NCBI GenBank assembly: GCA_963703955.1 | Contig: CAVPGK010000010.1 | Location: forward strand, 96,001 to 160,000 | Length of the DNA stretch: 64,000 nt | Source of the DNA: Nitrospirota bacterium | GTDB taxonomy: Bacteria; Nitrospirota; Nitrospiria; Nitrospirales; Nitrospiraceae | Reading direction: 5' to 3' | In this document: positions 1 through 64,000 of the stretch, piece by piece | How positions within the stretch are numbered: position 1 is the stretch's first letter | Layout: every line of letters begins with the position of its first letter | Translations under genes and position numbers: made by a program | Notes under the pieces: generated by a model | Databases searched by the model: none | What the model was told of the DNA's origin: nothing | The model's input: the letters and a program-made list of their open reading frames with translations, nothing else

Positions 1-3000
1 GGCGCGTTCTCCCCCGGAGGTGCGGATAGAGCCTATCGAGTTGCCGCACCTTCCCGTCGGCTCCCCAGCGAACATAGCGGTCGCGGGCCTTTCGCAGATA
101 TATCTCCGAGATCTGCTCAAACCCACGTGCCGCGTAGAACCGCGCCGCCAGTTCGTAGGCGAGCGCCTCGTTCTGCACAAACCCGTTTGCCTGTGCCGAG
201 CGGATGGCCTGTTCGTAAAGGTCCATAGCATCGAGCGCCCGGTCTTCGAGGCGAGCGATCTCCGCCTGGAGCAGTGCAGCGCGGTTCGCGAAGTTTTCCG
301 GGCAATGCTGCGCCCACGCCTCGAGCTGCCGATAGTGTGCGGCCAGCGCTTCGACGTGTTTCTGCCGTTCGCCGGGGGCGGCAAGGTCGAACGATGCTGC
401 ATGGGAAAGCCCGGCATAAAAATGGTATTCAGCCGTCTCGAACTGTGACAGTGAAGTCCACAGCAGCCGTTCTGCTCTGGAGGCGGAGTCGAGTGCGATT
501 GCATAGTCGCCGGCAAAAAAGCGCGCCTGCAGTTTGCGAATCCAGTACCAGCATTCTGCGAACGCCCAATCCCGGTTCGCGGCAAACCGCTGCTCGATTC
601 GACGCTCATCAAAATCTGCGTCGTCGAAGACCCCGAATACTGGGCTCAAGCCGCGTAGCGTCCGGATCAATGCGAGCTGGGTCGAGGCCACATCAACTGC
701 AAAGTGGAAGCGAATGTTCCGCAAAAACACGAGGCCATTTTCGACCTCGCATTGCGCCTCTGAAAGCGGGTCGCCGGCCGCGAGCAGGTTCGTGTTGAGA
801 TGGTAGCAATCGAAGGCGGCATGGGTAAGATCGCCATCCCGATTGGCGACCTCGAACGCTCGGCGCTGCACAGGACGAGCAGCCCGGACGTGACTGCTCC
901 ACGCCATGAGGAATCCGCAGACATGATACGTCCTGGCCTCGAAACGCCGGAATCCCAGTCGTTCGACGAGTTCGTAGGCGAGCTTCGCCAACCGAAAGCC
1001 GGCCTGGTAGTCGCCAAAATATGGTCCAATAACGGTGGCAAGCTCGGCATAGGCGTAGCATGAAGCGTCGCAGTTCCCGTGTTCCAGAATGAGACTGACG
1101 GCGCGGCACATCAACAAGCAGGGGAGGTTGGGATCGAGAGTTAAGGCAGTCGGAACCATTCTCACGAGGACATGAATCGTCGCCAACCGCTGCCGCATCG
1201 CTCGCCAGCGGAAGACCAATGAGTTCCTCGATGGAGCGGCTGCCGAGCAGAGACCCGATTCTTTCATATTCGCGCAGCGCATCCTCTTTGCCCGGATGCG
1301 CCGGCCATTCGATTCCCACACGTCGGAGATACTCAAGGCCGACGGCAACCGCACGCTCTATATGGGTCATCGCGTACAGGTCGATCCGCAAGCAAGCAAC
1401 GGTTGCGTGTTCTGTGTCGTCCGCGCCACGGTTCGAAAGCACGATCAGGCGCTCCTCGGCGAGCGCCAATTCGCCGGTTACGAACTCACATTCCGCTCGA
1501 TGCAGCTCCAGCGCAAATTTAAGCTCGTGCAGACGCTCCCATGAATCGTCCGCCAATAAGGCCGACCCAGTGGTGAGGTACGTGAGCGCCGATGCGTACG
1601 CAGCAGTCGTTTTCGCGCGTTTGCCTGCAATCAGGTTCAGCTCGGCGAGTTGCTCGCGTTCCTCGCGCGAGGTGATTAAGGCGATCCCGCGATTCAGCTG
1701 GTTGACGATTTCGAAGATCGCCTCCTCCCGTTTCTCCGGCGGCGTATGCGCCGCCAGCAGGCGTCCGATCCCGAGATGCGTTTCGGCGCGGGATTCCTCT
1801 GGAATCAGCGAATAGGCGGCTTCCTGCACCCGGTCATGGATAAACCTGTACGAGCCGTCCTGCAGGTCAACGAGCTCGGCGCGCACCGCTTCAAACAGAT
1901 CCGCATGGACCTGCGCCTCCGCTGTGCCGCAAACCAGAGACAACGTGCTGACTTTCGCGGCGTTGCCGAGGCAGGCCAGCTTCTGGAGTGCGATTTGAGC
2001 CTCGACGGGCAGACGGCCCACTTTGCCGACCATGAGCTCGACGATATTGTCTGTGTACCCCTTCGCATGAATGCGCTCGATATCCCAAGTCCAGTCCCGC
2101 TTGCCATGATCGAAGACGAGCAACCCCTCTTCCGCGAGGGCTGACAGGAACTGGATCGTAAAGAATGGATTGCCGCCTGTCTTCTCGTGCACCAGTTGGA
2201 CGAGCGGCGCGGCGCGCTCCGGTGTGCAGCGAAGCGCATCCGCAACAAATTGCTCCAGGTCGTCACGGAGGAGCGGCCCAAGCCTGATCTCTTGTACCGG
2301 CGCGCCCGCATGACGGATCGCATCGAGTTTGCGCCTGAGCGGGTGCGAGACATCGAGTTCATTGTCGCGATAGGCTCCGATCAGCAACAAGTGCCGAAGA
2401 TCCGATTGAGTCAGCAGGTCTTCGATGAGATCCAATGTGGCCGCGTCGAGCCATTGCAAGTCGTCGAGAAAGAGCGCCAGTGGATGCTCCGGCCTGGCGA
2501 ACACGCCGAGGAAGCGCCGGAAGACCAGGTGGAAGCGGCGTTGCGCGTCCTGGGGCGGAAGCTCGGGAACCGGCGGCTGCTCGCCGATGATGAGCCTCAG
2601 CTCGGGGACCAGATCTTCAATGAGCTGCCCGTTCGGAGCCAACGCCTCCTGCAGCGCATCACGCCAGCGGGCGAACTCCGCTCCGCTCTTGCCCAGGAGC
2701 GTGCGGATCAGACCCTGAAAGGCGTGCGCGAGGGTGGCATAAGGGATGTCGCGCTTGTACTGGTCGAACTTGCCCAATGCGAACAGGCCGCGCGGCGGCA
2801 CCAGCACCTTGTGCAGCTCGTTGACGACGGAAGACTTGCCGATCCCGGAATAGCCGGAAACCAGCACGAGTTCCGGCGCGCCGCCCTTGACGATGCGCTC
2901 GAAGGCGGCGAGCAGGCTCTCGATCTCGCGCGAGCGCCCGTACAGTTTCTCGGGGATCAGCAACCGGTCGGCCGTGTCATGTTCGCCTAGCGGAAAGTCG

Positions 3001-3842
3001 CCGATGCGTCCCTCCGCCTCCCATTGCGCCAGGCAACGCCGAAGATCGTGCTCCAGACCTGCCGCGGTCTGGTAACGCTGCTCGGCCGTCTTCGCGAGCA
3101 GCTTCATGACGATGGCCGAAACCGGGGCCGGCACAGTTTCCAGTCGCTCGGCGGGCGGGACCGGGCGCCTCGCGATGTGGCAGTGCACCCACTCCAGCGG
3201 ATCGGCTGCAGTGAACGGCAGGCAGCCCGTGAGCATCTGGTAGAGTGTGACGCCGAGCGCGTAGAGGTCGCTGCGGGCATCGATCGACCGGTTCATGCGT
3301 CCGGTCTGTTCCGGAGCCATGTAGGCGAGGCTGCCCGCGATGGTCTCCGGAGGCGCGGGCGCCTGCCGCTCGCGCTGGAGTCGCGATGCGATCCCGAAGC
3401 CCATGAGGCGAACGTGACCCGTTCCCGCATCCACCAGCAAATTGGCCGGCTTGAGGTCCTTGTGGATCAGATGTCGGGTATGGAGCTTGCCCAAGGCACC
3501 CGCCGCGCTGACGGCAAGCCGCAGGAACGGTCCCAGCTCTATCGGCCCACGGATAAGTCGGTCGAGCGGCTCGCCCCCGGGATCGTCTAGGACGAGCATC
3601 GGCCACCCGTCCTCCTCAACCAGGTCGAGGGGTCGGACCGCCCAGTCCGGATGGAGGTCCATCCTCAGGGAGAATTCATGCTCTAGCTTTCTGGCGCTCT
3701 CTCGTGAGGGGCGCGTCGACACCACGAGGAGCACCTTCGCTTCGTTTTCCCGGCCGGCCGGCCGGGCGCGGTAGAGAATGAACTCGCCATTGTCGCGAAG
3801 CGCCTCCCGCAAGTAGTGTTGTGAAACCCGCACCGGTGTCAT
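1..3842 (-). CDS. Large Ser/Thr kinase - AAA ATPase (STAND-like) - helical sensor protein of the trifunctional kinase/ATP-binding/sensor histidine kinase family; runs off the left edge
   Basis: ORF 693..3863 has kinase motifs HKDLKPAN and GSLAYMAPE, Walker A GYSGIGKS and Walker B LFLDDLQW. After a frameshift near 1185 the family sequence continues in other frames (ARFYAARGFEQ...RWGADGKVRQLD near 20-150). ATG at 3842 follows GGAG. Confidence 0.85.
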
Positions 3843-3849
3843 GCCGGCT

Positions 3850-3968
3850 CCTCTGATCGGCAAGGTGCACTAAAACGCGGCGCCTCGGTCGTCCCGGGCA
3901 GTAGCCCACAGGCGTCCGCCGTGCGCCTCGATGGTGGAACGGCTGATCGCCGGTCTTATCCCAAGGCC
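3850..3968 (-). pseudogene. Remnant C-terminus of a histidine kinase HATPase_c domain
   Basis: Minus strand translates GLGIRPAISRSTIEAHGGRLWATARDDRGAAF*CTLP, a degraded G2 box with an in-frame stop. Confidence 0.6.
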
Positions 3969-4039
3969 GCCGCGCTTGGTGGAACAGAAGGGCTCAAAAG
4001 TGGCGGTCACCCGATTCGATTGAACCCGTGTCCCGAATT

Positions 4040-4245
4040 TTGGACCGTCACGAGGACATGGTGCTCGTCATGTGCGACCACGAGGCAGTACGCATACAGC
4101 TCCACGCCCGCTGCCGATAGCGGTCCGCCGCCCTCCAAGAATGCCTCATAGTCGGCCGTCTCTCGGAACACGGCCTGGCGCGCCGCGCCTCGAATCATGA
4201 CATGGCAGAAGCCCCGGGAAACTCAATGCGGACGGGGCGGGCCAT
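4040..4245 (-). pseudogene. REP-associated tyrosine transposase (RAYT, Y1 family), N-terminal remnant
   Basis: Across frameshifts reads MARP.RIEFPG..CHVMIRGAARQAVFRETADYEAFLE...GVELYAYCL, the typical RAYT N-terminus. The HuH region is degraded and the gene is truncated. Confidence 0.65.
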
Positions 4246-4706
4246 GGCGGCAGGATAGCCCATGAAGGTAGAATCAATCAACAATACGAATTGAGTCATC
4301 TAAAATCTTACCCAAGAGGCCTTCGTTGCGACATCTGTTTTTCTTACCTTCCGGGCCCCATCATGCGGAATGAACGGTTCGTTCGCGATGACCATGGGTT
4401 GAACCTGAGACGCTGTGACCTACGGCTGCAGCCGATGGCAAATTCAGCACGCCTCAATGGATGTATCACGCTCAGATCGATAACAAAAATCTTATTCCGC
4501 AGGTCACGGCGTCCTAGGCCCTACGTGCTTATACTTCCACAAAAGCTTGGTTCCCAGAGAACGCTAGGTCTTGGGGAGGAGCTTGTTCAGACTGAGAGGA
4601 AAAATAATTTTTTACTTTGCAGCTGACGCGGCTGGAACTCGTCGCTGATATCCGACGTAGGTGGGCCGAAGAGGGTGGGAAGAGCGAGAGTAGGAGGGAT
4701 GACAGC

Positions 4707-4913
4707 ATGAACTCACAAGTTACGGGATTGCGAGTGGCAAGTGTTGTGTTCGGTCTGATAGCCATCGCGCAATTGGGGCGACTGGTAATACGCCCAGAGG
4801 TGCTTGTCGCCGGTCATCTGATACCCTTGTGGCCCAGTGTGCTGGCCTTCATCATTTTGAGCGGTCTAAGTCTTTGGATGTGGAAACTCGCTCGAGCCTC
4901 CGAGCGCGGCTAG
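4707..4913 (+). CDS. Small two-TM membrane protein
   Basis: GGAGG upstream of ATG 4707; 68 aa with two hydrophobic helices. Confidence 0.6.
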   Translation: MNSQVTGLRVASVVFGLIAIAQLGRLVIRPEVLVAGHLIPLWPSVLAFIILSGLSLWMWKLARASERG

Positions 4914-5139
4914 AGGAGGATCCTGAGATGGCTGCACCACGAAAACTCCTCGTCGGCAGCCGGCTGTTCACTGAGTTCGGCGTCCCCAGCACACCTCAGC
5001 AAAGACCTCAGCGAAAAATAACCAAGTACGAGTGGACTAGACTCCGCCGCCTGGTCACTCCTTCCGGACATGATCAAGCATGCCACGCATCGGGCGACAC
5101 AACATGGGCACGTGCGGCCGAGCTGTCACCACATCACGG

Positions 5140-7848
5140 TCACCGGCTGCCACCCTTCTGGAATGCCGCCACCTTGCCCCCTTCCAGGACCCGCTTGGCG
5201 TCGAGGAGCCCGAAGAGTTGGATCGTTTTGGCCACGCACCCGGTCCAGCCGGTCTGATGGCTTGCGCCCAGTCCCGCCCCGTTATCACCGTGAAAGTATT
5301 CATAGAACAGGATGAGATCCCGCCAGTGGGGATCGGATTGGAACTTCTGCGTGCCGCCATACACAGGGCGCTGGCCGCGCTTATCCCGCAGGAAGATCCG
5401 GCTCAGCCGATCTGCGATCTCCTTGGCGACCTCGAAGAGGTTCATCATCTTGCCGGATCCGGTGGGGCATTCAATTTTGAAATTGTCACCATAGTAGAGA
5501 TAGTAATTCAGGAGCGCCCGAATAAGGATGACATTCACCGGCATCCAGACCGGCCCCCGCCAGTTCGAGTTGCCGCCGAACATGCCGGTGTCGGACTCGG
5601 CCGGTAGATAGTTCACCCGGTACTCCTGGCCGCCCACGTTGAAGATATAGGGGTTCCGCTCGTGAAACTTGGAGAGCGCACGGAGCCCGTAGGGGCCCAG
5701 GAATTCATTTTCGTCGAGCATCTTCGAGAGGATCCGGCGGAGCCGCTCCGGATTGATCAGCGCAATGATTCCCCGCTCGTTCACGCCAAAATGCCCCGGG
5801 CCGGTGGGGTGCATGGATTTCATGAGTTCGGGCATCTGGCGCGCGCGCGCAACAAAAGCCGCGACGACCTGCGGAACGAGTTCCCGCTGCCACGGCTCGA
5901 CGACGGTCGTGGCGCACAGCGGCAGCAGCCCCACCATCGAGCGGACCTTGAGCCGCTGGGCACTGCCGTCCGGGAGTCGCAGCAGATCGTAATAGAAGCC
6001 GTCCTCCTCGTCCCACATGCCCTCCGGCCCGGGCCTGTTCATTCCCGCGGCAATATATAAGAAGTGTTCGATAAATTTTGTCACCATATCCCCGTAGGTG
6101 GGGTCGTGGACCACCAGCTCCACCGCAAGTTCCAACATGTTCTGGCTGAACAGGGCCATCCAGGCTGTGCCGTCCGCCTGCTCAAGGTGGCCCCCGGTAG
6201 GCAATGGGGCGCTGCGGTCGAAGATGCCGATGTTGTCGAGGCCGAGGAACCCCCCCTCGAACACGTTCTTGCCGAACCGGTCCTTCCGGTTCACCCACCA
6301 GGTGAAGTTCAGCAAGAGCTTGTTGAAGGCCAGCTTGAGGAAGTTCACATCCGTCTCGCCGCGCACGGCCTGCTCGGTGCGGTGCAGGAAGAGGGTCGCA
6401 AAGGCGTGGACCGGCGGGTTCACGTCGCTGAAGTTCCATTCGTAGGCGGGAACCTGCCCGTTGGGGTGCAGATAGAACCCATGTAGCATCAGGTGCATCT
6501 GCTGCTTCGCGAAGTCCGGGTCGACGATCGAGAGCGGCAGCGTGTGGAAGGCCAGGTCCCAGGCCGCGTACCAGGGGTATTCCCACTTGTCCGGCATCGA
6601 GATGACGTCCTCGTTGACCATGTGGAACCACTCCGAGTTCCGGGAGATACGATAGCCGGTATGGAGGGGGTTGGAGTTGTGCTCCTCCAGCCAACGATTG
6701 CCATCAAAGTAATAGTACTGCTTGGACCAGAGCATGCCGGCCAGGGCCTGGCGCATCACGTTAGCCGCGTCCGGGGAGACGGACGGCGGAGTGACGGCAC
6801 GGTAGAACTCGTCCGCCTCCTTCAAGCGGGCCGCGAAGGTCTCTGCAAACGCCGGCCCGAAGCGGACTGCAGAAGGGGCTTGGCTGGTGAGACGCAGACG
6901 TACGATCATCGATTGGCCGGGCCCCACCATCTGCCGATAGTGCGCCGAGGCCTTCGTTCCCTGGTGCGCAGGATTCACCGCCTCCTGGCGGCCCTGCACC
7001 ACATAGTCATTGATGCCGTCTTTGACGTAGGGGGTGGGGTTCGGGTATTGAGGAAAGAGCCGGGCGTTGTTCGTTTCATTCTCGGTGAACAGCAGCGGCA
7101 CATTGCCTTCGCAGTACAGGTAGTACGTGCCCAGTGTCGAATGCTGCGCTGAGAGTGCACTCGTGCCCGCCGGTCCCTGGCTCTGCTTGAGGATCGGTTT
7201 CTGGGCAGGTCCGGCAATCCATGTTGCCCAGTCGTTGCGGAACCACAGGGTCGGCAACAGGTGCAGCTCGGCCTGCTCCGGGCCCCGATTGACCGCGGTG
7301 ATCTGCACCAGGATGTCGTCCGGGCCATCCTTGGCATATTCCACGAATACGTCGAAATAGCGATTGTCGTTGAAGACGCCGGTATCGAGCAGTTCATACT
7401 CCATCTCGTTCCGGGAACGTCGGCGGTTGGTCTCCACCAGATCGAGGTAGGGGAAGGCCGCCTGCGGGTACTTGTAGAGGTACTTCATATAGGAATGCGT
7501 CGGCGTGCTGTCGAGGTAGAAGTAATACTCTTTGACGTCCTCGCCGTGGTTGGCTTCGCTGTTGGTGAGCCCGAAGAGCCGTTCTTTGAGGATCGCGTCT
7601 TTCCCGTTCCAGAGGGCGAGCGCAAAGCAGAGCCGCTGTTTCTCGTCGCTGATACCCCCGAGACCATCCTCGCCCCAGCGATAGGCCCGCGAACGGGCCT
7701 GATCATGGGTGAAGAAATTCCAGGCGTCCCCGTTCTCGCTGTAATCCTCCCGAACGGTGCCCCATTGCCGCTCGCTCAGGTACGGGCCCCACCGTTTCCA
7801 GTTGGAGCCGTCTTGTACCAACCGTGTATGCTCAGCCGTTTGTGCCAT
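5140..7848 (-). CDS. GH63-like (MGH1/mannosyl-oligosaccharide glucosidase-like) glycoside hydrolase
   Basis: Intact 902 aa ORF with WGPYLSERQWGTVREDYS, MPDKWEYPWYAAWDLAFH and EYFHGDNGAGLGASHQTGWT. Confidence 0.9.
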   Translation of the reverse strand: MAQTAEHTRLVQDGSNWKRWGPYLSERQWGTVREDYSENGDAWNFFTHDQARSRAYRWGEDGLGGISDEKQRLCFALALWNGKDAILKERLFGLTNSEANHGEDVKEYYFYLDSTPTHSYMKYLYKYPQAAFPYLDLVETNRRRSRNEMEYELLDTGVFNDNRYFDVFVEYAKDGPDDILVQITAVNRGPEQAELHLLPTLWFRNDWATWIAGPAQKPILKQSQGPAGTSALSAQHSTLGTYYLYCEGNVPLLFTENETNNARLFPQYPNPTPYVKDGINDYVVQGRQEAVNPAHQGTKASAHYRQMVGPGQSMIVRLRLTSQAPSAVRFGPAFAETFAARLKEADEFYRAVTPPSVSPDAANVMRQALAGMLWSKQYYYFDGNRWLEEHNSNPLHTGYRISRNSEWFHMVNEDVISMPDKWEYPWYAAWDLAFHTLPLSIVDPDFAKQQMHLMLHGFYLHPNGQVPAYEWNFSDVNPPVHAFATLFLHRTEQAVRGETDVNFLKLAFNKLLLNFTWWVNRKDRFGKNVFEGGFLGLDNIGIFDRSAPLPTGGHLEQADGTAWMALFSQNMLELAVELVVHDPTYGDMVTKFIEHFLYIAAGMNRPGPEGMWDEEDGFYYDLLRLPDGSAQRLKVRSMVGLLPLCATTVVEPWQRELVPQVVAAFVARARQMPELMKSMHPTGPGHFGVNERGIIALINPERLRRILSKMLDENEFLGPYGLRALSKFHERNPYIFNVGGQEYRVNYLPAESDTGMFGGNSNWRGPVWMPVNVILIRALLNYYLYYGDNFKIECPTGSGKMMNLFEVAKEIADRLSRIFLRDKRGQRPVYGGTQKFQSDPHWRDLILFYEYFHGDNGAGLGASHQTGWTGCVAKTIQLFGLLDAKRVLEGGKVAAFQKGGSR

Positions 7849-7910
7849 CGTATCCTCCGTTTGCTCAGCTCAGTGCAGAAGCTCTATGCCGACGCACCAA
7901 CTGAATCCAG

Positions 7911-7957
7911 TTCAAGGTTGGTGCCCGGTTCCCTCACCACCAGCGCCACGTCGGAGT
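7911..7957 (-). promoter_or_regulatory. Putative sigma54-type promoter plus shared upstream motif, copy 1
   Basis: Minus strand GGCACCAACCTTGAA (GG-N10-GA) upstream of the GH63 gene; near-identical copy at 9039-9080. Confidence 0.45.
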
Positions 7958-8133
7958 GGGACGCCTCACTGTGCCTGTCAGCATTTCTGACGAGCGGGAG
8001 GGATCCGGATGGCTGGCGAATGGCGGTAGAACTCCTCATAGGTTGTGTCTTCCGCGCCACCCTTCGCGAACAACTTGCCGCCAATGCCCTGCTTCTTTCA
8101 AAAAGAGATTTCGGAGTTCTCGCGGCGTGTCTC

Positions 8134-8850
8134 CTATTTGATGACTTTGGCCACGGCAGCGCGCAGGTCGGCCGATTTGGGGTTCTCGACGCTGTGCTTG
8201 ACCAGGATGTCCGTGGGGCGTACTTCCTTGCCATAGTAGGCCGCGTTGGAATCATTCGACACGGCGACCGCTGCCCCATCCAGTTGCATGCCTGCGAAGA
8301 TGCCCTTGCTGCTGGCATACGAGAGCAGGTCGGCCGTCACTCCTGTGACTGCTCCACCCCCGCCGACACGGCCCGCCGAGAGGCCTGCGTCGACGCCCAT
8401 CTTGAAGTCGTTCCGATAAAACTGCTCGAGACCGCGTGTTGTCCTGATCAGGAACACCAGTTGCGACGCGTCCGCGCCGGCTTGCAAGCCGAAACTCACC
8501 GAGCCCATCGTGTAAAAGGCCGGCTGCGACCAGGCTCCCGTCTTCTCATCCCGGACGAGAAGGACGCCGCTCCCGCCCCTGCCGCCGAAGATAAACGCGC
8601 CCCTCAGCAACTGGGGGACGATGAAGATACCTTTAGGATCCTTGACGTCAGCCTGGAGGGCCGCTTTCAGGTCCGGATTGGCGCCAAAGGCGTCGATGGT
8701 CATCTTCGCCTTATCGATCAGCTGCTGCTGTTCGGCAAAATCTGCCGTGATTGCCGGTGCCGGAAGGGCAACCAGCGCAGCAACCCATACGGTGGTGAGA
8801 ATGAAGAATGCCACTATCGAACCTGTTTTCCGCCTCGTTCTACCATTCAT
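8134..8850 (-). CDS. Secreted SYLF/Ysc84 lipid-binding domain protein
   Basis: Signal peptide, then GAFIFGGRGGSGVLL, WSQPAFYTMGSVSFGLQAG and YASSKGIFAGMQLDGA. Confidence 0.85.
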   Translation of the reverse strand: MNGRTRRKTGSIVAFFILTTVWVAALVALPAPAITADFAEQQQLIDKAKMTIDAFGANPDLKAALQADVKDPKGIFIVPQLLRGAFIFGGRGGSGVLLVRDEKTGAWSQPAFYTMGSVSFGLQAGADASQLVFLIRTTRGLEQFYRNDFKMGVDAGLSAGRVGGGGAVTGVTADLLSYASSKGIFAGMQLDGAAVAVSNDSNAAYYGKEVRPTDILVKHSVENPKSADLRAAVAKVIK

Positions 8851-9038
8851 GTGCGTGCCTCCTTGTGAATTCCTCGGCCGTGTACCACGGCCTTGGTCAT
8901 GTTATCTATGAGTTGGTGCTTCTTGTCGGTGCATGCATGTGAGCATTTCTTAGCGGCGAGCCGCACCCACCGTCTGGCCAGCCTGCGCCGCGAAGGCGCC
9001 CTTGATGCCGCCTTCCAACATCCGCAAGCGTGTACGTG

Positions 9039-9080
9039 TTCAAGATTGGTGCCTGTCATCAACAGCGACACGTCGAAGTT
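9039..9080 (-). promoter_or_regulatory. Putative sigma54-type promoter plus shared upstream motif, copy 2
   Basis: Minus strand GGCACCAATCTTGAA preceded by ACTTCGACGTGTCGCTGTTGATGA, matching the element at 7911-7957. Confidence 0.45.
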
Positions 9081-9585
9081 GGCATCATATGATTTCGTGG
9101 GATTAGCAGTGCGTATAAGAGAACCTGCTCAAAATGATAAGGAGCATTCCTTTCTACGCGCTAAGGAGCCGGGAAGCATTCTGTAACGGACGGCCGGTGA
9201 TGTAGGTGCAGCTTCTCATCTTGTTGCATTAGGCAACAGGCTCAATGCATGGGACTGTCCCGAAACGCCCCAATGGCGTCGCTGTTCCGTGGCAAACCGC
9301 AGTTTTCATTCCCGGATATACATTCGGGCCGAGGCAGGCTTCTGGTGGTGCTTGCGCCGGCCTGACAGAGGAATCAGCGTGAGTGTAGCGAGAAAGATTG
9401 GACGGTGTGACGGGTGAACAGGTCATGGGGCCAATACTGATCGATGATCCGATTCTGACACCCGGCATGAGGGGCTGTATTAGGAACATCGTTGCAGATA
9501 TACTGGAACGCCCGAAAAATGGAGCCGAACACGCATCTGTTTCCGCGGGGTCTTCCGCACACTCATCTAGGATAGGGGGAGCAGG

Positions 9586-10405
9586 ATGGCGAAAGACAAC
9601 GGACGGGAGGATGACGGCAAGTCCAAGCTGAAGCGAAAAGAATACGAGAAGGAGCTGCGCCGGCTTCAGGCCGAACTGTGCATTCTTCAGGACTGGGTGA
9701 AACACAAAGGCCTGCGGGTCATGGTGGTATTCGAGGGGCGCGATGGCGCCGGCAAGGGAGGCACCATTCGCGCCATCACCGAGCGCGTCAGCCCACGCGT
9801 GTTCCGTGTCGTGGCGCTACCAGCGCCCGTCCGATCGCGAGAAAACCCAGATGTACCTCCAGCGCTACATGGCGCACTTCCCGGCGGCCGGCGAGATCGT
9901 CATCTTCGACCGCAGTTGGTACAACCGTGCCGGGGTCGAATACGTCATGGGCTTCTGCACCAAGGAACAGTACGAAGGCTTCCTCGAACACTGCCCGATT
10001 GTCGAAGGGTATATCACGAGGGCCGGGATCATCCTGATCAAGTACTGGCTCGAGGTGAGCAACAAGGAGCAGGAGCGGCGCTTCGAGGCCCGCGTCGAGG
10101 ATCCGTTGCGCCAGTGGAAGCTCAGTCCAATGGACCTGCCGTCGCGGGAGAAGTGGTACGAGTACTCCCGGGCGCGTGACCGGATGCTGAAGGCCACGGA
10201 CACGAAGCATGCGCCCTGGTACATCGTGCGGTCGGATGACAAGAAACGCGCGCGCCTCAACTGCATCACTCATTTGCTGTCGCTGATTCCCTACAAAAAG
10301 CTGCCGCGTGACAAAGTGAAGATTCCCAAGCGATCGAACAAGGACGAATACGATGACCAGGCGACGTTGAAGGGGAGAAAAAAGTTCATTCCGGAGAAAT
10401 ACTGA
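9586..10405 (+). CDS. ppk2: Polyphosphate kinase 2 (one frameshift near 9830)
   Basis: [11 protein letters not shown]alker [14 protein letters not shown] and WKLSPMD, split over ORFs 9586 and 9743. Confidence 0.9.
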
Positions 10406-10431
10406 AAGCGGATTTGGAGCAGACCGATAGC

Positions 10432-12502
10432 ATGACAGACAAACAATCTGATCAGCTCTGCATCAACACGATCCGCACGCTGTCGATGGACGCCATCCAG
10501 CAGGCCAACTCCGGCCATCCCGGGACGCCCATGGCCTTGGCCCCCGTGGCGTACTGCCTGTGGCAGCGATTCCTCCGCTTCGATCCGCAAGACCCGATCT
10601 GGCCCAACCGCGACCGCTTCGTTCTGTCGATCGGCCATGCCTCGATGCTGCTGTACTCGCTCCTTGCATCTGACCGGCGTGAAGGCCGTCAGCAAGGATT
10701 ACGAAACCCTCGGCGACCCCTCGGTGCCGCTGGATGCCATCAAGCAGTTCCGCCAATTGGGCAGCCGCTGTCCAGGCCATCCCGAGTACCGCTGGACATC
10801 CGGCGTCGAAACCACGACGGGTCCGCTCGGGCAGGGCGTCGCCAACAGCGTGGGCATGGCCATCGCCGGCCGCTGGATGGCCGCGCATTTCAATCGGCCC
10901 GGCTTCGACGACGTGATCGATTTCAACGTCTACGCGCTGTGCGGCGATGGCTGCATGATGGAAGGCATCTCGCACGAGGCGGCGTCGCTGGCCGGTCACT
11001 TGGGTCTCTCGAATCTGTGCTGGATCTACGACAACAACCATATCACGATCGAGGGCAACACCGCGCTTGGCCTTCTCGCGAAGATGTCGCCACGCGCTTC
11101 ATCGCGTACGGCTGGAATGTGACGCGCGTCGGCGACGCCAACGATCTGGAGATGCTGCGAGCGCGCGTTCCGCACCTTCCAGAAGACGACGGATCGGCCC
11201 ACGCTGATCATCGTGGACAGCCATATCGCCTACGGGGCGCCCAACAAGCAGGACACCTCGGCCGCGCACGGCGAACCGCTCGGCGAAGAGGAGGTCCGGC
11301 TGACCAAGAGAAATTACGGCTGGCCGGAGGACGCCAAGTTCGCCGTGCCCGACGGCGTCTATGAGCACTTCCGGAAAGGGATCGGTGCTCGCGGGAAGAC
11401 ACTCCGCGATGCCTGGTTCACGCGCATCAAGGAGTACAAGGCCAAGTATCCGGAGCTGGCCGATCAGTTGTATCGGATGCAGCACCGGCAGTTGCCCGAC
11501 GGATGGGACAAGGATCTGCCCGACGTTCCCGCCCGAGCCCAAGGGCCTGGCCACGCGCGTCTCTTCCGGGCAGGTGTTGAACGCGGTGGCGAAGCGGGTG
11601 CCCTGGTTGATGGGAGGATCGGCGGACCTGGCCCCTTCGACCAAGACGCGCTTGACGTTCGAAGGAGCGGGCGACGTGTCTGCCGACAATCCCGGCGGCC
11701 GCAATCTGCACTTCGGCATCCGCGAGCATGCCATGGGAGCGATCTTGAACGGCATGGCCCTGGTGAAGGTGCGGGCGTACGGCTCCGGGTTCCTGATCTT
11801 CAGCGACTATGCCCGGGGTGCGATCCGGCTCAGCGCGCATCATGGAATTGCCGGTCATCCACATTTTCACGCACGACTCGATCGGCGTGGGCGAAGACGG
11901 TCCGACCCATCAGCCGGTCGAACAGCTCGCCTCGTTGCGCGCGATGCCTGGATTGATCGTGATCCGTCCCGCAGATGCCAATGAAGTGGTCGAGGCGTGG
12001 CGCGTGATCATGGACTTGCACCATCGAGCCCGTTGTGCTCATCCTGACCCGGCAAGACGTGCCGACACTGGATCGTACGATCTATGCATCCGCTGCAGGC
12101 TTGGCGAAGGGGGGCTACGTGCTGGCCGATGCCGTCGGCGGCAAACCCGATGTGATCCTGATCGGGACCGGCAGTGAGGTGTCCGTCTGTCTCGCCGCAT
12201 ACCAGCAGCTTAAGTCGGAGGGCATTCAGGCTCGCGTTGTGAGCATGCCATCCTGGGAGCTGTTCGAGCAGCAGGGCCAGACCTATCGGACCGAGGTCCT
12301 GCCGCCGTCCGTCGCCGCGCGCGTGGCAGTTGAACAGGCTTCGACATTCGGGTGGGCGCACTACGTCGGCACGGCGGGAACGATCATCGGCATGACGACG
12401 TTCGGGGCCTCGGCTCCGCTCAAGGAGCTGCAGAAGGAATTCGGATTCACGACGGAGCACGTCGTCGAGGCAGCCAGGCAGCAGGTGAAGCAAGCGAGGT
12501 AG
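10432..12502 (+). CDS. tkt: Transketolase (several frameshifts)
   Basis: [66 protein letters not shown] and FGASAP across consecutive frames. Confidence 0.92.
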
Positions 12503-12505
12503 CCA

Positions 12506-15500
12506 GTGCGCGTCGCGATCGGGTCCGATCACGCCGGATTTGAATTGAAGGAGGCCTTGAGAGACTATCTCAACGACCTCAAGCACGACGTGTTGGACCT
12601 GGGCACTTACGGCACGACTCCGGTGGACTACCCGGATTATGCCGAGGCGGTCGGCGTCACCGTGCGTCAAGGGAAGGCGGATCGCGGGATTATGATCTGC
12701 GGCAGCGGCGTCGGCGCGTCGGTGGCCGCCAACAAAGTGCCCGACATTCGTGCAGGTCTGTGTCACGATACCTATTCGGCTCACCAGGGTGTGGAACATG
12801 ACGACATGAATGTGCTGGTGTTGGGCGGGCGCGTCATTGGGGTGGAGATGGCTCGTGAGCTGGTCCGGGCCTTCCTCGGAGCCCGCTTCACCGGTGATGA
12901 ACGGCATCTCAGACGACTCACAAAGGTGATTACCATGGAGAACCCGTTAAGAGCGTTACAACACTATGGGCAGTCGGTGTGGTTGGACTATATTCGTCGG
13001 AACGTGATCACCAGCGGTGAGCTGCAACGCATGATCGACGACGATGGCTTGCGCGGGGTGACGTCGAACCCGGCCATCTTCGAGAAGGCCATTGCCGGGA
13101 GCACGGATTATAAGGATATTCTGACGTCTCCGGACTCACGGAAGCTCGACGCCAAGACCTTGTACGAGCGGATTGCCGTTCGTGACATTCAGGAGGCCGC
13201 CGACCTGTTGCGGCCGGTCTATGACCGGTCGAAGAAGCGCGATGGGTATGTGAGCTTGGAAGTCTCGCCGACGCTTGCGCACGAGACGAAAGGGACCCTC
13301 GAGGAGGCCCGGCGATTGTGGAAAGCGGTGGCGCGACCGAACGTCATGATTAAAGTTCCCGCGACCGGGGAAGGCATTCCCGCCATCCAGCAATTGATCA
13401 GCGAAGGCATCAACGTCAACGTCACGTTGCTCTTCTCGCAGGACACGTACGAACGCGTGGCCGAGGCCTATCTGGCGGGTCTGGAGAAGTTCGCCGCGAG
13501 CAACGGTGATCTCAGCCGCGTCGCCAGCGTGGCCAGCTTCTTTATCAGCCGGATCGACTCGGCGATCGATGGCCTCATCACCGCTCGGGTGAAGACCGTG
13601 ACGGATGCCAGGGAGCAGGCGCTCCTTCGCAGCCTGCTCGGTAAAGTGGCGATCGCCAACGCGAAGCTGACCTACCAGCGGTATCGCGAGCTCTTCGGCG
13701 GCCAACGGTGGCAGGCGCTCGCAGGCCGAGGTGCGCAGACCCAGCGGCTGTTGTGGGCCAGCACGGGCACCAAGGATCCCAATTATCGAGACGTGCTGTA
13801 TGTCGAGGAACTTATCGGCCCTGACACCGTGAACACGATTCCGCCCGCGACGTTCGACGCCTTTCGCGATCACGGACGGCCTCGCGCTAGCCTCACCGAG
13901 GAGGTGGACGAAGCGTTCGACACCATGGCCTCGCTGGCCAAGGTCGGCATTTCGATGAAGGAGGTCACGGACAAGCTGCTCGCCCAGGGGGTGCAATTGT
14001 TCGCCGATGCCTTTGACAAGCTGCTCAAAGCGGTCGGGCACCAGGGCAAGGATGTCGGCGCCGGCAAGATCAATCGCCAGACCTACAAGTTACCCGAGCC
14101 ACTGGCCGCCGCCGTGAAGCCTCGTTGGATGACTGGAAAGCCCACGCCAAGGTACGGAAGCTCTGGGCGCGCGATGCCTCGCTATGGACCGGGGCGGATG
14201 AAGGACAATGGCTCGGCTGGCTGGGCATCACGAACGGTCAACTGGCCCACATTGACCGCTTGAAGACCATCTCAAACGACGCGAAGAGTGCCGGATTCTC
14301 CCATGCCCTGCTGCTCGGCATGGGCGGGTCGAGCCTGGGCCCGGAAGTCATCAAAATGACATTCGGGAAGATCGCCGGCTATCCTGAGCTGCACGTGCTG
14401 GATTCGACCGATCCGGCTCAGGTCAGGACCTTCGAGAAGCCAGGTGGATCTGGCGAAGACATTGTTTATCGTCTCGAGCAAATCCGGTAGCACTCTGGAG
14501 CCGAACATCTTCAAGCAGTATTTCTTCGAGCGGGTGAAGCACGTCGTCGGCGAGAAGGAAGCGGGCAACCGGTTCATCGCGATCACGGATCCCGGGTCGA
14601 AGATGCAGCAGGTGGCCGAGAGCGACGGCTTCCGCCACATCTTTTTCGGATTGCCGAGCATCGGAGGCCGGTACTCGGTCCTCTCCGATTTCGGCCTGGT
14701 GCCCGCAGCGATCATGGGTGTGGACGTGCCGAAGTTGCTCGATCGGAGCGAGGAAATGGTGTACGCTTGCATGCCCGTCCGTCCCCGTTGAAGAAAATCC
14801 CGGCGTCGTGCTGGGTCTCATCCTCGGAGCGGCGCACAATCAGGGCCGCAACAAGCTGACCTTGATCACGTCGCCCGGAATCGGCGACTTGGGCGCCTGG
14901 CTCGAGCAATTGATCGCTGAATCAACCGGCAAGGCGGGAAAGGGAATCGTTCCCGTGGACCGGGAATCGCTCGCCGCTCCGGCCGTGTACGGCCATGACC
15001 GCCTGTTCGTGTACGTCCGGCTTGAGGCGGCGCCCGATCGGGCACAGGATGCAGCCGTGGAGGCGCTGGAACGGGCAGGCTATCCGGTCGTGCGCATCGG
15101 AGTGGACGAAACGTATGACCTCGGCGAAGAGTTCTTCCGCTGGGAAATCGCGACCGCTGTGGCGGGGGCGGTCATCGGCATTCATCCGTTCGACCAACCC
15201 GACGTGGAGGCCAGCAAGGTGGCCACACGCAAGCTGACCTCGGAATACGAGCAGACCGGTAAGCTCCCCCCGGAAACACCGTTCTTCGAGGAAGGCGGTC
15301 TCAGACTCTTCACAGACGACAAGAATGCGGCCGCGCTGGCAGCGGCGGTGGGAAAGAGCCCGTCGATCTCGGCCTATCTCAAGGCCCACCTCAACCGGAT
15401 CAAGGCCGGCGATTACTTCGCCCTGTTGGCCTACATCGAAATGAATGAGACTCACGAACGCGCCTTGCAAACGATGCGACATGCCGTTCGGGATCAACAA

Positions 15501-15792
15501 ACGGGTTGCGACCTGTCTCGGCTTCGGTCCGCGCTTCCTGCACTCGACCGGTCAGGCGTACAAGGGCGGGCCGAACACGGGCGTCTTCTTACAAATCACG
15601 TGCGACGACGCCCTGGACCTGCCGGTTCCCGGCCAGAAATATACGTTCGGTGTCGTGAAAGCCGCGCAGGCGCGTGGCGACTTCCAGGTGTTGGCAGAGC
15701 GCGATCGCAGAGCACTTCGGATCCATCTTGGCCGGGATGTGGCCGCGGGCTTGGCGAGGTTGGATGAGGCCATCAAACCAGCGCTGACCTAG
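12506..15792 (+). CDS. Triple fusion: ribose-5-phosphate isomerase B - transaldolase - glucose-6-phosphate isomerase (frameshifts near 14120, 14440, 14780 and 15495)
   Basis: RpiB motifs GSDHAG and [12 protein letters not shown] run in frame into transaldolase ([27 protein letters not shown]). PGI motifs [27 protein letters not shown] and PFDQPDVE follow. Confidence 0.85.
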
Positions 15793-15823
15793 AGCGCTTC
15801 GTAGTAAGAAAGGAACAGAGTCT

Positions 15824-16843
15824 ATGCAACTCGGGATGATCGGTCTCGGCAGGATGGGGGCAAACATGGTGCGCCGTCTCATGCGTGGCGACCATCAGTG
15901 TGTCGTCTTTGACCAAAATCGTGATGTTGTGCAGGGGCTGGTCAAGGAAGGGGCGGTCGGGACCGCCTCCCTCGACGAGTTCGTCGCCAAACTGACCCCG
16001 CCGCGAGCGGCATGGCTGATGGTGCCGGCGGCGGTTGTGGATAGGACGGTCCACGACCTGTCTTCGCGGATGCAGAAGGAAGACACGATCATTGACGGCG
16101 GGAACTCCTACTACGTTGACGATATTCGTCGTTCTCGAGAACTCCAACCAAAAGGCATTCACTATGTCGATGTCGGCACGAGCGGCGGCGTGTGGGGTTT
16201 GGAGCGAGGGTACTGCCTCATGATCGGCGGAGAGAACGAGACGGTGCGCCGGCTTGATCCCATATTCAAGACGCTCGCGCCGGGAGAGGGTTCGATCCCG
16301 CGCACACCCGGCCGTGAGAAGGCAGGAGGAACGGCGGAATCCGGCTACCTGCACTGCGGACCAAACGGCGGGGGTCATTTTGTGAAGATGGTCCACAATG
16401 GGATCGAATATGGCCTGATGGCCGCCTATGCGGAAGGATTAAACATTTTGAAGCATGCCAACGTCGGAAAGCGGGGCCGGACTATCGATGCAGAGACCAC
16501 CCCGCTGCGGGATCCTGAGCACTATCAGTATGACTTCAACCTGGCGGATGTCGCCGAAGTCTGGCGGCGCGGGAGCGTTATTGCATCATGGCTGCTTGAT
16601 CTCACCGCGAGTGCCTTGCTCAAGCAGCCGGACCTGGCGATGTTCTCGGGGAGTGTGTCCGATTCCGGTGAAGGGCGTTGGACCATCACGGCCGCCATCG
16701 ACGAAGGGGCTCCGGTTCCCGTCTTGAGTGCTGCGCTGTATCAGCGTTTCACCTCGCGCGGCGAAGACGATTTCGCCACGAAAATCCTGTCGGCCATGCG
16801 TTTCGAGTTCGGCGGTCACGTCGAAAGGCCGACGGGAGGGTAG
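15824..16843 (+). CDS. gnd: 6-phosphogluconate dehydrogenase, decarboxylating (short NAD-type)
   Basis: [37 protein letters not shown] and MRFEFGGH. Confidence 0.92.
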
Positions 16844-16863
16844 AAGGGGCGGAGGTCTAAGCC

Positions 16864-18255
16864 GTGGTGACCAATCATCAATCGGGTAACGATCCTTCCG
16901 ATGCCCTCGTGTTCTTTGGCGCGACGGGCGACCTTGCCTACAAGAAAATCTTCCCTGCGCTCCAGAACATGGTCCGGCGCGACGCCCTGTCGATTCCCGT
17001 CGTGGGCGTCGCCAAATCCGGTTGGACGCTGGAGCAATTGCGAGCCCGCGCTCGCGACAGCCTCACCCAACACGGTGGTGTCGACGAGACGGCGTTCGCC
17101 CAACTCGTGCAACGGCTCCAGTATATTGACGGCGATTATCAAGACCCGGCAACGTACCAACAGTTGCGGAAAGCGCTCGGCGACGCGACAAGACCGGCGC
17201 ACTACTTGGCCGTTCCGCCGAGTCTGTTTGGTGAGGTGATCGAGGGACTAAGCCGATCCGCTTGCGCAGAGAACGCGCGGATTATCATCGAAAAGCCGTT
17301 CGGGCGAGACCTGTCCTCAGCCCAGGCCTTGAACGTGACGGTGCGCTCGGTGTTCCCGGAAACCAGGATCTTCCGCATCGACCATTACCTTGGAAAAGAA
17401 GCGGTCGAGAATCTGGTCTTCTTCCGCTTCGCGAACACCTTCCTCGAACCGATCTGGAATCGCAACTATATCCACAGCGTGCAAATCACCATGGCCGAGA
17501 AATTCAGCGTCTCCGGCCGAGGCCGGTTTTATGATGAGACCGGCGCGATCCGCGATGTCGTGCAGAACCATATGCTCCAGGTGATTAGCTTGTTGGCGAT
17601 GGAACCGCCGACGCTGACGTACCACGAATCGGTTCGGGATGAGCAGGTAAAGATCCTTCGCATGATTCCGCCCCTGCAGCCCGATGATGTGGTCCGCGGG
17701 CAGTTTCGCGGTTATCGCAAAGAGCCCGGAGTCTCCCCAAACTCCTACGTGGAGACGTTTGCCGCGGTGCGCCTGCGCATCGATTCATGGCGTTGGGCCG
17801 GTGTGCCCTTCTTGGTTCGGGCAGGGAAATGCCTGCCGACCACCACGACCGAAGTGTTGGTGAAGCTCAAACAGGCTCCGATCAGCCGACTCGGTCCGGC
17901 GCAGGGTAACTATTTGCGTTTCCGCCTGGGACCGGAATTGTCGATCAGTCTGGGCGCCAGGGTGAAACGCCCCGGTCCGCAGATGATCTCCATGCACACA
18001 GAGCTGATGGCAATGAGGCAAGATCAGAGCGATGAAATTGACGCCTACGAGCGCCTGCTCACTGAGGCCATGCGTGGGGAAAATTTGCTTTTCGTCCGGG
18101 CGGATGGTGTGGAGGCATCCTGGGCCATTGTCCAGTCCATTCTAGGGAATGCGACCCCGGTCTATGACTATGAACCGGGAACGTGGGGACCGACCGAGGC
18201 CAATGGGCTGGCGACGGAGATTGGCGGCTGGCACAATCCTGAAGCGACATCATGA
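16864..18255 (+). CDS. zwf: Glucose-6-phosphate 1-dehydrogenase
   Basis: [23 protein letters not shown] and RDVVQNH. Confidence 0.95.
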
Positions 18256-18956
18256 AAATCCTTGTCATCGACGTAGGGGGGACCAACGTGAAGGTGCTTG
18301 TTTCCGGTGAACGCACCTCGCGGAGGGTCCCCTCCGGGCCATCCATGACTCCGCCCACAATGGTTCAAGCCGTCAAGCGCCTCACGAATGACTGGAAGTA
18401 TGAAGCTGTGTCCATCGGCTACCCGGGACCGGTGCTGCACGGGCATCCGGTTGCCGAGCCAAGGAACCTCGGCGGCGGCTGGGTGGGGTTTGATTTTCGC
18501 AGGGCATTCAGGCGTCCAGTGAGGATGATCAATGATGCGGCCATGCAGGCGTTGGGAAGCTACGAGGGTGGGCGCATGCTGTTTCTGGGAGTCGGCACCG
18601 GCCTTGGCTCCGCCTTGATTATCGATGGGCACCTGGAACCTCTGGAACTGGCGCACCTGCCATACAAGAAGGGGCAGACGTACGAAGACTATGTCGGATT
18701 ACGGGGATTGAGGCGTTGCGGAAAGAAAAAGTGGCGTCGCCACGTCGCGAAGGTGGTCGAGTCGCTGAGTAAGGCCCTTCAGGCCGACTATGTGGTGCTG
18801 GGAGGCGGCAATGCGAAGAAACTCAAGACCCTGCCCAAAGGGGCCCAATTGGGTAACAATAGCCATGCCTTCATCGGCGGATTTCGCTTGTGGGGAGAGC
18901 TTCAGCCTGAACGATTCCGAAGCACGTCGACAAGGCGAAAGACGAAATCTTCGTAG
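18252..18956 (+). CDS. ROK-family sugar kinase, polyphosphate glucokinase-like
   Basis: [34 protein letters not shown] and VVLGGGN; short form lacking the Zn-binding Cys motif. Confidence 0.75.
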
Positions 18957-18984
18957 ATGACAAAGTTTTCGGTGGAGGATCGGC

Positions 18985-19668
18985 ATGGGGCCACCCTCTG
19001 TGACGTTCCTGTTCGATGTGGACAATACCTTGCTCGATAACGATCGAGTCGCGGCCGATCTCAAGCGGCATTTAGAACGCGAGGTCGGTCACGAGCGACA
19101 AGAACGCTATTGGGCGATCTTCGAAGAGTTGCGGACCGAACTCGGCTACGTCGATTACCTGGGGACGCTCCAGCGCTATCGGGTCGAGTGTCCGCGCGAC
19201 TCGCATCTGCTGACAGTCTCCCGATTCCTGGTGAACTATCCGTTCGCCAATCGCCTGTTCCCCAACTCGCTCGATGTGATCGAATACTGCAAACAGTGGG
19301 GTCCGGCGGTCGTTCTGTCGGACGGCGACGTTGTCTTTCAGCCGCGCAAGATTGAGCGCTCAGGATTGTTCGATGCCGTCGACGGTAACGTGCTCATTTA
19401 CATTCACAAGGAGCATGAACTGGACGACGTGGAGCGACGGTATCCCGCCCGACACTATGTCCTGGTAGATGACAAGCTGCGCATCCTGGCCGCGGTGAAG
19501 AAAGTGTGGGGCTCTCGGGTGACGACCGTCTTTCCCCGCCAGGGGCACTATGCTCGAGATCCGCAGGCGCTGGCAATGTACCCCGCGGCGGACGTGACCA
19601 TCGAGCGCATCGGTGATCTAATGGGCGTTGACCTGCCGAGATTGCTGCCCACGGCAGGAATGCCGTGA
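18985..19668 (+). CDS. HAD-superfamily hydrolase
   Basis: LFDVDNTLLDND (motif I) and LVDDK (motif IV). Confidence 0.85.
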   Translation: MGPPSVTFLFDVDNTLLDNDRVAADLKRHLEREVGHERQERYWAIFEELRTELGYVDYLGTLQRYRVECPRDSHLLTVSRFLVNYPFANRLFPNSLDVIEYCKQWGPAVVLSDGDVVFQPRKIERSGLFDAVDGNVLIYIHKEHELDDVERRYPARHYVLVDDKLRILAAVKKVWGSRVTTVFPRQGHYARDPQALAMYPAADVTIERIGDLMGVDLPRLLPTAGMP

Positions 19669-19759
19669 CATTTCATCTCGCCGCCGTTGTACCTTCGATC
19701 GCTTGCTAGCGATCTCAATTTGGACCACTGTTGGAATTTCCTCGAAGGCAAGAAGAAGC

Positions 19760-20176
19760 AGGAACGTGGCTTTAAGGTCTTCAAGCTGGCTGAGTCGAAC
19801 TTCACACCCTGGGATACCGAAGCGGCCACGGAGGCCGAGTCGCTGGCCAAGCAGCTCGAACTGCACATCCGCCACGCGCGCGATGGCCGTACCGAGCAGG
19901 ATCCTCTTTGAGCTTCTGCTCAAAAGCGGGTTTCCGCTCACCATGCCGGTGGAGACGCTTCAGCTTGCCGGCAAGACCGTGCACGGTGTGGCAAACGGAG
20001 CACTGTTCATCTGCCTGGAGCGTGAACTGACCCTCGAACTGATCCGCGCCATGGCCGACAAGAAGCCCGAGCGCGTGGTCTGCCTCGACGAAGGCTTTGC
20101 CGGAAACGACCAGCTCAAGGCGAACGCCGTGCAGATCTTCAAGACCAAGGGCGTCACCAGCTTCAAGACGGTGTGA
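19760..20176 (+). pseudogene. mod: Type III R-M Mod (methyltransferase) subunit, C-terminal remnant
   Basis: RGFKVFKLAESNF...FELLLKSGFPLT...RVVCLDEGFAGNDQLKANAVQIFK is the typical Mod C-terminus. No upstream catalytic domain is present; frameshift near 19905. Confidence 0.8.
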
Positions 20177-20181
20177 GGCCG

Positions 20182-20442
20182 ATGCCCACGATCAGCACAT
20201 TCTTCGGGATCGTGATTCAGATGTTCTGGCGGGAGCACGGGCCGCCGCATTTCCACGCGATCTACGGCGAGCATGAGGTCGTGATCGACATTCGGGAACT
20301 GCGCGTGACGCGTGGGTCCCTTCCACGTCGGGCACTGGCTCTCGTGCTAGAATGGGGCGCAGAGTACCGCGAAGAGTTACTGGAGGACTGGGATCTATGC
20401 AGCCAATTAAAACCACCCAAGCCAATCCCGCCCCTGGAGTAG
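20182..20442 (+). CDS. DUF4160 family protein (putative toxin of a TA pair)
   Basis: MPTISTFFGIVIQMFWREHGPPHFHAIYGE...GSLPRRALALVLEW...LLEDW. Confidence 0.85.
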   Translation: MPTISTFFGIVIQMFWREHGPPHFHAIYGEHEVVIDIRELRVTRGSLPRRALALVLEWGAEYREELLEDWDLCSQLKPPKPIPPLE

Positions 20443-20735
20443 TGCCGGCGCCTCAGCCATCCGTGGCCTGGCGGGTCATGGCCGTCGAGCCGCATCCTGA
20501 CATGCGGCTTCGCGTGCGGTTCATCGACGGAACGTCCGGAGACGTGATGCTCCGCACCTTCCTTACCAGCCCACGGGTTGACGGCACGATCTTCGAGCCG
20601 TTACGAGACCCTGAGGTCTTCCGACAGGTCCGGGTCGAGATGGGCGCTATTGCCTGGCCGAACGGTGCGGACCTTGCTCCGGATGCCATGTACGACGCCA
20701 TTCGGACCCACGGACATTGGGTGGTCGAGGAGTGA
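20397..20735 (+). CDS. DUF2442 family protein (putative antitoxin)
   Basis: LRVRFIDG...IFEPLRDPEVFRQV...IAWPNGADLAPDAMY; overlaps the DUF4160 gene; start uncertain. Confidence 0.85.
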   Translation: MQPIKTTQANPAPGVVPAPQPSVAWRVMAVEPHPDMRLRVRFIDGTSGDVMLRTFLTSPRVDGTIFEPLRDPEVFRQVRVEMGAIAWPNGADLAPDAMYDAIRTHGHWVVEE

Positions 20736-21609
20736 AACTCCAGTTCGATCCCAACCAGTCCTTCCAGCTCGACGCGGTGGCTGCTGTCACAGACCTCTCT
20801 GGGATCGGATCAAGCCGAAGACCACCTACCGCGTGGAGTTCGAGACCGACACGCTCGTGGTGCGCGCGGTGGACGCCATCAAGCGCATGGAGAAGATCGA
20901 AGCGCCGAAGATCCACGTCGCCGCAGGGCAAGTCCAGGTGGCAAAGGGTGGGGTGATCACGACTGCCATGAGCGTCGCTGAGGAGCAGCCTGTCTACCTC
21001 GTGCGCGCGCTACCGGATATCCTCGCCTACCTCCAGAACGAGACTGAGCTGACCCGCTCGACGCTTGTCCGCATCCTCAAGGAGTCCGGGCGCCTTGCGG
21101 ACGTGTTCCTGAACCCGCAGCGCTTCCTCGACCAGGTGGCGGCGATCCTCAAGCATGAACTGCATCGCTTGCTCGTGGACGGCATCAAGTACGAGCGGCT
21201 GCCCGGCACCGGTGCGGACACCGAGTGGGAGATGCTGCTCTTCAAGAACGAAGAACTCGTCAACTACCTGGACGCATTGCAGGTGAATAAATCGGTTTAC
21301 GAATATGTAGTCTACGAGTCGGAGGTAGAACGCGCGTTCGCAAAGAAGCTTGATGAGCGCGAGGACATCAAGCTCTTCGTGAAGCTTCCCGCTTGGTTCA
21401 AAGTGGATACCCCGGTGGGCGAGTGTAACGCCGACTGGGCCATCGTCAAGCACGACGGCCAAACGCTCTATCTCGTGCGCGAGACGAAGGGGACACGGGA
21501 CTTCCTCAAGCTGCGGACCACCGAGGCAGACAAGGTGCGCTGTGGCCAACGGCACTTCGAAACGCTCGGCGTGCCCTTCGCCGTCGCTGTGTCTGCCGAC
21601 GAAGTCTAA
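20732..21609 (+). pseudogene. res: Type III R-M Res subunit with a large internal deletion
   Basis: N-terminus MKLQFDPNQSFQLDAVAAVTDL is joined out of frame near 20798 to the C-terminal part LWDRIKPKTTYRV...KLPAWFKVDTPVGECNADWA...VRETKG. The helicase core is missing. Confidence 0.8.
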
Positions 21610-21651
21610 TCCCGCGGCATGCTGAGCAGGTGTCTGAAACCACGACCATGG

Positions 21652-21694
21652 CAGTTCGCCGCCTGGCGGCCACGAGCGGCCAGGCGGCGAACTG
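21652..21694. repeat. Strong inverted repeat (hairpin) after res
   Basis: CAGTTCGCCGCCTGG (21652-21666) pairs perfectly with CCAGGCGGCGAACTG (21680-21694). Confidence 0.7.
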
Positions 21695-21738
21695 ACAATT
21701 GGTGGTACGGCAGAATCGGAAATACCGGAGCAAGGCTT

Positions 21739-22533
21739 ATGGCCACAGAGTACGTGATTGATTACCTGCCTCTCTGGGGGGTGTTTATTGCGACGGTAGG
21801 GGTGGTCCTCATCTCGGTCGCCGTCGGTTACGGAGTGGGTAGGTATGAAGAGCGACATTCTGGCAATGAGCATGAGCCGGCTATTGGTGCAATCGTTGGG
21901 GCAACCCTTGGTCTGCTTGCATTTCTTCTCGCGTTCACGTTCGGAGTGGCGGCGTCCCGGTTTGACGTCAGAAAGCAATTGGTCCTGGACGATGCCAACG
22001 CGATCGGCACCTCCTATTTGCGGGCGAAGCTGCTTTCTGAACCCTATGCCACGGAAATACGAAAACTGTTGCGGGAATATGTGGATATTCGCGTCGAGGG
22101 CATTCGGCAGGAGAAGCTCCAGAGCGTGATGGCCAGGTCGGAAGAATTGCATCACTTGCTTTGGTCTCAGGCGATCGCCTTCGGAGAGAAGAATCCCACT
22201 TCAATTGTCGGCGGACTCTTCATTCAGTCACTGAACCAGGTGATCGACCTTCATGCGAAGCGAGTGGCGGCAGGACGACAAAACCGGATTCCCGGAACCA
22301 TCTGGGTTGTCCTGTATGTGGTGACCGGCCTAGCGATGGCTTTGATGGGCTACCATGCGGCGCTGGCCGGGGTGCGCAGGACAACCGCCATTGTGCTTCT
22401 TTCGCTTGCGTTCTCGGCGGTCATCTTCCTGATCGCGGACCTGGACCGTCCGTTGGAAGGCCTGCTGAAAGTGAGCCAAGAGGCCATGGCCGATGTCAGG
22501 GAGAGTATCCTGCGCGATCTCTCGCGAAACTGA
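21739..22533 (+). CDS. DUF4239-like membrane protein
   Basis: LGLLAFLLAFTFGVAASRFDVRKQLVLDDANAIGTSYLRA and LIADLDRP; four TM segments. Confidence 0.75.
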   Translation: MATEYVIDYLPLWGVFIATVGVVLISVAVGYGVGRYEERHSGNEHEPAIGAIVGATLGLLAFLLAFTFGVAASRFDVRKQLVLDDANAIGTSYLRAKLLSEPYATEIRKLLREYVDIRVEGIRQEKLQSVMARSEELHHLLWSQAIAFGEKNPTSIVGGLFIQSLNQVIDLHAKRVAAGRQNRIPGTIWVVLYVVTGLAMALMGYHAALAGVRRTTAIVLLSLAFSAVIFLIADLDRPLEGLLKVSQEAMADVRESILRDLSRN

Positions 22534-22703
22534 ATGCGTGCTGTGTGAGGGTGACGGAGTCGTCTACTCCGGGGCGCTTGAACGATCGATGGACTGATAG
22601 TCTTTGGCGGGTATACCGGCCTTTCTGGCCTTAACCTCACCTCTGCCCATCTCAAAGGATTTCGAGAGGCAGCAAACTAACAAGCCGCAGGTCAAGACTT
22701 CAG

Positions 22704-24149
22704 TCATTGAGGCGAAACCGCGTTGTACTCTGTCAATTCATAAGCCGACTGCGAGATCAACGGAGTTTTGGCAGCCTCCGTCTCCAAGTCCCGTAGAAGC
22801 CGTTGAAACTCCTTGTCGTTCCGGATGAGACGGGACGCGGCCAGGAGCAGGTCGTCGAGTTGATGATCGGTCAGCGCCAGATTCGTGGGAATTTTCATGA
22901 CGCGCGCCTGCTCCTCCGGATCTTCCAACTCCGACAAACTGACATTGATGAAGTAAATGTCGGCATCGGGCGTGAAGACACTCGGACCGGTCTGTGCTCG
23001 CTGGCGGAGTTGTGCCCGCCATAGTTTGACGGCCTGACCCATCAGTTCGAAGGTGTCGTCGGAGTACCGATTGATCGGGATGTCGATCAAGGCGTTCAAC
23101 ACCCGCGTGAGGCTGGGAAGTTCATCCAGTTTGTACTGGTTCACATCCGGATGGGTCTCCGCGCTCACCATCAGGTAGACGAGTTTCCGGATTGTTTTCA
23201 CCCCGAGCACCTGGAACGAGGCTTCGACGTCCTCAACGAGTGCGGCTAGCTCTAACACACTGCGCATGCCGATGTTGTCAGCCAACGCGCCGTCCAACAG
23301 ATGGATGTACGGGCGCTTCTCGGCATCGAGATACGACCGCAGCTCGGTCGCGCGCCTTCGGCCCCACGAGGTCCGGCTCTCCGCGCTAATGTACCGCGGC
23401 GGGTCAAATCCGCACTGCCCGGCGTAGTTCTTCAACGAAAGGGGACTGAGGATCAAGGGGAGTGCGCTCGATGCGGCGGTCGCAACCGACAGCGGCAGTT
23501 TGCTGAGATCGGAACAAATCAGGTCGAACTGTCGCTGGTTGAATTCGAACCGCGAGACGGTTGCCATGTCGGAGGCATGAAGGAAGATGATCGGCCGCTG
23601 ATCACTTGAGACGAGGTCATTGAACGTGTGCCGGTCGAACAGCGCTTCGTCCAGCAATTCGGAAAGGATGTGGGCACGGCCGAAATAGGGGGACAAGAGC
23701 CGTAGCCAATTTTTGGGAGACCGCAAGATCCGCGCGCGAAGTTCGCTCTCCCAATCTTTCCGAAGAAAGCGATATTCGAAGTCATGAAAAATGCGGTCGT
23801 GATAGAGCGCATAATACGCCGCCGTGAAGCTGCCGCCCGATAAGGCATTGATGATATTGATTTCGTCGACCAGTCGCTTCCGATGGCCTTCCCACACGAT
23901 CGGTGTCCGGGCCAGTTCCCGCAACACGCCGTAGGAGAGCGCTGACGCCCGCGCGCCGCCACCGGAGAAAGAGGCCACAATAAAGAAACTGTCCGTGCTG
24001 CCGGCCACGGACGGAGGGAGGTTGGCGTAACGATACCCGTAGGCAGGATTCCACCGAGGAAGCGGAGCGTTCATGGTGGGGCGCACATACTCGCAGCCGA
24101 GCGTCAGGCTCAGCAGAGCGATCAATAGCCATACGCCTGCCTGCTTCAT
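22704..24149 (-). CDS. Patatin-like phospholipase lipoprotein, paralog 1
   Basis: Lipobox TLGC, SFSGGGARAS, ALSGGSF nucleophile elbow and LLDGALADN. Confidence 0.85.
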   Translation of the reverse strand: MKQAGVWLLIALLSLTLGCEYVRPTMNAPLPRWNPAYGYRYANLPPSVAGSTDSFFIVASFSGGGARASALSYGVLRELARTPIVWEGHRKRLVDEINIINALSGGSFTAAYYALYHDRIFHDFEYRFLRKDWESELRARILRSPKNWLRLLSPYFGRAHILSELLDEALFDRHTFNDLVSSDQRPIIFLHASDMATVSRFEFNQRQFDLICSDLSKLPLSVATAASSALPLILSPLSLKNYAGQCGFDPPRYISAESRTSWGRRRATELRSYLDAEKRPYIHLLDGALADNIGMRSVLELAALVEDVEASFQVLGVKTIRKLVYLMVSAETHPDVNQYKLDELPSLTRVLNALIDIPINRYSDDTFELMGQAVKLWRAQLRQRAQTGPSVFTPDADIYFINVSLSELEDPEEQARVMKIPTNLALTDHQLDDLLLAASRLIRNDKEFQRLLRDLETEAAKTPLISQSAYELTEYNAVSPQ

Positions 24150-24723
24150 GAGTTGGGGAAGGTTACAAAGCAGAGAGACGGGTGTCAAGGTACCCAAGAA
24201 CTGGCATGATTGACAGGGTATTCTCTTCACTGTGCACTTCAGATGCAACCTTTTGCTTGCCCGTCATTTTGCTACCTCTCCGCTACCAGAACGGGACAAA
24301 CCAGCACGATCAGGGGGGACCATGATGGATCCCTGTCGGGCCGCAAGACACCACAGATCTAAGGACGCGCGATCGATCGCTATGGCTACCTTTGACTCTT
24401 ATCTTTTGGATGGTCGAGTTCGAAGTGTCCGGCAATGCGTCACGATTCGAGGGGGAAGGGCCGGCTATTGTTCCCCGCAACCCAGACGGTACATGAGCTG
24501 GGATGACGCCATCTCTCGTCGCCTCTCACGGTGTCGGGGAGGTCGAAGCCTGTTATAGAACCCTATGAATCAAAAAGCCTGGGTCCGTAGAAGAGTCCAG
24601 CTCCTGCGCCTCGTTGCTCAAAATGTGAAGACTCACTTCGTGATGGGAAACTCGACAAGGACCGTGTCTTCATGCCGGATGGCGATGAGTTTCATCAATG
24701 GTGAGTCGGCGCATCTTCATTTC

Positions 24724-25440
24724 TCACGCTTTCGGCGGGACGCAGTTCTGTCCCCCCCGCTCTGTGCACAACCTGAACCGGGCTTGCTCCGCCCAGAACT
24801 CCAAGGTCTTGTAGACGTCATCCCAGGAATCAAACGAGTCCGGATCCAGGCGTTTCTTGCCGACACGCCGGTCGGCTGAGGCTCCCAGTACCTCGCCGGT
24901 TTGAGCATCGGAGATCTTCATTTCGATGCTGGCGTCCCCGACAAAAAGAGGCTTCCCGGTTCCGAGGTCTTTGAGCAGCGAGCCGAGGGCGAAGGCGTTC
25001 ATGGGAGCGGGGATGGTTGAGACAGCGCGCAACACCACATAGGCGGGGTCCGCTCTCGTGATCGCGGCCTGAATGCGCAGAGTATTCGGGCCAGGCTCAG
25101 AAACCATTTCGTAGTCTTTCGACAGGCTGAGGTAGGCAAGGCCGTAGAGGATATCAGCGATATGTTGGGCGTTCTTTTGCCGAGTCACATCGGTGGTAGG
25201 GGGACCCCAGACCTGGGCATGATCCAAGAGCATCTTCTTGTAAGTCCCGCGTGGAATGGTGGCAACCTTGGGGTTCTTGTAAAGCAGGAGCGCTTCCCCC
25301 TTTTCGCCCTTGTGCATCAGCGGGTAGAGATCGCCAAGGAAGCCGGATGTTTCAACCGACCGAGCCTGCTTGGTCGGCGCACATCCGATGAGCAAAGTCG
25401 TCAAGACAAGAACCACAAGGATGCGGGTAATAGCAATCAT
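24724..25440 (-). CDS. DUF3313-family lipoprotein
   Basis: Lipobox LIGC, SGFLGD, PGPNTLRIQAAIT and DAQTGEVLGASADRRVG. Confidence 0.8.
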   Translation of the reverse strand: MIAITRILVVLVLTTLLIGCAPTKQARSVETSGFLGDLYPLMHKGEKGEALLLYKNPKVATIPRGTYKKMLLDHAQVWGPPTTDVTRQKNAQHIADILYGLAYLSLSKDYEMVSEPGPNTLRIQAAITRADPAYVVLRAVSTIPAPMNAFALGSLLKDLGTGKPLFVGDASIEMKISDAQTGEVLGASADRRVGKKRLDPDSFDSWDDVYKTLEFWAEQARFRLCTERGGQNCVPPKA

Positions 25441-25695
25441 GGGATGTCTCCTGGCTGGTACGGAGCCTCTCCAGGAATCTTCCTGCTCGACGGTGGTGGT
25501 AGTAGCATCTGATCAAGACCTAAAAGCTAAGTGCCGTAGATAGCCATCGATCCGCGCCGACAGACGATCCGATGGTAGTTGATGGCTTTGAAGCACCGGA
25601 GCCTATCTCACCTCCCACAGGATTGCAAACGCTCTTTCGAAGTGGTATGAGACCCGCGCCGAAGGGGAGCAGCCTCAATCGTGATCGGGAAGACC

Positions 25696-26316
25696 ATGAC
25701 GCACTCGGCTCAGATAACCATGTTGGTCGGGTTGGTGCTGACCGCCGGTGTGCTGACCGGCTGCGGGGGAGCCTCAGTCTATGCACGGGCCGCCAAGGCT
25801 CAAGCCAGCGAGTTGAATGTCTTGGCCCAAGCGCGCGACGACAGATTGAAGATGCACCTGCGCGAGGCGATCCTCGCCGACCAGGCCTTATCCGCTCTCA
25901 CCATTGCTCCTTACGTGTTCATGGAGCGCGGATTCGTCGTCGGACACGTCGGCAGCGCAGAGCAGGCTGAAGCCGTGCTTCGCGCCGCTCGAGGTGTGTC
26001 AGGCCTCCGCTCAGTAGACGGGTACCTTCCGGTCAAGCATTCCTCTCCGCAAACCAGTGTTGTGTCGAATACCGCCTCCGACGCGACGATCACGGCCGAA
26101 ACTAAGTCGGCCCTCGGGCTTGCTGGAGTTGTTGTGAGGCGGGTCAGCGTAGAGACGTTTGATGGGCAGGTCGTGTTGCTCGGGGTGGTATCCTCCGAAC
26201 AGGAGCGACTCCAAGCCGAACGAGCCGCGGCGGGTGTGAACGGCGTTCATGGCGTCACAAACTGGCTGTTGTTGCCGGAATCCGAATATTCGACGGTGCG
26301 GCCAAAGCTCAGGTAG
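25696..26316 (+). CDS. Dual BON-domain (OsmY/DolP-like) lipoprotein
   Basis: Lipobox LTGC; two BON repeats (SDATITAETKSAL...VSVETFDGQVVLLGVV...GVHGVTNWL). Confidence 0.8.
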   Translation: MTHSAQITMLVGLVLTAGVLTGCGGASVYARAAKAQASELNVLAQARDDRLKMHLREAILADQALSALTIAPYVFMERGFVVGHVGSAEQAEAVLRAARGVSGLRSVDGYLPVKHSSPQTSVVSNTASDATITAETKSALGLAGVVVRRVSVETFDGQVVLLGVVSSEQERLQAERAAAGVNGVHGVTNWLLLPESEYSTVRPKLR

Positions 26317-26326
26317 GTTGGATAGG

Positions 26327-27697
26327 ATGAACATTCTTCGTTCCTCGGTCGTTGCACTCATGTTGGCGGCCTTCACCGGGTGCGAGTATGTCCGGCCTAC
26401 CCTCAATGCTCCACTTGAGCGGTGGGATCAACGGTACGGGTACCGGTACACCAATTTCCCTCAAGCTCCTGACGGCAGCACGGACAGCCTTTTTTTCGTG
26501 GCCTCGTTTTCGGGCGGAGGCATGCGCGCCTCGACCCTTGCCTACGGGGCCTTGCAAGAACTCGCCCGCACGTCGATCATGTGGGAAGGACGCCAAGAGC
26601 GCCTGCTCGATGAACTGAGCATCGTCACGGCGCTGTCCGGCGGCAGTTTCACGGCTGCCTACTATGCGCTGTATGGCGATCGGATCTTCCACGACTTTGA
26701 ATACCGTTTTTTGCGGAAAGATTGGGAACACGAGCTCAAGTCTCGGATGTTCTGGTCGCCGTACAACTGGTTCCGTCTCTTATCCCCATATTTCGGTCGC
26801 ACCCACATCCTGTCGGAACTCCTGGATGAAGCCTTGTTTGACGGCCATACCTACGGCGACCTGCTGAGACGTGGTCACCAACCGATGGTGTATATCCACG
26901 CCTCCGACATGGCCATGCTGTCCCGCTTTGAGTTCAACCAGCGTCAGTTCGACATCATCTGTTCGGACCTCAGTCAACTGCCGATCGCCACGGCGACCGC
27001 CGCCTCCAGCGCCCTTCCCTTGCTCCTCAGCCCAATCTCACTGAAGAACTATGCCGGGCGCTGTGGATACCAGCCGCCGCCGTGGTTACAAGAAGCACAC
27101 AAGACCGCGACGGGGCAACAGCGGGCCAATGAGCTCCGGTCCTACTTCGATTCGAAGAAGCGTCCGTATGTCCATCTGTTGGACGGTGGGTTGGCAGACA
27201 ATGTCGGGATGCGGAGCATGGTGGAGACGGTTGCACTCGTGGGAGATGTTGAAACACTGTTTAAGGTCCTCGGGGTCAAGACGGTCCGAAAGCTGGTCTT
27301 CCTGGTGGTGAGGGCGGAAACTCTCCCGGATATGTCCTCCTACCAGTTCAGTAAGATTCCGTCTCTCTCTCGAGCGTTGGATGCGCTCGTTGACATCCCG
27401 ATCAATCGATACTCCATTGACACACTCCACCTCATGCGTCTGGGTGTGGATGGGTGGAGGACTGAACTCCGACACCGAAAGCAGAACACGGAGAGCGTGT
27501 TTGCGCCTGATGCCGACGTGTATTTCATCAATGCCAGTCTGAGTGAATTGGAGGATGCGGACGAGCGCGAGTATCTCATGAAGATTCCGACGACCCTGCA
27601 GCTCAATGATGAACAGATCGATCGGCTGCTCGCCGCTGCGACTCACCTGATCCGCAATGACCCGGATTTTCAGCGTCTGATGCGTGACCTGCAGTAG
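26327..27697 (+). CDS. Patatin-like phospholipase lipoprotein, paralog 2
   Basis: Lipobox FTGC, SFSGGGMRAS, ALSGGSF and LLDGGLADN; collinear and clearly similar to 22704-24149. Confidence 0.85.
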   Translation: MNILRSSVVALMLAAFTGCEYVRPTLNAPLERWDQRYGYRYTNFPQAPDGSTDSLFFVASFSGGGMRASTLAYGALQELARTSIMWEGRQERLLDELSIVTALSGGSFTAAYYALYGDRIFHDFEYRFLRKDWEHELKSRMFWSPYNWFRLLSPYFGRTHILSELLDEALFDGHTYGDLLRRGHQPMVYIHASDMAMLSRFEFNQRQFDIICSDLSQLPIATATAASSALPLLLSPISLKNYAGRCGYQPPPWLQEAHKTATGQQRANELRSYFDSKKRPYVHLLDGGLADNVGMRSMVETVALVGDVETLFKVLGVKTVRKLVFLVVRAETLPDMSSYQFSKIPSLSRALDALVDIPINRYSIDTLHLMRLGVDGWRTELRHRKQNTESVFAPDADVYFINASLSELEDADEREYLMKIPTTLQLNDEQIDRLLAAATHLIRNDPDFQRLMRDLQ

Positions 27698-27728
27698 CGG
27701 CGAGGTAGGCGCCCGCCTTGCAGGTCCC

Positions 27729-27827
27729 ATGGTGTGGTCGGCGCATCTCGCTCTCACGCTTTCGGCGGGGCGCAGTTCGGTCCCCCCCGGCTCTATGCAC
27801 AACCTGAACCGAGTTTGCTCCGCCCAG
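27729..27827 (-). pseudogene. Degenerate copy of the 3' end and downstream flank of the DUF3313 gene (direct repeat of 24698-24796)
   Basis: Near-identical CTCACGCTTTCGGCGGG.CGCAGTTC.GTCCCCCCC...GCACAACCTGAACCG.G.TTGCTCCGCCCAG at both sites; encodes WAEQTRFRLC. Confidence 0.8.
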
Positions 27828-27883
27828 GGAGCTATCGCTTGTCCAGGTGGGGTCAGTCTTTCCAATTCTCACCATTTCGGTCG

Positions 27884-28177
27884 TTATGATGCTTTTGCCG
27901 GTCTCTTGTTGAATTCCATTTGGACACGCTCCGCCACAAATAATTTGAGTAGCGTCTGATATGGCACGTCATGTTTATTGGCTAGTATCTTCAGTTGTTC
28001 TAGCAGCGACTTTGGGAGTCGCAGGGAAATAGTTTCAGTTGAGGGTTTTAAACGAGGAAATAGCGTCCGTTTCGCTTTCGAATAATCAACATAGTCCGCC
28101 GAATCGTGTGTGGACCAGAAGTCGGACTCCTGCTTTTCATTCTTGAATTTCGGCATCTTTTTTAGTTTGCTCATCAT
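27884..28177 (-). CDS. BrnA/CopG-like antitoxin
   Basis: PKFKNEKQESDFWSTHDS...TISLRLPKSLLEQLKILANKHDVPYQTLLK; directly downstream of brnT. Confidence 0.85.
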   Translation of the reverse strand: MMSKLKKMPKFKNEKQESDFWSTHDSADYVDYSKAKRTLFPRLKPSTETISLRLPKSLLEQLKILANKHDVPYQTLLKLFVAERVQMEFNKRPAKAS

Positions 28178-28457
28178 ACCTGCTCCGTTCCTTCTTGCTC
28201 ATGTCCCTCGCCGAGATAACCCGAATGCGTTGATTCCTCACTGTAAAGACGATGAAAAGGAGGCGGCCCGTGTCAGTCCTTCCTAATACGAAATACCGTC
28301 CCTCTGCGACCGAATGCCGAATATCCTCAGTCACAACCAGAGGTTCATTGAAAAATACCTGCTCACATTCTGGAAGCGTGACGTGATGCTTCTTCCAGTT
28401 CTTTGTCTGGTTTCCTTCGTCCCAATCAAATCCCTCAAGCCTTGCGAGGTCGTTCAT
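28137..28457 (-). CDS. brnT: BrnT-family ribonuclease toxin
   Basis: GFDWDEGNQTKNWKKHHV...HS..EGRYFVLGRT...FTVRNQRIRVISARDM. Confidence 0.9.
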   Translation of the reverse strand: MNDLARLEGFDWDEGNQTKNWKKHHVTLPECEQVFFNEPLVVTEDIRHSVAEGRYFVLGRTDTGRLLFIVFTVRNQRIRVISARDMSKKERSRYDEQTKKDAEIQE

Positions 28458-28467
28458 CCGATCGTTC

Positions 28468-28506
28468 GTATATGATAACCATATACATCTAGATTGGCCA
28501 TGTCAA
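28468..28506 (-). promoter_or_regulatory. sigma70 promoter of brnTA with an overlapping palindromic operator
   Basis: Minus strand TTGACA-N17-TATGGT; palindrome GTATATG-ataac-CATATAC (28468-28486) covers the -10 box. Confidence 0.65.
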
Positions 28507-28788
28507 CAAATCATCCGTGAAGTGGCGGAGTACCCCCCAAGCATTCGAAGGTGGTCCGCTTCTCCGCCATCCCTGGAATCGACTCCCATTAAGTGGCCTT
28601 TCATTTCGTTCGAGCCTGCAAATACTAGTATTTCTTCTCTTCAACGTGTTGACACGCTCCCGGGTAAAAAGTAGCCTTGGTCACGTTAACCACCCACTCA
28701 GCGCCATGGCAACGATCTATCCGTCATCCAAAGGTTCGTTCCCTGGTTAGCGCAGCAGTGCGGTTTGATCGGACCGGGAAGAGACCAC

Positions 28789-31294
28789 ATGCCTCCGGAA
28801 AACTTCGATGTGTTTCTGAGTTACCACTGGCGTGATCATGCACCTGTAGAAGCGCTTGCACGACGGTTGCGCGAGCAGGACCTCACGGTCTTTCTCGACC
28901 GATGGTATCTCACGCCGGGGCAATCATGGCCGAAGGCATTGGAGGCGACCCTTGCGCAATGTCGAGCGGTGGCCGTCTGCATCGGGCAGGGCGAAATGGG
29001 ACCGTGGCAGCAGCGGGAGCAATATCTCGCGCTGGAGCGGCAGGTGGCGGCTGAGCGCCGTGGTCAACACTTTCCCGTCATTCCCGTTCTGCTCCCCGGC
29101 GCAGAACCGCCGCTGGGGTTTCTCAGTCAAAATACCTGGGTCGATTTGCGCTCGCGTGTCGACGATCCGACCCTGCTCAACACGCTCGTCAGAGCCATAC
29201 ACGGCCAGTCGCCTGGCCCGGATGCGCAAGAAACGATCCGTGAGACGCTCACCAGCATCTGCCCCTACCGGGGCCTCCTTTATTTCCGCGAGGAGGACGC
29301 CCCATTCTTTTTTGGACGTGAAGAGGCCATCACTGAGCTGGTTCGCGCCGTTCAGCAGCACAGCCTTGTAGCGGTTGTCGGGGCCTCGGGCAGCGGGAAG
29401 TCCTCGGTCGTGAGGGCAGGACTCGTGCCGACTTTACGGAGAAGTCGTGAGCGAGTCTGGGAGGTGGCCACCTTCGTGCCGACCGATCGTCCGATCTATT
29501 CGCTCGCAGCAGTGCTCATGCCGTTCCTCGAGCCGGACATGAGCGAGACCGCCCGGTTGATAGAAACGAATAACCTGGTTGATGCCCTGGTGGAAAGGAA
29601 AGTCAAGCTGCGCGATGTCGCTGATCGCCTTCTTGCGAAGCAGCCCGGCACAGACCGGCTGCTCCTCATCGTTGATCAGTGGGAAGAGTTGTTCACGCTC
29701 TGTCAGGACGACGCCGCACGCCGGTGCTTCATCGACAGTGTGCTGGATACCACGGCCACGACGAGGGTGAGCGTGGTGCTCACCCTGCGAGGAGACTTTT
29801 TGGGTCGCGCCATTACCGCCTATCGGCCCCTGTCGGATCGTGTGCAAGGCGCCCAAGTGAACTTAGGGCCGATGAATCGGGAGGAATTGCGCCTTGCCAT
29901 CCAAGAGCCGGCACGCCAAGTGGGGCTGACGTTTGAAGCAGGCCTCATCGATCTGATTGTGGAGCAAGCCGGTGACGAACCCGGCCATTTACCCTTGCTT
30001 GAATTCGTGCTTCGGCAGCTCTGGGAGCAACGGCGAGGAGGGGAACTTCACCATGAAGCTTACAAGGCCATGGGGCAACTGCATGGCGCCGTCGCCCAAA
30101 AAGCCGAGGCTCTGTACGAACGATTGAATACGCAACAACAACGAGCCCTGCATAGGATTTTCATGCGTTTGGTTCGCCCTGGCGAGGGCGAGGCGGATAC
30201 GAGACGACGGGCGACCTTCGCGGATCTCGGCGAAGAGGCGCGACCTCTAGTGAAAACACTCGCCGATGCGCGATTGTTGGTGACTTCCCAGCGTCAAGGC
30301 AGTGCGCAGGAAACGATTGAGGTGTCGCACGAGGCGTTGATCCACCATTGGAAGCGACTCGAAACGTGGGTGGACGCGGACCGCCCATTTCTCGCCTGGC
30401 AACAGGGGCTGAACGTGGCGATGAAAGCGTGGGAAGACCAGCAAGGGGCACTCCGATTTCTTGCTCCGCGGGCGTCCGCTGGACGAAGCGTTGGATTGGC
30501 TCCGGAAAAAGTCCGAGGAACTCTCGCCACGCGAACGAGAGTATCTGGCGGCCAGCAAGAAACGCAAGATCAGAGAGCGCGTTGTCGTCGCTATCGCCGC
30601 CAGCCTCGTCCTTGCGCTGGTTGGTTGGCCGATCGCTTGGTTGTGGAAGGAAGGGGTAACGGTCCAATATGCCTGGTCGGTTCTGCGGGTGAGGTTGCCT
30701 CTGGTTCAGGTCCCCGAACCGGAGATGGTGCCAATTCCCGGTAAGCCGTATGCCATGGGGCGCTACGAAGTCACCTTTGAGGAATACGATGCGTATGCAA
30801 GATTAACCGGGCGACGAGTGCCGACCGATCACGACTGGGGTCGAGAGAAGCGTCCCGTGATCAACGTGTCGTGGGAGGATGGAGTGGCATACGCGAAGTG
30901 GCTGTCACAAGCCACGGGTAAACGTTACCGACTGCCGACAGAAACCGAGTGGGAGTATGCGGCGCGAAGCGGAGGGAAAAACGACATCTGGCCTGGAACC
31001 TCAGACGAGAGTCAATTAAAGGACTACGCGGTGTACAACACAGATCGCACAGAGCCTGTCGGCGGGAGAAAACCCAACGCTCTCGAGCTGTATGACATGA
31101 GCGGGAATGTGTGGGAGTGGGTGCAAGATTGCTACGACAAAGCGTATGAGGACAACTGCCGCCTGCGGGTGATCCGCGGTGGGTCCTGGCTCGGCACTCC
31201 GGAGGACTTGCGTGCCTCGAACCGGAATGGGGCCGACGCTGGCGACCGGGTCGGCGCCATCGGCTTTCGTCTGGCCCAAGACCGTCCGCAATAA
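28789..31294 (+). CDS. DGR target protein: TIR - STAND NTPase (nSTAND1-like) - transmembrane segment - FGE-sulfatase/CLec-fold domain (one frameshift near 30450)
   Basis: TIR: FDVFLSYH, VFLDRW, GPWQQRE, PVIPVLLPG. STAND: CPYRGLLYFREED..FFGRE, GASGSGKSS, LIVDQWEELF, LPLLEFVL, EVSHEALI. Hydrophobic [74 protein letters not shown]...IGFRLA. Confidence 0.9.
31169..31279 (+). repeat. DGR variable repeat VR1 (3' end of the target gene)
   Basis: 111 bp gapless alignment to TR. Manual count gives 19 mismatches opposite TR adenines and 8 non-A mismatches, all synonymous. Confidence 0.92.
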
Positions 31295-31375
31295 CCCTGT
31301 GCCCTTTGCCTTTTGGACCCTTTGCCTCTTCTCCGATGCCAGGGGTTATGAATCGGTGAAAAATCTCATGGACGA

Positions 31376-31735
31376 ATGATGGCTTCCACCGTGCCCCAGG
31401 CCGTGCAATCGTGCCATGACCTGCTCCTGTGGCTGATTCCGCAGCTCGACAATTTCCGCGCTCGCGCCGGTTCACGCTGGGTGAACGAATAGAAGCCGGG
31501 GTGCTCGACGTGCTGGAGCTGCTCGTTGAAGCGGCGTATACGCGCACCAAGGAGGCAGCGCTGCGGCGCGCGAATCTGCGGCTGGAGGTGGTGCGCCACC
31601 TGTGGAGACTTGCCCACGAACTGAAGGTCATGGCGACCCGCCAGTACGAGCATGGGGCGAGGTTGATCGACGATCTTGGGCCGGCAGATCGGCGGCTGGC
31701 TCCGCAGCCGGGACACCTCGCAGGCAAGCACATGA
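31376..31735 (+). CDS. avd: DGR accessory variability determinant (four-helix bundle; frameshifts near 31452 and 31680)
   Basis: QSCHDLLLWLIPQLD.FPRSRRFTLGERIE...ANLRLEVVRHLWRLAHEL...QYEHGARLIDDLGRQIGGW; its stop overlaps the RT start (ATGA). Confidence 0.88.
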
Positions 31736-32823
31736 AACGGCTCGGCGGTATCTTGGCCACAGCTGGTGAGTTTCGAGAATCTACTCAGCGCGTATCGCAA
31801 GGCGCGGCGGGGCAAAGGCGGCACGTCTGGCGTGGCGGAGTTCGGCCTGGATCTGGAGCGGGAGCTAATCGCACTGCAACGCGAGCTGCAAGAACGGCGA
31901 CTATCGGCCCGGGGATTACCGCCTGTTCACGATCTATGACCGCAAGCCGCGTGTCATCGCGGCGGCGCCGTTTCGCGACCGGGTCGTGCACCACGCGGTG
32001 ATGAATCTCATCGAGCCGCCGCTGGACCGCACGTTCATTGCAGATTCCTACGCCTGCCGCCGCGGCAAGGGTGTGCATGCTGCGGTGGATCGCTATCAGG
32101 CCTGGGCGCAGACTTATCGGTACGTCTTGAAAATGGACGTGCGGCAGTACTTCCCATCCATCGATCACGAACTGCTGAAGGACAAGCTGCGCCGGCGCAT
32201 CAAAGACCGGCGTGTCTTGGACCTGTTGGATCGCATCATCGACGGCTCTCCCAGATGGCAACGCCGAGCCTATGCTACTTTCCCGGTGACGACCTGTTCA
32301 CGCCGTTGGAACGGCGCGCGGGAATTCCGATCGGCAATCTGACGAGTCAGTTCTTCGCCAATCTGTATCTGGACGACCTCGACCATTACATCAAACAGGT
32401 GCTTGAACGTCAGACCCTACCTGCGCTACGTGGACGATATGGTGGTGCTGGATAACGACAAGGTTCGACTGGCTGACATTCGTGCGGCCGTCCGTGAGCG
32501 GCTCGCGGCCGATCGGCTTCGGCTTCACCCCAACAAGGCGCATGTGACGCGCGTGGCGCGACGGGCTGAATCTGCTCGGCTATGTCGTGTATCCCGATCG
32601 CCGCCGTTTGCGCAACGATAACGGTCACCGGTTCGCGCGCAAACTTCGCGGCATGGCGAAGGCGTATTACGCTGCGAGCGTCTGGACTGGGCCAGAGGTC
32701 AGGGCCTCGATTCAGAGCTGGATCGGCCATGCGAAGCATGCCGACACCGAGGGTCTTCGTCGAGCGATCTTCTCCCAGGCTGGTTTCACAAGGGGAGCGG
32801 GCCAAGCGACGGGCAGCGTGTGA
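31732..32823 (+). CDS. DGR-class reverse transcriptase (about 6-7 single-base frameshifts)
   Basis: [63 protein letters not shown]-type [24 protein letters not shown] and LRLHPNK. Confidence 0.92.
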
Positions 32824-32930
32824 TCCGCGGCGGTTCCTGGAACAACAAACCGGAGAACCTGCGTGCGTCGAACCGGAACAGGAACAACGCCGACAACCGG
32901 AACAACAACATCGGCTTTCGTCTTGCCCAG
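32820..32930 (+). repeat. DGR template repeat (TR)
   Basis: GTGATCCGCGGCGGTTCCTGGAACAACAAACCGGAG...AACAACAACATCGGCTTTCGTCTTGCCCAG contains 11 AAC triplets in the VR frame, aligns to VR1 and VR2, and overlaps the RT stop codon. Confidence 0.93.
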
Positions 32931-33110
32931 TCCGCCCGCACGGCAAGTGGCCGGCCCGGAGCCGGCCTGTTCACGGACAGGCCGGGTGAGGCAGCGGGTG
33001 TCCATGAGCCTGCTTCCCGGCCTTCCATCGAAACGGGAACGCCGAAGAGAGGGCCTGGGGTGACGCGATCGGGGCTGGTAGGCGACGCCGAAGGCCCCGA
33101 CGCTGCCTTG
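32931..33110 (+). ncRNA. Putative structured 3' spacer of the DGR template RNA
   Basis: Hairpin CCGGCCTGT-tcacgg-ACAGGCCGG (32962-32985) and stem TCGGGGC...GCCCCGA (33069-33100) directly after TR. Confidence 0.55.
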
Positions 33111-33215
33111 TCCAATCACGAGTATTCCTGAAAAAGACGAATGCTAGGACGGTGGCTTCCCGGTAGTTGCATTTTTGCTCGTGTTGTCGGATATTGGACA
33201 GCAAGAGGAGACGGC

Positions 33216-33422
33216 ATGACATTTACGATCACAATCACCCGCGACGAGGACGGGATCTACATCGCCGAGTGTCCGGCCATTCCGGGTTGTGTCAGTCAGG
33301 GTAAGACCGAAGCGGAAGCGCAGGCCAACATTCAGGACGCGATCAAGCAATGTCTAGAAGTACGCGCTGAGATGGGAATGCCGCTGACCGTCACCACACG
33401 GCAGGTTGAAGTCATCGTGTAA
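33216..33422 (+). CDS. hicB: HicB-family antitoxin (short form)
   Basis: RDEDGIYIAECPAIPGCVSQGKTEAEAQANIQDAI; GAGGAG RBS. Confidence 0.88.
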   Translation: MTFTITITRDEDGIYIAECPAIPGCVSQGKTEAEAQANIQDAIKQCLEVRAEMGMPLTVTTRQVEVIV

Positions 33423-33649
33423 TGCCGCCTGTTCCCGTTCTCCCTCCCTCCACCGTCATCAAAACCTTTCAGCGACTTGGTTGGCAGGTGGTTCGGCAGA
33501 AGGGGAGTCATGTCATCATGACACGACCCGGCCACATTGCCACTCTTTCGATACCCAATCACCCGGAAGTTGCGCGGGGCACGCTTCGCAGTCTGATCTC
33601 GAAAGCAGGGTTGACGGTGGAGCAATTTCTAGAGGCCTTGAACAAGTAA
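33422..33649 (+). CDS. hicA: HicA-family mRNA interferase toxin
   Basis: LGWQVVRQKGSHVIM...LSIPNHPEVARGTLRSLISKAGLTVEQF. Confidence 0.9.
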   Translation: MPPVPVLPPSTVIKTFQRLGWQVVRQKGSHVIMTRPGHIATLSIPNHPEVARGTLRSLISKAGLTVEQFLEALNK

Positions 33650-33954
33650 GGTCACGGGCTCTGCCAGTCAATCGAGGAAGGGGTCAAGGCGCTACGGAGC
33701 GAAGGGGATATTGGCCTATGAATCTGAAATCGTTGTCGTGCGAATCACATCGCGGTTAGCCGGGAACTGACATTCGCCCGCTGGTCCCGGGAAAGATTGG
33801 GTTCAGACTTCCCCCTTTCTTGCGACTCTATCGTTCAAGTTATCCGATGCAAACAGGACGGACTTTCCCACCCCTTCCGGTCGCCCAGCCCAGGAAATAC
33901 TGCTATTTCGCCTCGCCAATGAATTGACACGATCACGTGCAAACAGTAGTTTGT

Positions 33955-34129
33955 CAGCGGATGGATCGGCCTGGCTTGAAGCGGGCGGTGGCGATGGCGT
34001 CCAGCGCGTGATCCGGGGCGGCTCCTGGTCAGCGGACCGGAGTCCCTGCGTGCCTCGCTCCGGGACAGGGACAGCGCCGACGACCGGAACGACGGCATCG
34101 GCTTCCGTCTTGCCCAGGACCTCCCCTAA
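33955..34129 (+). pseudogene. Orphan 3' end of a second FGE/CLec DGR target, containing VR2 (34008-34117)
   Basis: [56 protein letters not shown]. Against TR: 15 substitutions and a 1-bp gap at adenines, plus 4 non-A synonymous changes. No upstream gene body. Confidence 0.85.
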
Positions 34130-34422
34130 GCCTGTGTCCTTTGCGCTGTGACCTTTTGCGTCTTTTCCGGGTGGGGACGGCGCGCGAGGGGATAGGACCG
34201 CACTATCAATGCGTACTCATCCCACATGAGCAGCTGAAGGCGTCATTTTCGTGTCCGTGCTTTGCGGTCACCGATGCGCGGCAAATGGAAAGGTAGGAAG
34301 CGCCTGGCGGCCGCATACATTAGTCGCCATCATAAAGGCTATACCAGGTCTTGATAATCGTACACGCTATGGCTAGAGTACGGGCGCGATCAGCTCCTCA
34401 CCGTTGGCGGTCTACGTAGGTC

Positions 34423-35565
34423 ATGAATTCCGTAGCCGACATCCAGCCGGCCGCCTCTTTCCAAACCACCGTCTCCGGCGAAGGAACGCTCACTCTCTCG
34501 ATCGATGGACAATTGGACTCAACGACCACCGGGGCGCTCTGGCGACAGGTGATCCTCGCGCTCGAACGGGAGAAGAAAGCTCACCTCATCGTCGATGCGT
34601 CTCGGATCACCTATTGCGATGGGGCTGGAATCGCCCTGCTGCTGGAGCTTCGCCGCCATCAGGCCAAGGCAGGCGGCGACGTCGAGATTCGCAATCTTCC
34701 TGAAACGGTTCAGTATCTCTTGGATCTGTACGGCCCAGCGATCGAGGAGGTAGCTCCGAGCGCGTCTGAACCATCCTCGTTCGTGGAACAGGTCGGACGT
34801 GCATCCGCGCAGGTCTGGAAAGACCTCCACACGCTGATCGCGTTTCTCGGAGAACTATCGGTCGCTCTCCTTTACGCAGCCACGCATCCCAGAACGGTGC
34901 GCTGGAAGGACGCCGCCATGACCGCGGAACTGGCGGGGGTCAATGCCCTCTCCATCATTGCGCTGATCGGCTTCTTACTCGGCTTGATCATGGCCTTTCA
35001 ATCGGCCATTCCCATGCGTCAGTTCGGGGCGGAGATCTTTATCGCGGACCTCATCGGCCTCTCCATGATCCGGGAACTTGGTCCGTTACTGACGGCCATT
35101 ATCCTGGCCGGACGATCGGGCTCTGCTTTTGCGGCCGAGCTTGGCACCATGAAGGTGAATGAAGAGATCGATGCGTTGACCACCATGGGGCTCGAACCGG
35201 TCCGCTTTCTCGCCGTGCCCCGGGTCATTGCCGCGGTGGCGATGACCCCGCTGTTGTCCGTCTTCACCAGCTTGTTCGGCTTGATCGGTGGCGCAGTGGT
35301 GATGCTGTCGCTGGGGTTTCCCCTTGTGACCTATGTCGATCGAATTCAGTCGGCCGTACATCCCGGCGATCTGATCCAAGGGTTGTTCAAAGCCTTGGCA
35401 TTCGGCATCGTAGTCGCCGGGATCGGGTGTTTGCGGGGTCTGCAAACAAAGACGGGTGCGAGCGCTGTCGGAGACTCGACCACCAGCGCCGTCGTCAGCG
35501 GACTCATTCTCATTGCCGTCGTGGACGGCATGTTTGCGGTTGTCTTTTATTGCCTCGGCATCTGA
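34423..35565 (+). CDS. mlaE: STAS-MlaE lipid ABC transporter permease
   Basis: N-terminal STAS domain (ITYCDGAGIALL), RELGPLLTAIILAGRSGSAFAAELGTMKVNEEIDAL and VGDSTTSAVV. Confidence 0.9.
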   Translation: MNSVADIQPAASFQTTVSGEGTLTLSIDGQLDSTTTGALWRQVILALEREKKAHLIVDASRITYCDGAGIALLLELRRHQAKAGGDVEIRNLPETVQYLLDLYGPAIEEVAPSASEPSSFVEQVGRASAQVWKDLHTLIAFLGELSVALLYAATHPRTVRWKDAAMTAELAGVNALSIIALIGFLLGLIMAFQSAIPMRQFGAEIFIADLIGLSMIRELGPLLTAIILAGRSGSAFAAELGTMKVNEEIDALTTMGLEPVRFLAVPRVIAAVAMTPLLSVFTSLFGLIGGAVVMLSLGFPLVTYVDRIQSAVHPGDLIQGLFKALAFGIVVAGIGCLRGLQTKTGASAVGDSTTSAVVSGLILIAVVDGMFAVVFYCLGI

Positions 35566-35570
35566 GTTGT

Positions 35571-36377
35571 ATGGGCCAACAGGAATCGATCATCCGGGTC
35601 GAAGGCTTTACCGCCGGGTACGGTGGAATGGTGATCATCGACGATATTTCCTTTGAAGTCAGCCGAGGGGAAGTCTTCGTGATTCTGGGCGGGTCAGGCA
35701 GCGGGAAGAGCACGCTTCTGAAACATATGATCGGGCTGTATCAGGCGGCTGCAGGAAGGATTCTCATCGACGGAGCCGACATCGTGACTGCCGAGGGAGA
35801 AGCGAAGAAGCGGATTCTGATGAGGATTGGGGTGATGTATCAACGCGGCGCGCTGTTCGGGTCGATGACCTTGTTGGAAAACGTCCGCTTACCCTTGGAG
35901 GAGTTCACGGATCTCCCGACTGAGGCGATGGACCGGATTGCGCTCATGAAGCTGCAATTGGTGGGATTACGGACCTTTGCGGAGTATATGCCGTCCGAGA
36001 TCAGCGGCGGCATGCAAAAACGGGCGGCCATCGCCCGCGCCATGGCGCTGGACCCGCAGATCCTTTTTCTCGATGAACCGTCGGCCGGACTCGATCCCAT
36101 CACCTCGGCGGAATTGGACCAGCTGATCGTGCGCCTCGCGCGGAGTCTCACCATGACCTTTGTCGTCGTGACCCATGAGCTGCCGAGCATCTACGCGATC
36201 GCCGATCGGGTCATCATGCTCGACAAGCGGGTCAAAAAGATCGTCGCCATGGGACGGCCCCAGGAGTTGCGCGACCACTCGACTGATCCCTGGGTTCGGC
36301 AATTCTTCAATCGGGAGGTCTCGTTCCAAGTCGGAGACGCCAAGGTCACCGCGTCTGTGAGCACGCAGATCCCTTGA
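35571..36377 (+). CDS. mlaF: MlaF-like ABC ATPase
   Basis: GGSGSGKST, EISGGMQKRAAIARA, LFLDEPSAGLDP and VTHEL. Confidence 0.9.
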   Translation: MGQQESIIRVEGFTAGYGGMVIIDDISFEVSRGEVFVILGGSGSGKSTLLKHMIGLYQAAAGRILIDGADIVTAEGEAKKRILMRIGVMYQRGALFGSMTLLENVRLPLEEFTDLPTEAMDRIALMKLQLVGLRTFAEYMPSEISGGMQKRAAIARAMALDPQILFLDEPSAGLDPITSAELDQLIVRLARSLTMTFVVVTHELPSIYAIADRVIMLDKRVKKIVAMGRPQELRDHSTDPWVRQFFNREVSFQVGDAKVTASVSTQIP

Positions 36378-36411
36378 GAAGAGGGATACGCACAGAGAGG
36401 AACTTTAACCC

Positions 36412-37434
36412 ATGAGCGCCAAGGCCAACTACTTCAAGATCGGGCTGTTCATTCTCAGTGCCGTCGCCCTTGCGGTTGTCGCCATTATCGTTTTCGGGGC
36501 CGGCACGCTGTTCGAAAAGAAAATCATCGTCGAAACCTATTTCGATGAATCGGTGCAAGGTCTGAGCGTGGGAGCCCCGGTCAAGTACCGGGGGGTCACG
36601 ATCGGAAGCGTCGAGCACATAGGGTTTGTGCGAAATGAATACAAGGAAGAACTCCATGGCGACGAAATGTCCCGCTACGGTCACTATATCGTCGTCAGGG
36701 TCTCGATCAAGGAGGTGTTCCCAGGGCTCCCTGAAGCCGAAAGGAAGGCGATGATGGAACGGCACGTTGAGGAGGGGCTGAGAGTTCGGCTGACCTCCCA
36801 GGGGGTGACCGGCGTTGTCCACCTGGAAGCGGACTTTCTCGATCCAAAAGAGAACCCTCCCTTAAAGGTCACGTGGACGCCTAAACACATCCGCGTTCCT
36901 TCCGCGCGGAGTACCGTCACCGTGCTGAGCTCGGCCCTGACCAAGATCGCCAAGGACCTTGAGCGGGCCGATGTCCATAAGGTGACCGCGGACTTGGACG
37001 CGCTGCTCATTGCGGCAACCAAGTTCGTCAGTGACGCCGACAGGGAGCGCCTCGGCACTCGGGCCGGTCAGGCCTTAGGGGAAGTCCAAGGGACGTTTCA
37101 AGAGGCTCGTCGTCTTTTGCAAAGCCCTGAGATCAAGAACGCCCTTTCCGACGTTTCCGCCACGGCAGCGGGGGCCAGACGCGTCGTCACGGATCTGTCC
37201 CAGGCTTCCAAGCAGATCAGGGAGGAGCTTCCGGGTACCCTCGCTCGATTGGAGAAGAGCTTACGGCGCGTCGATACTCTCCTCTCGAACAAGAACCAAG
37301 ATGTGGAAGAGATCCTTGAGAATCTGCGAGTTGTGTCGGAGAATCTTCGGGAAGTGACGGCCAACGCGAAGCGGTACCCTTCACAAGTTCTGCTGGGTGA
37401 CGCTCCACCTCGCACGGGTTCGGGAAAACGGTGA
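36412..37434 (+). CDS. mlaD: MCE/MlaD-family protein with a long helical domain
   Basis: N-terminal TM; YFDESVQGLSVGAPVKYRGVTIGSV. Confidence 0.88.
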   Translation: MSAKANYFKIGLFILSAVALAVVAIIVFGAGTLFEKKIIVETYFDESVQGLSVGAPVKYRGVTIGSVEHIGFVRNEYKEELHGDEMSRYGHYIVVRVSIKEVFPGLPEAERKAMMERHVEEGLRVRLTSQGVTGVVHLEADFLDPKENPPLKVTWTPKHIRVPSARSTVTVLSSALTKIAKDLERADVHKVTADLDALLIAATKFVSDADRERLGTRAGQALGEVQGTFQEARRLLQSPEIKNALSDVSATAAGARRVVTDLSQASKQIREELPGTLARLEKSLRRVDTLLSNKNQDVEEILENLRVVSENLREVTANAKRYPSQVLLGDAPPRTGSGKR

Positions 37435-38102
37435 TCTCGGCACGCTTGCATCTGTCGTTGAGAGGGGCGGTGCCTCTAGCGCTTGTCGTGTCAAGCGCTC
37501 TGTCGAGCGGGTGCGTCAGCCTGACCAAAAGCTTTCCGGAGAAACATTTCTATTCTCTGGATGCGGTCCGCCCAGGTGAGCAGGTTGGTCCCGCTTCCGT
37601 GGCGGTCCTCAAGGTGCAACGATTTCGTATCTCTCCTCGATTCGAAGGCAAGGAGATGGTCTACCGCACGAGCGACACCAGGTACGAATCCGACTTCTAC
37701 AATGAATGGTTTATCTTCCCCAATGCAATGGTCACTCAGCAGGCACAGAATTGGTTGGCGAACGCCGGTCTGTTTCAAGCGGTGGTGGACTCATCCAGTT
37801 CCTTGGACGCCACGCATGTCTTGGAAGGCAACGTGACCGCGCTGTATGGCGACTACCGCCAGAAGGAAGCGCCGAAAGCCGTCCTCGATTTTCAAGTCGT
37901 ACTCATCAATGAGGGTGCGAGTCACGCGGAGATCGTCTTTCGGCGAGAATATCGTCAAGTGGTGGATATGGCTAATATGTCTCCCGATACCCTCGCTGGT
38001 GGCTGGAATGAAGGCCTCCGGCAGATCTTAGCGGGTCTCGAAAAGGATCTTCGCAAGGTTGACCTGAAGGCCAACAACTTGAAGCCGGCTTCCGGGCCAT
38101 GA
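37431..38102 (+). CDS. PqiC-like ABC transport auxiliary lipoprotein
   Basis: Lipobox SSGC, MVYRTSDTRYESDFYNEW and LEGNVTALYGDY; last gene of the MCE operon. Confidence 0.8.
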   Translation: MISARLHLSLRGAVPLALVVSSALSSGCVSLTKSFPEKHFYSLDAVRPGEQVGPASVAVLKVQRFRISPRFEGKEMVYRTSDTRYESDFYNEWFIFPNAMVTQQAQNWLANAGLFQAVVDSSSSLDATHVLEGNVTALYGDYRQKEAPKAVLDFQVVLINEGASHAEIVFRREYRQVVDMANMSPDTLAGGWNEGLRQILAGLEKDLRKVDLKANNLKPASGP

Positions 38103-38156
38103 ACCTCACAGTGGCGAGAGTCGATCGGTGAGGGTCATGGAAAACGCAAGGAGGCT

Positions 38157-38585
38157 GTGGTGAATGGACTTGGTCGGGCATGGGCGCTCTTGACGCTCGC
38201 ATGGTTGACTGCTGGACTCATCGGGTGCACAGAACACCAGCCTCGCAGGCAGCCGACAATGGCCCCTGTTCCCATTTCCGATATCAAGCAGGTCGTCGGA
38301 AAATGGGAAGGCGTGAGCAAGAGCGTGCCGGACATGCGAGATGACGCGGAGGTCTTGTTGATCATCGACGACAACGGGACATTTCAATTCGTGGGAAGTC
38401 GAAGGGCCGATACGATCGTCGGAGCCGGTAGGCTCATGCTCCGTGACGGTCAGTTGGTGGGAACGACAGCCAGGCTGAGCGCCACGCTCACCCTCCACGG
38501 CAGGGAGGACCAATCGGTTCTCGTCGTTGAAGTGACCCGCAAAGATGGCAAACGGTTCTACGGTGAGTTGACCCCTGCACAGTAG
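38157..38585 (+). CDS. Hypothetical lipoprotein
   Basis: Lipobox LIGC followed by a beta-rich domain (VVGKWEG). Confidence 0.6.
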   Translation: MVNGLGRAWALLTLAWLTAGLIGCTEHQPRRQPTMAPVPISDIKQVVGKWEGVSKSVPDMRDDAEVLLIIDDNGTFQFVGSRRADTIVGAGRLMLRDGQLVGTTARLSATLTLHGREDQSVLVVEVTRKDGKRFYGELTPAQ

Positions 38586-38738
38586 TACGACTGGCAGCGT
38601 GCCGTCACAATCTCTCCTTCCCAACAGCTGGGCCTTCCATGCCTTTCCCTCGACAACTCGTCAACTCCAGCAGACAATAACGTCCATCTCCGTCTTTCTC
38701 AAGGGAAACGGGACCGTCGCCGTCATGAGGAGATCCTT

Positions 38739-40240
<1,502 letters not shown>

Positions 40241-40244
<4 letters not shown>

Positions 40245-41809
40245 ATCGGCGAGACATGTTCAGCCGCTTGGATGGCCGGAGCGGAACCGTGGGATCTGAT
40301 CATCATCGGCGGCGGCGCGACCGGCGTCGGCGTCGCCGTCGATGCCGCGTCTCGCGGGTACGCGGTCCTGCTGGTCGAGCAGAGCGACTTCGGAAAGGGC
40401 ACTTCGAGCCGCAGCACCAAGCTGCGTGCACGGCGGCGTGCGCTATCTCGAGCAGGGCAACATTTCGCTCGTGCTGGAGGCGCTCAAGGAGCGCGGCATT
40501 CTGCGTCAGAACGCGCCGCACCTCGTCCAGCGACCTGGCCTTCGTGGTCCCGAACTACGACTGGTGGGAGGCGCCGTTCTACGGACTCGGGCTGAAGGTC
40601 TACGACCTGCTCGCCGGCAAGTACGGCTTCGGCTCTTCGCAGATCCTATCGCGAGAGGAGACGCTGAAGCGTCTGCCCACGATCAAGACCGAGGGACTGC
40701 GCGGCGGCGTCGTCTACTACGACGGCCAGTTCGACGATGCGCGGCTCTTGATCAATCTGGTCGCAGACGGCGGCGGAGCAGGGCGCGACGCTGCTGAACT
40801 ACGTGCGCGTGATCGGATTCACCAAGGGAGCCGATGGCTTTCTCGATGGTGTCGTGGCCAGGGACGTGGAAACGGGCAGCAGAGCTTCACATGACCGCGC
40901 GAGTCGTGATCAACGCGACCGGCGCCTTTTGCGACGGCGTGCGCCGCATGGCCGATCCCGGCGTCGACGCCGATGATCGCGCCCAGCCAGGGCATCCACC
41001 TGGTGTTCGACCGGTCGTTTCTGCCCGGGACCAGCGCGATCATGGTGCCGCACACGCAGCGACGGCCGCGTGATGTTCGCGATCCCCTGGCACGGCCACA
41101 CGCTGGTGGGCACCACCGACACGCCGATCGTCGATCCGACGCTGGAGCCGCTTCCCATGGAAGACGAGATCGAGTTCATCCTGACCACGGCGGCCAGTAT
41201 CTGCACAAAGCCCCGACGCGAGGCGATGTCCTGAGCGTCTTCGCCGGAATCCGCCCGCTGGTGAGGGCGGACGACGGCACGAACACGGCCGTCCTGTCGC
41301 GCGATCATACGATTCACATCGACCGCTCCGGCCTGCTCACGATCGCCGGCGGGAAGTGGACCACGTACCGGCACATGGCCGAAGACTGTGTCAACCAGGC
41401 GTCCACGCTGGGGAGGCTTCCTGAACGACCCTGCGGCACGACGCGCCTCCCGATCCACGGGTTCCATGAGCATGCCGAACAGTTCGGGCGTCTGGCGGTG
41501 TACGGCTCCGACGCGCCGGCCATTCAGGACCTGATGCAGGCCGAGCCGGGCCTCGGGGAACCGCTGCATCCGGCTCTGCCGTACTGCGGCGCCGAGGTGG
41601 TTTGGGCCACCCGTTTCGAGATGGCCCGCACGGTTGAAGACGCGCTCGCGCGGCGCACTCGGGCCCTGCTGCTCAACGCCCGCGCAGCGGTCGAGATCGC
41701 TCCACGCGTCGCGGAATTGATGGCTCGTGAACTGGGACAGGATGCGGTCTGGCAGACGGGGCAGGTCAGCGCCTTTCGGGAGTTGGCGAAAGGGTATCGG
41801 CCCTCTTGA
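40241..41809 (+). CDS. glpD: FAD-dependent glycerol-3-phosphate dehydrogenase (several frameshifts)
   Basis: [50 protein letters not shown] and GGKWTTYR. Confidence 0.92.
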
Positions 41810-41833
41810 TTCTGTTACTGCTCGTGGGGTGGG

Positions 41834-43180
41834 CTACTTATCGGGCTTCGCGGCGAGTCGCTTATGAATCATCTTGCGGCTGACCCGCATGAGCGTAAAG
41901 GACAACCCAAGCGAGATCGGAACGAACAGAGCCGTCGCATACGTGGCGTTGGGGATCCAACCGAGTTCGTGGAGAGCCTTGAAGACATAGCTCGCGAGAC
42001 CGCTGAGGTAGTACGCAATAATGATGACGGATAAACCTTCGACGGTGTGTTGGAGGACGGCTTGGCTCTTGGTGGTTTGATCGACGCTGGACAAGAGGAC
42101 GAGGTTTTGCTCTTCGAGCAGCAAATCGACCCGGGCGCGAATGAGCGCGATGATGCCCTCGAATCCGGTCTTCAACGTCTCCATGCGTTGGAGCAGTTGT
42201 TGGTACCCCTCGGCGACCCCGGTCACTCCACCAAGAACAAAATCCGAGAGCAGGCGGCAAGCCGGCAGGGGCTGCTCCTGAAGCGCATGCATCGTGGTCT
42301 GGACAATCTTATCGTAAGGGACCGCGGCGGAGAGTTCATAATGCATTCTCCCGGCCAATTGGTTGACCTTCATCAAATCTTCAGTCAGGTGATTGAGCCA
42401 CCGCTGGAGCGAAGTCGACGTGGCCGCGATCAATTGACGGGTGATGATCTCCCGCTGTTTGAGGTGGAGCTGCTCAAATCCATGGACCTCATCGACGGCG
42501 GAGGAGAAGATCGGCTTCTGCATCAGGATCAGGTGATAATAGGTTTCGATCCGCACGATCGAGTTGACGATCTGGAACAGGTTATTCGCGGGCGTCGTTT
42601 CGGAGGACATCACCAGATACCGTTCCCGGTCATGCTCATCTGGAGTAAAGCTCGTGATCACCGAGATATTCTCTCCCAGCACGCGGCTTCCGTAGAGGGT
42701 CGAGCCCGGCAACATAGAGCGGCACTGCTCGGCTGAGATATCAGGCCCCTGCGTGATCAGAATATCCAGCGCGTTGACGCGAAGGCCCAACGGGGAAAGA
42801 GGAAACAGATAGTTGGGAAACGTGATGGGACCAAACGACAGGGGCTTTGCCTTATCGGACTGAATGTGCCACACCTGATAGCTGTAATATTCGGTATGAG
42901 CATCCCAGACCATGATGAGACGATCCCCGCTGCTTGCAGTCCGCACGCCATAGCCGAACTTGTCGTGCAGCACTGACGTTGCCGCCGGGATCTCGAGCGA
43001 TTGAAGAATCTGCCCGAACTCTTCGCGGCTCCGAGGGCGCTCGACTGGCGGATTACTCATGCGATGGGCCACATGGTGGATGTGCGCCGGCACATCGATG
43101 CACTCCTCCAGCCTTTTCTGGGGACGCTCATGAAGCTTCCTCAGGTATTCCTGGTCGTGTCCCGGAGAGATAGTAGTCAT
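41834..43180 (-). CDS. DUF3422-family membrane-anchored protein
   Basis: KLHERP, WDAHTEYYSY, RIETYY, RARVDLLLEEQN and LQHTVEGLSVIIIAYY, with two C-terminal TMs. Confidence 0.8.
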   Translation of the reverse strand: MTTISPGHDQEYLRKLHERPQKRLEECIDVPAHIHHVAHRMSNPPVERPRSREEFGQILQSLEIPAATSVLHDKFGYGVRTASSGDRLIMVWDAHTEYYSYQVWHIQSDKAKPLSFGPITFPNYLFPLSPLGLRVNALDILITQGPDISAEQCRSMLPGSTLYGSRVLGENISVITSFTPDEHDRERYLVMSSETTPANNLFQIVNSIVRIETYYHLILMQKPIFSSAVDEVHGFEQLHLKQREIITRQLIAATSTSLQRWLNHLTEDLMKVNQLAGRMHYELSAAVPYDKIVQTTMHALQEQPLPACRLLSDFVLGGVTGVAEGYQQLLQRMETLKTGFEGIIALIRARVDLLLEEQNLVLLSSVDQTTKSQAVLQHTVEGLSVIIIAYYLSGLASYVFKALHELGWIPNATYATALFVPISLGLSFTLMRVSRKMIHKRLAAKPDK

Positions 43181-43208
43181 CGACAGTCGGGCTATACCTC
43201 TACGCTGC

Positions 43209-43760
43209 TCATTTTCCGGCTGGAGGCTTGACCGCGGCGCCGATGCTGCTCAGTCCGGCGGCTGCACAAGCCTCGTCGAGATGGCCGCCTGGCGCACCGC
43301 CGACGCCGATTCCGCCGATCACCTCACCATCCATTTCGATGGGCAGGCCGCCGCCCAGAATAAGAATTTTTTCATCCATGTCGCGCAACCCCTGAACGGC
43401 GGGCATCTTCGCGGTCAACTCCGCAAGCTGGCCGGTCGGTTGCCGAAGGCTTGCGGCGGTATACGCTTTCTTGCTGCTGCTGTTGATCGTATGAGGACCC
43501 GCTCCGTCCGCCCGCATGAGCGCCTTGAGCACTCCGGCCCGATCGACGACTGCCACGCTGACGCGATGGCCATCCTGCTTGCATTTTTCCAACGCCGCAG
43601 ACGCGGCCTTGGCCGCCAGCGCCACCGGCAATGTCGCCTCGCGAGGTAGTTCCTCCGCCGCAGCCATGAGGGGTGAGAATCCGATACTCCACAACAGGGC
43701 AAGCGCGATCATGACCATTCGACGCTCATCACCTTGACCGAATACCATGATGACGGTCAT
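43209..43760 (-). CDS. GlcG/HbpS-family heme-binding protein, exported
   Basis: VSVAVVDRAG, RADGAGPHT...KKAYTA and GGLPI...IGGIGVGGAPGGHLDEACA; GGAGG RBS. Confidence 0.88.
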   Translation of the reverse strand: MTVIMVFGQGDERRMVMIALALLWSIGFSPLMAAAEELPREATLPVALAAKAASAALEKCKQDGHRVSVAVVDRAGVLKALMRADGAGPHTINSSSKKAYTAASLRQPTGQLAELTAKMPAVQGLRDMDEKILILGGGLPIEMDGEVIGGIGVGGAPGGHLDEACAAAGLSSIGAAVKPPAGK

Positions 43761-44363
43761 CGCGTCCTCCTTTGCCTATCCACGAAAAGCAATTCTGATC
43801 CCGTCTTTGTGTGGAAAGAACTACCAGGGCGGGAGGAGGTCTGTCAATTCGATCCGCATCTTCTCTATACGAGGGTTTTCCCTTTTCGCACAGGCCAAGC
43901 TTCCACGATGCCTGTAACCCGTCAGAATTCTTCACCCTGGCCTCCGTGACCGCATTGTATTGCGTTTGGCATAGGGTTGGGTTAACCATGCCGTATGATA
44001 GGGGACCTCTCAGACAGATAACCCTCGGAAGCCCCGCTGGCTCCAGCGGGATTACCACACTGACCGGGCCAGACGAGACTGCCATTCCCTCTGACTGGCT
44101 CATCTTGCAGACCAAATTCAACACATGGTATACGTACAGGCACGTGGATTGGTTGGCAAACCGAACATTTGCCATCTCTCACTGGAATTCCGGTGAAAAG
44201 ACTTCCGCTGACAAGCAAGCTCAGGTCGCATCGAGTCGACCACAAGAGGAACTCGAGAAAGCGGTGGGCAAACATTCGCAAGCAGGTAGCTTGTACAGTT
44301 CGTAGGTTCGTCGTCTAGGTAGCCTAATCAGTCCATTGCCAAGCAAGAATAGTCCACCATCGG

Positions 44364-45086
44364 GTGGCGGGAGTGGTTCCAGTGCGACCGGACAGTGCAA
44401 AGCTTGGACGGGGGTGGGAACATCTTCCTGGCAAGGCCTCTTTCGTATCCATTGGAGCAGACGGGACGGCCTTTCATATCGGTGACGGCGGATCGATCTG
44501 GGGTCGCACCGGGAGCAAGTGGGAGTCCTATCCGGGCCATGGCATCGGGGTGGCCGTTGAGCCCAAGGGGGTCCCGTGGCATTGGAATAGGATAGGCGAG
44601 ATGTATAGATGGGCCGATGACAGTTGGCAGCCGTGCCCAGGATTGGCGACATTTATGGCAATTGGTGCGGATGGTTGCGTCTGGCATGTCGGTCAGTGGG
44701 TCAATTTAATTGGTGGGCCGATATACCGCTGGCGCGGATCTGGTTGGGAGCAACAACCAGGGTTGGCCGCCGGCCTCGCTGTTGAACCGAATGGTACCCC
44801 TTGGCACTGGAATGCAGAAGGTCTGATCTATCGGTGGAATGGATCGTCATGGCAAGAGGTGCCTGGCAAAGCGCAGTTTATATCGATTGGACCGGAGGGA
44901 TCAGCGTGGCAGGTTGGCCTTCATCAGGCTTGGGAACAAGGATATGCCATGTCTCTGTGGAGTGAAGGGGAATGGCACACCATTGATGGAGCGGCGGTTG
45001 GAATAGCCACCGGTCCCAACGGTCTCCCGTGGCATTGGAACGCGAAGGGAGAAATCTATAGGAGATTAGAATCAAACCCAAGATGA
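44364..45086 (+). CDS. Trp-rich tectonin-like beta-propeller repeat protein (start uncertain)
   Basis: About six 35-40 aa repeats of W..PG.A..(I/V)(G/E)..G..WH....G.(I/M)YRW. Confidence 0.7.
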   Translation: MAGVVPVRPDSAKLGRGWEHLPGKASFVSIGADGTAFHIGDGGSIWGRTGSKWESYPGHGIGVAVEPKGVPWHWNRIGEMYRWADDSWQPCPGLATFMAIGADGCVWHVGQWVNLIGGPIYRWRGSGWEQQPGLAAGLAVEPNGTPWHWNAEGLIYRWNGSSWQEVPGKAQFISIGPEGSAWQVGLHQAWEQGYAMSLWSEGEWHTIDGAAVGIATGPNGLPWHWNAKGEIYRRLESNPR

Positions 45087-45336
45087 TGGGTCGTTCGAAT
45101 GAACTTTCTCCAAGAAACGATTCGGTTGGCACGAGACAAGGGTTGACCCATCCCTGGACGAGTTACCGCTTCCTTCCGGAGGTGGACAAAGCCTTTCCCG
45201 TAAGGAGACTTTCATCAAACCAAGAGTGGAAGTGGGGCTGCGTGGTGACGTATGATTCTTCTGGGAGCATCTATCTCACTCAACGAGTCAACGATCCATC
45301 GAGTAATAACAGGACGTGGGAACTTTTCGAGGCAAC

Positions 45337-45730
45337 GTGATCCACAAACCGATCGAGTTTCCGGACAGAGGAAGAAGGGTCGTGGCGGTAGTGCTGATGA
45401 TGACCTTCGCTGCCTTGACGCTCGCGCCGGCTGGCTTGGGTCAGCTTGATAGCCAGGCATTTGCTGCGGAGGGCTCCGCTGACTCATCTCAGCGGTGTAG
45501 GGATCAAGATTGCGAGCTGGCTGGCGACGATTCCTTACGGTCTCGCCAAAGTTGTGTATGCCGTCACCGGCTCCATCGTCGGTGGGTTCACATACGTGCT
45601 TTCCGGCGGGAACACAGAAGCGGCGAAGTCCGTCTGGACCTCGAGCATGTACGGTACGTACATTATCCGCCCAGAACATTTGAAGGGCGATGACCCGGTC
45701 CATTTTGTGGGTACGGCCGAGGACCGCTAA
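45337..45730 (+). CDS. Conserved hypothetical membrane/exported protein (frameshift near 45490)
   Basis: Signal-like N-terminus in one frame, continuing as SWLATIPYGLAKVVYA..GG..YVLSGGN...GTYIIRPEHLKGDDPVHFVG. Confidence 0.6.
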
Positions 45731-45875
45731 GGCGGACTCGACATCAGTCGACATCCTTTCTGTTCGCCCCATCTCAACTTTCCATCGCACCTGTAACGAT
45801 CCCTGAACCGGCGAGACTTGACCGTAAGGTCCGAAAGATGGCCGGCAGCCTTCAGCCATCCTACAGCCTCCGCGC

Positions 45876-46841
45876 TCAAGACCCTGACTTCGCGCAGCGA
45901 AAGCCGATGGTCGCCATACGTTGGTCCGGGAACCCACCGTTGCGCGTCGCCGCGCGTAGCAGGTTCGGCCGGCTCTTCCATGACCCGCCGCGCACCCCCT
46001 TGTAACGGCCTGCGGTGGGGCCGGGTGGATTACGGTCCGGCATGATGGCGTAGTAGTCGAACCCAAACCAGTCCTGAACCCATTCGGCCACGTTGCCGGC
46101 CATGTGGCGGACGCCATACGGGCTCTGTCCTTCTTCCCCACTGTTGACGGCCGCCACGAGCGGGATTTCGTGAACGTGATACTGGCCGAACACAGCCAAG
46201 CCGGGCTCTGGCTTGGCGTGGCCCCACGGAAAGAGGTTTCCCTCGCTTCCACGAGCCGCCTTTTCCCATTCGGCCTCGGTCGGCAGACGTTTTCCTTGCA
46301 CGTGGCAAAAGTCGGCCGCCTCAGCCCACGTCACATAGAGGACAGGCCAGCTCGCAATCACATAGTCCGGCATGTAGTGCACCGTGATGACATGCCAGAT
46401 GAGTCGTTGGAGCTCCTCGGGCGGTGGCCGATCCCGCTCGTACACATGGGCCAGATACTCGGCGATGCTCGCCTCGTCGCGATCGATCGCATAGGCGTCG
46501 AGCCAGACGCGTCGCTGCGGTAGTTCCGTGTCGTCGAACTGAGTGTCCATTCCGTACGGATCATCGTCCTTGCGCGTGGTTCCCATGAGAAACCATCCTT
46601 CCGGGATGTTCACGATGGGAGAGGATTGGGAGAGCTTCGCGATGGAGATCAAGTGACGGGCCAGTTCGGCAGAAGGGTCAGCTCGAGCGACCAAGAGAGT
46701 CGTGTGCTCCGACCAGACGATGACCAGCACCAGGAAGGCAATGCAAAAGCGCCGGGTCGTTGGTTGGGTAGTGCTCACAACTCTGTATACAGAAACGGAT
46801 GGGCAGACACAACTCTGAGTGGGGTAGACAAACAGGGGCAT
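45876..46841 (-). CDS. SUMF1/FGE-sulfatase-domain protein (start uncertain; not a DGR target)
   Basis: IPEGWFLMG, KRLPTEAEWEKAARG, MAGNVAEWVQDW and RGGSW...IGFRCA. Confidence 0.88.
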   Translation of the reverse strand: MPLFVYPTQSCVCPSVSVYRVVSTTQPTTRRFCIAFLVLVIVWSEHTTLLVARADPSAELARHLISIAKLSQSSPIVNIPEGWFLMGTTRKDDDPYGMDTQFDDTELPQRRVWLDAYAIDRDEASIAEYLAHVYERDRPPPEELQRLIWHVITVHYMPDYVIASWPVLYVTWAEAADFCHVQGKRLPTEAEWEKAARGSEGNLFPWGHAKPEPGLAVFGQYHVHEIPLVAAVNSGEEGQSPYGVRHMAGNVAEWVQDWFGFDYYAIMPDRNPPGPTAGRYKGVRGGSWKSRPNLLRAATRNGGFPDQRMATIGFRCAKSGS

Positions 46842-46951
46842 TCCGGAGAAGGTTTTGCAACCGGGCAGTTGCTAGCCTCGATGGAACGAATGAAGAAAAA
46901 GATCGAGACGCTCGTGTAAACGGCGCGGGTGGGGAGAGCCGAAGCCCGGAG

Positions 46952-48085
46952 CTATTCTCTAAGCTTGGCTCTCTGAGATTCGGTGAGGACCTTGGCCTTC
47001 CAGGCCCGCGCTAGGCGGTGTGCCCTGGAAACCTGCGCGGGCGCCATGTCCTTCAGAATCGCCTCCTGAAGCTCTTTGGCTTCCTCATTGTGCTGGTCTG
47101 CGGACAGGGTTGCCCAGAGATACGCTTCGATGAGGTCCTTGGGGACGCCGAGTCCCAGCCAATAGGCCATGGCGAGATTGAGTTGCCCGCTGGCATCGCC
47201 TTGGTCGGCCGCTTCGCGAAACCAGCGGACCGCTTCTGCGCCGTCCTGGGGCACGCCGTCGCCTTTGGCGTACATCAGCCCGAGGCTCACTTGTGCTCCG
47301 GCATGACCTTGGTCTGCCGCGAGGCGGGACCAATAGAGCGCTTCCGCAGCGTCCTTGGCGACTTCGCCGCCTATCAGGTAAATGCAGCCTACGAGATATT
47401 GAGCGTCAGGCAACCCGTGCTCCGCGGCCTGATGAAGGAGGCCCAGCGCCATATGAATATCTTGGGGTACCCCATGACCTTGCAAATACCTCAGTCCCAG
47501 ATTATGCGATGCGGTCGGATGTCCCTGCGCGGCGGCCAATCTATACCAGGAGATCGCTGTCGCCTCATCTTGCGGAACGCCCTGTCCTATCGAATGCATC
47601 ATCCCAAGGCTGTATTGGGCATGCGCCATCCCTTGCACAGCCGCCCGCTGAAACCAACGCAAGGCTTCCCGATAGTCCCGCGCCACTCCCTGACCGTGGT
47701 GATACATCACAGCTAACAACATCTGCGATGTCTGATCTCCTTGCTCAGCCGACCGGCGGAACCAGCGCGCCGCCTCCATATCGTCTTGGGGAACCCCCAG
47801 GCCGGAGAGGTAGAGAAGTCCCAGGTGGTATTGACCTAAGGCGAGACCGCGGGACGCAGCTTTCCGGTACAACCGCGCGGCTTCGGCATAATCCGAGGGC
47901 CCCGTCGCGCCATTTTGATAGATTCTCCCGATGAGGACATCGGCTAACGCCGCCGCGAGATCGGCAGTCGGCTGATCCGCTGAGACGGAACGATCGGGTT
48001 CATTGAGAGCATGATCGGAGAGGTCCGCAAATGTCGGCCTCGGAAAGAAGAGACAGGCTATGATCAGTCCTATGAGAACCCGCAT
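46952..48085 (-). CDS. Exported Sel1-repeat protein
   Basis: Signal peptide and about 8 repeats of AQ..LG.MY..G.GVPQD..EA..WF..AA.QG. Confidence 0.9.
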   Translation of the reverse strand: MRVLIGLIIACLFFPRPTFADLSDHALNEPDRSVSADQPTADLAAALADVLIGRIYQNGATGPSDYAEAARLYRKAASRGLALGQYHLGLLYLSGLGVPQDDMEAARWFRRSAEQGDQTSQMLLAVMYHHGQGVARDYREALRWFQRAAVQGMAHAQYSLGMMHSIGQGVPQDEATAISWYRLAAAQGHPTASHNLGLRYLQGHGVPQDIHMALGLLHQAAEHGLPDAQYLVGCIYLIGGEVAKDAAEALYWSRLAADQGHAGAQVSLGLMYAKGDGVPQDGAEAVRWFREAADQGDASGQLNLAMAYWLGLGVPKDLIEAYLWATLSADQHNEEAKELQEAILKDMAPAQVSRAHRLARAWKAKVLTESQRAKLRE

Positions 48086-48390
48086 GCCAGATCTCGCCTT
48101 GTGGTGATCCATGAAGCGTGACGGAAAGACAATCAGTACGTCATCCACCTGAGCGGGCATCATCGGGGAGAACCGGTGTCGAGAACAATTAGCCTTTGGT
48201 CATAGGACGTTGGTCTAGTGGGTCACTCCAGGGGAGACGCCGGTCAGTTAGAGAGTCGGGTCTGGACCGGACGTTGGATCAGGGGCACCGTGAAAAATGG
48301 CACTCGGGGACAGCCCGGTACACGCCCGTGATCGTATCTGATTGAATACGGGTGGTATCTACTTCGATACAGTTTTTTTGGACCGGCTGA

Positions 48391-49071
48391 CTTCTGCTCG
48401 ACACGCTGCTACATGCGAGAGACGAGGAAACGGGGGCAGGCTTGAACGACCAGCAACTTCGAGATGAGATGTCGACCATCTTCAGCGCCGGCCATGAAAC
48501 GACCGCAAACGCCCTATCCTGGACCTGGTATCTCTTAGCAAGCCATCCCGAGGTGCGCGTACGGCTGCAGGACGAACTGGCACGGGTGCTCGATGGACGG
48601 CCACCGACTGGAGACGATCTGCCGCGCCTGGCGTATACCCAAGCCGTGTTTGAAGAGACCCTGCGGCTGTACCCACCGGCTCCGGCCGTGCAGCGCCGAG
48701 TGACCGCCGAGACGAGGCTCGTAGGCCACCACCTGCCGCTTGGATCCATCGTTCTGGTCAGCATCCGTAATATCCATCGGCATCCCGGCTTCTGGAAAGA
48801 GCCGGAGAGGTTCAACCCCGACCGCTTCCTTCAAGACGAAACCAAGTCTCGGCACCGCCTGGCCTATCTGCCGTTCGGCGCCGGTTCACGAATCTGTGTA
48901 GGGAGTCACTTTGCGCTGGTGGAGGGTCCACTGCTGCTCGCGCTGATCGCGCAGCAATATGACTTGAACCTGGTGCCCGGGCACCCCGTGGAGCCCGAGC
49001 TGACCGTGACCCTCCGTCCGCGCTATGGGTTGCTGATGACGCGGCAGAAACGATACGCGAAGAGGGCCTGA
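48391..49071 (+). pseudogene. Cytochrome P450, C-terminal half only
   Basis: AGHETTA I-helix, EETLRLYPP, PERFNPDRF and heme motif FGAGSRICVG. An in-frame TGA lies at 48388-48390 and no N-terminal half is recognisable. Confidence 0.8.
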
Positions 49072-49379
49072 TGAAGATCGAGCACTGGAATCAGTCAGTG
49101 GATGGGCAGCTCTCCGAAGCGGCGCTCCGGCGGAAATTGGAGTGCTTGGGCTATGAGACCTCCCGCTACATCTATCCACCCGGGACCTACTTTGCGGATC
49201 ACACCCATGGTATCGATAAGATGGATGCCGTGGTCTCCGGACGATTCCGAATGATCGTCGAAGGACGGGAACTGCTGCTGGAAGCCGGCGATGCCCTGGC
49301 AATCCCATGCGGGACGGTCCACTCCGCAGAAGTGGTTGGCGACGAGGCCGTGGTGAGTCTAGACGGGACAAGGGGATAG
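49071..49379 (+). CDS. Cupin-domain protein
   Basis: PPGTYFADHTH...VVSG...LEAGDALAIPCGTVHSAEVVG. Confidence 0.85.
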   Translation: MKIEHWNQSVDGQLSEAALRRKLECLGYETSRYIYPPGTYFADHTHGIDKMDAVVSGRFRMIVEGRELLLEAGDALAIPCGTVHSAEVVGDEAVVSLDGTRG

Positions 49380-49792
49380 GAGGAAGCGAGCTGCTTGGAA
49401 TAGTTCTTCTGCTCCCGCAGCGCGCACAATAAGAATGTGCTCGCTGGACGGCCGCAATAGGGAACCATCCCAACCAGCCTGCTCGTTGTAAGGAGGAAGG
49501 TGGAGAAGACTGAACGTGAATTGGGACCATAGAGGCGCAGGTCATTCTAAGCTATTCGAATGGCCACACCAAAAGTCCTTGAGATTCTGGACCAGCTGCT
49601 CAGGCTGCTGAAGCAGCGTGTCAAGCAAGGCAAGGGTTGGATCTTCAGGGACGGCCTCATGAACTCGGTGGGCTTCAGCAAATCCTCTCATCAGCACGAG
49701 ACGTTTCTCGGCCTGACCCGGCGCACGCTCGACGTTGACGGCGGTCCGGATGGCTAATTCGGCCAACGTCTTTCCAACGGCCGGGTCCATCC

Positions 49793-50785
49793 TTACATCA
49801 GCAATTCGGCGAGGCCGTACAGCGGCCATGTGCGGCCATCATACGAGAGTTCGCCGCGCACAATGCCCATGGAAAATCCGCCGATCACCCAATTCTTGAT
49901 GCCTTTCCGCTCGGAGAGCATGAGCGCGATCGAACCGGAACCTTTGGCGCCTCGCCAGGTGATGCGCCACTCCGTCGGCCATCTATAGAAGCCGAGCGCG
50001 AACTCTCGGTTCAGAATGATGATGTCAAGCTCATCAAACACGTCTGTTTGCTCATTCAGGACCATGAATCCAGCAAGCTTGCCGACCAATGGCGTGATAC
50101 GCTCGCTCTGTTGGCTGTGCATATACACGTCGCCGGCTCCATCGAGTGACAGGTACAAACCTTGAAATTCCTTCCATAGGCCGATGTAGGTCCGCCTGAG
50201 ACGGTTGAAGTCCGGCATGATGAGATATTCGTAGATCACGCGGCCAGGGATCGTCCGGTCCTGCCACGTGAGAACAGCCGAGGCGGAGCCCATCCACACG
50301 ACCGAGTGCTCGTGAGAGCGGAGCTGCCTCTGTGGAATGGGATCGATCCGAAGGATCAACTCATTTATGCCGCTGGTAACCGTGAGTCCGGCTTCGGGAG
50401 TACCCTCGAATTGAAAAAAGCGGGAATCCGGAATGCGAACGAGTTCTTTCTTGGGGTTGTCGTAAGAGCCGTTGCCGGCCACGTCTATCCATCCTTTGTG
50501 CTGGTCGTGAAGGACCACAGAGTGTTCAGCCTGAAACGCGTCTCCATCCCGCCCCCGATTATTGTCCAAGGCAAATGCCACGCGGCCTTGGCTGTCCGCG
50601 CCGACGAACGAGAAATAGTCGGAGACATAGACGAGTGTGGAGTTCAAAGCCGCTTCGACCACAACGTGAGGAGGAGCAGGAGGAGCGGGAGTCGTAGTCT
50701 CTGTCGCCTGAGCAGGAAAGAGCGAGAACATGATCAAGACGAAATTCACGACTGTCCCGCGAAGATGACGCCTATCAACTGACAC
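49793..50785 (-). CDS. Exported hypothetical beta-rich protein
   Basis: 330 aa ORF with a signal peptide, abutting the stop of the upstream SGNH gene. Confidence 0.65.
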   Translation of the reverse strand: MSVDRRHLRGTVVNFVLIMFSLFPAQATETTTPAPPAPPHVVVEAALNSTLVYVSDYFSFVGADSQGRVAFALDNNRGRDGDAFQAEHSVVLHDQHKGWIDVAGNGSYDNPKKELVRIPDSRFFQFEGTPEAGLTVTSGINELILRIDPIPQRQLRSHEHSVVWMGSASAVLTWQDRTIPGRVIYEYLIMPDFNRLRRTYIGLWKEFQGLYLSLDGAGDVYMHSQQSERITPLVGKLAGFMVLNEQTDVFDELDIIILNREFALGFYRWPTEWRITWRGAKGSGSIALMLSERKGIKNWVIGGFSMGIVRGELSYDGRTWPLYGLAELLM

Positions 50786-51471
50786 TACTTCACCCCCAAT
50801 GCCGGCAGAATCTCCTGCAGGAGCAGGAGGGCAAGTTCACGATGGCCGGCATCGTTGGGATGAAAGCCATCGAGGTCAAAGACCAGATCCTCGCGAACCG
50901 GTTGGGCAAAAAGATCAACAATCGGCGCACCCACTTCTCGTGCTTCCTGCTCAATCGCGCGGTTGAATGCTTGGACGCGCTCGGGTGTCACGACGGGATT
51001 GGGATCTCTCCGGAACCGAGGGAGTTTGGTGAGATCTGGAAGATTGGCAACCACGATGATCTTAGAGACATCTTTCTTGAGGGTTTGTAGGAGGAACCGC
51101 AGGTCCTCCTGAAAGGGCTTGGGATCATCTCCATGGACGAGATCGTTCCCTCCGGTCCATAAAGTGACCAGATGAGCCCTCGTGCCGACACGCGTCGCGA
51201 GCCTGACCTGCTCCTTGATGAGATCGATGCGCGCGCCGGGAACGCCGAGATTGAGGAGGGCGACCCCTGGCAACCGTCTGTCCAGTTCCGAGTTGATGAG
51301 GAAGACATAGCCTTCGGTCGTCGGCAAGGCGCCCACCCCCGCTGCATCACTTGCGCCCAATGCAAGATAGACGAATTCGATCTTCTTCTCGTGCGGCCCT
51401 TTCACACACGCCGACACACTGAAACAGGTGGCGATCGCCATGACCATGGCGAGGAGACGATGGGATTTCAT
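50785..51471 (-). CDS. SGNH/GDSL hydrolase lipoprotein
   Basis: Lipobox VSAC, YLALGASDA, NLGVPGA, TGGNDL and DGFHPN. Confidence 0.85.
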   Translation of the reverse strand: MKSHRLLAMVMAIATCFSVSACVKGPHEKKIEFVYLALGASDAAGVGALPTTEGYVFLINSELDRRLPGVALLNLGVPGARIDLIKEQVRLATRVGTRAHLVTLWTGGNDLVHGDDPKPFQEDLRFLLQTLKKDVSKIIVVANLPDLTKLPRFRRDPNPVVTPERVQAFNRAIEQEAREVGAPIVDLFAQPVREDLVFDLDGFHPNDAGHRELALLLLQEILPALGVK

Positions 51472-51800
51472 GGCGCCGACTCCTGACAAAGGTGATTGGT
51501 ACGCCTAGAGGGTATCTTGAAAGAACCATTGAAGATATCAGTCCTAGGCCTACAGGAGATCAGTTCATCATGCTGTCGGCAGAGCGCGGTCAAATGAGCA
51601 AGTTTGGGCCGTGAGATCACAGTGGTGACCCTAAGGAGATTTCGACGACGGTGACAGAAGAGACCGGAAAAAACCAGTTGTCTTGGTGTACGGCCGATGG
51701 TAACTTCGCTCCCACAGAATTCGCAGGCCAGGGAAAGCGCCTGCGAGAGCCCCTTGGGATTACGAACCTATACGACACGTAGGGAGGGATCGTCGAAGCC

Positions 51801-52292
51801 ATGCCGACAACACTATACTCTATACGGCTTCTCATGGGACTGATAGCCCTGGTATTCACGGCGTGCTCCACGCTCCCGCGCGATATTGAGCCGCTACGGA
51901 TGAACATCGTCAATATCGCACCTAAAGATATTGCTATCTTTGAGCAGCGGTATGACGTGCAGCTCCGTATCCTGAATCCCAACGACTCGGACTTGGGCAT
52001 CAAAGGCTTGCGCTTTGATATCGAGTTGAACGACCAGCAGTTCGCGAGTGGGATGTCAGGGCAGAAAGTCACCGTGCCTCGCTTCGGCTCTGAAGTGGTC
52101 AATGTGGAAGTCACCAGCGGCCTCAGCAGCCTTGTTCGCCAAGTAGAACAGATGAACAAGACAGGTATGAACAAGGTTCGTTATCGGATTAAAGGCACCG
52201 CATTTGTGGAGTCCCCCGGTAACTACAAGGCGCCATTTGATGAGAAAGGTGAGATCGACTTCACCTCATCATCAGCAGGCGACAGTCAATAG
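51801..52292 (+). CDS. LEA_2/WHy-domain lipoprotein
   Basis: Lipobox FTAC; LRILNPND...IELNDQQFASG...TVPRFGSEVV. Confidence 0.85.
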   Translation: MPTTLYSIRLLMGLIALVFTACSTLPRDIEPLRMNIVNIAPKDIAIFEQRYDVQLRILNPNDSDLGIKGLRFDIELNDQQFASGMSGQKVTVPRFGSEVVNVEVTSGLSSLVRQVEQMNKTGMNKVRYRIKGTAFVESPGNYKAPFDEKGEIDFTSSSAGDSQ

Positions 52293-52311
52293 CCAAGCTG
52301 CACGCGGCGTG

Positions 52312-55122
52312 TCACTGCACATCCTGCCTGAGTCGTTCGAGTGCGATCTGAAATTGAACATTCCCCGGCTGAAGCTCAGCGGCTTTCTGTAGCAGCGTGA
52401 TGGCCTGCTTGGGATGATGTAACGCTTCGGCGGCTTGTGCGGCTAGAAATAGGGCGTCTGCGTTGCTGGGCTCGCGTCCAAGTACCTGATGCCCCAGGTC
52501 CCACGTCATCTCATGGTGTCCCAGGAGTAAGTGAGCCTGGGCGGCTCCCAGCAAGGCGAGTGTGTGATCGGGACTGACTCGAAGCGCGTATTCGAGCTGC
52601 ACGAGCGCGTCTTCGGGTTCGCGCCGGTGCAACAGCGCCATGCCGATCGCGGCGCGTGGCTCGGCCTGATCAAGTTCCTCTCGGGCAATGCCCGAGACGG
52701 TCGGAAATTCTTTCGTCTTGAACTTCCTTAAGAGGTCACGGTTCTGCACGCCGGTCTCGAGATACAGGGCTCGCGGGGCCGAAAACTCCAGCGGTAGGCG
52801 GTCGTCGGTGTTTAAGCCCGCACCGTCGGAAAATCGGGCTACGTCTTGCTCGGTGAGGATAAAATACCCGAAAAGCCCCGCCCATCTCACAATCCCGACC
52901 CGGTTCAGGTCAGGCCGGATTGCCGGCAGCGACTCATAGCGAGTCTTGAGCCTGTCCACATCGAACGGGGCAGCCTCAGCCCTGCCGAGCAACAAAAGGT
53001 CGCCGCTCCCGGTTCCCCATACGGTCGTCTGCGGGAACACACGTCGAAACGTTGCGATGACCATCCGCAGGTCTTCCACTTGCAGGTTGTAGTCGTGAAT
53101 CCACTGGACCATGGCGCCGCCCGAACGCAGATGCTGACGGGCCAACTGAAAAAATTCCTGGGAAAAGAGAGCGGCCAGTCCGCTGATCCACGGATTGGAC
53201 GGCTCGGAGATGATGACATCATAGTCAGCATCGCTGGTCGACAGGATATGCCGCCCGTCCGCGACGATGAGGCGGACGCGCCGGTCTTCCAACACGTTGC
53301 CGTGTTCCTTCGCGAAATAGTCCGAAGCCTGTACGACGGCCGGTTCGATTTCGATCACGTCAAGACGCTCGATCGGATGGCGTGCCGCCGCACCGGCGGT
53401 CATCCCGCTCCCCAGGCCGATCAACAGGACGGCTCTCGGATCAGGGTGCAACAGAAGGGGAAGGTGGGCCAACATGAGCTGCGTTGACAGATCCACGCCG
53501 GTGCCGCCGTCGGCCTTCCCGTTCACTTTAAGGGAGAGGTATGGACCTTTTTGATGGACCGAGACCGTGCTGCTGATCCCATCGCGATAGAAAAGGAGGT
53601 CGTCTCCGGAGAGCTTCTGTCGCAGCGTCGTGTGACCCGTCGCGTCGCTGTACTTTTTGGCATAGACCGCGGGTCCGCTGGACATAAGGTGGCGATCCCA
53701 GGGTGGTAGCGCCAGGACGAGGATGGCGACGAACAGCGTCGCTGCGGACACGCTCCATCGCCAGGCACTTCGCGGCCGATTCGGTGCCATGATGAAGAGC
53801 GCGAGACCGAGAAGGAGGTTGATTGCAATCCCGAGCTGAATCGATCCGTGCACGCCAAAGGCCGGGACCAGGAGAAATCCTGCTGCGAACGTTCCAGCGA
53901 TGGCACCGACTGTATTGGCCGCATAGGCCTCCCCCACCTGCTGCCCGACGCGACCTTCGCCGGACCTGAGCAAGCTCAGAGAGCATGGGAGTGTGGCCCC
54001 GATCAGCATCGCCGGCAGCAGCAGAACGCTGATGCTGAGCGCCGCCTGGAGCCATAGAACGAACATCGAGGAATGCGACCATGCCCACGCCGTGAGAAAC
54101 CAATCGGGCATGTGTTCGAACACGAGTACGGTGGAGAGGGTAGCGAGGCCAATCCCGGTTTGGATCATGCCAAGGGCCGTCAAGCCGCCGCGGAATTTGG
54201 CCGATCCCCATGCGTACACCGCACTCCCCACGGCGATTCCGAGCAGGAAAGCCACCAACATCGATGAGAATGCGTAGGTCGAGCTGCCGATCACCAGTGC
54301 GAGCGCCCGGGTCCAGGCTACCTCGTAAATCATCGACACAGCTCCTGATACGCCAAGGGTCACGAGGATCAGCCACACAGCGACGCGTGGCTGATCCGCA
54401 CCGTCCCGTTCCGCGGGCTGGGGCCGGGATAAAGCGGCGGGCGAAGATGAGCTCTCAGCCGACACACGGGCGGCAACGTCGAACTTTCCTGTGTTGGCTT
54501 TGGCCTTGGCCGTGTACGCGATGACCACGAATCCGACCAAAACGTTGGCGATGGCCGCTATGGCCAACGTCCTTCGATTGCCGAAAGCGGGGAGCGCCAG
54601 ATAGCCGGCCAGAAGAACGCCGAACACAGCTCCCGCGGTGTTCATCGCATACAGCATTCCGACGCTGCACCCGAGATTGTTCCCCGGCCGGAACAGAGCA
54701 TGACTGAGAATCGGCAGGGTGCCGCCCATGAAGGTGATGGGAACAAGCAGGAGAGCGAAGGTCAGCAAGAACCGGACAAGACCAAAGGCTTCAAGAGACA
54801 GCCCGAACGAACGTTGGAGATGGATGTAAAGACCGGTTGCGAAGGGCAACAGGATCGGAATGGCCGCCGCAAGGACGCCAATGCCGATTTCCAGCAATCC
54901 GTAGACCCGAATCAGATCAATGAATCGTGACGTCAGACGGCCAAAGATTAGGCTACCAAGAGCCAGCCCCGCCATGAAGGCGGCGAGAACAGTCGTCAGG
55001 GCATAGACGGTGTGACCAAAAACAAGGCCGAGCATCCGAAGCCAGACAACTTCATAGATCAGCGCCGTGGCTCCCGAGATGAAAAAGCAGGTAAAGAGAA
55101 GGACGCGAACGCGCCGTGGCAC
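52312..55122 (-). CDS. Membrane-fused spermidine synthase-like protein with C-terminal TPR
   Basis: SGATALIYEVVW TM repeats, LLIGLGSGMT, VIEIEPAV, DVIISEPSNPW and NTDDRLPLEF. Confidence 0.88.
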   Translation of the reverse strand: MPRRVRVLLFTCFFISGATALIYEVVWLRMLGLVFGHTVYALTTVLAAFMAGLALGSLIFGRLTSRFIDLIRVYGLLEIGIGVLAAAIPILLPFATGLYIHLQRSFGLSLEAFGLVRFLLTFALLLVPITFMGGTLPILSHALFRPGNNLGCSVGMLYAMNTAGAVFGVLLAGYLALPAFGNRRTLAIAAIANVLVGFVVIAYTAKAKANTGKFDVAARVSAESSSSPAALSRPQPAERDGADQPRVAVWLILVTLGVSGAVSMIYEVAWTRALALVIGSSTYAFSSMLVAFLLGIAVGSAVYAWGSAKFRGGLTALGMIQTGIGLATLSTVLVFEHMPDWFLTAWAWSHSSMFVLWLQAALSISVLLLPAMLIGATLPCSLSLLRSGEGRVGQQVGEAYAANTVGAIAGTFAAGFLLVPAFGVHGSIQLGIAINLLLGLALFIMAPNRPRSAWRWSVSAATLFVAILVLALPPWDRHLMSSGPAVYAKKYSDATGHTTLRQKLSGDDLLFYRDGISSTVSVHQKGPYLSLKVNGKADGGTGVDLSTQLMLAHLPLLLHPDPRAVLLIGLGSGMTAGAAARHPIERLDVIEIEPAVVQASDYFAKEHGNVLEDRRVRLIVADGRHILSTSDADYDVIISEPSNPWISGLAALFSQEFFQLARQHLRSGGAMVQWIHDYNLQVEDLRMVIATFRRVFPQTTVWGTGSGDLLLLGRAEAAPFDVDRLKTRYESLPAIRPDLNRVGIVRWAGLFGYFILTEQDVARFSDGAGLNTDDRLPLEFSAPRALYLETGVQNRDLLRKFKTKEFPTVSGIAREELDQAEPRAAIGMALLHRREPEDALVQLEYALRVSPDHTLALLGAAQAHLLLGHHEMTWDLGHQVLGREPSNADALFLAAQAAEALHHPKQAITLLQKAAELQPGNVQFQIALERLRQDVQ

Positions 55123-55341
55123 GGCACTCTTTTAACACGATTATCGTATTGACGCTAGGCCTCGGGTTGCCTTCCTCAATCCGGTGCTATCGGGAGATTG
55201 AGCCAGGACGTGAGAGCATGTATAAGTAAGTGCGCGAGCATCGACAGCGCTCATGGCATCCATCGAAGACGTCTATCTGTCCTGGCTCATGAAGACGAAA
55301 GATGATGCAATCCCGGCGGAAGTTAGAAAGGAAATACACCC

Positions 55342-55944
55342 ATGACGTCATTCCTGTTCACTCCTAGGGTTGCCGGTCTCTTCGTTGCGCTTCCTCACGC
55401 TCTGGAGAGATGTGGCTGGTTGGTGCTGACCATCAGCCTGCTCTGTGCCTCCCTTAGTTGCTCACCGTTGCCACGCAAGTATCTTCATCAGGCAGAGCCG
55501 GGCGTGACGCTCACGGACCTCGTCACGAATCCGGACATGTATCGTGGGAAAGTGGTCATCTTGGGCGGAACGATCGTCGAAGAAAAACAGGACAGAGGCC
55601 AACTGTGGCTCCGCATGCGGAACCGGCCGCTCGATGAGGATTATCGCCCCCATCGACCACCTCTACTCGAGGGCCCTGAAGCTGGTCGCTACTGGGTGCT
55701 GCTAAGTCCCGACAAGATTCAGAAGAACTATAGGAATTGGGCCCGTGTCACGGTGGTCGGGCAAGTGGTCGGCATGAAATCGAGCACAGGTCAGACGGAT
55801 CAAGGCGATGAGCCGGTCCTTGCCGCGATGTATCTCCGTGGCTGGGGAGGATCCTCGCATAAGGATGCGTGGGAAGATTTCGAAGACCCCAATTATAAGG
55901 TCCGCGCGCCGGGAGGAATCCATGGCGAGTTTGGGGGCCCGTAA
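55342..55944 (+). CDS. Slp-family outer membrane lipoprotein
   Basis: Lipobox SLSC; NPDMYRGKVVILGGTIV...RPLD...GRY...VTVVGQV. Confidence 0.8.
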   Translation: MTSFLFTPRVAGLFVALPHALERCGWLVLTISLLCASLSCSPLPRKYLHQAEPGVTLTDLVTNPDMYRGKVVILGGTIVEEKQDRGQLWLRMRNRPLDEDYRPHRPPLLEGPEAGRYWVLLSPDKIQKNYRNWARVTVVGQVVGMKSSTGQTDQGDEPVLAAMYLRGWGGSSHKDAWEDFEDPNYKVRAPGGIHGEFGGP

Positions 55945-56257
55945 ATGTGAGGTAGTTCGAAGACACTAGGCGCTTGGACACTTGGTAGCCCTGCGAAACC
56001 TCCATCCTCGCATCGCTTTTACCATCCCGCTGGATTGATGCCCCGCGAGTACAACTACGTATGAGCCTCCGTATTGGCTCTTTAAGAGTATAGATTGCGC
56101 TGACGTTCAGATGTAATCAGGGGATAGGGAACCCCTTGTGGCTGCGCGAGCGAGTGGTACACTTTGTTGCCGACAAACGGGCGTGATTCTGCACCGGGCC
56201 CCGGTCCGTGAGGCGGGGTGCCCGTCCCAATACTTGGACTGTAAGTCAGGAGGCGAC

Positions 56258-56890
56258 ATGGCGACACTTATCATGGAAACATCGAAGTCAGCGCAACGCC
56301 GACGTCGGTTCGCCATTCACAAGATGCAGAAGGCGTACGCGGTGCATACCGGACTTCTTCTCTTCCTGTATTCATCTGTGTTTTTTGTGCTCGCGTTCTT
56401 TGGTCCCCACGTGGCACCCGCCATCACATTGTTCACCGACGGGCCCCTCCAAGAACGTGAGATTGCAGCCAAAGAACTCTTGCTGCTGAGTGAGACGGTG
56501 TGGGTCGCGATCCCTGTCCTGTTCTTTGGCGCAGTCATATTTGCTCTGGTGTTGACCCATCGCGTGGCGGGCCCACTCCACCGCCTGGAGCAGAGCACGA
56601 AAGCCTGGGCTCAGGGCCATTTGTCATGGCGCATCCAATTTCGCAAGGCCGACCAGCTCGAAGACCTCTCCGATTCGGCGAATGCCGCCGTTGAGAACAT
56701 CGAACGGGCGTTTCTTGCAATCCATGCCCAGAGCCAACGTGGCCAGAGAGCCGTTGAGCGAATCCTCGAAGGCCTGAAGCTGGATCCTGCAGCCCAGGGT
56801 AAGTGGGTTGGAGGCTTACAGGAATCCGTCAAGGCTTTGCAGGAGATCGATTCCGTGTTGACTCGATTCCGTTTTACGAGAACGCGGTAG
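56258..56890 (+). CDS. Two-TM HAMP-domain protein
   Basis: LTHRVAGPLHRL...GHLSWRIQFRKADQLEDL; AGGAGG RBS. Confidence 0.75.
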   Translation: MATLIMETSKSAQRRRRFAIHKMQKAYAVHTGLLLFLYSSVFFVLAFFGPHVAPAITLFTDGPLQEREIAAKELLLLSETVWVAIPVLFFGAVIFALVLTHRVAGPLHRLEQSTKAWAQGHLSWRIQFRKADQLEDLSDSANAAVENIERAFLAIHAQSQRGQRAVERILEGLKLDPAAQGKWVGGLQESVKALQEIDSVLTRFRFTRTR

Positions 56891-56906
56891 GTCATAACAG
56901 GAACAC

Positions 56907-57503
56907 ATGAGAAGATCCAGTCGTCCTGTCGGCGAGCAGGGATTCACGTTGATTGAACTGATGGTGGTCCTGGCCATCCTCGGCATCCTTGTCTCCATCG
57001 CTAGCGTCTCCTATCAAGTGTTTATCAAGAAAGCCATTACGGTTGAGGCGGAAACAGCGCTGCACGAGGTGAATCGACTGGAGAATCTCTATCATCAGAC
57101 TCACTCGCAGTATTCGTCTGATTTGACCGCCCTTGGCTATGCGCCCACGCCGCCCTTGAGATACTACACGCTTGAAGTTCGGACCGGAGCGGGGGGTATC
57201 GTCTATCAGGCGATAGCTAAGCCTAAGGGGTCTCGACCCGCAGATCCGTGGGTGTTGACCCGCTATGAAAACGGGACCACGGTTCTCGAACAAGGTGGTC
57301 CTTCGACGACCGGCGGCGGCCCTGGGCAACCATCATCACCGGACTCTGACTCTGGTCCCGGCGCGAAGTCGGCAGAGGATACCAGTTCTTTGGCCGGGAA
57401 AAATAAGTCATCGGGTGGTGAAGTCACCGACATCGTGCCTCTCACGCTCACGACCAATCCCTCAATGATTACCGGTGGGTCAGCCTCCTCCGGTGGCAAG
57501 TAG
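56907..57503 (+). CDS. Type IV pilin-like protein (PilE/PilA-like) with a Ser/Gly/Thr-rich tail
   Basis: Prepilin cleavage motif QG/FTLIELMVVLAILGILVSIA. Confidence 0.85.
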   Translation: MRRSSRPVGEQGFTLIELMVVLAILGILVSIASVSYQVFIKKAITVEAETALHEVNRLENLYHQTHSQYSSDLTALGYAPTPPLRYYTLEVRTGAGGIVYQAIAKPKGSRPADPWVLTRYENGTTVLEQGGPSTTGGGPGQPSSPDSDSGPGAKSAEDTSSLAGKNKSSGGEVTDIVPLTLTTNPSMITGGSASSGGK

Positions 57504-57942
57504 GGGGATCATCTCGGTCAATCGAAGCCCCGCGGTGTACTGTCTGAAATCCTCGCTGCTCTTCGAGGCGATACTTCCCTGTCGCGAGAATCTCATCATG
57601 ATTAAGCGCGCGGGCCGGCCGCAAGGCAAAGTGGTTGAGGCCCGCTACCTGATGTGCCCAGGATTTTCAATCAAGGTCTACTTGACTCCGTTCAATCCAG
57701 GTCGTATCTTGCCACGGGGAGGAGTTGAACGTCCCGAGGGAATATTGACGAAATGGGGGTCGAGCGCTGAGGATGGTGTGCAAGCCCAGCTTGACTGGGA
57801 AGCCTGAAATCCTCACCAAGATCTCCACCGTGTCTAAACGCTCCTCGGGGAGCGTGCTCCTCCCCTTTCTCCTTCCATATTCCACTCCTGTCTGCTCATG
57901 AAGATTCTGCGGCCTTGAGCCTTTACGGACCCACGGAAAGGA

Positions 57943-58149
57943 ATGGTCGTGACCATCGATGAAGGGCGACAGCGAATCGAATCGGCTATCGCTCAATTTG
58001 GCCCGCAAGCGGGGATGGCGATCGACCTGGTGATCAAAGAAGTGCGTGGCGACCAAGGGAAAGAAGCCGCGAACGAACTGATCGAGGAGTTTGACCTAGA
58101 GCTGTGCTACAACATCGCGCCGATTGAGGAGATAGGATCGGGCGACTAA
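57943..58149 (+). CDS. Small acidic hypothetical protein
   Basis: 68 aa helical ORF with GGAAAGG upstream. Confidence 0.55.
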   Translation: MVVTIDEGRQRIESAIAQFGPQAGMAIDLVIKEVRGDQGKEAANELIEEFDLELCYNIAPIEEIGSGD

Positions 58150-58315
58150 CATCCCACGACGTCTTGGTCCCTTCTTGGTCCCCTCTGTTCGTTCCTCTCC
58201 TGTGAAACATGAGAATCGGCCACCGCAAGCGATGAACGTGAGTTCACTTCCCCTTTGATCAGACTTCTGCTAAAAGATCGTGACGTAGAAGTGGCTCCGT
58301 GAGCAATGTCGGATT

Positions 58316-59591
58316 ATGCAGTTGATTCACACCGTAACCATTCTCATCTGTTTGTCAGCGCTTTTCAGCTACGTCAACCACCGCTGGATCAAGTTGCCGT
58401 TCACCATCGGCCTCATGGCCATTGCTCTGGCGATGTCGCTCATACTGGTCCTGCTCGGCAAGCTGGGATTTGGGCTGGAGCGGCAGGCGGAGGCTTTCAT
58501 TCGCGGGATTGACTTCAACGCGACTGTGTTTCACGGGCTTCTCAGTTTTCTCCTCTTCGCCGGCAGCCTGCAGATCAACCTCTCTGACCTGTTTGAAAAA
58601 AAGTGGTTTATCGCAACGCTGGCGTCAGTTGGTGTGGTGCTCTCCACGTTTATGGTCGGCTTTCTCGCCTACTGGTTGTACGGACTGGTGGGACTCCAGG
58701 CGCCGCTCGCCTATTGTCTCTTGTTCGGCGCGCTGATCAGCTCTACGGATGCGGTCGCGGTCATGGGCATCCTCAAGAGGGCCAAGGTGCCCAAAGCTCT
58801 CGAGATCGAAATTACGGGTGAAGCCTTGTTTAACGACGGAGCGTCGGTGGCGATCTTTATCGTGCTGTTCGGAATGGCGACAAAAGGGAAAGGCGACCTT
58901 GGGGTCGGGCGTTGAACTGTTTCTTGTCGAGGGCGTCGGTGGGGTCGCGCTTGGCCTCACCGTCGGCTATCTCGCCTGTCGGATAATGAAAACGGTTGAT
59001 GCGCGACAGGTCGCCCTGCTCATTACCCTCGCTGTCGTGATGGGTCTTCATGTGCTCGCTGACTTCCTGAACACGTCGAGTCCTATCGCTGTGGTCGTCG
59101 CCGGGCTTGTAATCAGCAGCTATGGACGATTTCGGTCGATGTCTGAGCAAACCCGTGAATACATCGATACATTTTGGGAGCTACTCGACCAATTATTGAA
59201 CGCCGTGCTGTTTGTCCTCATTGGCTTAGAGGTGCTGACACTGAGTTTCAAGCCGCACTACCTCGAAGCCGGCTTGATTGCGATCCCTGTCGTGCTGCTG
59301 GCGCGTTACATCAGCATTGCTCTTCCAGCCCGCCTGTTTAGCCCGGTCCGTGAGTTCAGCCGACGCGCCACGCTCATCCTGACCTGGGGAGGCTTGCGCG
59401 GGGGCATTTCTGTCGCGCTGGCGCTGTCGTTGCCGCAAGGGGAGATGCGTGACGCGGTGGTCACCGTCACCTATATCGTCGTGGTCTTCTCGATTCTGGT
59501 TCAGGGTCTTAGCCTCGGCAAAGTGATTCAGGCGACCGGTCTACCGGCCCGGGTTCATCAAGAGGCGGTCCCGCTCGTGCCGGGCGCATGA
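58316..59591 (+). CDS. CPA1-family Na+/H+ antiporter (NhaP-like; frameshift near 58905)
   Basis: LFGALISSTDAVAV, ITGEALFNDG, DTFWELLDQLLNAVLFVLIGLE and TWGGLRGGISVALAL. Confidence 0.9.
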
Positions 59592-59752
59592 GCCCTCCGG
59601 ACGTACGACCTTGTGCCGAATCACGTGGTCTTATGAGATACCGAGTCGCTATTTTCGGCCCCACCCATCATGAGACTCATGAGCAAGAGTACGAAGGAAC
59701 TCAGAAAGCGACAGGGTGACGAAGACGCCGACTGGCCCTAGACTTTGAGGTC

Positions 59753-62263
59753 TTATTCTTTGAGCCCTGTGACGTTGTGGACCGAGACGGGCCGGCGGAA
59801 CCCTTTCAAGTTCAGGGTTCCGACCGGCTCGGTGCAGACAACGTCTTTCACCAGTTCCATGAGGCGATCGGAGATAAGGATCTGCCCGTGTTGAGCTTCG
59901 CCGCACAGCCGCGCGGCAAGATTGGTGACAGTCCCGATCGCTGCGTAATCTTTGCGTCCTTCGAACCCAATCACCCCCAGGGTAGCATTGCCGGTAGCGA
60001 GACCAATGCCACCCCCCAGCTCGAAGCCTCGCGTCATCCATTGCTCCTGAAGCTTGATGACGTAGTTCCGCATGGCAAGTGCCATTCGGATCGCCTGCTC
60101 GGGATGATTCTGGACCGGGACGGGATCGTTCAAGAAGATCATCATGGCATCTCCGGAGAATCGTTCGACGGTTCCCTTATGCTCGGTGATGACCGGTCCC
60201 ATGGTGGCCTGATACTCCCGCAGCACGGCTATGACGTCTTCTGGTTCGGCAGTTTCAGCAAAGGCGGTGAAACCCCTCAGATCGATGAACACAACCGTTA
60301 CTTCTCTCCGATGACCTTTCAGGAAGTCTTCGGCCGTCCCAGATAGAATCAAGTCACCGAGTTGTGAGGGAAGGAACCGCGCGAGCTTCTCCTTTTGGAG
60401 CGCTAGGAGTTCCCGCTCCTGACGACGCCCCCGGATCAGGTTGCCTACACGAGCAAGCACCTCCTGCTCATCAAACGGCTTCGCAATGTAGTCATCCGCG
60501 CCTGCCTCGAGCGTTTCGACGCGGGCGTCGGACCCGGCCCGAGCGGTTAGAAAGATGATGGGAATCATGCGGAGAGTTTGATCATCCCTCACTGCCTTCA
60601 AGAGGTCATATCCGCTCATGCGCGGCATCATGGCATCCGTCAAAATGAGATCAGGATGATTGGACCTAACTAGTTCCAGGGCCTCGACCCCGTCCTTGGC
60701 CAACAGGATGCGGTAATAGGTTCGCAACATGCGGGCCAAGTAAGTCCGCATGTCGGCATTGTCATCCGCCACAATCACCGATGGGAGATCTCTATTCGAC
60801 GGAGATGCGATTGCATCGGGGGACAATGGAGCTTCGGCGCCGGCCTGGACGGTGGCCTTCAGGATGGTCTCTTCTTCATCAATCGACACCATGTTCTCAA
60901 GCGTCGCTGCTCCCCGAGGCAGCGTCATCGTGAAGATTGACCCACGACCCGGCTCGCTCTCGACGGCGATGGTTCCTTTATGCAGGGTCACCACTTCTTT
61001 GACCAATGCCAAGCCTATCCCGCTTCCCTCGAAACGGCGGGTGGCGCTGCTTTCGACCTGCGTGAATCGATCGAAGATACGATCCCAGTGCTCCCGCGGT
61101 ATGCCGATCCCATTGTCCTCGACCTCAAGTTCCGCGGTGGTCTCTGTTGCTCGCAATTTCAACCACACCTGGCCTTCCTCCGAATCACAGAATTTGAACG
61201 CGTTGGATAACAGGTTGTACAGCACCTTCTTGATTTGGCGAGGATCGGCTTCGATGGCAACGGGTTGATCCATCCCTCGGTAATGAACCCGTCGTCGTTC
61301 TGAAGACTCGAAATTAGCCGCAACGTTGCGGATCAGCGTGGTGAAGTCGACGCAGCGTCTATTCAATTCAACGCGCCCGCTATCAAAACGAGCCAGCTCC
61401 AGCAGTTCGTTGATGAGGGAAAGCAGCCGTGAGGTGTTCCGCAATCCGGTGTGCAACAGTTCCTGTGACTCCGGTGTGGATGAAAACTTTTGAAGTGTCT
61501 TGAACATGCCGAGAATCAGAGTCAGGGGGGTACGTAGTTCATGACTGATGTTGGCGAAGAACTCGCTTTTTAAGCGGTCCAACTCCAAGAGTTTCCGGTG
61601 GGACCCTTCCAGCTCTTTTCGAGCGCTGCGCTCCGCGAGGCGCGACTTGAATTCCGCCTGTTGCAGGCGCTCATAAAGACTGACCGAAATGATGAGGGCG
61701 ACACAAGTCCATACGAGAAAGAAGGAATTTTGAATGGCTGCATACGCGTCGGCGCCGCCCGGCTGGCTGATCAGATTGGCCGTGTAGTAGTAGAGCAAGG
61801 TGCCGACTTGAGCCGTCAGGTGGCTACGCCAGGACACAGGGACGATGACGGCTGCGGCGAGGAAAACCAGGCTCAGTCCGTTGTAATACTGGGAGGAGAA
61901 TCCACCAGTCAGCAGGGTCATATGAACAACGAGCGCATTCGGCCAGAGGATCCAAAATGCGAGCAGCACTGGCGGTTTGAGCCGAATGAGCTGCTGCCTT
62001 AAGCTCAGCAAACCGATGAGCAAGCCGAATTCAAGAAACACGCGGATCAGGAAGAGGGAACGCAGCGCCTCAGGATGGATCAGAATGTCGAGAATAGAGA
62101 AGACCGGATTGGCAATCAGCCCGACGAGATACAGAACCCAGAGCCGTTGTCCGGCGAAGCGATCACGCCACTCTGCATAACTTTCTGATGTGTCCGGGCT
62201 CCCGGACTGTTGGCCTGTGCTCTGCTCGTCACGTGGGCGGCTGGGTTCCGGCTTCATGATCAC
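59753..62263 (-). CDS. Membrane hybrid histidine kinase - receiver - class III adenylate/guanylate cyclase
   Basis: N-terminal TMs; FFANISHELRTPL; NLLSNAFKF, DNGIGI, GSGIGLALV; REC (ADDNADM, LTDAMMP, KPF); cyclase VFIDLRGFT, RFSGDAMM, AIGTVTNLAARL. Confidence 0.9.
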   Translation of the reverse strand: MIMKPEPSRPRDEQSTGQQSGSPDTSESYAEWRDRFAGQRLWVLYLVGLIANPVFSILDILIHPEALRSLFLIRVFLEFGLLIGLLSLRQQLIRLKPPVLLAFWILWPNALVVHMTLLTGGFSSQYYNGLSLVFLAAAVIVPVSWRSHLTAQVGTLLYYYTANLISQPGGADAYAAIQNSFFLVWTCVALIISVSLYERLQQAEFKSRLAERSARKELEGSHRKLLELDRLKSEFFANISHELRTPLTLILGMFKTLQKFSSTPESQELLHTGLRNTSRLLSLINELLELARFDSGRVELNRRCVDFTTLIRNVAANFESSERRRVHYRGMDQPVAIEADPRQIKKVLYNLLSNAFKFCDSEEGQVWLKLRATETTAELEVEDNGIGIPREHWDRIFDRFTQVESSATRRFEGSGIGLALVKEVVTLHKGTIAVESEPGRGSIFTMTLPRGAATLENMVSIDEEETILKATVQAGAEAPLSPDAIASPSNRDLPSVIVADDNADMRTYLARMLRTYYRILLAKDGVEALELVRSNHPDLILTDAMMPRMSGYDLLKAVRDDQTLRMIPIIFLTARAGSDARVETLEAGADDYIAKPFDEQEVLARVGNLIRGRRQERELLALQKEKLARFLPSQLGDLILSGTAEDFLKGHRREVTVVFIDLRGFTAFAETAEPEDVIAVLREYQATMGPVITEHKGTVERFSGDAMMIFLNDPVPVQNHPEQAIRMALAMRNYVIKLQEQWMTRGFELGGGIGLATGNATLGVIGFEGRKDYAAIGTVTNLAARLCGEAQHGQILISDRLMELVKDVVCTEPVGTLNLKGFRRPVSVHNVTGLKE

Positions 62264-62375
62264 TCAGCTAATGAAAATGCCGTGGACGGTGACAGACCGT
62301 CGCCAGGCTGTCGGCTACAAGAATGCGGGTGGAAGGTGAGTCGATGAAGAATTGGTGTCCGTCGCTCTCCGAGCC

Positions 62376-63482
62376 TCATGGTATTGTCGTGATGGCCTTG
62401 CCTGATTCAACCTCTACATCGAGTCCCGGTCCCCAAGGGGACTGGAGCGTAGGGCCGGAGTATTGATAGCCGCCTTTCACGGGGTCAGCGGCCAGCAGGA
62501 GCGGGGTGTCGAGATCGAGCACTTCGAATCCGCCGAGTCCCAGGGCCATGGCAAATGAGCAACCCATGCCGATTCGGGTCTCCACCATCCCGCCGATCAT
62601 CAGTCGCAAGCCGGACGCGACTGCGAATGCCGCAATGTCCATCGCTTCCAACACGCCGGTCTTCATTATCTTAATATTAATGAAATCGGCGGCCTCGGCG
62701 CGTACGAGGTTCTTCACATCCTGAATGGACCGAACCGACTCGTCGGCTGCCACCGGAATACCCCCGTCGCGGCGCAAGGCAGCCATCCCCTCTAAGTCCT
62801 CACGTGGAACCGGCTGCTCCAATAGCACGACGTTCCCTGCATACTGTCTGACCTCTTTTATGAAGAATCGACAGACTTCTTGTGTGAAACCCTGATTGGC
62901 GTCGGCGATCAGGGCGATGTTGGGAAAGATACGGTGAAGGGCTTCCAAGCGGCGGATGTCTTCATCCACATCGGCGCCGACCTTGGTCTTGAACAGACGG
63001 AACCCCTGGCTGTACCAACCGCGGGCGAGCATCACTGTGTGATCGAGGTCGGTAATAGGAATGGTGATGTCCGTTTCGCGGTCCCTCACGTCGGCTCCGC
63101 CCCAGAAACCCCAGAGTGGGGTGCCGACTGCTCGACAGAGCGCATCGAGCAGCGCGGTTTCCAGGCCGCAGCGGGTGGCCGGGTGGGACGGAGCGATGTC
63201 GTGGAGCTGGCGGGCGATCCGTCTATAGTGGATGGCGGGTTGTCCCACCATGACCTTGGCAAGCTGCGGGGCAATCTGTTCGCAGGAGGAGCGAACTTCG
63301 CCGCCGACCTCCGGGAATGGCGCCATTTCCCCATACCCGTGGGCTCCGCCCTCTAGTGTGAGTCGAACGAACACATTCTGAGCTGCGCCCTTCCGGCCGG
63401 TCGCTACGACGAACGGGTCGGTGAGGGGAATATCAACCGGCCAAACTTCGACTTTCGTGATGGTGTATGGATCACCGCTCAT
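62376..63482 (-). CDS. Dipeptide (L-Ala-D/L-Glu) epimerase, enolase superfamily
   Basis: FKTKVG, ADANQG, LEQP, ADES, NIKIMKTG and DLDTP. Confidence 0.88.
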   Translation of the reverse strand: MSGDPYTITKVEVWPVDIPLTDPFVVATGRKGAAQNVFVRLTLEGGAHGYGEMAPFPEVGGEVRSSCEQIAPQLAKVMVGQPAIHYRRIARQLHDIAPSHPATRCGLETALLDALCRAVGTPLWGFWGGADVRDRETDITIPITDLDHTVMLARGWYSQGFRLFKTKVGADVDEDIRRLEALHRIFPNIALIADANQGFTQEVCRFFIKEVRQYAGNVVLLEQPVPREDLEGMAALRRDGGIPVAADESVRSIQDVKNLVRAEAADFINIKIMKTGVLEAMDIAAFAVASGLRLMIGGMVETRIGMGCSFAMALGLGGFEVLDLDTPLLLAADPVKGGYQYSGPTLQSPWGPGLDVEVESGKAITTIP

Positions 63483-63685
63483 GGTTAGCCTTTTCCGGAG
63501 CTATCTCACATTCGCCGAGCGTGCGTAGCATAAGCATTTTCATCGAAATGATCTAGAGGGTAACAAAGCGATCACTGACAACGGGTGTGATCGGATAGGC
63601 TGTCGCAGGTTATCGATGGATACCCGGCCATTCCCTTTTCGCGCTACTATACCGCCGGTCGAACGCTCCTAGAGTATGAACGTCA

Positions 63686-64000
63686 ATGAAGTATACAGTA
63701 AGACAAATGGTTCCCGAGGACGAGCCGATCGCCTGGCGAATGTTGTATGAGGCTGCTCACCTGCTCGACGAGGGGTACACGTCGGTGGATGCCGCTCGGT
63801 ATGTTCCTGCACTCGTGAAATACGCCAGGGACTGGGGGAAGCGCAGTGATCTTGGCTTTGCCGCGTATGATGCTACGACGTTGAAGCCGGTCGGGGCCGC
63901 ATGGATTCGCCTCCTAACGGGCGAAGAGAAAGGCTACGGCTATCTCGACGACTCGACTCCGGAACTGGCCATGGGTGTTATTCCAGAATATCGAAACAAG
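63686..64000 (+). CDS. GNAT-family acetyltransferase, partial (runs off the right edge)
   Basis: Manual translation MKYTVRQM...MLYEAAH...PVGAAWIRL...GYGYLDDSTPELAMGVIPEYRNK. Confidence 0.75.
   Translation, partial: MKYTVRQMVPEDEPIAWRMLYEAAHLLDEGYTSVDAARYVPALVKYARDWGKRSDLGFAAYDATTLKPVGAAWIRLLTGEEKGYGYLDDSTPELAMGVIPEYRNK

Follow-up and report, generated by a model that had tools for sequence, protein, structure and literature searches.

Conflict systems that combine an NTPase with an FGS domain are tied, in passages of Kaur 2021 (PMC8195603), to an RT and a four-helical accessory protein, and these passages propose such NTPase-FGS systems as analogues of adaptive-immunity receptors. Rows of the Figure 2 source data of the same paper place TIR+nSTAND1+FGS proteins beside RVT in Thioflavicoccus and Accumulibacter. 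Clade 5 (5D) DGRs with STAND-CLec targets, such as DGR3 and DGR6 of Thiohalocapsa PB-PSB1, were described in Doré 2024 (PMC10907252), which also reports TIR+FGE genes beside the RT of Nitrospira marina Nb-295; nSTAND1-CLec proteins were experimentally uncharacterised as of that paper. These two studies have already reported TIR+nSTAND1+FGS proteins next to DGRs and put forward the adaptive-sensor hypothesis, in keeping with the remark of the initial annotation that related DGR-targeted sensors are known, and no experimental test of the hypothesis was found in the literature. For anticipatory, antibody-like sensing in bacteria, the leading candidates are STAND-CLec proteins diversified by DGRs.

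The locus considered here lies in a window of 64,000 nucleotides, the whole stretch of DNA analysed, from a Nitrospirota bacterium (Nitrospiraceae), a nitrifier with an assembly that is 82% complete. Its target gene has the same domain string as the TIR+nSTAND1+FGS type found in part of Kaur 2021. The Nitrospira rows of that paper (54/54 places) contain DrHyd+nSTAND1+FGS, nSTAND1+FGS, TIR+FGS, TIR+TIR+FGS and FGS alone, and TIR+nSTAND1+FGS in none. No transmembrane segment is marked on its TIR+nSTAND1+FGS rows (30/38 places), whereas the window target has one; passages of the paper present FGS as a sensor inside the cell, whereas the CLec of the window is predicted to be periplasmic; and those passages contain no TR/VR analysis, in contrast to the one given below. 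The target type fits the description of clade 5D in Doré 2024, where targets join nSTAND1 or NACHT to CLec, some with an N-terminal TIR, and where one NACHT target has a CLec predicted to be periplasmic, as here. That study likewise shares disrupted cassettes, remote targets and the antigen-sensor hypothesis. The present analysis adds a TIR subfamily in Nitrospira whose CLec is probably periplasmic, the finding that cassettes are often lost, and a motif flanking the VR. The best overall explanation, held with somewhat better than even confidence, is a Nitrospira-family DGR behind a membrane TIR-STAND-CLec receptor, with intact genes, a decoupled VR1 and NLR-like action. The features of the locus, in window positions, are as follows.

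27884..28457, minus strand: brnT/brnA-type toxin-antitoxin pair (Pfam BrnT_toxin, CopG_antitoxin), flanking the locus upstream
28596..28683, plus strand: putative target promoter region, homologous to 33871-33956
28789..29160, plus strand: TIR_2 domain (Pfam E=2e-22), WQQRE with Glu77
29263..30435, plus strand: nSTAND1 NTPase (Pfam E=2e-122), Walker A GASGSGKS, Walker B LLIVDQWEE
30434..30450, plus strand: net +1 frameshift between the target halves, near 30438 (DNA alignments to L001, L003, L004, L017)
30570..30650, plus strand: predicted single transmembrane helix preceded by KKRKIRER, Kyte-Doolittle peak 1.84, type II topology
30725..31294, plus strand: FGE-type CLec (Pfam FGE-sulfatase E=8e-42)
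31166..31279, plus strand: VR1, differing from TR at 19 adenine positions and, synonymously, at 9 non-adenine positions
31292..31335, plus strand: pyrimidine-rich motif 3' of VR, common to the family, no hairpin predicted
31378..31736, plus strand: avd (Pfam bAvd E=6e-11), two frameshifts in the assembly
31733..32822, plus strand: DGR RT (Pfam RVT_1 pieces), seven net-insertion frameshift sites
32817..32930, plus strand: template repeat (TR), 31 adenines, 11 in-frame AAC codons
32931..33110, plus strand: conserved structured RNA segment 3' of TR (RNAalifold, 11 copies)
33177..33649, plus strand: hicB/hicA toxin-antitoxin pair (Pfam)
33871..34170, plus strand: second-target remnant, with a promoter-like copy, about 15 CLec codons, VR2 and the 3' motif

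Target, avd, RT and TR follow one another in that order on the plus strand, as initially reported, and the HMM check proposed at that stage (TIR_2, nSTAND1, FGE-sulfatase, bAvd, RVT_1) returned Pfam matches for every domain. The DGR was called complete, which is right only once about 10 frameshift sites (one in the target, two in avd and seven in the RT) are discounted. The WQQRE of the TIR domain, singled out earlier as a retained WxxxE glutamate, does align to the WxxxE of TIR structure 3H16, and the Glu is kept in 100 of 102 full-length homologues, the other two being gapped there. K204 of nSTAND1 is conserved in 101/102 homologues and S205, D296, E299 and E300 in all 102; the catalytic Glu of a NADase TIR and the Walker A and B residues of an NLR-like STAND are all present. 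By hydropathy and charge rules, one transmembrane peak occurs in the C-terminal half of 100/102 homologues and N-terminal-half peaks occur in none, while K/R residues are richer before than after the helix in 102/102 chains with a peak. The receptor is probably a single-pass inner-membrane protein comprising TIR, nSTAND1, one transmembrane helix and CLec, with the CLec probably periplasmic and the TIR and nSTAND1 domains cytoplasmic.

The CLec has two natural shortenings, of about 24 and about 14 residues, which it shares with homologues P0093 and P0095. Its AlphaFold2 model (pLDDT 90, pTM 0.89) matches PvdO (TM 0.83) and the DGR variable protein TvpA 2Y3C (TM 0.77) in Foldseek, placing VR1 at the C-terminus of a CLec fold, and a Cys pair before the VR is conserved in 94/102 homologues. 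Damage as the source of the 24-residue gap was rejected, the gap being common to P0093 and P0095 and the domain folding well, as was identity with an FGE enzyme (PvdO/EgtB), for which scores fall far below the cut-offs. TIR_2, nSTAND1 and FGE occur in one chain in 100 of the 120 homologues listed, and the nearest two homologues that share the CLec shortening are single fused chains of 836 and 837 aa; separate TIR-STAND and FGE genes were therefore rejected as unlikely, in agreement with the single receptor initially proposed. An effector, nSTAND1 and FGS in one chain near DGR genes are found in relatives, and in the window copy across one frameshift. PADLOC gave weak TIR-only matches and called no defence system.

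Within the 82%-complete assembly, avd is the sole Avd match, the RT is the sole RVT_1 match, and no second RT, avd or TR was found. The Avd accessory gene is identified by bAvd above its cut-off; NCBIfam DivGenRetAVD reaches E=7e-21 on the largest avd piece, below cut-off, and NF033474 gives 74.5 bits on the window fragment and 99.8, above cut-off, in L003. The RT motifs [10 protein letters not shown] and YVDD are both present in different frames, and the DNA is 74-82% identical to intact close relatives, with 75% to L003. Judged by the similarity of L003 as an intact relative, in place of a reference phylogeny, the RT falls within the DGR lineage, as first suggested: the L003 RT has its best PDB match in 8UB7 (E=4e-52), against 2e-20 for the best group II RT, and lies under every NCBIfam group II, retron and DRT cut-off, so that group II intron, retron or DRT identity was rejected. 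Entry 8UB7, titled only 'Reverse transcriptase', is presumably the bRT-Avd of the Bordetella phage BPP-1 DGR. In an RT tree, TIR- and DUF4062-headed targets are interleaved; the tree fails as proof of a cassette swap, the window RT being placed without support (37-55).

Nine of the roughly 10 breaks lie within the 1.4 kb of avd-RT and one within the 2.5 kb target, the latter, near 30438, being a probable sequencing error. No stop interrupts the RT in the reference frame, and one of 175 invariant residues is changed (1-9 in intact relatives); the dN/dS of the RT is 0.11-0.14 versus 0.12-0.17 between intact copies. Among other genes, 15 of 105 sampled are frameshifted (0/27 in a smaller, earlier sample), and a patch at 39.1-41.2 kb of the window (glpK region) carries 13 indels, 12 of them insertions, as counted against the unpublished G006. 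The RT breaks, all net insertions, resemble this patch, and outside patches the shift direction is nearly even (11 vs 8). Because the RT shows no decay by substitution and unrelated genes contain error patches of the same sort, the frameshifts are likely assembly errors, and the cell would accordingly have intact target, avd and RT genes. None of the read runs searched contained more than 12% of the window words, four contig sets of other strains yielded only short or 85-95% relatives, and a genus search returned this genome alone.

Of the 31 TR adenines, 19 differ in VR1 and explain all 12 amino-acid changes, in line with the initial annotation, which missed that VR1 also differs at 9 of the 83 non-A sites, every one synonymously. 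Mismatches are enriched at A over non-A sites (Fisher p=1.4e-7), the adenine bias by which DGR TR/VR pairs are recognised, and the 11 AAC codons could give 15^11=8.6e12 variants, matching the earlier figure of about 10^13, or 5.3e17 when all A-containing codons are counted. The adenine share of VR1 mismatches is 19/28, or 68%, which falls short of the 75% (Roux 2021) or 80% (Vallota-Eastman 2020) of typical pairs and of the at least 75-80% by which a currently coupled TR and VR would be recognised. Non-A mismatches to TR number 9 in VR1, 5 plus a gap in VR2 and 8 in VR3, and no VR among the three present in the assembly (82% complete) matches TR. A matching target could be unassembled, given this completeness. 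Sequencing error as the source of the non-A mismatches was rejected on the ground that all nine are synonymous, which has a chance of 1.4e-4. None of 14 related TRs fits VR1, the best leaving nine non-A mismatches, and three of the nine VR1 states are obtainable from none of them. VR1 and the resident TR no longer correspond, and VR1 is an old product of an earlier TR state or of another TR, under purifying selection. Since 8 of 11 TR/VR pairs in close relatives lack any non-A difference and VR1 carries nine, all synonymous, the sequences indicate that VR1 has not been rewritten from the resident TR for a long time, and the claim that the window copy diversifies itself from this TR was not upheld.

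What the sequences demonstrate is hypervariability of the family rather than of the VR1 allele. Mean family entropy is 2.93 bits at the 18 codons that have A as their first or second base and 0.64 bits at the other 20 VR codons (p=1e-6), compared with 0.52 in TIR and 0.68 in STAND, and the 102 proteins have 101 distinct VRs. Across these sequences VR variation is confined to TR-adenine codons, the adenine-specific variation among relatives that had been named as a check. The DGR family is widespread in Nitrospira, with chromosomal avd-RT-TR. Among 27 Nitrospirota target loci, 6 have full avd+RT, 10 have stubs and 7 have nothing, while 1 is truncated at the edge of its contig and 3 are ambiguous. 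Intact natural cassettes occur at L003, L011, L012, L017 and L023. In a metagenome scan with the TM-CLec half, no match exceeded 53% identity.

Around the cassette, 28596..28683 and 33871-33956 each contain TTGACA, 17 nt and TAG(C/T)(C/T)T, and their local alignment score is 76 versus a maximum of 55 over 200 shuffles; this repetition suggests a promoter function for 28596..28683, which was missing from the output of a consensus promoter scan. VR2 (34004-34116, one base short) lies in what is read as the deletion remnant of a second target, and VR3 is a further VR-like sequence on contig C21; the original inventory correctly included VR1 and overlooked both of these. No hairpin or cruciform of the BPP-1 type was detected 3' of the VR, with no significant DNA fold in 4/4 flanks (z -0.8 to +1.1). 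The segment at 32931..33110 folds with 52 pairs, 13 of them with two-sided change, and is up to 95% identical to relatives, with a single-sequence z of only -1.7; it is probably the priming/spacer region of the DGR RNA.

A fully active sensor, in which the resident RT and TR rewrite VR1 now and the assembly represents one allele, appears very improbable. It would accord with purifying selection on TR, its 3' RNA structure and the RT, and with a VR1 that is adjacent and bears the family 3' motif; selection could also purge rare new variants and leave an old majority allele, and L015 and L138 likewise pair an intact RT with a mismatched VR. The nine differences, however, extend across the whole of VR1, its last 7 nt included, which conflicts with the copying of the template's non-A bases in retrohoming described in a passage of PMC12875486, and about 9 of 31 synonymous VR1/TR sites (~30%) differ when most close relatives have no such difference. 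Genuine decay, by which avd and RT would be pseudogenes with real indels, VR1 would have frozen at breakage and the receptor might itself be broken, is decidedly unlikely: the concentration of indels in avd-RT, the VR2 remnant and the frequent stubs and hybrids in relatives speak for it, but an RT that is free of stops, with invariant residues kept and normal dN/dS despite that synonymous divergence, and with insertion-only breaks like those of the glpK region, speaks against it.

A non-defensive receptor, its periplasmic CLec reading self, kin, partner or surface ligands in microcolonies and its TIR/STAND relaying a regulatory signal instead of death, is credible though unlikely. In Roux 2021, cellular DGR targets that are anchored in the membrane are interpreted as adhesion or cell-cell proteins, Vallota-Eastman 2020 proposed regulatory tuning, and a stable ligand would suit a long-fixed VR1 allele. 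Against this stand effector heads (TIR, DUF4062) that are exchangeable on the same chassis, a patchy distribution (15/250 family genomes), toxin-antitoxin pairs flanking the locus and a fold resembling TIR-NLRs. For the favoured membrane receptor with a decoupled VR1, established STAND/TIR biology and the published hypothesis suggest, with a likelihood slightly above even, that ligand binding to CLec would cluster the receptor and that the STAND module would then oligomerise, whereupon the TIR domains would cleave NAD+ or produce a nucleotide signal, with arrest or death of the attacked cell as the outcome. Activity in the family seems to come in bursts of diversification followed by fixation, whereby the cassette would diversify the receptor and then be lost, swapped or drift, leaving the receptor allele fixed. 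More tentatively, and with doubt prevailing, this may be a one-chain, membrane-spanning anticipatory receptor, in which a randomised, disulfide-bonded periplasmic CLec captures foreign molecules ahead of their entry into the cytoplasm and activates a cytoplasmic, NLR-like TIR NADase, and in which cassette loss or divergence locks specificities; a locked specificity would be a heritable memory, with VR1 as an example. If true, the intact cassettes would make the bacterial adaptive-sensor hypothesis testable with three genes.

In this family a single protein of about 870 residues carries the effector, the switch, the membrane anchor and the variable domain. The family occurs in nitrifiers relevant to water treatment and offers a compact test system in which several relatives carry perfectly matched cassettes. 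The window copy itself, with its assembly breaks and decoupled VR1, is a poor experimental start and illustrates cassette-target turnover. In PB-PSB1, VRs vary in metagenomes and trans targets match TR at all non-A sites, which VR1 does not. Like the BPP-1 DGR and Treponema TvpA (2Y3C), the locus has an adenine-specific AAC design, an Avd, a CLec fold and an RT whose intact relative L003 has its best match there. It differs in gene order (avd-RT-TR versus avd-TR-RT in BPP-1), in that no GC-rich hairpin is predicted after the VR, in contrast to PMC3240598, and in its target, a signalling receptor instead of a tail fibre or lipoprotein. The effector-STAND-sensor order of the family is also that of the plant TIR-NLR RPP1 and of the bacterial antiviral STANDs Avs/bNACHT, and the model of homologue P0095 matches the RPP1 tetramer core (7DFV) in Foldseek with E=1.6e-9 and TM ~0.2-0.3. 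The sensor sets them apart: a DGR-varied CLec, predicted to lie across the membrane, in the window family, versus a cytoplasmic LRR or TPR in RPP1 and Avs/bNACHT.

Contig C10, which carries the window, belongs to an 82%-complete, 3.3-Mb genome whose named relatives are Nitrospira/Nitrospirales MAGs. On the + strand, a TIR_2-nSTAND1 frame is followed by an overlapping TM-FGE frame, avd, RT pieces and the template repeat (TR) of a diversity-generating retroelement (DGR).

Features of the DGR locus
Starts 28789, + strand: TIR_2-nSTAND1 frame
Ends 31294, + strand: TM-FGE frame, overlapping the TIR_2-nSTAND1 frame
31166-31279, + strand: variable region VR1
32817-32930, + strand: TR
34004-34116: VR2, a VR-like sequence
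Contig C21 of the same genome: VR3, within a frameshifted TIR-FGE gene

TR and VR1 align collinearly without gaps, and 19 of the 31 TR adenines are changed in VR1, yielding all 12 amino-acid changes; the TR holds 11 AAC codons in frame. The initial annotation had counted these adenine differences and codons correctly and traced every amino-acid change to them, but it mentioned neither the differences at 9 of 83 non-adenine sites, every one synonymous, nor VR2 and VR3. At the 11 AAC-derived positions (31190-31258), VR1 has zero aromatic residues, as do only 4 of 96 family members (mean 24% aromatic).

Non-adenine mismatches are zero in 8 of 11 distinct close TR/VR pairs (one of the eight with a 1-base gap), number 7, 8 and 15 in the remaining three, and range from 2 to 5 in four more distant pairs. 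About 9 of 31 synonymous sites differ between VR1 and TR, the probability that all nine non-adenine changes are synonymous by chance is 1.4e-4, and three VR1 states are impossible from any of 14 related TRs. Homing has been described as copying non-adenine template changes (PMC12875486), and targets were assigned by perfect non-adenine match in Doré 2024 (PMC10907252). Only 3 non-adenine sites separate VR2 from VR3; VR2 has 2 such mismatches to a sister TR versus 5 to the resident TR, VR3 has 5 versus 8, and sister TRs suit both equally well or better. From these mismatches, the three VRs are a record of earlier templates, with RT and TR still conserved, and it is unlikely that the resident TR is rewriting VR1 at present. 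Two accounts fit: a replacement cassette that arrived recently, or a true target that is unassembled or recently lost; the RT tree cannot choose between these.

In L003, an intact relative of the locus, Avd scores over the NCBIfam cut-off and the best PDB match of the RT is 8UB7, which we take to be the Bordetella phage DGR RT. The window RT DNA is 74-82% identical to close relatives, and the RNA segment 3' of the TR is conserved, with compensatory changes. About ten breaks (target 1, avd 2, RT 7) interrupt the assembled locus, probably through assembly error: the RT reads in frame without a stop, one of its 175 invariant residues is altered, and its dN/dS is normal; frameshifts also affect 15 of 105 other sampled genes; and comparison with the unpublished genome G006 shows 13 indels, including 12 insertions, in a 2.1-kb patch around glpK. 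Against error stand the concentration of breaks in avd-RT, the 0 frameshifts in a first sample of 27 other genes, and shift directions elsewhere of 11 versus 8. True decay of the element is unlikely. For the window copy, the earlier description as complete and self-diversifying was overstated, given these breaks and the decoupling of VR1 from its template. At 38739-41200, dense single-base insertions, probably assembly errors, break glpK and the next gene.

The window target is one protein, TIR-nSTAND1-TM-FGE. TIR_2, nSTAND1 and FGE occur in one chain in 100 of the 120 homologues listed in a search with L003. The fused chains P0095 (837 aa, with 83% identity to the window across TIR and STAND, top of 102) and P0093 (836 aa, 79%) share with it a CLec domain shortened by 24 residues. 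Among the 102 of these 120 proteins measuring 780-960 aa, Glu77 is conserved in 100, Walker residues are conserved in 101-102, a single TM helix in the C-terminal half with positive charges on the STAND side is found in 100, and a Cys pair upstream of the VR in 94. A hydrophobic segment accompanies the pair in 43 of 48 ORFs of related loci, versus 2 of 6 without it, these kin not being independent. The charge bias and the tie between Cys pair and hydrophobic segment suggest that the CLec domain is periplasmic. The window's CLec is modelled with confidence (pLDDT 90), its matches being PvdO and TvpA, a variable protein of a DGR; the full-length P0095 model matches the core of RPP1, a TIR-NLR, its pTM of 0.46 rendering the domain arrangement unreliable. 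Mean entropy across the family is 2.93 bits at codons whose first or second position is a TR adenine versus 0.64 at the others, so DGRs have diversified this family. The 1347-aa homologue P0026 adds a ParA/CbiA domain to TIR-nSTAND1-FGE, which fits the ParA-on-STAND theme of a preprint (bioRxiv 10.64898/2026.10.19.760177).

After the stop codon of VR-bearing genes lies a pyrimidine-rich motif of repeated CCCTTTG-like units.

Copies of the VR-3' motif
31304-31330
34139-34165
C21 of the source genome, near 132466

The pattern, written after the flanks were seen, has exactly 3 matches in the 3.3-Mb genome, behind VR1, VR2 and VR3, and none in 3 Markov simulations; among relatives, 34 of 48 VR flanks contain a shorter core. 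It is a candidate target-recognition element replacing the BPP-1 hairpin, and no description of it was found in the full-text literature searched, which included few subscription papers. At 33871-34170, a second target has shrunk to a promoter-like copy, CLec tail, VR2 and motif; a related-strain contig (run X2) keeps both VR2 flanks with different sequence across VR2. VR3 ends a frameshifted TIR_2-FGE gene (L080, C21 about 132,400-133,700) with toxin-antitoxin-like pairs on both sides and an IS-like transposase near. The window also holds two divergent patatin-like genes (22704-24248 and 26249-27697; inverted match 707 nt, 72%), a short duplicated segment (24722-24796 / 27752-27827) and, at 44562-45061, a 47-nt unit repeated three times at a spacing of about 226 nt, probably a repeat protein.

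Cassette turnover is the norm in this group. Among 27 Nitrospirota target loci, a full cassette accompanies 6 and a stub another 10; at 7 there is nothing within 2.6 kb, and the other 4 are cut short. TIR-headed and DUF4062-headed targets alternate in the RT tree. Among 250 family genomes searched, the TIR-nSTAND1 gene occurs in 15 and a near-full cassette in 7. Related loci L008, L045, L139 and L025/L144 are VR-TR deletion or recombination products, their forms including a target whose end is TR sequence, a VR with the TR 3' flank behind it, a TR with a VR-like 3' half, and a target-RT stub fusion.

Mutagenic retrohoming by DGRs is established. In the receptor chain that we lean slightly towards, the CLec domain would bind a ligand in the periplasm and the receptors would cluster, upon which the STAND module would oligomerize and the TIR domain cleave NAD+ or signal, with arrest or death of the cell as the outcome. 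The main rival, a non-defensive receptor recognizing kin or surfaces, is much less probable.

Systems of this kind have been published, and both the DGR locus and the receptor family are real. Kaur 2021 (PMC8195603) defines nSTAND1-FGS systems, among whose features are TIR heads and associated DGR genes, and puts them forward as adaptive-receptor analogues, listing TIR+nSTAND1+FGS proteins that adjoin RT genes; the Nitrospira rows of its supplementary file 1 lack this combination, whereas the window family has it. The clade 5D targets of Doré 2024, which includes N. marina among its organisms, are STAND-CLec proteins, a TIR being present in some and a periplasmic CLec in one; single-TM TIR-ParA receptors appear in the preprint. 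Roux 2021 (PMC8144416), Vallota-Eastman 2020 (PMC7517822) and Guo 2011 (PMC3240598) were also compared. The full-text literature searched, which covers few subscription papers, yielded no study that had tested an nSTAND1-CLec protein experimentally. Notable in this family are the probable membrane-spanning topology and the intact relatives, which make the receptor hypothesis testable.

Follow-up and report, generated by a model that had tools for sequence, protein, structure and literature searches.

Among the closest known counterparts of the locus considered here are the STAND-NTPase 'antigen sensors' that Dore et al. (PNAS 2024; PMC10907252) describe for clade 5D DGRs; they are diversified by these elements, which often have two targets. 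Within the parts of that report on which we draw, an architecture labelled 'TIR nSTAND1 Clec' is depicted for Nitrosomonas marina (SI Fig. S11), FGE and TIR_2 matches are tabulated for a DGR of Nitrospira marina, periplasmic CLec domains are predicted for target 2 of DGR 3 and target 1 of DGR 9, and the nSTAND1 targets of DGR 1 and DGR 6 are regarded as likely cytoplasmic; DGR targets of the TIR-nSTAND1-CLec type are already published there. The nSTAND1 clade itself was named by Kaur, Iyer, Burroughs and Aravind (eLife 2021; PMC8195603), who, in the sections used here, describe combinations of TIR or other effectors with a STAND NTPase and FGS, often DGR-linked, as sensors of invaders. More generally, STAND/NLR-type immune sensors are presented as cytoplasmic in the portions of the literature consulted for comparison: a 2026 survey (PMC13581612) has them recognizing foreign molecules 'inside cells', and in the available part of its text 'transmembrane' occurs solely as a figure-legend abbreviation, with no further matches for 'membrane' or 'periplasm'. 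A literature search, in which few subscription journals were covered, retrieved no description of a span joining a STAND NTPase to its sensor as a bacterial family trait.

The 64,000-nt stretch of DNA analyzed here (the window) carries on its forward strand a gene that resembles the targets of Dore et al., as described in the parts cited above, in that its product runs from TIR through nSTAND1 to a VR-bearing CLec/FGE domain at the C-terminus, and in having Avd, RT and TR beside it; it differs from those systems in that the RT of this copy is broken. The N-terminal part of the target gene (28789..30438, frame 1) was delimited with Pfam and tblastn, and the ATG at 28789 (MPPENFDVF...) is the likely start codon, matching that of homologues, two of which (P0016 and P0023) align with the window at 79-82% identity beginning at residue 1 (tblastn). 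Within the 659-aa upstream frame, TIR_2 occupies approximately 28810-29157 (aa 16-131; 80.4 bits, cut-off 28), and the nSTAND1 STAND NTPase approximately 29263-30444 (aa 167-560; Pfam PF20703, 410.2 bits, cut-off 27.1), the latter match spanning profile positions 1-375 of 379 and scoring 411.8 bits in a genome-wide profile search. Both Walker A (GASGSGKSS) and Walker B (LLLIVDQWEE) motifs of nSTAND1 are present in the window ORF, and alignment A3 shows no variation at residues G198, S200, G201, G203, K204, S205, S206, D296, Q297, E299 and E300, nor at E77 of the TIR. By sequence, the nSTAND1 part yielded no match in the PDB at E up to 1. The TIR matches PdTIR (3h16; E 7.6e-5) in an alignment that extends up to the W-x-x-x-E motif and places W-Q-Q-R-E opposite W-P-Q-K-E; the Glu of this motif we take to be the catalytic Glu of NAD-cleaving TIRs. 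By profile and by this residue the domain appears to belong with the NAD-cleaving TIRs, and the corresponding activity is predicted.

Between the N-terminal part and the sensor the reading frame is interrupted by one extra base ('gac c agc', 30436..30440), which shifts frame 1 to frame 2. Homologues are continuous and gap-free over this site, reading ...YEKSKGNSDFLLRG... (tblastn), and relatives in genomes G064, G051 and G074 have unbroken open frames of 885, 883 and 879 aa. The base at 30438 is also absent from two contigs derived from public sequencing runs, one of 151 nt that is otherwise nearly identical (run X1; one other difference) and one of 903 nt (run X2; 71 other letters differ, about 92% alike). 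These runs each contained at most 0.13 of the sampled words, and their contigs cover the break site, with zero depth over 30987-31033 and over 31175-31400, the latter including the VR. Read-through of the break by a four-letter codon was considered and rejected, as every candidate word recurs in frame upstream. The analysis was done on the two separate frames (659 and 277 aa) together with intact homologues.

The DGR cassette lies at and beyond the 3' end of the target gene. VR1 (31165..31278), a member of a 114-nt repeat family located inside the FGE-sulfatase domain, is followed by a bAvd-like accessory gene (31429..31760; Pfam PF22296, E 5.6e-11), by the reverse transcriptase (31754..32820; RVT_1 fragments in separate ORFs, and tblastn) and by the AAC-codon-rich template repeat TR (32816..32929) of the same 114-nt family. 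VR1 and TR differ by 27 mismatches: 19 of the 31 TR adenines are affected, as against 8 of the 83 remaining bases, and 30 of the 31 adenines fall in codon positions 1 or 2. This adenine signature, and the location of the VR at the C-terminus of an FGE fold, mark the target as a predicted DGR variable protein. The condition of the cassette is another matter. The intact 368-aa RT of a relative (locus L021) aligns with the window in frames 1, 2, 1, 2 and 3 (tblastn), that is, with at least four frame changes, so that an Avd gene, but no intact DGR RT, was found beside the target. A second-target remnant (33957..34126) comprises the last FGE residues and a VR-like repeat (34003-34116) bearing a 1-nt deletion, and no gene body was found upstream of it. 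Diversification at this locus is probably off, because the RT requires so many frame changes; the frameshifted target, the broken RT and the 8 of 27 mismatches at non-adenines make recent diversification doubtful here; and the extra base in the target, the state of the RT and the 3' stump of a second target give the system of this genome the look of one that is decayed or mis-assembled. Orthologues are patchy, being present in 21 of 121 genomes of the bacterial family. The flanks retrieved around the copies in G064, G051 and G074 contained no RT; used as a query, a 118-aa RT fragment found nothing in G064, G074 or G063, and a 31-residue remnant beside the copy in G051. Relatives with an intact RT do occur, an example being two DGRs of G051 whose RT is 82-92% identical.

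The preliminary description had drawn attention to a basic stretch, a hydrophobic stretch and an FGE/CLec domain in succession, without an N-terminal signal peptide, and this succession is borne out. Downstream of the break, frame 2 of the forward strand reads ...LAASKKRKIRER VVVAIAASLVLALVGWPIAWLW KEGVTVQ..., in which the basic juxtamembrane stretch KKRKIRER (30557..30580), predicted to be cytoplasmic from its translation and from charge counts, immediately precedes VVVAIAASLVLALVGWPIAWLW (30581..30646), predicted from hydropathy, conservation and AF2 models to form a single transmembrane helix. The latter comprises 22 residues free of K, R, D, E, Q, N and H, with a 19-residue Kyte-Doolittle (KD19) maximum of 2.46 and a crude sum of about 0 kcal/mol over 21 residues, such sums being approximations on a Hessa-type scale. 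The 15 residues before it include 7 K/R and 2 D/E, and the 15 after it 2 K/R and 1 D/E. Elsewhere in the 277-aa frame no KD19 window reaches 1.6 (next best, 0.90), and in the 659-aa upstream frame the best window is just 1.18, which argues against both a signal peptide and a second span. Hydrophobicity of this degree is not rare by chance in the G+C-rich window, where 9 of the 262 stop-to-stop segments of 100 aa or more in the six frames also reach 2.46; the case for a helix therefore depends on conservation. Immediately outside the segment lies a putative outer juxtamembrane module, KEGVTVQYAWSVLRVRLPLVQVPEPEMV (30647..30730), whose motif WLWKEGVTV.YA.SI..ARLHLV.V.EPEMV is strongly conserved in alignment A1 and in the paralogues L022 and L023. 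It is modelled by AF2 as a short helix (residues 68-81) at low confidence (pLDDT 54-56), and its crude sum of +4.5 to +11.7 indicates that it is not a second span. The FGE-sulfatase/C-type-lectin-fold domain (30743..31294, with the stop codon at 31292-31294) completes the protein; its Pfam match (PF03781, 144 bits) covers aa 95-272 of the 277-aa frame and ends at about 31276.

Conservation of the segment among close homologues is extensive. A hydrophobic window was found in all 58 PF20703-bearing proteins among the 120 matches listed, and in 57 of these it lies between nSTAND1 and FGE as judged by its place in the chain (Pfam-checked for P0106 only). When the window was aligned with 54 TIR-nSTAND1-FGE homologues, a single uncharged core of 19-25 residues (mean 21.3) occurred at the same alignment position in 55 of 55 sequences, conserved in position and not in sequence, with a basic N-flank, a Trp at the C-end and, in most close homologues, a Gly-Gly-Pro inside the core near its C-terminal end. 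K/R residues average 5.0 on the N side versus 1.7 on the C side, with an excess on the N side in every aligned sequence. A two-pass or re-entrant arrangement was sought: a second KD19 window of at least 1.6 appeared in one of the 55, with a crude sum of +6.6, which leaves a single span as the predicted arrangement. The drawing of TIR-nSTAND1-CLec in the available figures of PMC10907252 marks no span, whereas here one is predicted in 54 of 54 aligned homologues; likewise, a membrane span in NTPase-FGS proteins goes unmentioned in the sections of PMC8195603 used here, where FGS domains are intracellular invader-sensing lectins.

The same feature extends well beyond the immediate relatives. In a wider set drawn from the best 150 representative clusters of a P0023 search, 148 of which have the nSTAND1 C-part, a helix (KD19 of at least 1.6 within -25 to +110 residues of the nSTAND1 end) lies right behind nSTAND1 in 128, and 116 of these 128 have no additional hydrophobic window downstream. 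The core averages 21.6 residues, ranging up to 28, and in the 127 diverse representatives scored for charge the K/R count on the N side is greater in 112, equal in 9 and smaller in 6, so that the positive-inside argument invoked by the preliminary description is sustained in close and distant relatives alike, the orientation itself being a prediction. Modules found behind the helix include WD40, TPR, pentapeptide, CHAT, TPR plus CHAT, and FGE, and three proteins (P0199, P0201 and P0220) retain it though just 75-90 residues come after. The predicted span is, in short, a general trait of TIR-nSTAND1 proteins and not peculiar to the DGR version, and the layout appears common to a large, little-described family of bacterial receptors with a predicted membrane helix. 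Exceptions occur: 6 of 30 FGE-bearing representatives lack the span, and span-less nSTAND1-FGE paralogues (L025-L028) exist in the same bacterial family, which implies that a span is not required for a STAND-FGE protein.

Structure predictions, although AlphaFold models carry no membrane information, are compatible with this layout. The AF2 model of the window fragment (pLDDT 83.6) contains an isolated 42-residue helix (residues 23-64) that starts in the basic stretch and continues to the far side of the span, and the full-length model of P0023 (pLDDT 84.2, pTM 0.58) contains the same long helix at 580-621, in both cases standing between two well-folded modules. The TIR and NOD part of the P0023 model matches the plant TIR-NLR RPP1 over 582 columns (Foldseek, E 3e-10). 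The FGE domain of the window, modelled mostly at pLDDT >90, returned PvdO (5hha; E 1e-16), TvpA (2y3c; E 2e-14), formylglycine-generating enzymes and PorK, and the P0023 model matched TvpA at E 6e-16. TvpA, PvdO and PorK are extracytoplasmic proteins. TvpA of Treponema denticola, the best or near-best structural match for the C-terminal domain, shares its FGE-type C-type-lectin fold and the C-terminal placement of variable residues; according to the parts of PMC10907252 cited above it is an outer-membrane lipoprotein. It has no cytoplasmic signalling part, whereas the lectin domain described here would be tethered by the predicted span to a TIR and an ATPase. A pair of Cys residues (C224 and C233 in the 277-aa frame, C784 and C794 in P0023) does not vary in alignment A1 and is present in 7 of 10 span-bearing versus 0 of 9 span-less FGE domains, a comparison confounded with relatedness. 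Parity of Cys number was also considered as a sign of export and discarded, the 98 span-bearing C-terminal parts with any Cys being divided into 52 even and 46 odd (p = 0.61).

Taken together, these features are most easily reconciled with a bitopic, N-in/C-out (type II) protein, as predicted from one span, the lack of a signal peptide and the charge bias. We consider it reasonably probable (roughly 65%) that the helix at 30581-30646 spans the inner membrane, with TIR and nSTAND1 in the cytoplasm and the DGR-targeted FGE/C-type-lectin domain in the periplasm, the placement that the preliminary description had proposed and that span, charge, conservation and models make the best-supported reading. 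The N-terminal part of some 600 residues would remain inside, as suggested by its lack of a signal peptide and its need for ATP and NAD+, while the helix would serve as signal anchor for export of the C-terminal ~215 residues. A ligand might then bind the variable lectin face outside, and either the unbroken helix that joins juxtamembrane and membrane parts or the clustering of receptors could convey this to nSTAND1 and cause its oligomerization. Other TIR-STAND immune proteins are the model for what would come next, when TIR domains gathered in this way cleave NAD+ or engage in nucleotide signalling. As a guess, the ligands may be envelope-crossing parts of phages, predators or competitors. 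Extended to the family, the proposal is that TIR-nSTAND1 proteins form a large class of membrane-spanning NLR-like receptors watching the periplasm, in which a retroelement rewrites the outer face of the FGE branch and activation proceeds by clustering or helix motion; this is more tentative, and we place it somewhat short of an even chance. Against a periplasmic sensor stand the WD40, TPR, pentapeptide and TPR-plus-CHAT modules behind the helix, which are usual cytosolic STAND sensors, the span-less FGE-bearing proteins noted above, and the intracellular placement of FGS sensors in the cited sections of Kaur et al. 2021 (PMC8195603).

One alternative keeps the topology and changes the role. 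A receptor that reports cues from the envelope or from neighbours, used by a microcolony-forming nitrifier for signalling or for self/kin recognition, its TIR making a signalling nucleotide instead of killing the cell, would agree with the emphasis on regulatory tuning by DGR targets in the consulted part of Vallota-Eastman et al. 2020 (PMC7517822), with the statement in Roux et al. (bioRxiv 10.1101/2020.04.01.020958, in the portion used) that most cellular DGR targets are membrane-anchored binders of extracellular substrates, and with the flanks of the locus, where a Pfam scan of 11 neighbours found toxin-antitoxin pairs and patatin-like genes and no recognised defence system. A TIR joined to a STAND with intact catalytic-type motifs is, however, the signature of abortive-infection sensors in the literature as consulted, and patchy occurrence with frequent decay suits an accessory conflict gene, so that we regard a role outside defence as unlikely. 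The intracellular FGS sensors of PMC8195603 (in the sections cited) and the usually cytosolic modules of relatives would be accommodated if the helix were a monotopic or re-entrant anchor at the inner face of the membrane, leaving the C-terminal domain cytoplasmic and its sensing intracellular, and the Gly-Gly-Pro within the core of most close homologues could be counted in favour of such an insertion. The position of this tripeptide near the C-terminal end, not mid-core, speaks against such an anchor, as do the uniformly apolar, non-amphipathic character of the cores and a charge bias over the helix equal to that of a true span. Known helical hairpins in membranes, moreover, comprise ~30 residues or more, and cores of 19-28 residues (mean 21-22) are too short to form one; we therefore hold an anchor of this kind to be distinctly unlikely.

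Two further possibilities concern the helix itself. Membrane-disrupting helices are common effectors of bacterial immune systems, and one that bundled on STAND oligomerization to form a pore or otherwise disturb the membrane, with outer sensing optional, would explain retention of the helix in proteins with short C-terminal parts such as the three named above. Yet a TIR effector with conserved motifs is already present, the helix always lies between NOD and sensor, never at a chain end, and what comes after it is the conserved juxtamembrane module on the outer side and then a large folded domain; a chiefly effector function seems very improbable. The stretch might, finally, lie outside any membrane, as a helix that is buried within a soluble protein or placed at its oligomer interface, a notion to which the recurrence of equal hydrophobicity in the six-frame segments of the window lends some substance. 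Its fixed position, apolar character and free sequence in 55 close and 127 distant relatives, the basic N-flank and C-end Trp that are marks of membrane anchors, and its incorporation into a single long helix between two folded modules argue to the contrary, and make this the most remote of the explanations considered.

The inner-membrane receptor that we favour invites comparison with several known systems. The preliminary description had likened it to Toll-like-receptor topology, and the likeness holds for the predicted one-span layout, in which an outer ligand-binding domain, one membrane helix and an inner TIR follow one another as in animal Toll-like receptors; it is analogous only, the chain order being reversed (N-in, C-out). 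Toll-like receptors are type I proteins with a signal peptide, an N-terminal LRR ectodomain and a C-terminal TIR that recruits adaptors, whereas here the TIR is N-terminal, a signal peptide is lacking, an FGE domain replaces the LRR, a STAND ATPase separates the TIR from the membrane, and the Glu of NAD-cleaving TIRs is retained. As in plant RPP1 (PDB 7dfv, 7crc) and bacterial Avs/bNACHT, sensor-triggered oligomerization would be expected to activate the TIR. In those proteins, however, sensor and NOD share a compartment, and the sensor can hold the NOD inactive by touching it. With a membrane in between such contact is impossible, and the sensor would have to signal by clustering or helix motion instead of by relief of autoinhibition. 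The contrast with cytoplasmic NLR-like sensors drawn in the preliminary description is upheld in this sense, the predicted span separating sensor from NOD. A cytoplasmic catalytic head, one span and an exported binding domain also recall PknB-PASTA receptor kinases, and the matches listed include kinase-FGE proteins with an internal hydrophobic segment (P0084, P0114); the output of receptor kinases is phosphorylation, whereas here it would be that of a STAND/TIR module.

For this particular genome the import is modest, since its cassette looks decayed. If the span is real, most members of one large STAND clade would sense the envelope space and would be activated without direct contacts between sensor and NOD; signalling by clustering or helix motion would be a mode of activation new to STAND proteins. 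With such receptors, Toll-like and receptor-kinase surveillance would have its bacterial counterpart, and among bacterial proteins the DGR-diversified member would come closest to a hypervariable surface antigen receptor. The FGE branch would then represent an antibody-like, hypermutable surface receptor joined by one helix to an ATP-gated, NAD+-destroying switch.

The DGR target gene of the window is split over two forward frames. Its N-terminal part is the frame-1 ORF (28765-30744, + strand, likely start ATG 28789), in which Pfam places TIR_2 at aa 16-131 and nSTAND1 at aa 167-560 (410 bits); its C-terminal part is the frame-2 ORF (30461-31294, +; the 277-aa frame), with FGE-sulfatase at aa 95-272 (Pfam). 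Between nSTAND1 and FGE the frame-2 translation reads ...LAASKKRKIRER-VVVAIAASLVLALVGWPIAWLW-KEGVTVQ..., including an apolar stretch (nt 30581-30646, +) of 22 residues devoid of charged or strongly polar side chains, with seven K/R and two D/E in the preceding 15 residues and two and one, respectively, in the following 15. Kyte-Doolittle hydropathy over 19 residues (KD19) peaks here at 2.46, the usual threshold of 1.6 serving as cut-off for a candidate span; scanning of both frames found no second window ≥1.6 outside this stretch, and the top window of the N-terminal 659 residues is only 1.18, so that the protein would have neither a signal peptide nor a second span. Translation and hydropathy thus bear out the preliminary description, which had reported a hydrophobic stretch after a basic one and ahead of the FGE domain, and no N-terminal signal peptide. 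Taken alone, the stretch is not more than chance in this G+C-rich window, where 2.46 is reached by 9 of the 262 six-frame segments that are 100 aa or longer; conservation decides.

In tblastn alignments, the homologues P0016 (836 aa) and P0023 (837 aa; our intact reference query) are 79-82% identical to the window up to ...AWED and resume in the next frame at SKGHSDFLLRG with no residues missing, which places one extra base at ~30436-30440. Public sequencing runs each contained at most 0.13 of sampled words from this stretch; a 151-nt contig from run X1 has exactly one base fewer at 30438 and one other difference from the window, and a 903-nt contig from run X2 also has exactly one base fewer there, with 71 other letters differing (about 92% alike). 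Because both contigs lack this base, near-identical DNA elsewhere carries the frame unbroken. The window copy has either been misassembled or become a pseudogene recently, and ORFs of 1056, 936, 902 and 836 aa elsewhere in the window argue against general indel noise.

The surrounding cassette bears further damage. A 114-nt repeat occurs in three copies: VR1 (31165-31278, +) at the target gene's 3' end, TR (32816-32929, +), and a VR-like copy (34003-34116, +) with a 1-nt deletion. VR1 departs from TR at 27 positions: 19 fall on the 31 TR adenines (30 of which occupy codon positions 1 or 2) and eight on the 83 other bases, a mismatch pattern that is a DGR signature with some later drift. A bAvd gene (Pfam) follows the target gene, and the DGR reverse transcriptase (RT; 31754-32820, +) needs at least four frame changes (frames 1, 2, 1, 2, 3) to be read when aligned with a relative's intact 368-aa RT. 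A second DGR target survives as a stump (33957-34126, +), comprising the last FGE residues with the VR-like repeat; its absent gene body may have been replaced by the HicB/HicA pair (33141-33649, +) just upstream. Since other long window genes are intact, the damage is local: judged by its sequence, the DGR cassette is decayed in this assembly as it stands, and the local copy of the receptor system is probably inactive. The cassette lies between two type II toxin-antitoxin pairs, a BrnT/CopG-type antitoxin pair (27884-28457, -) upstream and HicB/HicA downstream. Just upstream, two patatin-like phospholipase paralogues of about 480-510 aa (22704-24248, -; 26249-27697, +) lie on either side of a DUF3313 gene and a BON-domain gene.

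Among longer proteins, the 277-aa frame retrieved at least 120 matches, of which 58 of those listed carry PF20703; most of these combine TIR_2, nSTAND1 and FGE-sulfatase in 836-922 aa, and several are sourced to Nitrospira. A hydrophobic window is present in all 58 PF20703 proteins among the matches listed, between nSTAND1 and FGE in 57 as judged by chain position; in P0106 it comes after a shorter nSTAND1. We aligned 55 sequences, the window and 54 of the 58 homologues, omitting P0106 as well as P0074, P0078 and P0080, all three with the same helix as P0073. Conservation of the segment and a positive-inside charge bias both held throughout, with one core at the same position and more K/R before than after it in 55 of 55 (mean 5.0 versus 1.7 per 15 flanking residues). 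The uncharged core is 19-25 residues long (mean 21.3; KD19 1.72-2.72), fixed in position and free to vary in residues, with G-G-P-x-x-W a frequent ending. A second window ≥1.6 occurs in one aligned sequence only, within a conserved juxtamembrane motif containing Arg and His (crude scale sum +6.6). At the FGE start (window 30700-30760), ~25-30 residues present in most homologues (consensus ...GGxYQQGD...EQPVRQVTIKPF...) are absent from the window protein, P0016 and P0023.

The segment extends well beyond FGE-bearing proteins. P0023 was searched exhaustively against 1.84 billion cluster representatives, and the best 150 were analysed; almost all are TIR-nSTAND1 proteins, with lengths of 479-1691 aa and a single one of 4448 aa. 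Of these best 150, 148 include the C-terminal nSTAND1 portion. In 128 of the 148, KD19 reaches ≥1.6 between 25 residues before and 110 residues after the end of that portion; 116 of the 128 show no further hydrophobic window downstream. Where a full flank of 15 residues is available on the C side (127 of the 128), the mean core length is 21.6 residues, and K/R on the N side exceed those on the C side in 112, equal them in nine and fall below in six. FGE occurs in 30 of the best 150 (24 with the span). Behind the helix, Pfam recognised WD40 propellers in 21 of 36 span-bearing, non-FGE representatives, TPR in eight, pentapeptide repeats in two, TPR plus CHAT in one, Peptidase_M43 in one and nothing in three. 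Because the same helix precedes WD40, TPR, pentapeptide and CHAT modules too, it belongs to this STAND clade at large and did not arise as a special adaptation to the DGR, and its family-wide occurrence makes it certainly real.

Within the bacterial family, P0023 has matches at E ≤1e-20 in 21 of 121 genomes (G000 included), 15 of them among the 85 high-quality ones, representing 13 of 39 genera. Orthologues are open in G064 (885 aa) and G074 (879 aa), where an RT fragment query found no DGR RT in flanks or genome, and in G051 (883 aa), where the same query detected an adjoining 31-residue RT remnant and, next to other targets, intact RTs (82-92% identical); in G063 stops interrupt the orthologue, and this query found no DGR RT. 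Paralogues come in two layouts. The span-bearing ones, which share a cassette of basic stretch, span and WLWKEGVTV.YA.SI..ARLHLV, include locus L022 (G051:C5, 1735-4665, +; TIR-nSTAND1-span-FGE, intact DGR RT adjoining), L023 (DUF4062-nSTAND1-span-FGE), and L024, L029 and L030 (nSTAND1-span-TPR or WD40). In L022, ATPase and span are separated by ~90 residues with abundant E, R, A and Q, which may form a rigid spacer, either a single helix or a coiled coil. L032 (G051:C14, 1777-3201, -; 475 aa) is a minimal "TIR, span, lectin" layout, with TIR_2 at 13-134, a hydrophobic helix at ~201-219, FGE-sulfatase at 247-470 and no STAND. The span-less L025 (DUF4062-nSTAND1-FGE) and L026-L028 (three further nSTAND1-FGE proteins), from G080, G073, G051:C18 and G064:C12, have a distinct conserved linker (...LSHQDRLLIGQKLAEFGDTRPGVG...). 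Two sensor versions seem, from these layouts, to coexist in this family.

They also differ in cysteines. All 55 aligned span-bearing proteins have C224 and C233 of the 277-aa frame (window 31130-31160), on the two sides of a loop that varies in length; L025-L028 have a cytosolic-type WEWC motif in place of the pair. Its occurrence in 7 of 10 span-bearing versus 0 of 9 span-less FGE domains compared, a contrast confounded with relatedness, is suggestive of an exported, disulfide-stapled loop, and the pair may form a periplasmic disulfide. Cysteine parity, taken as a sign of export, splits almost evenly across span-bearing C-terminal parts that contain Cys (52 even versus 46 odd, p = 0.61).

In the model of the 277-aa window fragment (mean pLDDT 83.6), a long helix (23-64) runs through basic stretch and span, followed by a helix at 68-81 (pLDDT 54-56) and the FGE fold from 89 (mostly >90). 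In that of full-length P0023 (mean pLDDT 84.2, pTM 0.58), the long helix (580-621) sits between the TIR-NOD body, NOD being the STAND ATPase part, and the FGE fold (646-837), with the next helix at 625-635. Foldseek matched the C-terminal domain to PvdO (E 1e-16), the DGR variable protein TvpA (2e-14 for the fragment, 6e-16 for the full model), CarF, formylglycine-generating enzymes and PorK, and the N-terminal part of P0023 to the plant TIR-NLR RPP1 (E 3e-10 over 582 columns) and ORC/Cdc6 ATPases; a sequence search found no PDB chain matching nSTAND1. The TIR is alignable with PdTIR (3h16) as far as W-x-x-x-E, whose Glu, which we take to be the catalytic residue of TIR NADases, is invariant with Walker A and B across 56 full-length sequences (alignment A3).

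Conservation and charge bias support, as a prediction, the arrangement first proposed, a cytoplasmic TIR-STAND with an exported diversified domain; we give this topology and the sensor reading a probability of about 0.65. On the other hand, WD40, TPR and CHAT modules are usually cytosolic in STAND proteins, and a family-wide span would place them outside the membrane; the breadth of the helix cuts both ways and to this extent counts against export. Under the exported topology, the N-terminal 600 residues would be kept inside the cell, given the lack of a signal peptide and the need for cytoplasmic ATP and NAD+, and the FGE lectin would be exported with the helix as its signal anchor. Binding at the variable face could be relayed via the continuous helix or receptor clustering to nSTAND1 oligomerisation, which would in turn activate TIR. 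The usual contact-based release of autoinhibition would not apply if sensor and NOD indeed occupy separate compartments. Envelope-crossing phage parts, predators, bacteriocins or neighbour cues are guesses at the ligand.

The name nSTAND1 comes from Kaur et al. 2021, who also described DGR-linked effector-STAND-FGS proteins and, in their abstract, call these lectin sensors intracellular (PMC8195603). Dore et al. 2024 showed STAND sensors to be DGR targets, drew "TIR nSTAND1 Clec" for Nitrosomonas marina and listed a Nitrospira marina DGR; they predicted cytoplasmic targets for DGR 1 and 6, and a periplasmic CLec for DGR 3 target 2 and DGR 9 target 1 (PMC10907252). Cyanobacterial variable proteins are mostly cytosolic, some transmembrane or secreted (Vallota-Eastman et al. 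2020, PMC7517822), and Roux et al. report an N-terminal span or signal peptide on most cellular DGR targets (bioRxiv 10.1101/2020.04.01.020958). A 2026 Nature STAND survey shows FGE-sulfatase and WD40 sensors and frames recognition as inside cells, "transmembrane" occurring in its available text only as a legend abbreviation (PMC13581612). The literature searched yielded no account in which a span separates NOD from sensor across the family. DGR-diversified STAND sensors were already known; the window shows them in a predicted membrane-spanning form, which on these predictions is the one common among TIR-nSTAND1 proteins.
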